Shown: positions 1 through 21,856, counted from the stretch's first letter. The stretch is 21,856 nucleotides of DNA from Candidatus Thorarchaeota archaeon (GCA_004524445.1 SDNP01000041.1:1-21856); one strand, 5' to 3'. Translations and numbers: made by a program. Notes: a model not told the origin generated them from the letters alone.

Positions 1-565
1 CAATCGGGCTAATTGCGTGCCCAATTGCTAAAGCCGGGAATGCAAATCCATTGAGAATTCCTGCAAAGAAACCTTTCCATCCTTCGCTAGCATCCGTGAA
101 TACAACTGACCATAATTGCCACGTTATAACAAAAAAGGATGCTAGTAGGGCACTATTGAATACGTAATTCGCGATAGATGCGGGACTTCCAATGGTGAAA
201 ACGCTACTCAATATGTAGATTGCCACAAGAATGCCAACTACTGCCGGTAACCAGCCAATGCGTGGGTAGTTTGAGGACAATTGATTTCTCAATCTGGTTG
301 AACTGATTACCTGAATTAATGTGGATATGCCCATTAAGCCCATGAATGCAGCAGATAGAAACATGAAATTGCTTTCAATTATGGTAGCAACAATCATGGA
401 AGGCAATGGAATTAATGGAGTACCTGCACCAAGCAGGAGCCCAATTACGCCTGCAACAACACCCAAGATGGCTCCGTAACCAGCAATTTTACTGACGGGA
501 CCACTTTTGTCTTCATCTAAATCTGCACGAGAAAGTAAACTTTTTTCTGAGAATGCCTCAGCCAT
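1..565 (-). CDS. Multi-pass membrane protein of unknown function (partial, runs off the left edge)
   Basis: Not in the ORF track. Read manually from ATG at 565 (GTGAGGA upstream): MAEAFSEKSLLSRADLDEDKSGPVSKIAGYGAILGVVAGVIGLLLGAG... open to base 2 with at least 5 hydrophobic segments (e.g. IGWLPAVVGILVAIYILSSVF, ALLASFFVITWQLWSVVF). Confidence 0.8.
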   Translation of the reverse strand, partial: MAEAFSEKSLLSRADLDEDKSGPVSKIAGYGAILGVVAGVIGLLLGAGTPLIPLPSMIVATIIESNFMFLSAAFMGLMGISTLIQVISSTRLRNQLSSNYPRIGWLPAVVGILVAIYILSSVFTIGSPASIANYVFNSALLASFFVITWQLWSVVFTDASEGWKGFFAGILNGFAFPALAIGHAISPI

Positions 566-758
566 CTCTAGATTCCTCACTTTGTATGGTCATCAACTAA
601 CTCGCTACGACTCGAGGGGGTATATATCCGTATCGGAGCCAGCGATACTTAAATTGTGGATTAAACATCACTAAAGGTATTTCGATTTAGGTGTATGATT
701 GATGCCTACCGTCAATAAAATAAAGGAAGAATATTACTTCTTCAATTGGTGATGTTAT

Positions 759-908
759 ATGGTCGCTGATTTTGAGTTACACGTAAAGGGAAAACAGGTC
801 GCAATGAACGAATTCGTTAGCACAGTCATTCATAATGTAGTTGTCACACTCCTCAATACCCTCGATGGTATTGATATCGACAAGTTGGAAAAAGTTGAAG
901 TAACGTAG
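759..908 (+). CDS. Small 49-aa protein resembling the C-terminal extension domain of archaeal MobB
   Basis: Not in the ORF track. GGTGA RBS at 748-752, ATG 759, TAG 906-908. Translation MVADFELHVKGKQVAMNEFVSTVIHNVVVTLLNTLDGIDIDKLEKVEVT fits the recalled 'l.vnGk.i.ln.FV..ii...i...l.tL.g' pattern. Lies directly upstream of the AOR gene. Confidence 0.7.
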   Translation: MVADFELHVKGKQVAMNEFVSTVIHNVVVTLLNTLDGIDIDKLEKVEVT

Positions 909-938
909 TCAATCGGTCAGTTGGAAGTGCAGAAAGTC

Positions 939-2756
939 ATGGTTCGAGAATGCTGGAAGAAGAAAATACTCCGAATAGACCTCTCAGAGAAATCAACGAA
1001 AGTCGACAAAATCCCCACTGATATCTTGGATAAGTTCATTGGTGGAAAAGGGATTGGTACATACTTTATTTACAAGGAGTTGAAGGAAGGAATCAATCCA
1101 TTAGGACCTGACAATATTCTTTACCTCCTCAGTGGGCCTCTGCAAGGTCTGCCTGCTCCAAATGTTGGAAGATGGTCAATCGTTACAAAATCTCCCAAGA
1201 CTGGCCTCTATCTCGATAGCCATATTGGAGGTGCTGTGGGAAGAGAGGTTAAGCGATCTGGCTACGATGTTGTGGCGATTAAAGGGAGAGCAGACAAACC
1301 AGTAGCGCTGGTAATTGAAGATGATCTCATTCGATTTGAATCAGCCCAGCACTTATGGGGATTAGGAGTCTATGAGGCCACTCCGAAATTACATGAAATG
1401 TCTGGTTCCGGTTCATCCGTATATGCGATAGGTCCTGCCGGTGAACGACTACTAACAAATGCTGTCGGTTGTTGTGAAATTGCCCATCAGTCTGGTCGGG
1501 GTGGCATAGGCGCCGTGCTGGGTTCCAAAAATCTGAAAGGTGTAGTTGCAAACGGAACACAAAAGATCTCGGCTCATGATGTAGACACTATAAGAGAGAT
1601 TAATGCAAGATTAGCAAAAGGTTGGAAGGAGCGTGATGTTCCGTTTAAGAGATACGGCACCACGTTCTTACCGGAGATTTCGAACGAGCTTGGACAATAT
1701 CCGACTAGAAATTTCAGAAGCGGCTACTTCGAAGAGGTAGATGCACTCAATGCTGAGAAGATTAAGGAAAAATATGGTTTAGGAAATCATCACTCCTGCC
1801 CGCATTGCGTAATGAGGTGCACTCATGCATTTGAAACAGAAAATCCCTTGAATCCTGCTGAAAAGGTCGAGTCCATGGTTGAATACGAAACCTTAGGATT
1901 AATGGGAAGTAACCTTGGTATCTCTGACCCCCGCTTTGTGTTCAAGTTGAATTACATCTGTGATGATTATGGAATGGACACAATCTCTACTGGTGGTATC
2001 ATTGGCTTTGCCATGGAATTATATGAACAGGGCATACTCACGGAAGATGATATTGGATTCAAGCTACCCTTTGGAAACGGAGATAATGCCCTCAAGCTGG
2101 CGAAGATGATCGCAGAAGTGGAAGGAATCGGAGAAATTCTATCAAAAGGAGTCGAAACGGCAGCAGAAGAGATTGGCAATGGTAGCGAAAATTATGCTGT
2201 TCATGTGAAGGGTCTTGAAGTGCCTGCATGGGATCCTAGAGGACGCCGTGGAATGGGGCTATCTTATGCAACTGCTGATATCGGGGCAAGCCACTTGAGA
2301 GGTTGGCCTGCTACAACGGAGGCACCAAATGAATCAGCTGTGGATTTGGTTGAATCTATGGTGGATGCCAGAAATGAAAAAATACTGACTGATTCATTGG
2401 AGGTATGTCACTTCACATACCATTTGCCCATGCCTCTTGATGATAAGATAGATGCTCTGAATGCTGCTACAGGCTTGAAATATGACCGTGCCTCAATCAT
2501 GGAATTCGGTCGTAGAATCGAAACCTTGACTCGTCTATTTAATGTTAGAGAAGGAATCAATCGAGAAAATGATATCTTACCCAAGAGATTCTGGGAGCCT
2601 GAAATATCCGGTCCCAGAGAAGGAATGGCAAGCTTTGTATCTCGTGAAGATTTCGAGAAGAGCCTGGATCGATATTACGAGATTCAAGGTTGGAACGATA
2701 ACGGGGTTCCTACGGATGAATCTCTGAGAGAATTAGGTATTGCTGGTCTCGTCTAG
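939..2756 (+). CDS. aor: Aldehyde:ferredoxin oxidoreductase family (W/Mo-bis-pterin, 4Fe-4S)
   Basis: Motifs ILRIDL, IGGKGIG, KSPKTG, GRGGIGAVLGSKNLK, CPHCVMRC (CxxCxxxC), EYET, DDYGMDTIS, HVKGLE, DSLEVC, YYEIQGWN. ATG 939 is preferred over the TTG at 921. Confidence 0.95.
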   Translation: MVRECWKKKILRIDLSEKSTKVDKIPTDILDKFIGGKGIGTYFIYKELKEGINPLGPDNILYLLSGPLQGLPAPNVGRWSIVTKSPKTGLYLDSHIGGAVGREVKRSGYDVVAIKGRADKPVALVIEDDLIRFESAQHLWGLGVYEATPKLHEMSGSGSSVYAIGPAGERLLTNAVGCCEIAHQSGRGGIGAVLGSKNLKGVVANGTQKISAHDVDTIREINARLAKGWKERDVPFKRYGTTFLPEISNELGQYPTRNFRSGYFEEVDALNAEKIKEKYGLGNHHSCPHCVMRCTHAFETENPLNPAEKVESMVEYETLGLMGSNLGISDPRFVFKLNYICDDYGMDTISTGGIIGFAMELYEQGILTEDDIGFKLPFGNGDNALKLAKMIAEVEGIGEILSKGVETAAEEIGNGSENYAVHVKGLEVPAWDPRGRRGMGLSYATADIGASHLRGWPATTEAPNESAVDLVESMVDARNEKILTDSLEVCHFTYHLPMPLDDKIDALNAATGLKYDRASIMEFGRRIETLTRLFNVREGINRENDILPKRFWEPEISGPREGMASFVSREDFEKSLDRYYEIQGWNDNGVPTDESLRELGIAGLV

Positions 2757-2779
2757 AGGCCACGCCTTTCTTGTTTGAT

Positions 2780-3226
2780 TTAAAAGACACGGTTCCTGAA
2801 GTGTTTTCTCATGTATATTTCTCTATGTTCTGCCTGAAAATTTGCATTCTCATATAGTTTAATGCTATCCGGCCTATCTTCGGACACAACGGTGTCAAGC
2901 GCTCTAAGATTACGGTCCCTTGCTATGTTTTCTGCTTCCAAAAGCATCTTTTCGCCTAAATCGGTTGATTCTAATTCGTCTTCTATTTCTAAATGCTGGA
3001 TAAAACCAATCTTTCCTATCTCCGGGCTTTCACCAATATCGAGCTTCATTGCGGCGCAAACAATGCCATCAGTGACTGCAATAATGAACATTGTTTCTGA
3101 AGAGCTACCCATCGGAAGGGTGGCTGTTCTTGATGCTAGCCTATCAAAACTCAATCCTTCTCTTGAATAGAATTGCTGCAATTTCTTTCTGTCTCTTGCA
3201 GTGGCTGTTCTTACTTCGATTGGCAA
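2780..3226 (-). CDS. GNAT family N-acetyltransferase
   Basis: 148 aa. IEVRTAT..D start, beta-strands (MFIIAV..GIVCAA, IGFIQHLEI), LG..ML helix, and SIKLYENANF matching the GNAT 'a..lY...GF' motif. Confidence 0.8.
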   Translation of the reverse strand: MPIEVRTATARDRKKLQQFYSREGLSFDRLASRTATLPMGSSSETMFIIAVTDGIVCAAMKLDIGESPEIGKIGFIQHLEIEDELESTDLGEKMLLEAENIARDRNLRALDTVVSEDRPDSIKLYENANFQAEHREIYMRKHFRNRVF

Positions 3227-3340
3227 ATTTTGCGAGCCTCTTGAGCTTTGAATCCCATCCTAGATAGAAGTCTTTTGGTTGAAGGCAACTTTGTCTGAAT
3301 TCAATTCAGTTATGCACTCATATCTGCATTAATTTGCCAA

Positions 3341-4105
3341 TTAGATTTCTTTGGGGTTGATTATTCGGTATAAATCATTCATGCAGGCTGTGAATTGACT
3401 ATCAGGATGGCGCATAGTAACAACGTACCTGCTGCCGGCCTCGATCAGTAGTGGAAGTAGAGGAATTATTGTTGCCACCTTTTCTTTGAATTTCTTCTCA
3501 ACTTCCCGTTTTATAGCATTGTCTTCATAGATACTCGGTTTCTTATTAATAACAATCTGAATTTCAGGAACCTGCAACTTCCTTGCAACCGACAGGGTAG
3601 CTGCAGTACCCAAAAGGTCCTGTTCGTCAATGCGTGCAACAACAAAGAGAAAATCCGCAGTAGCCATTGAGAGAAGCGTTTCTCTATCTAATCCAGGATG
3701 CGTGTCTATAATCAAGTAATCAAGGTTCTTTTCCTCTATCACATCGGTAAACCCATTTCGTAAGTCGCTTACCTCGTATCCTTCTCTCAGAATCCTGGTG
3801 ATTGCTGTTGCAGTCATGGAACTTGGTATGAGATACAATTTTCCGTCCTTTACTCCCATCTGACGCGACATATCAAGACAAGTATCTCCAATTTTGCATT
3901 CGCCTCGGAGATAGTCATTCAATGTGTATTTCATCTTCTTTTGACCAAGGCCAAAAATCACATGGATTCCTGGTGATGCCATGTCAGTATCCATGACGGC
4001 TACCCTTTTTCCTTCCATCGCAGCAATAGCAGCGAGATTTGCCGCGATATTCGACTTACCTGTACCTCCTCTGAAGGAGTGTATGCTAACAATATCACCT
4101 GTCAT
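3341..4105 (-). CDS. MinD/ParA family (SIMIBI) ATPase
   Basis: Deviant Walker A SFRGGTGKS, A' VMDTDMASPG, Walker B LIIDTHPG, and INK motif. The start overlaps the upstream gene by 11 nt (4095-4105). Confidence 0.92.
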   Translation of the reverse strand: MTGDIVSIHSFRGGTGKSNIAANLAAIAAMEGKRVAVMDTDMASPGIHVIFGLGQKKMKYTLNDYLRGECKIGDTCLDMSRQMGVKDGKLYLIPSSMTATAITRILREGYEVSDLRNGFTDVIEEKNLDYLIIDTHPGLDRETLLSMATADFLFVVARIDEQDLLGTAATLSVARKLQVPEIQIVINKKPSIYEDNAIKREVEKKFKEKVATIIPLLPLLIEAGSRYVVTMRHPDSQFTACMNDLYRIINPKEI

Positions 4106-5378
4106 GATTAAGACCTCGACTCTTTTGCCATTTCACATTCTCTCCAAGTTGTTTCATAACACTAATTATTCTTGTCGCTGAAATGCCCGTCTTGGTGGCG
4201 ATTTCCTTAATGGAATAGGTTCCATTGCAGTACTGCTTGATAGTATCAACCACATCGTAATCCTTCTTTGGCATCCCTATCACCTCAAGGTATGCGGAAA
4301 AGCGTTCATCCTTTTTCTTGATTACTGGGTACACATTGGTTATCCGAGCTATATCCTTGGCGATTAATTGAGCCAAGAGTTCAACCAACACCGGCCGATC
4401 CAATCCTGTTCTTTCAATAAGGTCAATGATGGTTGAATGCTTCGTAGTATTCTGTAGTACATTTCTTATTTTCGAGAGGTCTTCATCATCAATTTCTGCG
4501 AATCTTGACAATATTTCATCTATATCTTCAGGCTCATAATTCGGAATAACAATATCAGAATCAAGAAATGCAAAATGCTCTTCTTCTCTTATTGGCTCTA
4601 TTCGTTTTGCCTTCGAAACGTCTATGCTGACGACATGGTCCATAAGGGGCTTGAGTGAGTTACGTATCGACTCTATTGATGACGATTTCATAACAGTGGC
4701 AATAAGTATCAAATCTCCTACCTCTGTGACAAAGAATCTCGTATCAGGGTCTAACGACGCATGAGCTGAGAGCTCATCCGTATTGATTGTAATCTCCTTT
4801 GTTAAGTCATGCAAATCTAAGAAGGCTTCATTTTCATACGCTCTCAAATTTGAAGCTATAATAAATCCGTCTTTTGTGAGGATAGCTGTTCGAAGCGATT
4901 TGCTTGCCTTTTCCACTTCAGCCATTTTTGATTTGAGCATCCTCAGTTCGGATATTGGCAACAAAGCCGTTTTGTAGCGTCTCGCAAGTCCAGGGATTCC
5001 ATTGAATTTCTGCAATGTCGATTCCACAATCTCAGTGAAATGTAGAAAATCTCGTCGAGATACAATACTTCTTCTTAATTTCTCATAGAATTTCCCAACG
5101 AATTGCTCTGAGAGCTCATTAAGAATTGCTGCATAGATCTCTGCACTATCTTCTCTGTAAACAAGTGCGATGAAAAACACATCTCCTCTTCTTTCCCAGA
5201 CAAATTTGTTCTTCTCAAAGGACATTACTCTAATTTGCTGAGAACTGATTTTTTCTGCCATTGACCCAAGTGCAGATAGAAAGCCTGACACAAGTTCATC
5301 TAGTTTCTGTTCTCCAGTGACACTATAATGATATAGAGGAATGCCTCCTTCTTTCAGTATTACGATTTCTTTAACCAT
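4095..5378 (-). CDS. Longin + roadblock/LC7-like + tandem winged-helix protein (Asgard ESP-like, NPRL2/3-like architecture)
   Basis: aa1-125 longin pattern (IVILKEGGIPLYHY, LVSGFLSAL, FFIALV, ILNELSEQF). aa~140-250 roadblock pattern (TAILTKDGFIIASNL). aa~300-420 two wHTH-like units (TIIDLIERTGLDR..LVELLAQLI; CNGTYSIKEIATKTGIS). Confidence 0.7.
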   Translation of the reverse strand: MVKEIVILKEGGIPLYHYSVTGEQKLDELVSGFLSALGSMAEKISSQQIRVMSFEKNKFVWERRGDVFFIALVYREDSAEIYAAILNELSEQFVGKFYEKLRRSIVSRRDFLHFTEIVESTLQKFNGIPGLARRYKTALLPISELRMLKSKMAEVEKASKSLRTAILTKDGFIIASNLRAYENEAFLDLHDLTKEITINTDELSAHASLDPDTRFFVTEVGDLILIATVMKSSSIESIRNSLKPLMDHVVSIDVSKAKRIEPIREEEHFAFLDSDIVIPNYEPEDIDEILSRFAEIDDEDLSKIRNVLQNTTKHSTIIDLIERTGLDRPVLVELLAQLIAKDIARITNVYPVIKKKDERFSAYLEVIGMPKKDYDVVDTIKQYCNGTYSIKEIATKTGISATRIISVMKQLGENVKWQKSRGLNHDR

Positions 5379-5448
5379 TCGTGTCCCCTTGGCTGAACTT
5401 CGCTGACTTACAAAGGATATACTGACTTATACCTTAGTCGGTTTTTTC

Positions 5449-6360
5449 CTAGCCAACAAATACTGGGCGCCGCTGTACCTGAATTATTCTTAGAACCCAC
5501 TGAACCTGATTACCCATTTTTTTGAGCACGCCATACAGTTCTTCAATACTTGTTTCTGTCCTATTGCTAATAACAGGTAGCGGAGTTCTGCCATCACAAT
5601 ATGGCTTTGCATCGTTTAAGATTCCAAATTCTCTCCGGGGGAGACCAATGATATCAAGATATGCGTCAAAACGTTCATCTGAACTCTTTATTAGAGGGCA
5701 CATTTTGAAAATTTCTACAACTCCCCATATTGCCAGATATTCTATTATCTCTATGATTGTTTCGTGATCCAAGCCCGTTTTCACTGAAATCTCTGCAATT
5801 GGGATAGTTCCGTCAATTCTCCGCAATACCTGATTACTAGCTCTGCCAAAATCCCGGTGCAATTCATCCAAAAATCCATGAACCGTTGACACTTGTTGAT
5901 AGAGCTCTCCGTTCAACTTGGGAACAACATATGAACTAAGGTTTGAGATGACGGTAACAATCCCCTCATAATAGTCAAAGGACTTCCGAGCTTGCTGTTT
6001 GAATGCGTCGAAATCCTTCTCCTCGACAATGGACTTGGATATTTCAGCCGTGTATCTAAGAAGGAATCTATTACTCAAATCCCGCAAAATTGCTCTTAAT
6101 ACTTTGCTTGGTGCTCCAGCATCAACCAAGAATATGAAAAGCAAATCATCGCCTGCTGGCTCGTAGAGCAGCTCTGACCCTTCAAATGAGAGACTCCTCA
6201 CGGTACGTTCTCCAAACTCACTGGCAAAACTCGTAATAGCAGTTAGAAATCCAGACAATAAATCATCAACCTGCCTAGTTCCTATGGGTGAATAATGGAA
6301 GACAGGGAGTCCGCTCGTTTTCAGTACCATGAATTCCTTTATTCCTAGGCGTCCACTCAA
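5449..6360 (-). CDS. Longin + tandem winged-helix protein, paralogue of 4095-5378
   Basis: N-terminal longin pattern (MVLKTSGLPVFHY, LLSGFLTAITSFASE, LLFIFLVD). wHTH units IDGTIPIAEISVKTGLD..EYLAIWGVV and CDGRTPLPVISNRT. TTG start; the exact start is uncertain. Confidence 0.75.
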   Translation of the reverse strand: MSGRLGIKEFMVLKTSGLPVFHYSPIGTRQVDDLLSGFLTAITSFASEFGERTVRSLSFEGSELLYEPAGDDLLFIFLVDAGAPSKVLRAILRDLSNRFLLRYTAEISKSIVEEKDFDAFKQQARKSFDYYEGIVTVISNLSSYVVPKLNGELYQQVSTVHGFLDELHRDFGRASNQVLRRIDGTIPIAEISVKTGLDHETIIEIIEYLAIWGVVEIFKMCPLIKSSDERFDAYLDIIGLPRREFGILNDAKPYCDGRTPLPVISNRTETSIEELYGVLKKMGNQVQWVLRIIQVQRRPVFVG

Positions 6361-6382
6361 GTTCTCTGCATCCGGGTTTGGA

Positions 6383-6415
6383 AAACTAGATTATATGTAA
6401 TAAGCTATCTAGTTT
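6383..6415. promoter_or_regulatory. Perfect 9-bp inverted repeat enclosing an AT-rich TATA-like spacer in a divergent promoter region
   Basis: AAACTAGAT (6383-6391), 15-nt spacer TATATGTAATAAGCT, ATCTAGTTT (6407-6415), between the divergent starts at 6360 (-) and 6503 (+). Confidence 0.5.
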
Positions 6416-6502
6416 GTAGTTTCGCAAATGTCGTGAATTTCAGCAATGAGATGACTCCGAAATGGTCTTATGCTTTTCTCTCAGCAAGAAAATTGCAGGT
6501 AA

Positions 6503-8119
6503 GTGCAACTGATGTTAGAGTATAGGCATTTCCCCCTAAAGAAAGCACTCACGTATCTCATGTTTTCTCCCGTCTTCGCCTATTTCATCTATTCGATCCA
6601 AGAAATTCTATTCAATCAAACATCCCCTGTCCCTTCGCTGGACTTGTCCTATGTTCTTTTCTTGGGAGTGATTGTTGCTTTCGTATCATTGGCTATTGCT
6701 GGATATGTCGTTGATAGAATACATAGAACATACACCATTTGTTTTGCCACTGCAGTGATCCCTATTACATTGGATCTTGTTCGTACTTTTCTACCAATTG
6801 TTTCTTCATCGCAAGCCTATATTGAGGTGCTATTTGTTTTCGCTCTATTTTCCGGGTTTTCTGTGGTAACGCTTTCCTGGTCGATAATGGTCAATAGAAC
6901 AGTTGTACTGAGATATAGAGGGAGACTGTCAGCATCTATGTTCGCACTCGCACTCGTTTTATTCTTGATCTTCAATATTGTGGGTTCGACTCCTGTCGGT
7001 GCAACGCCATTCGCAATTGAGTTGGCACATATCTTGGTTCCCGTCGGGCTTCTCATTTCCTTGCTGATACGACCATGGAGATGGCAGTCCTATCCTCTGG
7101 CTGTCAGTGGCAATCCAACCAAGTATTTCATTCCCATGACCCTGCTGCTCCTTGCACACTTCCTGTGGTATCATGGAACTATGATGTCAATCCAAGGGCT
7201 ATTTAGGACAGTAGGTGAAGCCAATTTCTCATCGTTGGGTGAATATGCCGGATGGACACAGTATGAGCCACTCATTGTAGCCATCGGAGCTATGGGGGCA
7301 GGGTTTCTAGCGGATCTCCGTGGAAGAAAACCTGCATTCAATACTCTCGTTCTCTCGATGGGACTTCTGGCCATATTTTCAAGTACCATGTATGGTATCG
7401 AGTCTTCAGGAGGTCAAGGTTCTGCCAGAGTTATACTACAGGCATGGCCTCTCCTGCTGATGGAGAGATTGGTAGAGGGCTTCTTACTGGGTCTTTGCAT
7501 TTTTCTTATTTGGGCTGAACTTGGTTCTCCAAAGACCAAGGGCTTGAGATTGTCATCAATACTGGTAGTTTTATCGGGATATTTCGCACTATTCTGGGTG
7601 ATTCAGGCAGGTCCCTTCGCCCTTCAGTTACCCGGCTTAGTAGCATTGGTTGGGCCTCAAATTGCGGTACTTCTGACACTAGTTGCACTTTACACTACTT
7701 CTGATGCGCCTGAACTGAGAGGGAGAGAGGTGGAAATGGAAGAACTCAGTCTAGACTTCAGCGAGAAAATGGTTAAGGAAACTGTTGAAGCGTTTGTTGA
7801 AGATGAGGATCTTGATTCGATAAGGAGTCAAGTCGACCTCATCGATGTAGGAACAGAAATTTCTGACCAAGATTTCAGAGAAATCATTGGGGAAGATTTC
7901 AACGATATTGTATCTTTTAGAGACATAAAGGGAATAGGCCCTGCCATGGAAAAGAAGTTGAGAGCTGCGGGTTATACATCAGCTGCACAGCTTGCTGGAG
8001 AGATACCGTCTAGGCTCTCTAGACGGGTTGAGGGTATTGGCGAAGAAAGAGCAGAAAAGATACTAGAAGCCGCTAGAGAAGTTGTGAAGTCTGCCCTAAA
8101 AAACAATGGTGAGAAGTAG
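6503..8119 (+). CDS. MFS-fold polytopic membrane protein with acidic linker and C-terminal helix-hairpin-helix domain
   Basis: About 12 hydrophobic segments. MFS motif-A-like GYVVDRIHR (~6701) and GFLADLRGRK (~7301), plus RYRGRL. The C-terminus has two HhH motifs (IKGIGPAMEKKLRAAGY; VEGIGEERAEKILEAARE). Start is GTG 6503 or ATG 6512. Confidence 0.8.
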   Translation: MQLMLEYRHFPLKKALTYLMFSPVFAYFIYSIQEILFNQTSPVPSLDLSYVLFLGVIVAFVSLAIAGYVVDRIHRTYTICFATAVIPITLDLVRTFLPIVSSSQAYIEVLFVFALFSGFSVVTLSWSIMVNRTVVLRYRGRLSASMFALALVLFLIFNIVGSTPVGATPFAIELAHILVPVGLLISLLIRPWRWQSYPLAVSGNPTKYFIPMTLLLLAHFLWYHGTMMSIQGLFRTVGEANFSSLGEYAGWTQYEPLIVAIGAMGAGFLADLRGRKPAFNTLVLSMGLLAIFSSTMYGIESSGGQGSARVILQAWPLLLMERLVEGFLLGLCIFLIWAELGSPKTKGLRLSSILVVLSGYFALFWVIQAGPFALQLPGLVALVGPQIAVLLTLVALYTTSDAPELRGREVEMEELSLDFSEKMVKETVEAFVEDEDLDSIRSQVDLIDVGTEISDQDFREIIGEDFNDIVSFRDIKGIGPAMEKKLRAAGYTSAAQLAGEIPSRLSRRVEGIGEERAEKILEAAREVVKSALKNNGEK

Positions 8120-8189
8120 GTCCATGATCGGTACCCCCTCTTGCATGGTTGTTTTCTATCACCTGCATGAATCATAGACGTAATTTTAA

Positions 8190-9119
8190 TCAGTCTTCGT
8201 TTTTTGTCTTGAAAGGATAATAAGCCAGACCGGTTCCACCTAGCAAATCTATGGGCTTTAATTCATTACCGCAAACTGCACAATCTGCTTTTATTCTGGG
8301 CTCATCAGAAGCAGAGTGACAAGCCATACAAAGCAGTTCAACATCTGATACTGCTAATTCTGACACGTTCACTGATTTCTGACATTTCTGGCACGCTATT
8401 TTTGCCAAATCGTCTGGGATGACAGCCTGAAATTGGCCATGGCAGTGTGGGCAAAATAAGGTGTATACTTTGTGAATATCATCTGAACTGCATGAGGGGC
8501 AAACCAAATCGATTAGTATTTCCGAGCTACCGCATTGCTGACACTGTACCTTTCTTCCAAATGTCTTGGCGACCAAGACGCCCTCCTGCTCAAGGTCCTC
8601 TAATGTCCTGATTATTTCCTCCCGTGATTCTCCCAGATATTGGGATGCAATAGGATATTTGGCGACCCCCGAGAGAATATGTTGGGGCTTTATTGCATCC
8701 ACACGTTCTTGATACATATCCTCCAACATGTTTTTTATGGCTGGATTCTTAAGAAGGCTTTCTCCAGTCTTTTTGTCAAGTAAGTCCTCCAACCCTTCAA
8801 ATGCTTTCTTGATTTCCTTATCCCATTCTCGAGATGAGAAATTTATTCTGGGCACAAGTCGCAATAGATTCCTTTCTACCGCGCCTTGATCCTCATCCTC
8901 ATCTAAAAGCACAGCTATGCAATTTGGCTCTTCCATGAAAGAAATGAACAGCCCTCTCTTCAGCTTAGTATATCCAACATCGGCTTTCTGTTTGACACCA
9001 TGGCTCATGAATATAGTAAGGGCTTCCTCACTGGATAGGTCTGCATCAGGAGGGTAAGTACGTCCAACGAGCGGTCCCAGCTTGTCGTCCCACCAAATAG
9101 CGTACATGGCTTTTGGCAT
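8190..9119 (-). CDS. uDENN/longin-like domain fused to a TackOD1-like wHTH + multi-Zn-ribbon domain
   Basis: ATG 9119 has a GGTGA RBS and is preferred over 9176. N-terminus AMYAIWWDDKLGPLVGRTYP fits the uDENN/NPRL2-type 'FD...GP....yP' pattern. C-terminus YP...LEDLEQEGVL is followed by six CxxC pairs (CQQC, CPSC, CPHC, CQKC, CMAC, CAVC). Confidence 0.7.
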   Translation of the reverse strand: MPKAMYAIWWDDKLGPLVGRTYPPDADLSSEEALTIFMSHGVKQKADVGYTKLKRGLFISFMEEPNCIAVLLDEDEDQGAVERNLLRLVPRINFSSREWDKEIKKAFEGLEDLLDKKTGESLLKNPAIKNMLEDMYQERVDAIKPQHILSGVAKYPIASQYLGESREEIIRTLEDLEQEGVLVAKTFGRKVQCQQCGSSEILIDLVCPSCSSDDIHKVYTLFCPHCHGQFQAVIPDDLAKIACQKCQKSVNVSELAVSDVELLCMACHSASDEPRIKADCAVCGNELKPIDLLGGTGLAYYPFKTKNED

Positions 9120-9259
9120 AATATTCACCAATATCCTTGAGCTGGAATGAATCATTGAGATATTACTTAATAGCATATCCTAGATGAACCAGATTCTCCT
9201 TTGCAGGTCAGGGAACTGCATGGATGAATTATGTTAGTATGGTTCATTCGTAGGAATAC

Positions 9260-9274
9260 CGAAGGGTATAAAAC
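9260..9274 (+). promoter_or_regulatory. Putative BRE/TATA box for the surface-protein gene
   Basis: CGAAGGG-TATAAAA at 9260-9273, about 37 nt upstream of ATG 9310. Confidence 0.45.
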
Positions 9275-9309
9275 CGCTATTCAAGGTTCGTCGCCTTAGC
9301 ACGCAGGAC

Positions 9310-11094
9310 ATGCGACTAGAGGAAAGTATAGATATGATACGTAAGCGAAGTGGAAAACTACTATTCACTGCAATGTTGGTGTGGCTAATTTCCTCACCAT
9401 ATATGGGGCTGGCAGTACCTGCGCAATTTGGAGCCATTAGCCCAAATGATACATTTGCGCTTGCGGAAATTTCTATCAATGCTCCTGCTGATTTAACCTA
9501 CGAAAACGGGTCTCGAGGAGAAGAAATCGTGTGGAATGCTACCACCTCAGATCCCAAGAATTATACAATATTCAGAGACTCGGAGGTATTCGACTCTGGG
9601 TCTTGGGACGGTGATCTCATTGTTGCTGATTTGGATGAACTATACGAGGGTGACTTGTTGTCTACTCTTCCAGCTGAGTTCGAATTCGAATGTTTAGTCT
9701 TCAATCAAGCAAATGAAAGCGCATCCGACATTGTTGAAGTCACAGTTATTCAAGACGACACTGCTCCAATCATCACGCCAAGTGTACCCTCAAACGAAAC
9801 TTATTCCTATGAGGTTGGTAGTTTCGGGCACACAATTAATTGGACAGTCATAGAAACGAATCCCGATTTCTTCAATATTACTCGACAATCGAATGAAACG
9901 ACCAGCAATTTCACAGTACTTGACAGTGGAGATTGGGATGGTTCAAATTTCACACTGGATATTGATGGCCTTAATGCATCTCACTGGTATCTGTTCACCC
10001 TCTTTGTTAATGACACAAGAGGATATAACTCAACAAGCTCAATCAATGTTACTGTATTTGAGGACTTGACCGCGCCTGTTGTTTCATCTCCTGATGATAT
10101 ATCATATGAATTTGGTGCGGAGGGCAACAAAATATCTTGGCATGCATATGATAGTAACCCAGCAAACTACAGCTTGGAAGTGCTGATTCTCTACTATAAT
10201 ACAACATACGGGAATCTATCGAAGGTACATGGTCCTCCTGATAATATCACCCTTCAAGAATGGACGTTCGACGAGCCTGAAGGGGAGAACATCTCATTCT
10301 CTGTCGATTATATATATCTTGGAAATTACTCATTCACACTCACGTTATTCGATGACTTCGGCTACAACACATCCGACACAGTAAATGTAACGGTCTACAA
10401 AGATCTGAGAGCACCAGTTATAGACACTCTCGATGATTATAGCTATGAAGAAGGCTATACCGACAATACCCTGAATTGGTCTGCTGAAGAGAACAATCCA
10501 AAGACCTACAATCTTACGAAAGATGGAGAAGTCCTGCTCAATGGAACCTGGAGAGGAGAAAACATCAGCATATCAATTGATGGTCTGGCAGTGGGTGAGT
10601 ATGTCTTTAACTTGACCCTTATCGACTTCTTCAATCAGACCTCTATTGACGTGGTTCTTGTTACCGTAACTCCCGACACACATCCTCCAACTATTTCGGA
10701 GATAGCTATTCTGGAATCCCATAGCACTATATCAACAAATAATTTGACGGTTCAGGCATATTGTTGGGACATAAACAACATTAGTTCCATAACTGTTGAA
10801 ACATATACAGATAGCAATGAAAGTGTTGTAGAGCAGAATATGACCGTTTTTGCAGAGAATTTTTACATAGCATATTTGGGCGAATATGCATTTGGTTCAA
10901 CAGTCTTCTATAGAATCGTGGCTATTGATAACTCATCGGTTAATTTGAACAAAACAACAGAATGGTTTGAATATCGAGTAACGTCAATGCAGAGAAACTC
11001 CACTCCAATTCTTTTATGGGCTGGAATGCTTGTACTGGGAGCTCTTGCTGGGTTGGTGGTGCTTTCCATCTACTTCAGAACAAAGACCAAGTAA
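9310..11094 (+). CDS. Secreted, C-terminally anchored Ig-like repeat surface glycoprotein
   Basis: Basic + hydrophobic N-terminal signal (possible start ATG 9334, MIRKRSGKLLF...). Four ~95-110-aa repeats 'AP....YExG..g..i.W.....NP..y' plus a fifth Ig-like unit, many NxS/T sequons, and a C-terminal TM with basic tail (FRTKTK). Confidence 0.85.
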   Translation: MRLEESIDMIRKRSGKLLFTAMLVWLISSPYMGLAVPAQFGAISPNDTFALAEISINAPADLTYENGSRGEEIVWNATTSDPKNYTIFRDSEVFDSGSWDGDLIVADLDELYEGDLLSTLPAEFEFECLVFNQANESASDIVEVTVIQDDTAPIITPSVPSNETYSYEVGSFGHTINWTVIETNPDFFNITRQSNETTSNFTVLDSGDWDGSNFTLDIDGLNASHWYLFTLFVNDTRGYNSTSSINVTVFEDLTAPVVSSPDDISYEFGAEGNKISWHAYDSNPANYSLEVLILYYNTTYGNLSKVHGPPDNITLQEWTFDEPEGENISFSVDYIYLGNYSFTLTLFDDFGYNTSDTVNVTVYKDLRAPVIDTLDDYSYEEGYTDNTLNWSAEENNPKTYNLTKDGEVLLNGTWRGENISISIDGLAVGEYVFNLTLIDFFNQTSIDVVLVTVTPDTHPPTISEIAILESHSTISTNNLTVQAYCWDINNISSITVETYTDSNESVVEQNMTVFAENFYIAYLGEYAFGSTVFYRIVAIDNSSVNLNKTTEWFEYRVTSMQRNSTPILLWAGMLVLGALAGLVVLSIYFRTKTK

Positions 11095-11610
11095 TCACTC
11101 TCTCTGCCCAAGAATCTTTAGCACTTGCGCAGGGACTTTGTTCCTGTTTCCCTTAGTTAGAGTGATCACTTCAGTATCGTTTCTACTTTTTAGTGAATCC
11201 AAGAAGGTATGTTTCCTGTTTTGAATTGTAGCTATGACGATCCCTTCGTTCAAGCATTTGAGAACTTCATCTCTGAACAATGACGATTTCATTTCCATAG
11301 ATGCTATTTCGTCAATGATTATTAGCTTGCCTTGCTTTCTTGCTTCTTTGAGAGAAGGAATGGCAACATTTTCAATATCATCTACATTGACTCGGTATTT
11401 CCCAACTTGAGGACCCGTCTTTCTATTCACATGTGCTAAGACTCCACGCGCCCCATCTAGAGTTATTATCTCGAAACCTTTTCTTTTACCATGCTCACGT
11501 ATTTCACGTGACACGAATCCGCCAACCCTCTGGTTGCCAATACTCTGGATAATTTTCTCTATCGCTGTCGACTTCCCTATTCCTGGTCTTCCTGTTAGTA
11601 GTATATGCAT
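11095..11610 (-). CDS. Nucleoside-triphosphatase, THEP1/NTPase_1 family
   Basis: ILLTGRPGIGKST, GGFVSREIREHGKRKGF, VGKYRV, IIIDEIASME. ATG 11610 is preferred. Its stop abuts the convergent gene's stop with a zero-nt gap. Confidence 0.93.
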   Translation of the reverse strand: MHILLTGRPGIGKSTAIEKIIQSIGNQRVGGFVSREIREHGKRKGFEIITLDGARGVLAHVNRKTGPQVGKYRVNVDDIENVAIPSLKEARKQGKLIIIDEIASMEMKSSLFRDEVLKCLNEGIVIATIQNRKHTFLDSLKSRNDTEVITLTKGNRNKVPAQVLKILGQRE

Positions 11611-11693
11611 CACGTAACCCTCTGTAATCATGAAATAACGCAGACCCCGTTGTTACCTATATTGGAAGCTGTTCATTGTGGGCTAGAGAAACA

Positions 11694-12764
11694 CTAATGG
11701 CTCCGTTCCATACTGTAATATCTCATAGCCTTCGAACGAGCCACGTTTGCGATAATTTGCAGGGGTTTTGCTTCTAAAGACTCTGCCTCAATAATGCCTG
11801 ATTCAGCAGCCTCCTGAAATAGATGTTCCCCTCTCTCGGTACGAACCAGTACTGTAGTCCATCCCGAACCAGATCCGATATTCCCACATGATATATCTGA
11901 CTGCTTTGTTGTCAGGTCGTGACAGTAGGCACAGGAAGTCGAGGCAAACGAATCTAGATCAGATACTGGCCACTCCTTTTCAGACTCATCTGTGAATACT
12001 TTGAATTTACCTTTGGCTATAGCCATTCTGTGCACATCTCCGATATCTACATCGTTGGTCTTGAGAAAATCAACCAGTCCGTTATAGTCAAAAGATTCCA
12101 TGCAGAAGAGACCAATCTTCAAAACTGATGATCTTAAGTCGGTATTCAGGGTCCCACCTGGGTGCTCTTGAAGTTGTGTTATACCATCCAAATTGCATGA
12201 TGTCCCAACCACGGCCACCGCGGAATGGCCCACTCTGAGAGCGCTCATCAATTCGCCAACAATCGGTGCATGGGTGTAAATTGTTCCTGCGCATTTTAGA
12301 ACCTCGTCTGGCTTCAAAAATGTTGTCGCTTCAGGGAGCCATGGAGTGTCCTTGGAATGACAGGCTGCTACAGCAGCATCGATAATCTCCTCTTTCAAGG
12401 CGTAATACAGTAGTGCTGAAACGACGCCCCCATCTTGCTTATTGTTATCCAAGTCCACAGACCTTGCTTTCCAAGCACTCCGGTAGTTGCCGATGAGATC
12501 TTCTGTAAGCGTTACAGTACGCGGACACATTTCATAACAGATCCCACATGCAATACACTTCCCTGTCAGTGTGGGGACGTACTTATTCTCTTCACGAATC
12601 CCAGAAATAGCATCAACCGGACAATTTGCAACACAAGTTCCACATTCCGTGCATACACCAGTCTTTATGATTTCTCTCTCAAGTTTCTTGAATGCATACC
12701 GCTTGATATTCTGTTTGAGCCAGTGCTGGCTTCGTTCTAGGCTCTTGTCAATGTCAGGGGTCAC
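11694..12764 (-). CDS. Coenzyme F420 hydrogenase/dehydrogenase beta-subunit family (FrhB/FdhB/FpoF-like) with N-terminal 2[4Fe-4S] ferredoxin
   Basis: CTECGTCVANCP and CIACGICYEMCP ferredoxin motifs; QDGGVVSALL, AGTIY, VVGTSC, IGLFCMESF, CAYCHD, DISCGNIGS..GWTTVLVRTERG. GTG 12764 with a GGAG RBS is preferred over ATG 12809. Confidence 0.92.
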   Translation of the reverse strand: MTPDIDKSLERSQHWLKQNIKRYAFKKLEREIIKTGVCTECGTCVANCPVDAISGIREENKYVPTLTGKCIACGICYEMCPRTVTLTEDLIGNYRSAWKARSVDLDNNKQDGGVVSALLYYALKEEIIDAAVAACHSKDTPWLPEATTFLKPDEVLKCAGTIYTHAPIVGELMSALRVGHSAVAVVGTSCNLDGITQLQEHPGGTLNTDLRSSVLKIGLFCMESFDYNGLVDFLKTNDVDIGDVHRMAIAKGKFKVFTDESEKEWPVSDLDSFASTSCAYCHDLTTKQSDISCGNIGSGSGWTTVLVRTERGEHLFQEAAESGIIEAESLEAKPLQIIANVARSKAMRYYSMERSH

Positions 12765-12807
12765 TATGTGATTCTCCAAGAATTCTGAGCAAATCGATTG
12801 CTTTGGC

Positions 12808-12823
12808 ATTTATAGGAATTTCG
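12808..12823 (-). promoter_or_regulatory. Putative BRE/TATA box for the FrhB-family gene
   Basis: The minus strand reads CGAAATTCC-TATAAAT about 45 nt upstream of GTG 12764. It overlaps the ORF-track ATG at 12809, which argues against that start. Confidence 0.4.
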
Positions 12824-12938
12824 AAGTGTCAAAACGCAAGCTTAAAGAATAACACGAAATGAGGCATAGAAGGAGCTCAGTGATTGAGTTTCATATTCGA
12901 ATCAGGAAACTGATATCCTAGAATCAAGGGATGAACAC

Positions 12939-13667
12939 ATGACATCTGCGCCACAGGAAGGACCGAAGCTATCTGAAGACCAAATCAAAGCACTTCTGGA
13001 CGAAAGCAAGCATCATCAATGCGATCCCTACGAGTGTTGTGTACAACTCGTTGCAATTGCTGACTTACCTAGCAGATTTGGTGAATTTCAGGTATGCGGA
13101 TTAGTAAGCCCCTGTGATGGGAAAGAACACACAGCAATAATCAAAGGGGATATCATGGATAAAGAGGATGTCTTAGTGCGAGTGCATTCAGAATGTCTGA
13201 CTGGAGATGTCATGGGGTCCAAGAGATGCGATTGTCGGGACCAGCTTCTTGAATCACTGAAAAGAATACAAGAGGAAGGAGAGGGTGTCCTGCTATATCT
13301 CCGGCAGGAAGGAAGAAACATAGGTCTATCAGAGAAGATCAAAGCCTATGCTCTGCAGGATAAAGGCTACGACACTGTCGATGCCAATCTCATTCTAGGG
13401 TGGCAACCCGATGAGCGAGATTATGGGGTTGCGGCACACATACTCCGAACTCTACACGTAAAATCAATCCGTTTACTCACGAACAATCCGGAAAAAATAA
13501 AGCAACTTGAGAGTCATGGTGTAGAGATTACTGAAAGGGTACCGCTAATCATCGAGCCAACAAAATACAATGAATTTTACCTAGAAACCAAAAAGGAGCG
13601 GGCCGGACATCTTTTGGGTGAGATGTCCAATATTCACGATATTGAGAAAATCAAAGAAGAGTCATAA
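12939..13667 (+). CDS. ribA: GTP cyclohydrolase II
   Basis: LPSRFGEF, RVHSECLTGDVMGSKRCDC (three Zn-binding Cys), YLRQEGRNIGL, YALQDKGYDTVDAN, DERDY, LLTNNPEK, YLETKKERAGH. Confidence 0.96.
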   Translation: MTSAPQEGPKLSEDQIKALLDESKHHQCDPYECCVQLVAIADLPSRFGEFQVCGLVSPCDGKEHTAIIKGDIMDKEDVLVRVHSECLTGDVMGSKRCDCRDQLLESLKRIQEEGEGVLLYLRQEGRNIGLSEKIKAYALQDKGYDTVDANLILGWQPDERDYGVAAHILRTLHVKSIRLLTNNPEKIKQLESHGVEITERVPLIIEPTKYNEFYLETKKERAGHLLGEMSNIHDIEKIKEES

Positions 13668-13687
13668 AGAGGGGTATTCATTAGTCA

Positions 13688-14947
13688 TCAGGACTCCGCC
13701 TGAGATAACCTGATGCTCTTCAAAGCCACGGCAACTGTCAGCAATGATACTACTGAAACAATTCCTGCAATTAACCAAAGGAATCTCAAACTGTTTGTAG
13801 TTGACCAAATCCATGCGCCGACATTCGCTGCTATAAGGCCAGACGAGGTCATCATAACTCTAAATGTGCTCATCGCCCGCCCTTTCATTTCCTCAGAAAC
13901 ACCTTCAACTATCAGACTGTTCTCTGCTCCTATCCATAATACAAGTGGGACCGACCAGAGAATCATGATAAGGAGAAGAGAGATGAATCCTGTTTGGGAG
14001 TACAGCAGGAGCATTATAACGGAATTTCCCAGCAATGCTGTAATAAGTCCGAGTTTTAACTTCTTATCAGCCAAACCTCCGATAAGGAGAATGAGTCCGG
14101 CTGTCGTTAATGAACTAGCACTCCAAGTGAATCCATAGAGTGATGATGAGATATTCCACTCATCAACTGCAAGATTGCCTAGATATGGAAACGCCAAATT
14201 AAATGCAAAATAATGAACCAATAGTCCTGCAGCCAGTTTCCAGAAGTTCGTACCGAATTGCCTGAAGTTAAGTGTGGGGCCTTTTCGTGCAGCCAATTGA
14301 ATGTCCTCTCGTAGGGTTTCTCGTACGAATAGGAAGACTGAGATGAAAGCAATGACCGCACCAATTCCTCCAATGAGGAGCAAGAATCTTGCTTCAAAAC
14401 CCAGCGATAGCATTATTGCTGCAAGCATGGGACTTATTCCATCCACTGCTAGCGCTGGAAATAGCATCATGGTGAATACCTTCGCAGAGTCTTTCCCTGC
14501 ATCCTCCACGAGTTGATCTGCTGGAGCCGCTCTGGCAGTGATAATGACGAAACTCCATCCGAAGCTAATAACGCCGTAGAATATTGGGATTAAGGGCCAT
14601 ATCGGGAGAATATATTGACAAATTAGTCCAACACTCATTGGTATTAATGCGACTGCAAAAGTGCGACGGCGACCAATCATATCAGCGACTATACCCGAAG
14701 CTGGAAGTCCGATTATTGCTGCTGCAGTTCCTAGCGAGAATGTAAGCCCCATTTGCCAAGGCTCAACTATTTCAGCAATGAATATTCCAAACTGCCAGGT
14801 CCAAATGCTCATAGAAAACTGGGCGATGCCAATGACGATTGCTAACCTCCAAAGATTGAGGGGTAAACCTGCAATGCGTCTTGGCGCCAAGCCTACCTCT
14901 AATCCATATACCGGAGATTTTCTATGGATGTCATCATCGGGTTTCAT
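13688..14947 (-). CDS. Major facilitator superfamily transporter
   Basis: About 12 TM segments; motif A GIVADMIGRRR, second-half GGLADK, EEMKGRAMS. ATG 14947 with a GAGGAG-type RBS is preferred over 15013. Confidence 0.9.
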   Translation of the reverse strand: MKPDDDIHRKSPVYGLEVGLAPRRIAGLPLNLWRLAIVIGIAQFSMSIWTWQFGIFIAEIVEPWQMGLTFSLGTAAAIIGLPASGIVADMIGRRRTFAVALIPMSVGLICQYILPIWPLIPIFYGVISFGWSFVIITARAAPADQLVEDAGKDSAKVFTMMLFPALAVDGISPMLAAIMLSLGFEARFLLLIGGIGAVIAFISVFLFVRETLREDIQLAARKGPTLNFRQFGTNFWKLAAGLLVHYFAFNLAFPYLGNLAVDEWNISSSLYGFTWSASSLTTAGLILLIGGLADKKLKLGLITALLGNSVIMLLLYSQTGFISLLLIMILWSVPLVLWIGAENSLIVEGVSEEMKGRAMSTFRVMMTSSGLIAANVGAWIWSTTNSLRFLWLIAGIVSVVSLLTVAVALKSIRLSQAES

Positions 14948-15090
14948 TCCTCTTCTCCTCAGTACACGAGGTTTCGTGTGATATTGATGGCTTATGACAA
15001 TATCCCTCAACATCTATGCATTATCACACAAGGCTTAAAGTGGAGAAGTTTGGATGCGTCAATCAAGAATAAATTCATGAGACAACTACA

Positions 15091-17106
15091 GTGATATTGC
15101 TTGAAGGTACTGATCTAAGACTGAATAGAGCCATGACTTTTGAGTGGTTATACACGAATGGGCTTGGCGGGTATGCCTCGTCAACCATTGTTGGTATGAA
15201 TACTCGGAGTCATCATGGCCTTCTGGTAGCATCACTGAACCCGCCGGTCAATAGATGGATGACACTATCTCGAGTCGATGAGGTTCTTGCCACATCAGAG
15301 GATACCTGCAATCTAAGTACTGCGCACCAGGCCGGGGGCGTCAAGCAGCGCGGCTATCGACAGATGGACAGCTTTGTTTTGAATCCGTTGCCTACCATGA
15401 CATATTCTACTGACTGTGTAAAAGTAACCAAGACCGTATTCATGGCATACAGAAAGAACTGGACAGCTGTTAATTACGAGTTGACGAATACAGAGGAAAC
15501 CGTTCTAACGGTCACTCCATTTCATACTTGTAGGCCTCTAGAGAGACTCAGGGGACATCTCGATTTTACCCCACAGGCAGAGGCTATGAGCCCTAATTCA
15601 TACCTTGCATTTGATGACCGTGAGCAGAGTCCTTGGGTATATGGATACACACCTGATGCTGAATTCATGCCCTCAAAAATCAAAATCACTGACCAGCAAA
15701 TATATCGAAAAAATAAGTCCAAGGGGCTGGATCATAAAGAGGAGTTGTTTATACCCGGTGTGTTCCACACAGTTCTCGACCCCGGAGAACACTATTTGTC
15801 ATTTCTTTTTGCTGCTGACCAGACTAGAAAAGGGCTGATGAAGAGCCTCGGGAATCTGGCCAATGCCGAGCGGAAGGACTTTGCCAAATTACGATTCGAC
15901 GAGCTACGGAGGAGAAAAGTTCTGAATGACAGAGCTTACAACCTCTCTCCAAAACCTCGCGATGAAGATATCGAATGGCTGGTCTACAATGCTGATACAT
16001 TCATAGTTGATCGTGCCACCACAGGCAGAAAGTCAGTGATAGCTGGTTATCATGAACTGGTTGATATCGGACTAGACTCAATGATTGCTCTTCCTGGACT
16101 CACTGTTGCCATATCACGATTTCAAGATGCGAGAGAAATTCTAACGACATATGCTCGATACTCAAGATACGGATTGATAGCCAATGACTTTCCTGTGCGA
16201 GGTATTCAGCCGGAATATGATAGTGTTGATGCCTCTCTTTGGTTTATCATGGCGGTTAAGAAGTACATTGATGCCACAAATGACACAGAATTCCTTAGAG
16301 GCATCATCTGGGAAACCATGGAATCCATCATCGCAGCGTATAGAATTGGCACGAAATTCAACATACACGAGGACCATGATGGCCTTATCTACTCCGGCAT
16401 AGAAGGCGTTGAAGTCACATGGATGAATGAGCATTTTGGCAATTGGTGCGCTACTCCGAGAATTGGCAAATGTGTGGAAGTCAACGCGCTATGGTTTAAC
16501 TGTTTGATGGCAATGGGCGATATGTGCGAGCTTATTGGAAGAGACCCGTATGAATATAGAGCAGTTGCATCTTGGATCCGAGAAGCTTTTATTCAGTCTT
16601 TTTGGAACGGTGACTCAGGCTATCTCTATGATGTCGTTTCTGACGAGAAGAAAGACGACTCGATAAGGCCAAACCAAATCATTGCCCTCAGCTTGCCCTA
16701 TCCATTACTTGAAACTGAAGAGGCTGAGTCAGTTCTTGAAGTTGTTACTGAAGAGCTTCTAACTCCTTACGGCTTGCGAACTTTGTCCACAAAGGATAAG
16801 CGATATTCTCGCGCAGTTACAGGAGGACCGAAGTCGAGGGCGGGTGCAACACATCAGGGAACCGTTCATCCATGGCTGATTGGCCCATATATCTCGGCAT
16901 ACTTGAATGTGAAAGGTCGAACACCTGAGAACAAAGCATATGCCGAGAAAGAGATATTCAGGCCGGTTTTGAATGCTGTCAGAGATGGATGCTTAGGTAC
17001 TATCTCAGATATGTTTGACGGATCAAAGCCTCACAGAGACCGGGGGGTTGTTTCTCGAGCCAGAAATGTCGCAGAGCTATTGCGAGTTTACTTCGAGGAG
17101 CTTTGA
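15091..17106 (+). CDS. Glycogen debranching enzyme-like protein (archaeal-type amylo-alpha-1,6-glucosidase, GH133) with substituted catalytic motifs
   Basis: EWLYTNGLGGYASST...HGLLVA (GDE_N domain), IAGY, SVDASLWF, TPRIGKCVEVNALW, IRPNQI, LLTPYGLRTLS, HQGTV.PWLIGPY. Confidence 0.88.
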   Translation: MILLEGTDLRLNRAMTFEWLYTNGLGGYASSTIVGMNTRSHHGLLVASLNPPVNRWMTLSRVDEVLATSEDTCNLSTAHQAGGVKQRGYRQMDSFVLNPLPTMTYSTDCVKVTKTVFMAYRKNWTAVNYELTNTEETVLTVTPFHTCRPLERLRGHLDFTPQAEAMSPNSYLAFDDREQSPWVYGYTPDAEFMPSKIKITDQQIYRKNKSKGLDHKEELFIPGVFHTVLDPGEHYLSFLFAADQTRKGLMKSLGNLANAERKDFAKLRFDELRRRKVLNDRAYNLSPKPRDEDIEWLVYNADTFIVDRATTGRKSVIAGYHELVDIGLDSMIALPGLTVAISRFQDAREILTTYARYSRYGLIANDFPVRGIQPEYDSVDASLWFIMAVKKYIDATNDTEFLRGIIWETMESIIAAYRIGTKFNIHEDHDGLIYSGIEGVEVTWMNEHFGNWCATPRIGKCVEVNALWFNCLMAMGDMCELIGRDPYEYRAVASWIREAFIQSFWNGDSGYLYDVVSDEKKDDSIRPNQIIALSLPYPLLETEEAESVLEVVTEELLTPYGLRTLSTKDKRYSRAVTGGPKSRAGATHQGTVHPWLIGPYISAYLNVKGRTPENKAYAEKEIFRPVLNAVRDGCLGTISDMFDGSKPHRDRGVVSRARNVAELLRVYFEEL

Positions 17107-17109
17107 GGA

Positions 17110-18096
17110 TTGGTCGAGATCTTGGAGTCTATCCATCGGATAGAAATTCCGACGCCCTTCCCTGTTGGTAATGTGAACTGCTATCTTATCGAAGGTTCTC
17201 CACTAACACTCATTGATACGGGACCTTATCTCGAGGAAGGCGTCACGCTAATTGATAAGGCCCTCGGCAAGAGCCACTATTCTGTCACAGATATCGAACG
17301 AGTTCTTCTTACTCATGGTCATGTTGACCACGTGGGAAACACTCGTGCAATTCAAGAGGCGGTAAGAGCTAGCGGACATCAAGAACCAGAAGTTTGGATC
17401 CATGAGATGGATTCTCATCGTATTACTGATTATGAAGGATATATCGAGAGGAGAATGCAGGCATATTGGAATGTCATCATCTCTGGGGGCGTTCCGGAGG
17501 AGATTGTAGCCGAATTTTCAACAGAAGGAATGATGAAATACTTCGGACAATTTGGCCAGTCAGTTGACTCAGTCAGTGTATTCTATGAAGAACAACAGTT
17601 TGAGAGCGGTATTGGGCCCATTGATTATCTTTGGACCCCTGGGCACTCGCTGGGTTCGGTTTGCTTCTTGGCCCATGAAAGAGAGATTGTCTTTTGCGGC
17701 GACCATGTTCTTGGCACGATTAGTTCAAATCCAAGTCTTGACTTCGAGGGGAGATTAGGCATTTCCATGCAGAGATATCTTTTATCTCTTGACGCAATTG
17801 AACCATTCTCTCATTACATCCCTCTTCCAGGGCATAGAGACCCCATTTTTGACTTGGGAGTACGGCTTAATGACCTTAGAGAGGATTACCGAAACAAGCT
17901 TAGAAGGACCAAGGATCTGCTTAGTAATGAACCTCAGAGTCTATTTGAACTTTCCAGAAATCTTTACGGTGAATATGCGAGGGATTCGCTTATCTTGGCC
18001 CTGGCTGAAACACATGACCTTGTCCGATTACTAGACAGAGAAGGAGAGGCAATCTTGACCACTAAAGATGATGTAATAGTTGTGAAATCCGTATAA
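17110..18096 (+). CDS. Metallo-beta-lactamase fold hydrolase
   Basis: IPTPFPVGNVNCYL, LIDTG, THGHVDHVG (HxHxDH), TPGHS, GDH, PGH; C-terminal small helical domain. Starts 3 nt after the upstream stop. Confidence 0.93.
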   Translation: MVEILESIHRIEIPTPFPVGNVNCYLIEGSPLTLIDTGPYLEEGVTLIDKALGKSHYSVTDIERVLLTHGHVDHVGNTRAIQEAVRASGHQEPEVWIHEMDSHRITDYEGYIERRMQAYWNVIISGGVPEEIVAEFSTEGMMKYFGQFGQSVDSVSVFYEEQQFESGIGPIDYLWTPGHSLGSVCFLAHEREIVFCGDHVLGTISSNPSLDFEGRLGISMQRYLLSLDAIEPFSHYIPLPGHRDPIFDLGVRLNDLREDYRNKLRRTKDLLSNEPQSLFELSRNLYGEYARDSLILALAETHDLVRLLDREGEAILTTKDDVIVVKSV

Positions 18097-18269
18097 TCGC
18101 CATTTTGGACAAACAGCCAACATTCATAAGGGAAATTTTCATAATGTTTTATGCAGCATGTAGTTTTTTCCATCAGAGGACATGAGGAATGTTCCTATGA
18201 TGAACGCGCCATCCAAACTGATGAGTCATACTGAAGCAACGCAGTTCCAATTCTATTTAGGCACTCTCC

Positions 18270-18294
18270 GTGCTGGACTTAGCACCCTTTTTTT
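18270..18294 (+). terminator. Possible terminator: short hairpin followed by an oligo-T tract
   Basis: GTGCT-GGACTT-AGCAC stem-loop (18270-18285), then CC and T7 (18288-18294). Confidence 0.35.
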
Positions 18295-18339
18295 CAACAT
18301 CTGGTATGCTCCTCATCCATGTTGGCGGGGGATGACATT

Positions 18340-21300
18340 ATGAAGAAGATAATTACAACTACAATCATTGCTCTGATGCTGATTGGATTTATTTCCACAG
18401 GTTTCTTTGTTTCAGCTCAAGATCCAGAAGACCCATTCGTCTATGTCGGCTGGGATGTTGAAAACAAGACAGAGGAACTCGGCCATACAGAACAGAGCTC
18501 ACAATGGCTTTTCGGGCCACAACCAACAATCATAATCAGTTATGAGGAAAACGGGACAAGCATAACCGAGAACAACTACAGAGTTGAAGTGGGTACAGAG
18601 ATTCTAATCAATATCACGGTGCCCAAGTCATTTCTCGGTGAGGGGAATATCTTGGACACCCTCAAATTCTGGGGTTCTACAGAAACTCCCGGTGAGAAAG
18701 CAGTTTTTGCTCTCGGTTATAACGCCACCAGCGATACTTGGGAAGCCCCATATGCGGCGAGATTTGAACTGGGTTCTGATACCCCCTCCGAAGCAGGATT
18801 TATCGAGTTCATCGAGCCTGATTCCAGCTATTCTAATTCAACTGCGTTCTACAGAGTAATATTTGCCGTGAATTTTACCCGAACTGCCTTAGAAGGCATA
18901 TATTGGACGGGCATGCATACCATTGATCAGCTGGGTCGACCAGTATCACCTTCTTGGCTTTCCCGTTTGCAGTCTGGAGGATTTGCAACACCCCCGATCG
19001 GCCTGAGTGTAAAGGTCAACCCAGCGGATTTCTTCTTACCCAAATATTACTATGGTGAGATTACCAATCGCGAGGGAGAGATTATTCACTATGTTGACGA
19101 CAATGATACTTTTATTGTACGCCTGCTTTCGCACTATGAATTTGGGGATGTGATGATTCCATTTGCCTATTTGGATTTGAACAGCTCTTACTTCCAGGAG
19201 ATTAACTACACTCAACCTGTTAACTGGCCAGATTCCATGTATAATCCGGATGCACCAATGGAGAACGTGGCACTTAACGTGTCTCCTACAATGTTCTTAG
19301 TACACAACTCTACACATACAGTCGTAGAGGCAGGATACCCAAGCATTGAGTTCTACTGGGCGGAGATTACGGAAGGAATTGGCGCGTGGTTGCTCAACTA
19401 CACTATGACGCGTAATTCTACCATTGACCTAAGTAGATACTATGTAGCAAACTCTACCTATACAAATGAGTTCAATCAAGGTCGAGGGATCCGCTGGGGT
19501 GGATACTTCACAAACAACACGGATATGCATTGGCATCCGTTCAAGACAGGCGCCATAATTGACCCAAGTGAAATCCTATACTTCGCTCAGGTTGAAGATA
19601 TCAACGGAGAGCAACTCTATCCTCGCCCTGAAATAACTGGAAAACAGACCATGAAGCTCTCATACAAGGAAAGCTTCATCGAAGCATTTCTGTTTGATAA
19701 CGAAGGGAACCTTGCCAATAAGGGTGAACAAGGAGAGTACTTGAACCTAACCATGTTCATCCATCGACCCCTAGAGCTAATCAATGGTTCGTCTATCTAT
19801 GAGTGGCAAGACAATACGTGGCAGGTGACCGAAGAACTTGTCAACGGATCAATCCAGTTCTCAGGCAGTGGCTATGGCGAGAATGAAACGCACTACTGGA
19901 ACTACGCGGCATGGTATAATGTCACTCTTGATTTTGAAACTGGTTCTCCGAAGGTCTGGTCATTATATGCAAAGAAGACATACCTACGAGGAACTGGGGA
20001 AGCTGTGGGAAAAACCGAAACGCAAATTGCGGCATGGTTAACAGTCCATGACTTTAGCATCGAATTAGGTGAAGATGTTTCTAAGCTATTTCTGAACATT
20101 AGTTTCAGTCCGCTTGCTCCTGATATGCTCTTTGAAAGAGCGAAGATGACGGTAGGTCAGGTTGAAAACCTAAGGATTTGGAATGGGACACATTTTGTGC
20201 TACCAACTTGGCTACCACCTGAGCAATATGCAGATTGGATTGACCAATACAAAAAGATAGATGTATCCAATCAAATCGTTTGGAGCCCTAGCCACTTCAA
20301 GCTTGGGAATGTGCAGTTATGGGTTCCTCCGGCTTGGACGGTGACGGATGACGGTGCCATCGACCTAGATGGTAACACATTCACTACAGATGACCAGTAC
20401 TATGTAAAGAGAACAGGCTATTGGAAAGACTGGGGGAATATTAGCATTGAGGGTATGCAAGTTGACATCATCTTTGAACCATCACCAGATGAGAGCGGCG
20501 ACGAGTTCTTCTCTCGTTCTTGGATGGGTGTGGTCGAGATGGTCATGGAGTTTGAAGCCAACGAAACCTTCCACTGGTATAAGGCGGAAACCTTCGAGCT
20601 TGTGTCTGAAAGTGAGATGGAGGACATCCGTGAGACAATGTGGGCTGATGAGCAGGCGAACGTGCCAAAGCCTGAGTATCAATACACGGCGTGGATGTCC
20701 AAGAACAGAACCATTGATCTGAGTCACATTCCTGAGCTTGAATCCGGAGTATGGCGAAATACCTGGTTTGCTTGGGGCACATCTCAGTTGTTCAATATCA
20801 CGACCCGTGAATCCCAACAGGAATGGGCCATATTCAGAGCAGAGTATGCTGGCATGCTGATTTTCAACGACTTGGAATCAGAGGATTCTCCTAACGCACC
20901 AGATTTCTCCTTTGAGGAAACTGGTGTCGAGTCCAATGAGGTCACTCACCTCGTTCTTATAGACAGCGTTGGTGGCCTTGAGCTCAGACGGCCATTCGAC
21001 TCTACGGCGGATCACGACAGCCGAATAGTATCTCCTGACACAGTGATTGACTTCGGAATTTCAATCTACGATGTTAATGTGACAATTTATCCGCTGAAAC
21101 GGGAGAACGCAGAAGGAATACGCAGCCCTTGGGAACTAAGGCAATCCACCGACGGTGCAATGGGCCTCAACCAGACCAATTTTGACTATGCGATTTCTAC
21201 TGCAACAATCGATGAGATGGCCTTTGACATCACATTCCAAGTTGATATGGTTGAGTATGATGCCGAGGATGAGGAAACATGGAATCACGCGGCATCGTTC

Positions 21301-21856
21301 AAAATCGACCAGATTATTGGTAACTGGTCATTGAACGAGTTTGACAACTCCGTATTGAACGGAAGGGGCCTTGCAGTAAATTACTTCGGTATCCTAGCTA
21401 CTGCAAAGAGAACCCAATACCAGGCAGGCAATCAGCCTGTGGCAGATACCAATGCGGACAGTGTCGGGGCAAATTACTACGTCTTTGGCGATGAAAACAG
21501 TCCTTTTGCAAACGTATCGATGGGCGGTCTTCCGTACACTTGGGGTGGGGATGACTTCACTACAGAATATATCTCTGGATCTTCAACTGCACCGCTCGGC
21601 GCCTTCAGTGCAATGTTCCAATCTCAATCTGGGCAGAGCATTACTAATTGGAATATTGAGGCATCCATGCTTTTCATGACCGCTGGATACGTGAACTGGG
21701 GTGGTCACGCTGTTCATGTTGACCCAGTTTTTGTATCGTACACAAGTGCTCAACAGACTCTACCTCCGACTGGGACCACTACGACCACAACAACCACAAC
21801 TACTGATACTACCACAGACACAACTGGCCCACCTGGTGACCCTATGGACCTCTATG
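18340..21856 (+). CDS. Large (>1170 aa) secreted surface glycoprotein (partial, runs off the right edge)
   Basis: Not in the ORF track because there is no stop in the window. ATG 18340 with GGGGGA upstream; signal peptide MKKIITTTIIALMLIGFISTGFFVSA|QD. The frame matches at both ends of the gene and was open wherever I read it. Acidic/aromatic beta-rich composition, many NxS/T sequons, and a Thr-rich linker at the end. Confidence 0.9.
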   Translation, partial: MKKIITTTIIALMLIGFISTGFFVSAQDPEDPFVYVGWDVENKTEELGHTEQSSQWLFGPQPTIIISYEENGTSITENNYRVEVGTEILINITVPKSFLGEGNILDTLKFWGSTETPGEKAVFALGYNATSDTWEAPYAARFELGSDTPSEAGFIEFIEPDSSYSNSTAFYRVIFAVNFTRTALEGIYWTGMHTIDQLGRPVSPSWLSRLQSGGFATPPIGLSVKVNPADFFLPKYYYGEITNREGEIIHYVDDNDTFIVRLLSHYEFGDVMIPFAYLDLNSSYFQEINYTQPVNWPDSMYNPDAPMENVALNVSPTMFLVHNSTHTVVEAGYPSIEFYWAEITEGIGAWLLNYTMTRNSTIDLSRYYVANSTYTNEFNQGRGIRWGGYFTNNTDMHWHPFKTGAIIDPSEILYFAQVEDINGEQLYPRPEITGKQTMKLSYKESFIEAFLFDNEGNLANKGEQGEYLNLTMFIHRPLELINGSSIYEWQDNTWQVTEELVNGSIQFSGSGYGENETHYWNYAAWYNVTLDFETGSPKVWSLYAKKTYLRGTGEAVGKTETQIAAWLTVHDFSIELGEDVSKLFLNISFSPLAPDMLFERAKMTVGQVENLRIWNGTHFVLPTWLPPEQYADWIDQYKKIDVSNQIVWSPSHFKLGNVQLWVPPAWTVTDDGAIDLDGNTFTTDDQYYVKRTGYWKDWGNISIEGMQVDIIFEPSPDESGDEFFSRSWMGVVEMVMEFEANETFHWYKAETFELVSESEMEDIRETMWADEQANVPKPEYQYTAWMSKNRTIDLSHIPELESGVWRNTWFAWGTSQLFNITTRESQQEWAIFRAEYAGMLIFNDLESEDSPNAPDFSFEETGVESNEVTHLVLIDSVGGLELRRPFDSTADHDSRIVSPDTVIDFGISIYDVNVTIYPLKRENAEGIRSPWELRQSTDGAMGLNQTNFDYAISTATIDEMAFDITFQVDMVEYDAEDEETWNHAASFKIDQIIGNWSLNEFDNSVLNGRGLAVNYFGILATAKRTQYQAGNQPVADTNADSVGANYYVFGDENSPFANVSMGGLPYTWGGDDFTTEYISGSSTAPLGAFSAMFQSQSGQSITNWNIEASMLFMTAGYVNWGGHAVHVDPVFVSYTSAQQTLPPTGTTTTTTTTTTDTTTDTTGPPGDPMDLY
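21769..21825 (+). repeat. Low-complexity ACN codon run encoding a Thr-rich linker
   Basis: Encodes TGTTTTTTTTTTDTTTDTT with mixed synonymous codons, so it is a protein-level repeat rather than a DNA tandem repeat. Confidence 0.8.

Follow-up and report, generated by a model that had tools for sequence, protein, structure and literature searches.

NPRL2 and NPRL3 (Npr2 and Npr3 in yeast), the core of GATOR1/SEACIT, are paralogues of unequal length that carry an N-terminal longin domain and C-terminal tandem winged helices, with an insert in the longer protein. An NPRL2-like family of Thorarchaeota has been published by Liu et al. (bioRxiv 10.1101/2020.10.19.343400; Nature 2021), and NPRL2-like Asgard proteins have so far been read as a hint of archaeal roots of amino-acid/TOR-type Rag GTPase signalling; the bioRxiv version does not mention a link between longin genes and an ATPase. 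In MglA-MglB and Rag-Ragulator/GATOR1, a longin/roadblock platform regulates a small GTPase, the partner of this fold being encoded beside the nucleotide switch, and the ATPases of MinD-MinE, ParA-ParB and the archaeal MinD-like group have a dedicated partner encoded alongside. In the literature, a connection between longin/NPRL2-like proteins and ParA/MinD in Asgard archaea is made only by a preprint of October 2026 (Li, Burroughs and Aravind, bioRxiv 10.64898/2026.10.19.760177), the accessible part of which describes ParA genes, mostly archaeal, that are coupled to at least one winged helix-turn-helix (wHTH) gene, some fused to a profilin-longin-like domain, as well as ParA standing in the place of MglA beside MglB. 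The same part predicts that these ParA-wHTH systems intercept and coat invading DNA, and gives as the hallmark of ConB2 the replacement of the second lysine of Walker A by Arg (KGGxGR), the first being the dimer-interface lysine.

The locus described here lies in a 21,856 nt stretch of Candidatus Thorarchaeota archaeon (GCA_004524445.1 SDNP01000041.1:1-21856; hereafter, the window). Its two longin genes, A and B, resemble NPRL2-NPRL3 in domain order and in the insert of the longer paralogue, but the insert is a roadblock-like domain, and the nucleotide-binding protein linked to them is an ATPase of the ParA/MinD class. In contrast to MglA and the Rag GTPases, this protein is of the SIMIBI/ParA class and is predicted to dimerise on ATP. 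The ATPase shares the superfamily fold and motifs of MinD and ParA, but its signature lysine has become Arg and its likely partner is a longin-winged-helix protein instead of MinE, MinC or ParB. We consider the locus to encode a conserved ParA-class ATPase switch module with longin-(roadblock)-winged-helix partners, neither a MinD division system nor a strict GATOR1 homologue, and estimate the probability of this reading at about 60%.

Gene layout and encoded proteins

The features of the locus are listed below by window position.

3341..4105, minus strand: ParA/MinD-class P-loop ATPase of a distinct subfamily, 254 aa (ORF reading)
4049-4081, minus strand: invariant Walker A motif of the ATPase, HSFRGGTGKSN
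4095..4105, minus strand: 11 nt overlap of the B stop with the ATPase gene start (direct sequence reading)
4095..5378, minus strand: gene B, 427 aa, paralogue of A that carries a roadblock-like insert
4122-4268, minus strand: B winged helix 2
4269-4316, minus strand: B DERF linker
4317-4532, minus strand: B winged helix 1
4623-4961, minus strand: B inserted roadblock-like domain (aa 140-252)
5004-5378, minus strand: B longin domain (aa 1-125)
5449..6360, minus strand: gene A, 303 aa, longin and two winged helices, TTG start (ORF reading)
5482-5637, minus strand: A winged helix 2 (aa 242-293)
5638-5682, minus strand: A conserved linker DERF..YL..IG.P (aa 227-241)
5683-5928, minus strand: A winged helix 1 (aa 145-226)
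5941-6360, minus strand: A longin domain (aa 1-140)
6361..6502, no strand: intergenic region between gene A and the divergent membrane gene
6503..8119, plus strand: divergently transcribed gene for a polytopic membrane protein with at least nine hydrophobic segments, an acidic linker and a C-terminal (HhH)2 domain

The first-pass annotation of this DNA had described two co-oriented paralogues, each with a longin domain and tandem winged helices, followed by an ATPase gene whose start overlaps the second stop by 11 nt, and both points agree with the reading frames, the A/B alignment and the AlphaFold models. Read directly, the ATPase ATG occupies 4105-4103 and the B stop codon (TGA) 4097-4095, and an SD-like GAGGT precedes the ATG by about 10 nt; the overlap, which is identical in 29 of 44 Thorarchaeota loci, suggests translational coupling. 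The TTG start of gene A is plausible, since orthologues conserve the 10 residues ahead of M11, which contribute to strand 1 of the model. A TATA-like box, ACATATAA (6391-6398, minus strand), lies some 30 nt upstream of this codon and is a putative promoter element.

A and B are paralogous over both halves, with 32% identity between the N-termini (E 5.7e-22) and 31% between the C-termini (E 4.3e-19). The AlphaFold model of A (pLDDT 85) has a longin domain (aa 7-139) followed by two winged helices (aa 145-224 and 229-292), while that of B (pLDDT 78) has a longin domain (aa 4-124), a roadblock-like domain with alpha-beta-beta-alpha-beta-beta-alpha order (aa 142-250), and two winged helices (aa 283-418). 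In the A longin domain, G17 and P19 (G-x-P) before strand 2 and R89 are invariant and R29 is nearly so; in that of B, G12 is invariant, the Pro varies and an invariant Arg is absent. No Pfam or NCBIfam family matches A or B above threshold, and in the ESM Atlas the relatives fall only in Asgard clusters annotated 'hypothetical protein'. Among family members, Fuz_longin_1 or Longin is matched in 30 and 22 of 40 A proteins, and TrmB and HTH_47 in 37 of 40 A and 37 of 38 B proteins (best E 1.8e-10). Unlike DNA-binding wHTH domains, the winged helices carry a net acidic to neutral charge, with a third helix of hydrophobic/acidic character.

The ATPase scores above the cut-offs of Pfam AAA_31, ParA and CbiA, and among solved structures, archaeal MinD-1 is the nearest in sequence (1hyq, E 6.6e-15, residues 6-243 aligned). 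Judged by its P-loop, DxD sensor, Walker B and overall fold, it is a member of the ParA/MinD (SIMIBI) superfamily. The earlier label 'MinD-type' holds at this level but not for MinD proper: the protein reaches 83 bits against the NCBIfam minD_arch cut-off of 201.75, the first-lysine position of Walker A is Arg (K17 is invariant), and in the Thorarchaeota ATPase no C-terminal basic amphipathic tail or membrane helix is evident, the protein ending after the last core helix. It falls into a subfamily in which the Walker A motif RGGTGKS is invariant. The GKS, DTD and IDTHPG motifs are also invariant, as are D39-T-D41 and S44-P45-G46 in the sensor region (DTD..SPG.H), and the Walker B region reads IDTHPGL. 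In bacteria, members of the subfamily (40-51% identical) occur as fusions with cNMP-binding, HisKA and receiver domains, an arrangement that suggests a signalling switch. A 492 aa protein (P0398) was considered as an ATPase-wHTH Rosetta-stone fusion and rejected; it translates only if TGA is read as Trp, table 11 gives two genes, and its tail does not resemble the B family (hhalign probability 0.2%).

Linkage of the longin and ATPase genes

In 63 Thorarchaeota loci, A, B and the ATPase gene are contiguous in 41, A and the ATPase gene stand together in nine, insertions are present in three and nine lie at contig ends. A and the ATPase without B characterise one Thorarchaeota genus. Individual exceptions include a locus where a 1.2 kb insertion separates B from the ATPase gene (L063) and a genome with the ATPase on a separate contig (G317, L029). 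Across the 85 genomes of the family, A/B were found in 73 and the ATPase in 69, in single copy and in syntenic positions. No gene of the neighbourhood is better conserved than that of the ATPase (median identity 79%, against 57% for AFOR, 50% for A and 44% for B), with a range of 73-96% within the family. Adjacency within Thorarchaeota alone says little, because the entire nine-gene neighbourhood is syntenic there.

The linkage extends to deep Asgard lineages. In a family labelled Hodarchaeota by NCBI (f14), the B orthologue is directly upstream of the ATPase gene in each of the 16 genomes that yielded both genes; the identities to the Thorarchaeota proteins are 29-33% for B (E 7e-69) and 52-55% for the ATPase. 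The divergent (HhH)2 membrane gene is kept beside B and the ATPase gene, and the remaining neighbours differ. The same adjacency of B and ATPase occurs in a second family (f2, genome G311), and a more distant 342 aa relative with a longin domain and two winged helices (P0261) is followed by an overlapping ParA gene. A 343 aa relative of the same architecture (P0269), from a metagenome of the series that also yielded an ATPase locus labelled Helarchaeota by NCBI, adjoins no ParA. That locus is one of those in three families (f17-f19) whose ATPase orthologues lack a longin neighbour and stand beside a small, K-rich helical protein. The proteins upstream of the Helarchaeota-labelled ATPases were themselves considered as longins and set aside, being 110-137 aa long, K-rich and helical in appearance, with no longin Pfam match.

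One B-type gene with the ATPase, as in f14 and f2, is the ancestral-looking state. The first-pass annotation's link between the ATPase and longin-winged-helix genes thus recurs in related genomes, from the Thorarchaeota loci to f14 and f2, and from gene order we judge it to be old and real, and to go far beyond the effect of local synteny. In f14, the membrane gene is adjoined by a type IIG restriction-modification-like gene, an observation compatible with a defence reading.

Comparison with GATOR1 and ParA-wHTH systems

When the model of A was searched against the PDB with Foldseek, the top 12 matches were NPRL2 or NPRL3 chains in full-length alignments (E 7.5e-7 to 2.5e-4). B matched NPRL2/NPRL3 and tri-longin Rab GEFs about equally, and MglB and a Thorarchaeota Roadblock (7f8m) were among the structural and sequence matches. 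VIA rigid-body alignment matched A to longin domains only (Z 12-14), without singling out NPRL2, and the best match of the A longin domain alone was the SRX domain of SR-alpha (Z 13.9). The NPRL2-like structure that had been proposed therefore holds for full-length A and fails for its longin domain, which is generic; in these models, the likeness of A to NPRL is one of architecture. The NPRL2 string given for comparison with the 303 aa protein is real, as the A-family profile aligns A 165-220 with human NPRL2 183-238 (...LLYYGVVTL), a weak match (E 0.18) at rank 2 in the whole PDB. A likeness of the C-terminal tail to NPRL2 had also been suggested, and here only sub-threshold matches to Pfam HTH_NPRL3 (E 0.019 and 0.034) speak for it; in a scan at E 0.1, this model matched 4 of 40 A-family and 11 of 38 B-family members. 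Unlike NPRL2-NPRL3, A and B have no Pfam NPR2/NPR3 match among the matches listed for these 40 and 38 members at E 0.1 (the complete tables for P0001 and P0002, plus the 25 families matched most often in each set), nor do P0001 and P0002 up to E 1, and they have no linked Rag-type GTPase.

These results bear on whether A and B serve as a GATOR1-like GAP or platform for a Rag/Arf-type GTPase encoded elsewhere, with the ATPase unrelated or loosely related. The NPRL2-like family was interpreted along GATOR1 lines by Liu et al. (bioRxiv 10.1101/2020.10.19.343400), and besides the full-length structural matches, the invariant G17-x-P19 loop of A lies where GAP longins carry their GP motif. The genome also encodes small GTPases with weak Gtr1/RagA likeness, but these lie on contigs C15, C14, C19, C7 and C64 and not on that of A and B, and the Gtr1_RagA model matches E. 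coli as well. A linked GTPase gene was found in none of about 80 loci, against an ATPase gene in almost all. The Iml1 (DEPDC5) model has no match in the 90%-complete genome, in a search that was equally silent for the control genomes. With the generic longin domain and the NPR2/NPR3 models unmatched among the matches listed, we consider a GATOR1-like role very unlikely. The proto-GATOR1 heterodimer envisaged in the first-pass annotation could not be obligatory everywhere, as B stands without A in f14 and f2, and A without B in nine Thorarchaeota loci. A role of A and B as wHTH transcription factors with a longin-type sensor, controlling the membrane gene and their own operon with the ATPase as an accessory, would suit the TrmB/HTH_47 matches and the divergent layout, which is classical for a regulator and a transporter. 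It is nevertheless improbable, given the acidic to neutral winged helices with their hydrophobic/acidic third helices, and a closest structural context that is the protein-binding C-terminal domain of NPRL2/3; it would also leave the very high conservation of the ATPase and its probable translational coupling unexplained.

The remaining alternative is an anti-mobile-element ParA-wHTH system, in which the (HhH)2 membrane protein would be an envelope DNA sensor. Such (HhH)2 domains bind DNA. As in the archaeal couplings of the preprint by Li, Burroughs and Aravind, so far as its accessible part describes them, the ParA gene here adjoins wHTH genes with a longin-like N-terminal domain, a PG motif lies downstream of the sensor DxD (DTD..SPG), and the idea of ParA standing in for a Ras-like GTPase beside a roadblock/longin partner is common to both. 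A ConB2-type module even occurs in the same genome: contig C61 encodes a paralogous ParA with KGGTGR (26% identical to the ATPase, E 9e-21), overlapped by a 205 aa longin-wHTH gene with a longin domain homologous to the one in A (hhalign 80%, E 1.3e-5), and so the ParA clade of the ATPase has paired with longin-winged-helix proteins more than once. The restriction-modification-like gene of f14 can be counted on the same side, as can a PADLOC match to PDC-M28B (E 1.4e-8), one of the weak, generic matches that were all PADLOC returned. Against this, the Walker A here is RGGTGKS, with K17 invariant and Arg at the first lysine instead of the second, as ConB2 is characterised in that part of the preprint. 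The module also differs from the patchy, fast-evolving systems portrayed there in its tandem acidic winged helices, its two paralogous partner genes and its conserved HhH membrane gene, and it is core-like, syntenic and slowly evolving. The KGGTGR ParA of C61 is present in 15 of 85 family genomes, absent from a same-genus genome and 46-63% identical, as opposed to a near-universal, single-copy ATPase; this core-like pattern (69 of 85) argues against an accessory defence role. The winged helices are not fast evolving, and the module contains no effector gene. We regard an anti-mobile-element function as unlikely. The module may already be counted among the systems of Li, Burroughs and Aravind, as far as the accessible part of the preprint allows, and calling it 'possibly undescribed' was too strong, the family of Liu et al. 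and these ParA-wHTH systems having come before.

A proposed ParA-class switch with longin partners

Returning to the favoured ATPase switch module, the RGGTGKS protein, with Arg replacing the dimer-interface lysine and with its DTHPG Walker B region, is most likely an ATP-dependent dimerisation switch. A and B, encoded just upstream and probably translationally coupled, would be its dedicated partners. They may regulate the nucleotide cycle in the manner of MglB, MinE or ParB, or they may form an effector/adaptor platform recruited by the ATP-bound ATPase dimer. The module probably works at or close to the (HhH)2 membrane protein of the divergent gene, and signalling or localisation is favoured over immunity as the output. 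From the folds, conserved motifs and gene linkage described above, we infer that A/B bind the ATPase and influence how it turns over ATP, as well as the link to the membrane and the output in the cell. The prediction of B with two ATPase and two ATP molecules gave an ipSAE of 0.39 (runs 0.38-0.45) against 0.00 for the best of three controls. Of 80 solved complexes, 58 reached the mark, as did 2 of 110 mismatched pairs; only 7 of the 80, but both mismatches, did so with values of 0.60 or less. The runs had at least 48% of their contacts in common, with a partner pLDDT of at least 69. The prediction weakly supports a B-ATPase complex.

The earlier suggestion that a SIMIBI-class ATPase stands in for a Ras-like GTPase is in line with the data. 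Parts used by eukaryotes with small GTPases probably serve a different nucleotide switch here. A more speculative extension, which we hold to be rather unlikely, is that the longin and tandem winged-helix architecture was first the platform of a membrane-sited ParA-class switch and was later re-targeted to Rag-type GTPases, with A and B as direct GAP-like activators of the SIMIBI ATPase, perhaps via an invariant Arg in either the DERF linker or the roadblock domain.

For the NPRL2-like proteins of Thorarchaeota and the NCBI-labelled Hodarchaeota family, the genomic evidence points to a partner other than a Rag GTPase, namely a strongly conserved ParA-class ATPase whose bacterial subfamily members are part of two-component and cyclic-nucleotide signalling. 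The target for bench work shifts accordingly from small GTPases to the ATPase, with a three- or four-protein system to reconstitute, and the finding bears on how longin/roadblock platforms gained control of nucleotide switches before eukaryotes.

Layout and folds of the longin-winged-helix paralogues

The Asgard MAG that carries the window is 2.79 Mb in size and 90% complete, and the genomes nearest to it bear a Thorarchaeota label. The genes considered here are listed below.

Genes of the operon and its divergent neighbor
6503-8119, plus strand: polytopic membrane protein with at least nine hydrophobic segments, an acidic linker and a C-terminal (HhH)2 domain
5449-6360, minus strand: gene A, 303 aa
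4095-5378, minus strand: gene B, 427 aa
3341-4105, minus strand: ParA/MinD-class ATPase, 254 aa

The first-pass annotation described A and B as co-oriented paralogues followed by a MinD/ParA gene with an 11-nt overlap, and the open reading frames bear this out. Read from the sequence, the ATPase start codon (ATG, 4105-4103) falls within gene B, which ends at a TGA stop codon (4097-4095), giving the 11-nt overlap; a GAGGT motif precedes the ATG by roughly 10 nt. A and B are paralogues, with 32% identity between their N-termini (E 5.7e-22) and 31% between their C-termini (E 4.3e-19).

Longin and tandem winged-helix (wH) domains had been noted in both proteins, and the AlphaFold models agree. The model of A (40-sequence alignment, pLDDT 85) has a longin domain at 7-139 and winged helices at 145-224 and 229-292, while that of B (pLDDT 78) has a longin domain at 4-124, a roadblock-like domain at 142-250 and two winged helices at 283-418. 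The suggested likeness of A to NPRL2/NPRL3 was recovered by Foldseek, where the first 12 PDB matches are full-length alignments to NPRL2/NPRL3 chains of GATOR1/SEAC (E 7.5e-7 to 2.5e-4), followed by Fuzzy/Inturned, Mon1/Ccz1, sigma-adaptins, Sec22b and MglB. Rigid-body comparison matched A to SR-alpha SRX, VAMP7 and Sec22b (Z 12-14) through the longin domain alone, so that this domain is generic and the resemblance to NPRL resides in the architecture. With an A-family profile searched against the whole PDB, human NPRL2 ranked second at an E-value of only 0.18, winged helix 1 of A aligning with NPRL2 183-238, and the NPRL2 string cited in the first pass is thereby confirmed. Among the matches listed for the A- and B-family members scanned, Pfam NPR2/NPR3 does not occur; most members score near or under threshold with TrmB/HTH_47, Fuz_longin_1, Longin or Robl_LC7. 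For B, tri-longin Rab GEF subunits and NPRL3/NPRL2 share the place of best structural match, and the solved Thorarchaeota Roadblock 7f8m gives a weak alignment to the middle domain.

The ATPase subfamily

Taken as MinD proper, the earlier label 'MinD-type' does not hold: the ATPase scores 83 bits against NCBIfam minD_arch, for which the cut-off is 201.75, and is not MinD proper. The motifs HSFRGGTGKSN, DTD..SPG.H and IDTHPGL..ET are invariant among orthologues from Thorarchaeota, f14 (an Asgard family labeled Hodarchaeota by NCBI) and Helarchaeota-labeled sources. In the Walker A motif the dimer-interface lysine is replaced by Arg and the P-loop lysine is retained, and no C-terminal amphipathic tail is evident. 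Median identity in the Thorarchaeota neighborhood is highest for the ATPase (79%), followed by AFOR (57%), A (50%) and B (44%).

Longer relatives with 40-51% identity (P0399-P0463) come from Chloroflexi and cyanobacteria (e.g., P0404, Anaerolineae; P0427, Leptolyngbya). In these, an ATPase with the same RGGTGKS/DTHPG motifs is fused to cNMP-binding or to HisKA and receiver domains, and one free-standing relative lies among dCache and cNMP-binding genes. Such fusions and context look like the signature of a signalling switch; no published description of an RGGTGKS/DTHPG signalling NTPase family was found.

In two relatives the ATPase frame is interrupted, at L066:8314-9050 by a frame shift near L066:8571 and at G312:C23:13704-14456 by one in-frame TGA; both may be assembly errors. 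An apparent ATPase fusion, P0398 (492 aa, L110:968-2446), requires TGA to be read as Trp, and under table 11 it resolves into an ATPase gene and a separate gene, making it a gene-caller artefact.

Linkage across Asgard lineages

Among 63 Thorarchaeota loci, A, B and the ATPase are contiguous in 41; nine have A and the ATPase without B, three carry insertions, nine are cut by contig ends, and in one genome the ATPase is on a separate contig. Adjacency within Thorarchaeota is by itself weak evidence, since the whole nine-gene block (NTPase_1, PKD protein, TackOD1, HhH membrane protein, A, B, ATPase, GNAT and AFOR) is syntenic there. The synteny survey of other Asgard genomes is more telling. Orthologues of the ATPase (52-57% identity) occur in f14 and in a second family, f2. 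In each of the 16 f14 genomes in which both genes were detected, and in one f2 genome (G311), the gene immediately upstream of the ATPase is of B type (29-33% identity, E 7e-69). The (HhH)2 membrane gene (23-29% identity) divergently adjoins B and the ATPase in both Thorarchaeota and the distant f14, and because this position is kept, its product probably belongs to the module. The remaining f14/f2 neighbors (a type IIG methylase/restriction-like gene, TFIIB and URO-D) all differ from those of Thorarchaeota, and these loci have no adjacent A-type gene. The conserved core is thus one longin-roadblock-wH gene, the ATPase and the membrane gene, and the paralogue pair is a Thorarchaeota elaboration. 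An overlapping ParA gene likewise comes after a more distant, 342-aa longin-wH relative.

There are two exceptions. ATPase orthologues of families f17-f19 (48-52% identity) adjoin a small K-rich helical protein, which may be an alternative partner, and P0269 (L102:1028-3036), a 343-aa relative with a longin and two wH domains, has no ParA neighbor. The f17-f19 loci (L075:3720-7377, labeled Helarchaeota by NCBI, L092, L094 and L095) have a conserved context of their own, comprising, depending on the contig, a 528-aa TPR protein, the K-rich protein (110-137 aa), the ATPase, a 199-202-aa protein (232 aa in L093) and a CoA ligase. P0269 comes from the metagenome series that also yielded L075 and adjoins an NTPase_1 (THEP1-like) gene. 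NTPase_1 likewise occurs in the block of Thorarchaeota (window 11095-11631), and the shared neighbor may be left over from an older gene order. Elsewhere in the window, the TackOD1 output-domain protein (8190-9176, minus strand, E 1.4e-17), suspected in the first pass to begin with a longin-like domain, is part of the Thorarchaeota-wide block and is absent from f14 loci, and an open-ended 1179-aa ORF (18319-21855, plus strand) has no Pfam match at E 0.001.

Function and relation to known ParA systems

We favor, at a probability of roughly 0.6, a conserved ATP-switch module in which the longin-(roadblock)-winged-helix proteins are dedicated partners of a special ParA-class ATPase. These would act as its regulator or effector platform, and the ATPase module probably works with the (HhH)2 membrane protein. 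In one complex prediction with custom alignments, B with two ATPase and two ATP gave an ipSAE of 0.39 (runs 0.38-0.45; best control 0.00). Of 80 solved complexes, 58 reached the mark, as did 2 of 110 mismatched pairs; at values of 0.60 or less it was reached by just 7 of the 80 and both mismatches. Runs agreed on at least 48% of contacts and partner pLDDT was at least 69, giving weak support for predicted B-ATPase binding.

That A and B are DNA-binding proteins or transcription factors is unlikely, their winged helices being net acidic to neutral. Comparison with GATOR1 might suggest a GAP directed at a Rag GTPase, and this too has little probability: a GTPase gene is linked in none of the loci, and the weak Gtr1/RagA-like genes of the genome lie on other contigs. 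A search of the genome for Iml1 gave no match, control genomes being silent too.

A preprint by Li, Burroughs and Aravind (bioRxiv 10.64898/2026.10.19.760177) describes a mostly archaeal 'ParA-wHTH system' (ConB2), in which ParA is coupled to at least one wHTH gene, some fused to a profilin/longin-like domain, and which is predicted to coat invading DNA; ParA displacing MglA beside MglB is also described. Two features mark ConB2, an Arg substituting for the second Walker A lysine and, downstream of the sensor DxD, a PG motif. The ATPase under study shares the latter, but has Arg at the position of the first lysine. Resemblance to this system, the DNA-binding HhH domain and the restriction-modification-like neighbor in f14 favor an immune role, which we nevertheless consider unlikely given the Walker A difference, core-like distribution and slow evolution. 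The same genome carries a second module on contig C61 (1320-2734; L105:1320-2734), with a ParA (HSYKGGTGRTT; KGGxGR is the ConB2 hallmark) that is 26% identical to the ATPase under study (E 9e-21). It is overlapped by 4 nt by a gene for a 205-aa longin and single-wHTH protein, its longin domain being a homologue of the one in A (hhalign 80%, E 1.3e-5). Pairing with longin-wH proteins has thus arisen more than once in this ParA clade. The C61-type ParA occurs in only 15 of 85 Thorarchaeota family genomes (46-63% identity) and is missing from a same-genus genome; its pairing behaves like an accessory system, and the pairing under study like a core gene set.

To call the module possibly undescribed goes too far. 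The NPRL2-like Thorarchaeota family is already published (Liu et al., bioRxiv 10.1101/2020.10.19.343400), with no mention there of a ParA/MinD gene beside it, and the coupling of ParA to longin-like/wHTH partners is likewise known in general terms from the literature. Within the literature searched, what appears to be new is that the published NPRL2-like proteins are specifically tied to an HhH membrane protein and a ParA-class ATPase of the RGGTGKS type, that this tie extends over two distant Asgard lineages, and that its pattern is core-like where the ConB2-type module of this genome is patchy. Demonstration of a SIMIBI ATPase activator built on a longin domain would make the finding far weightier.
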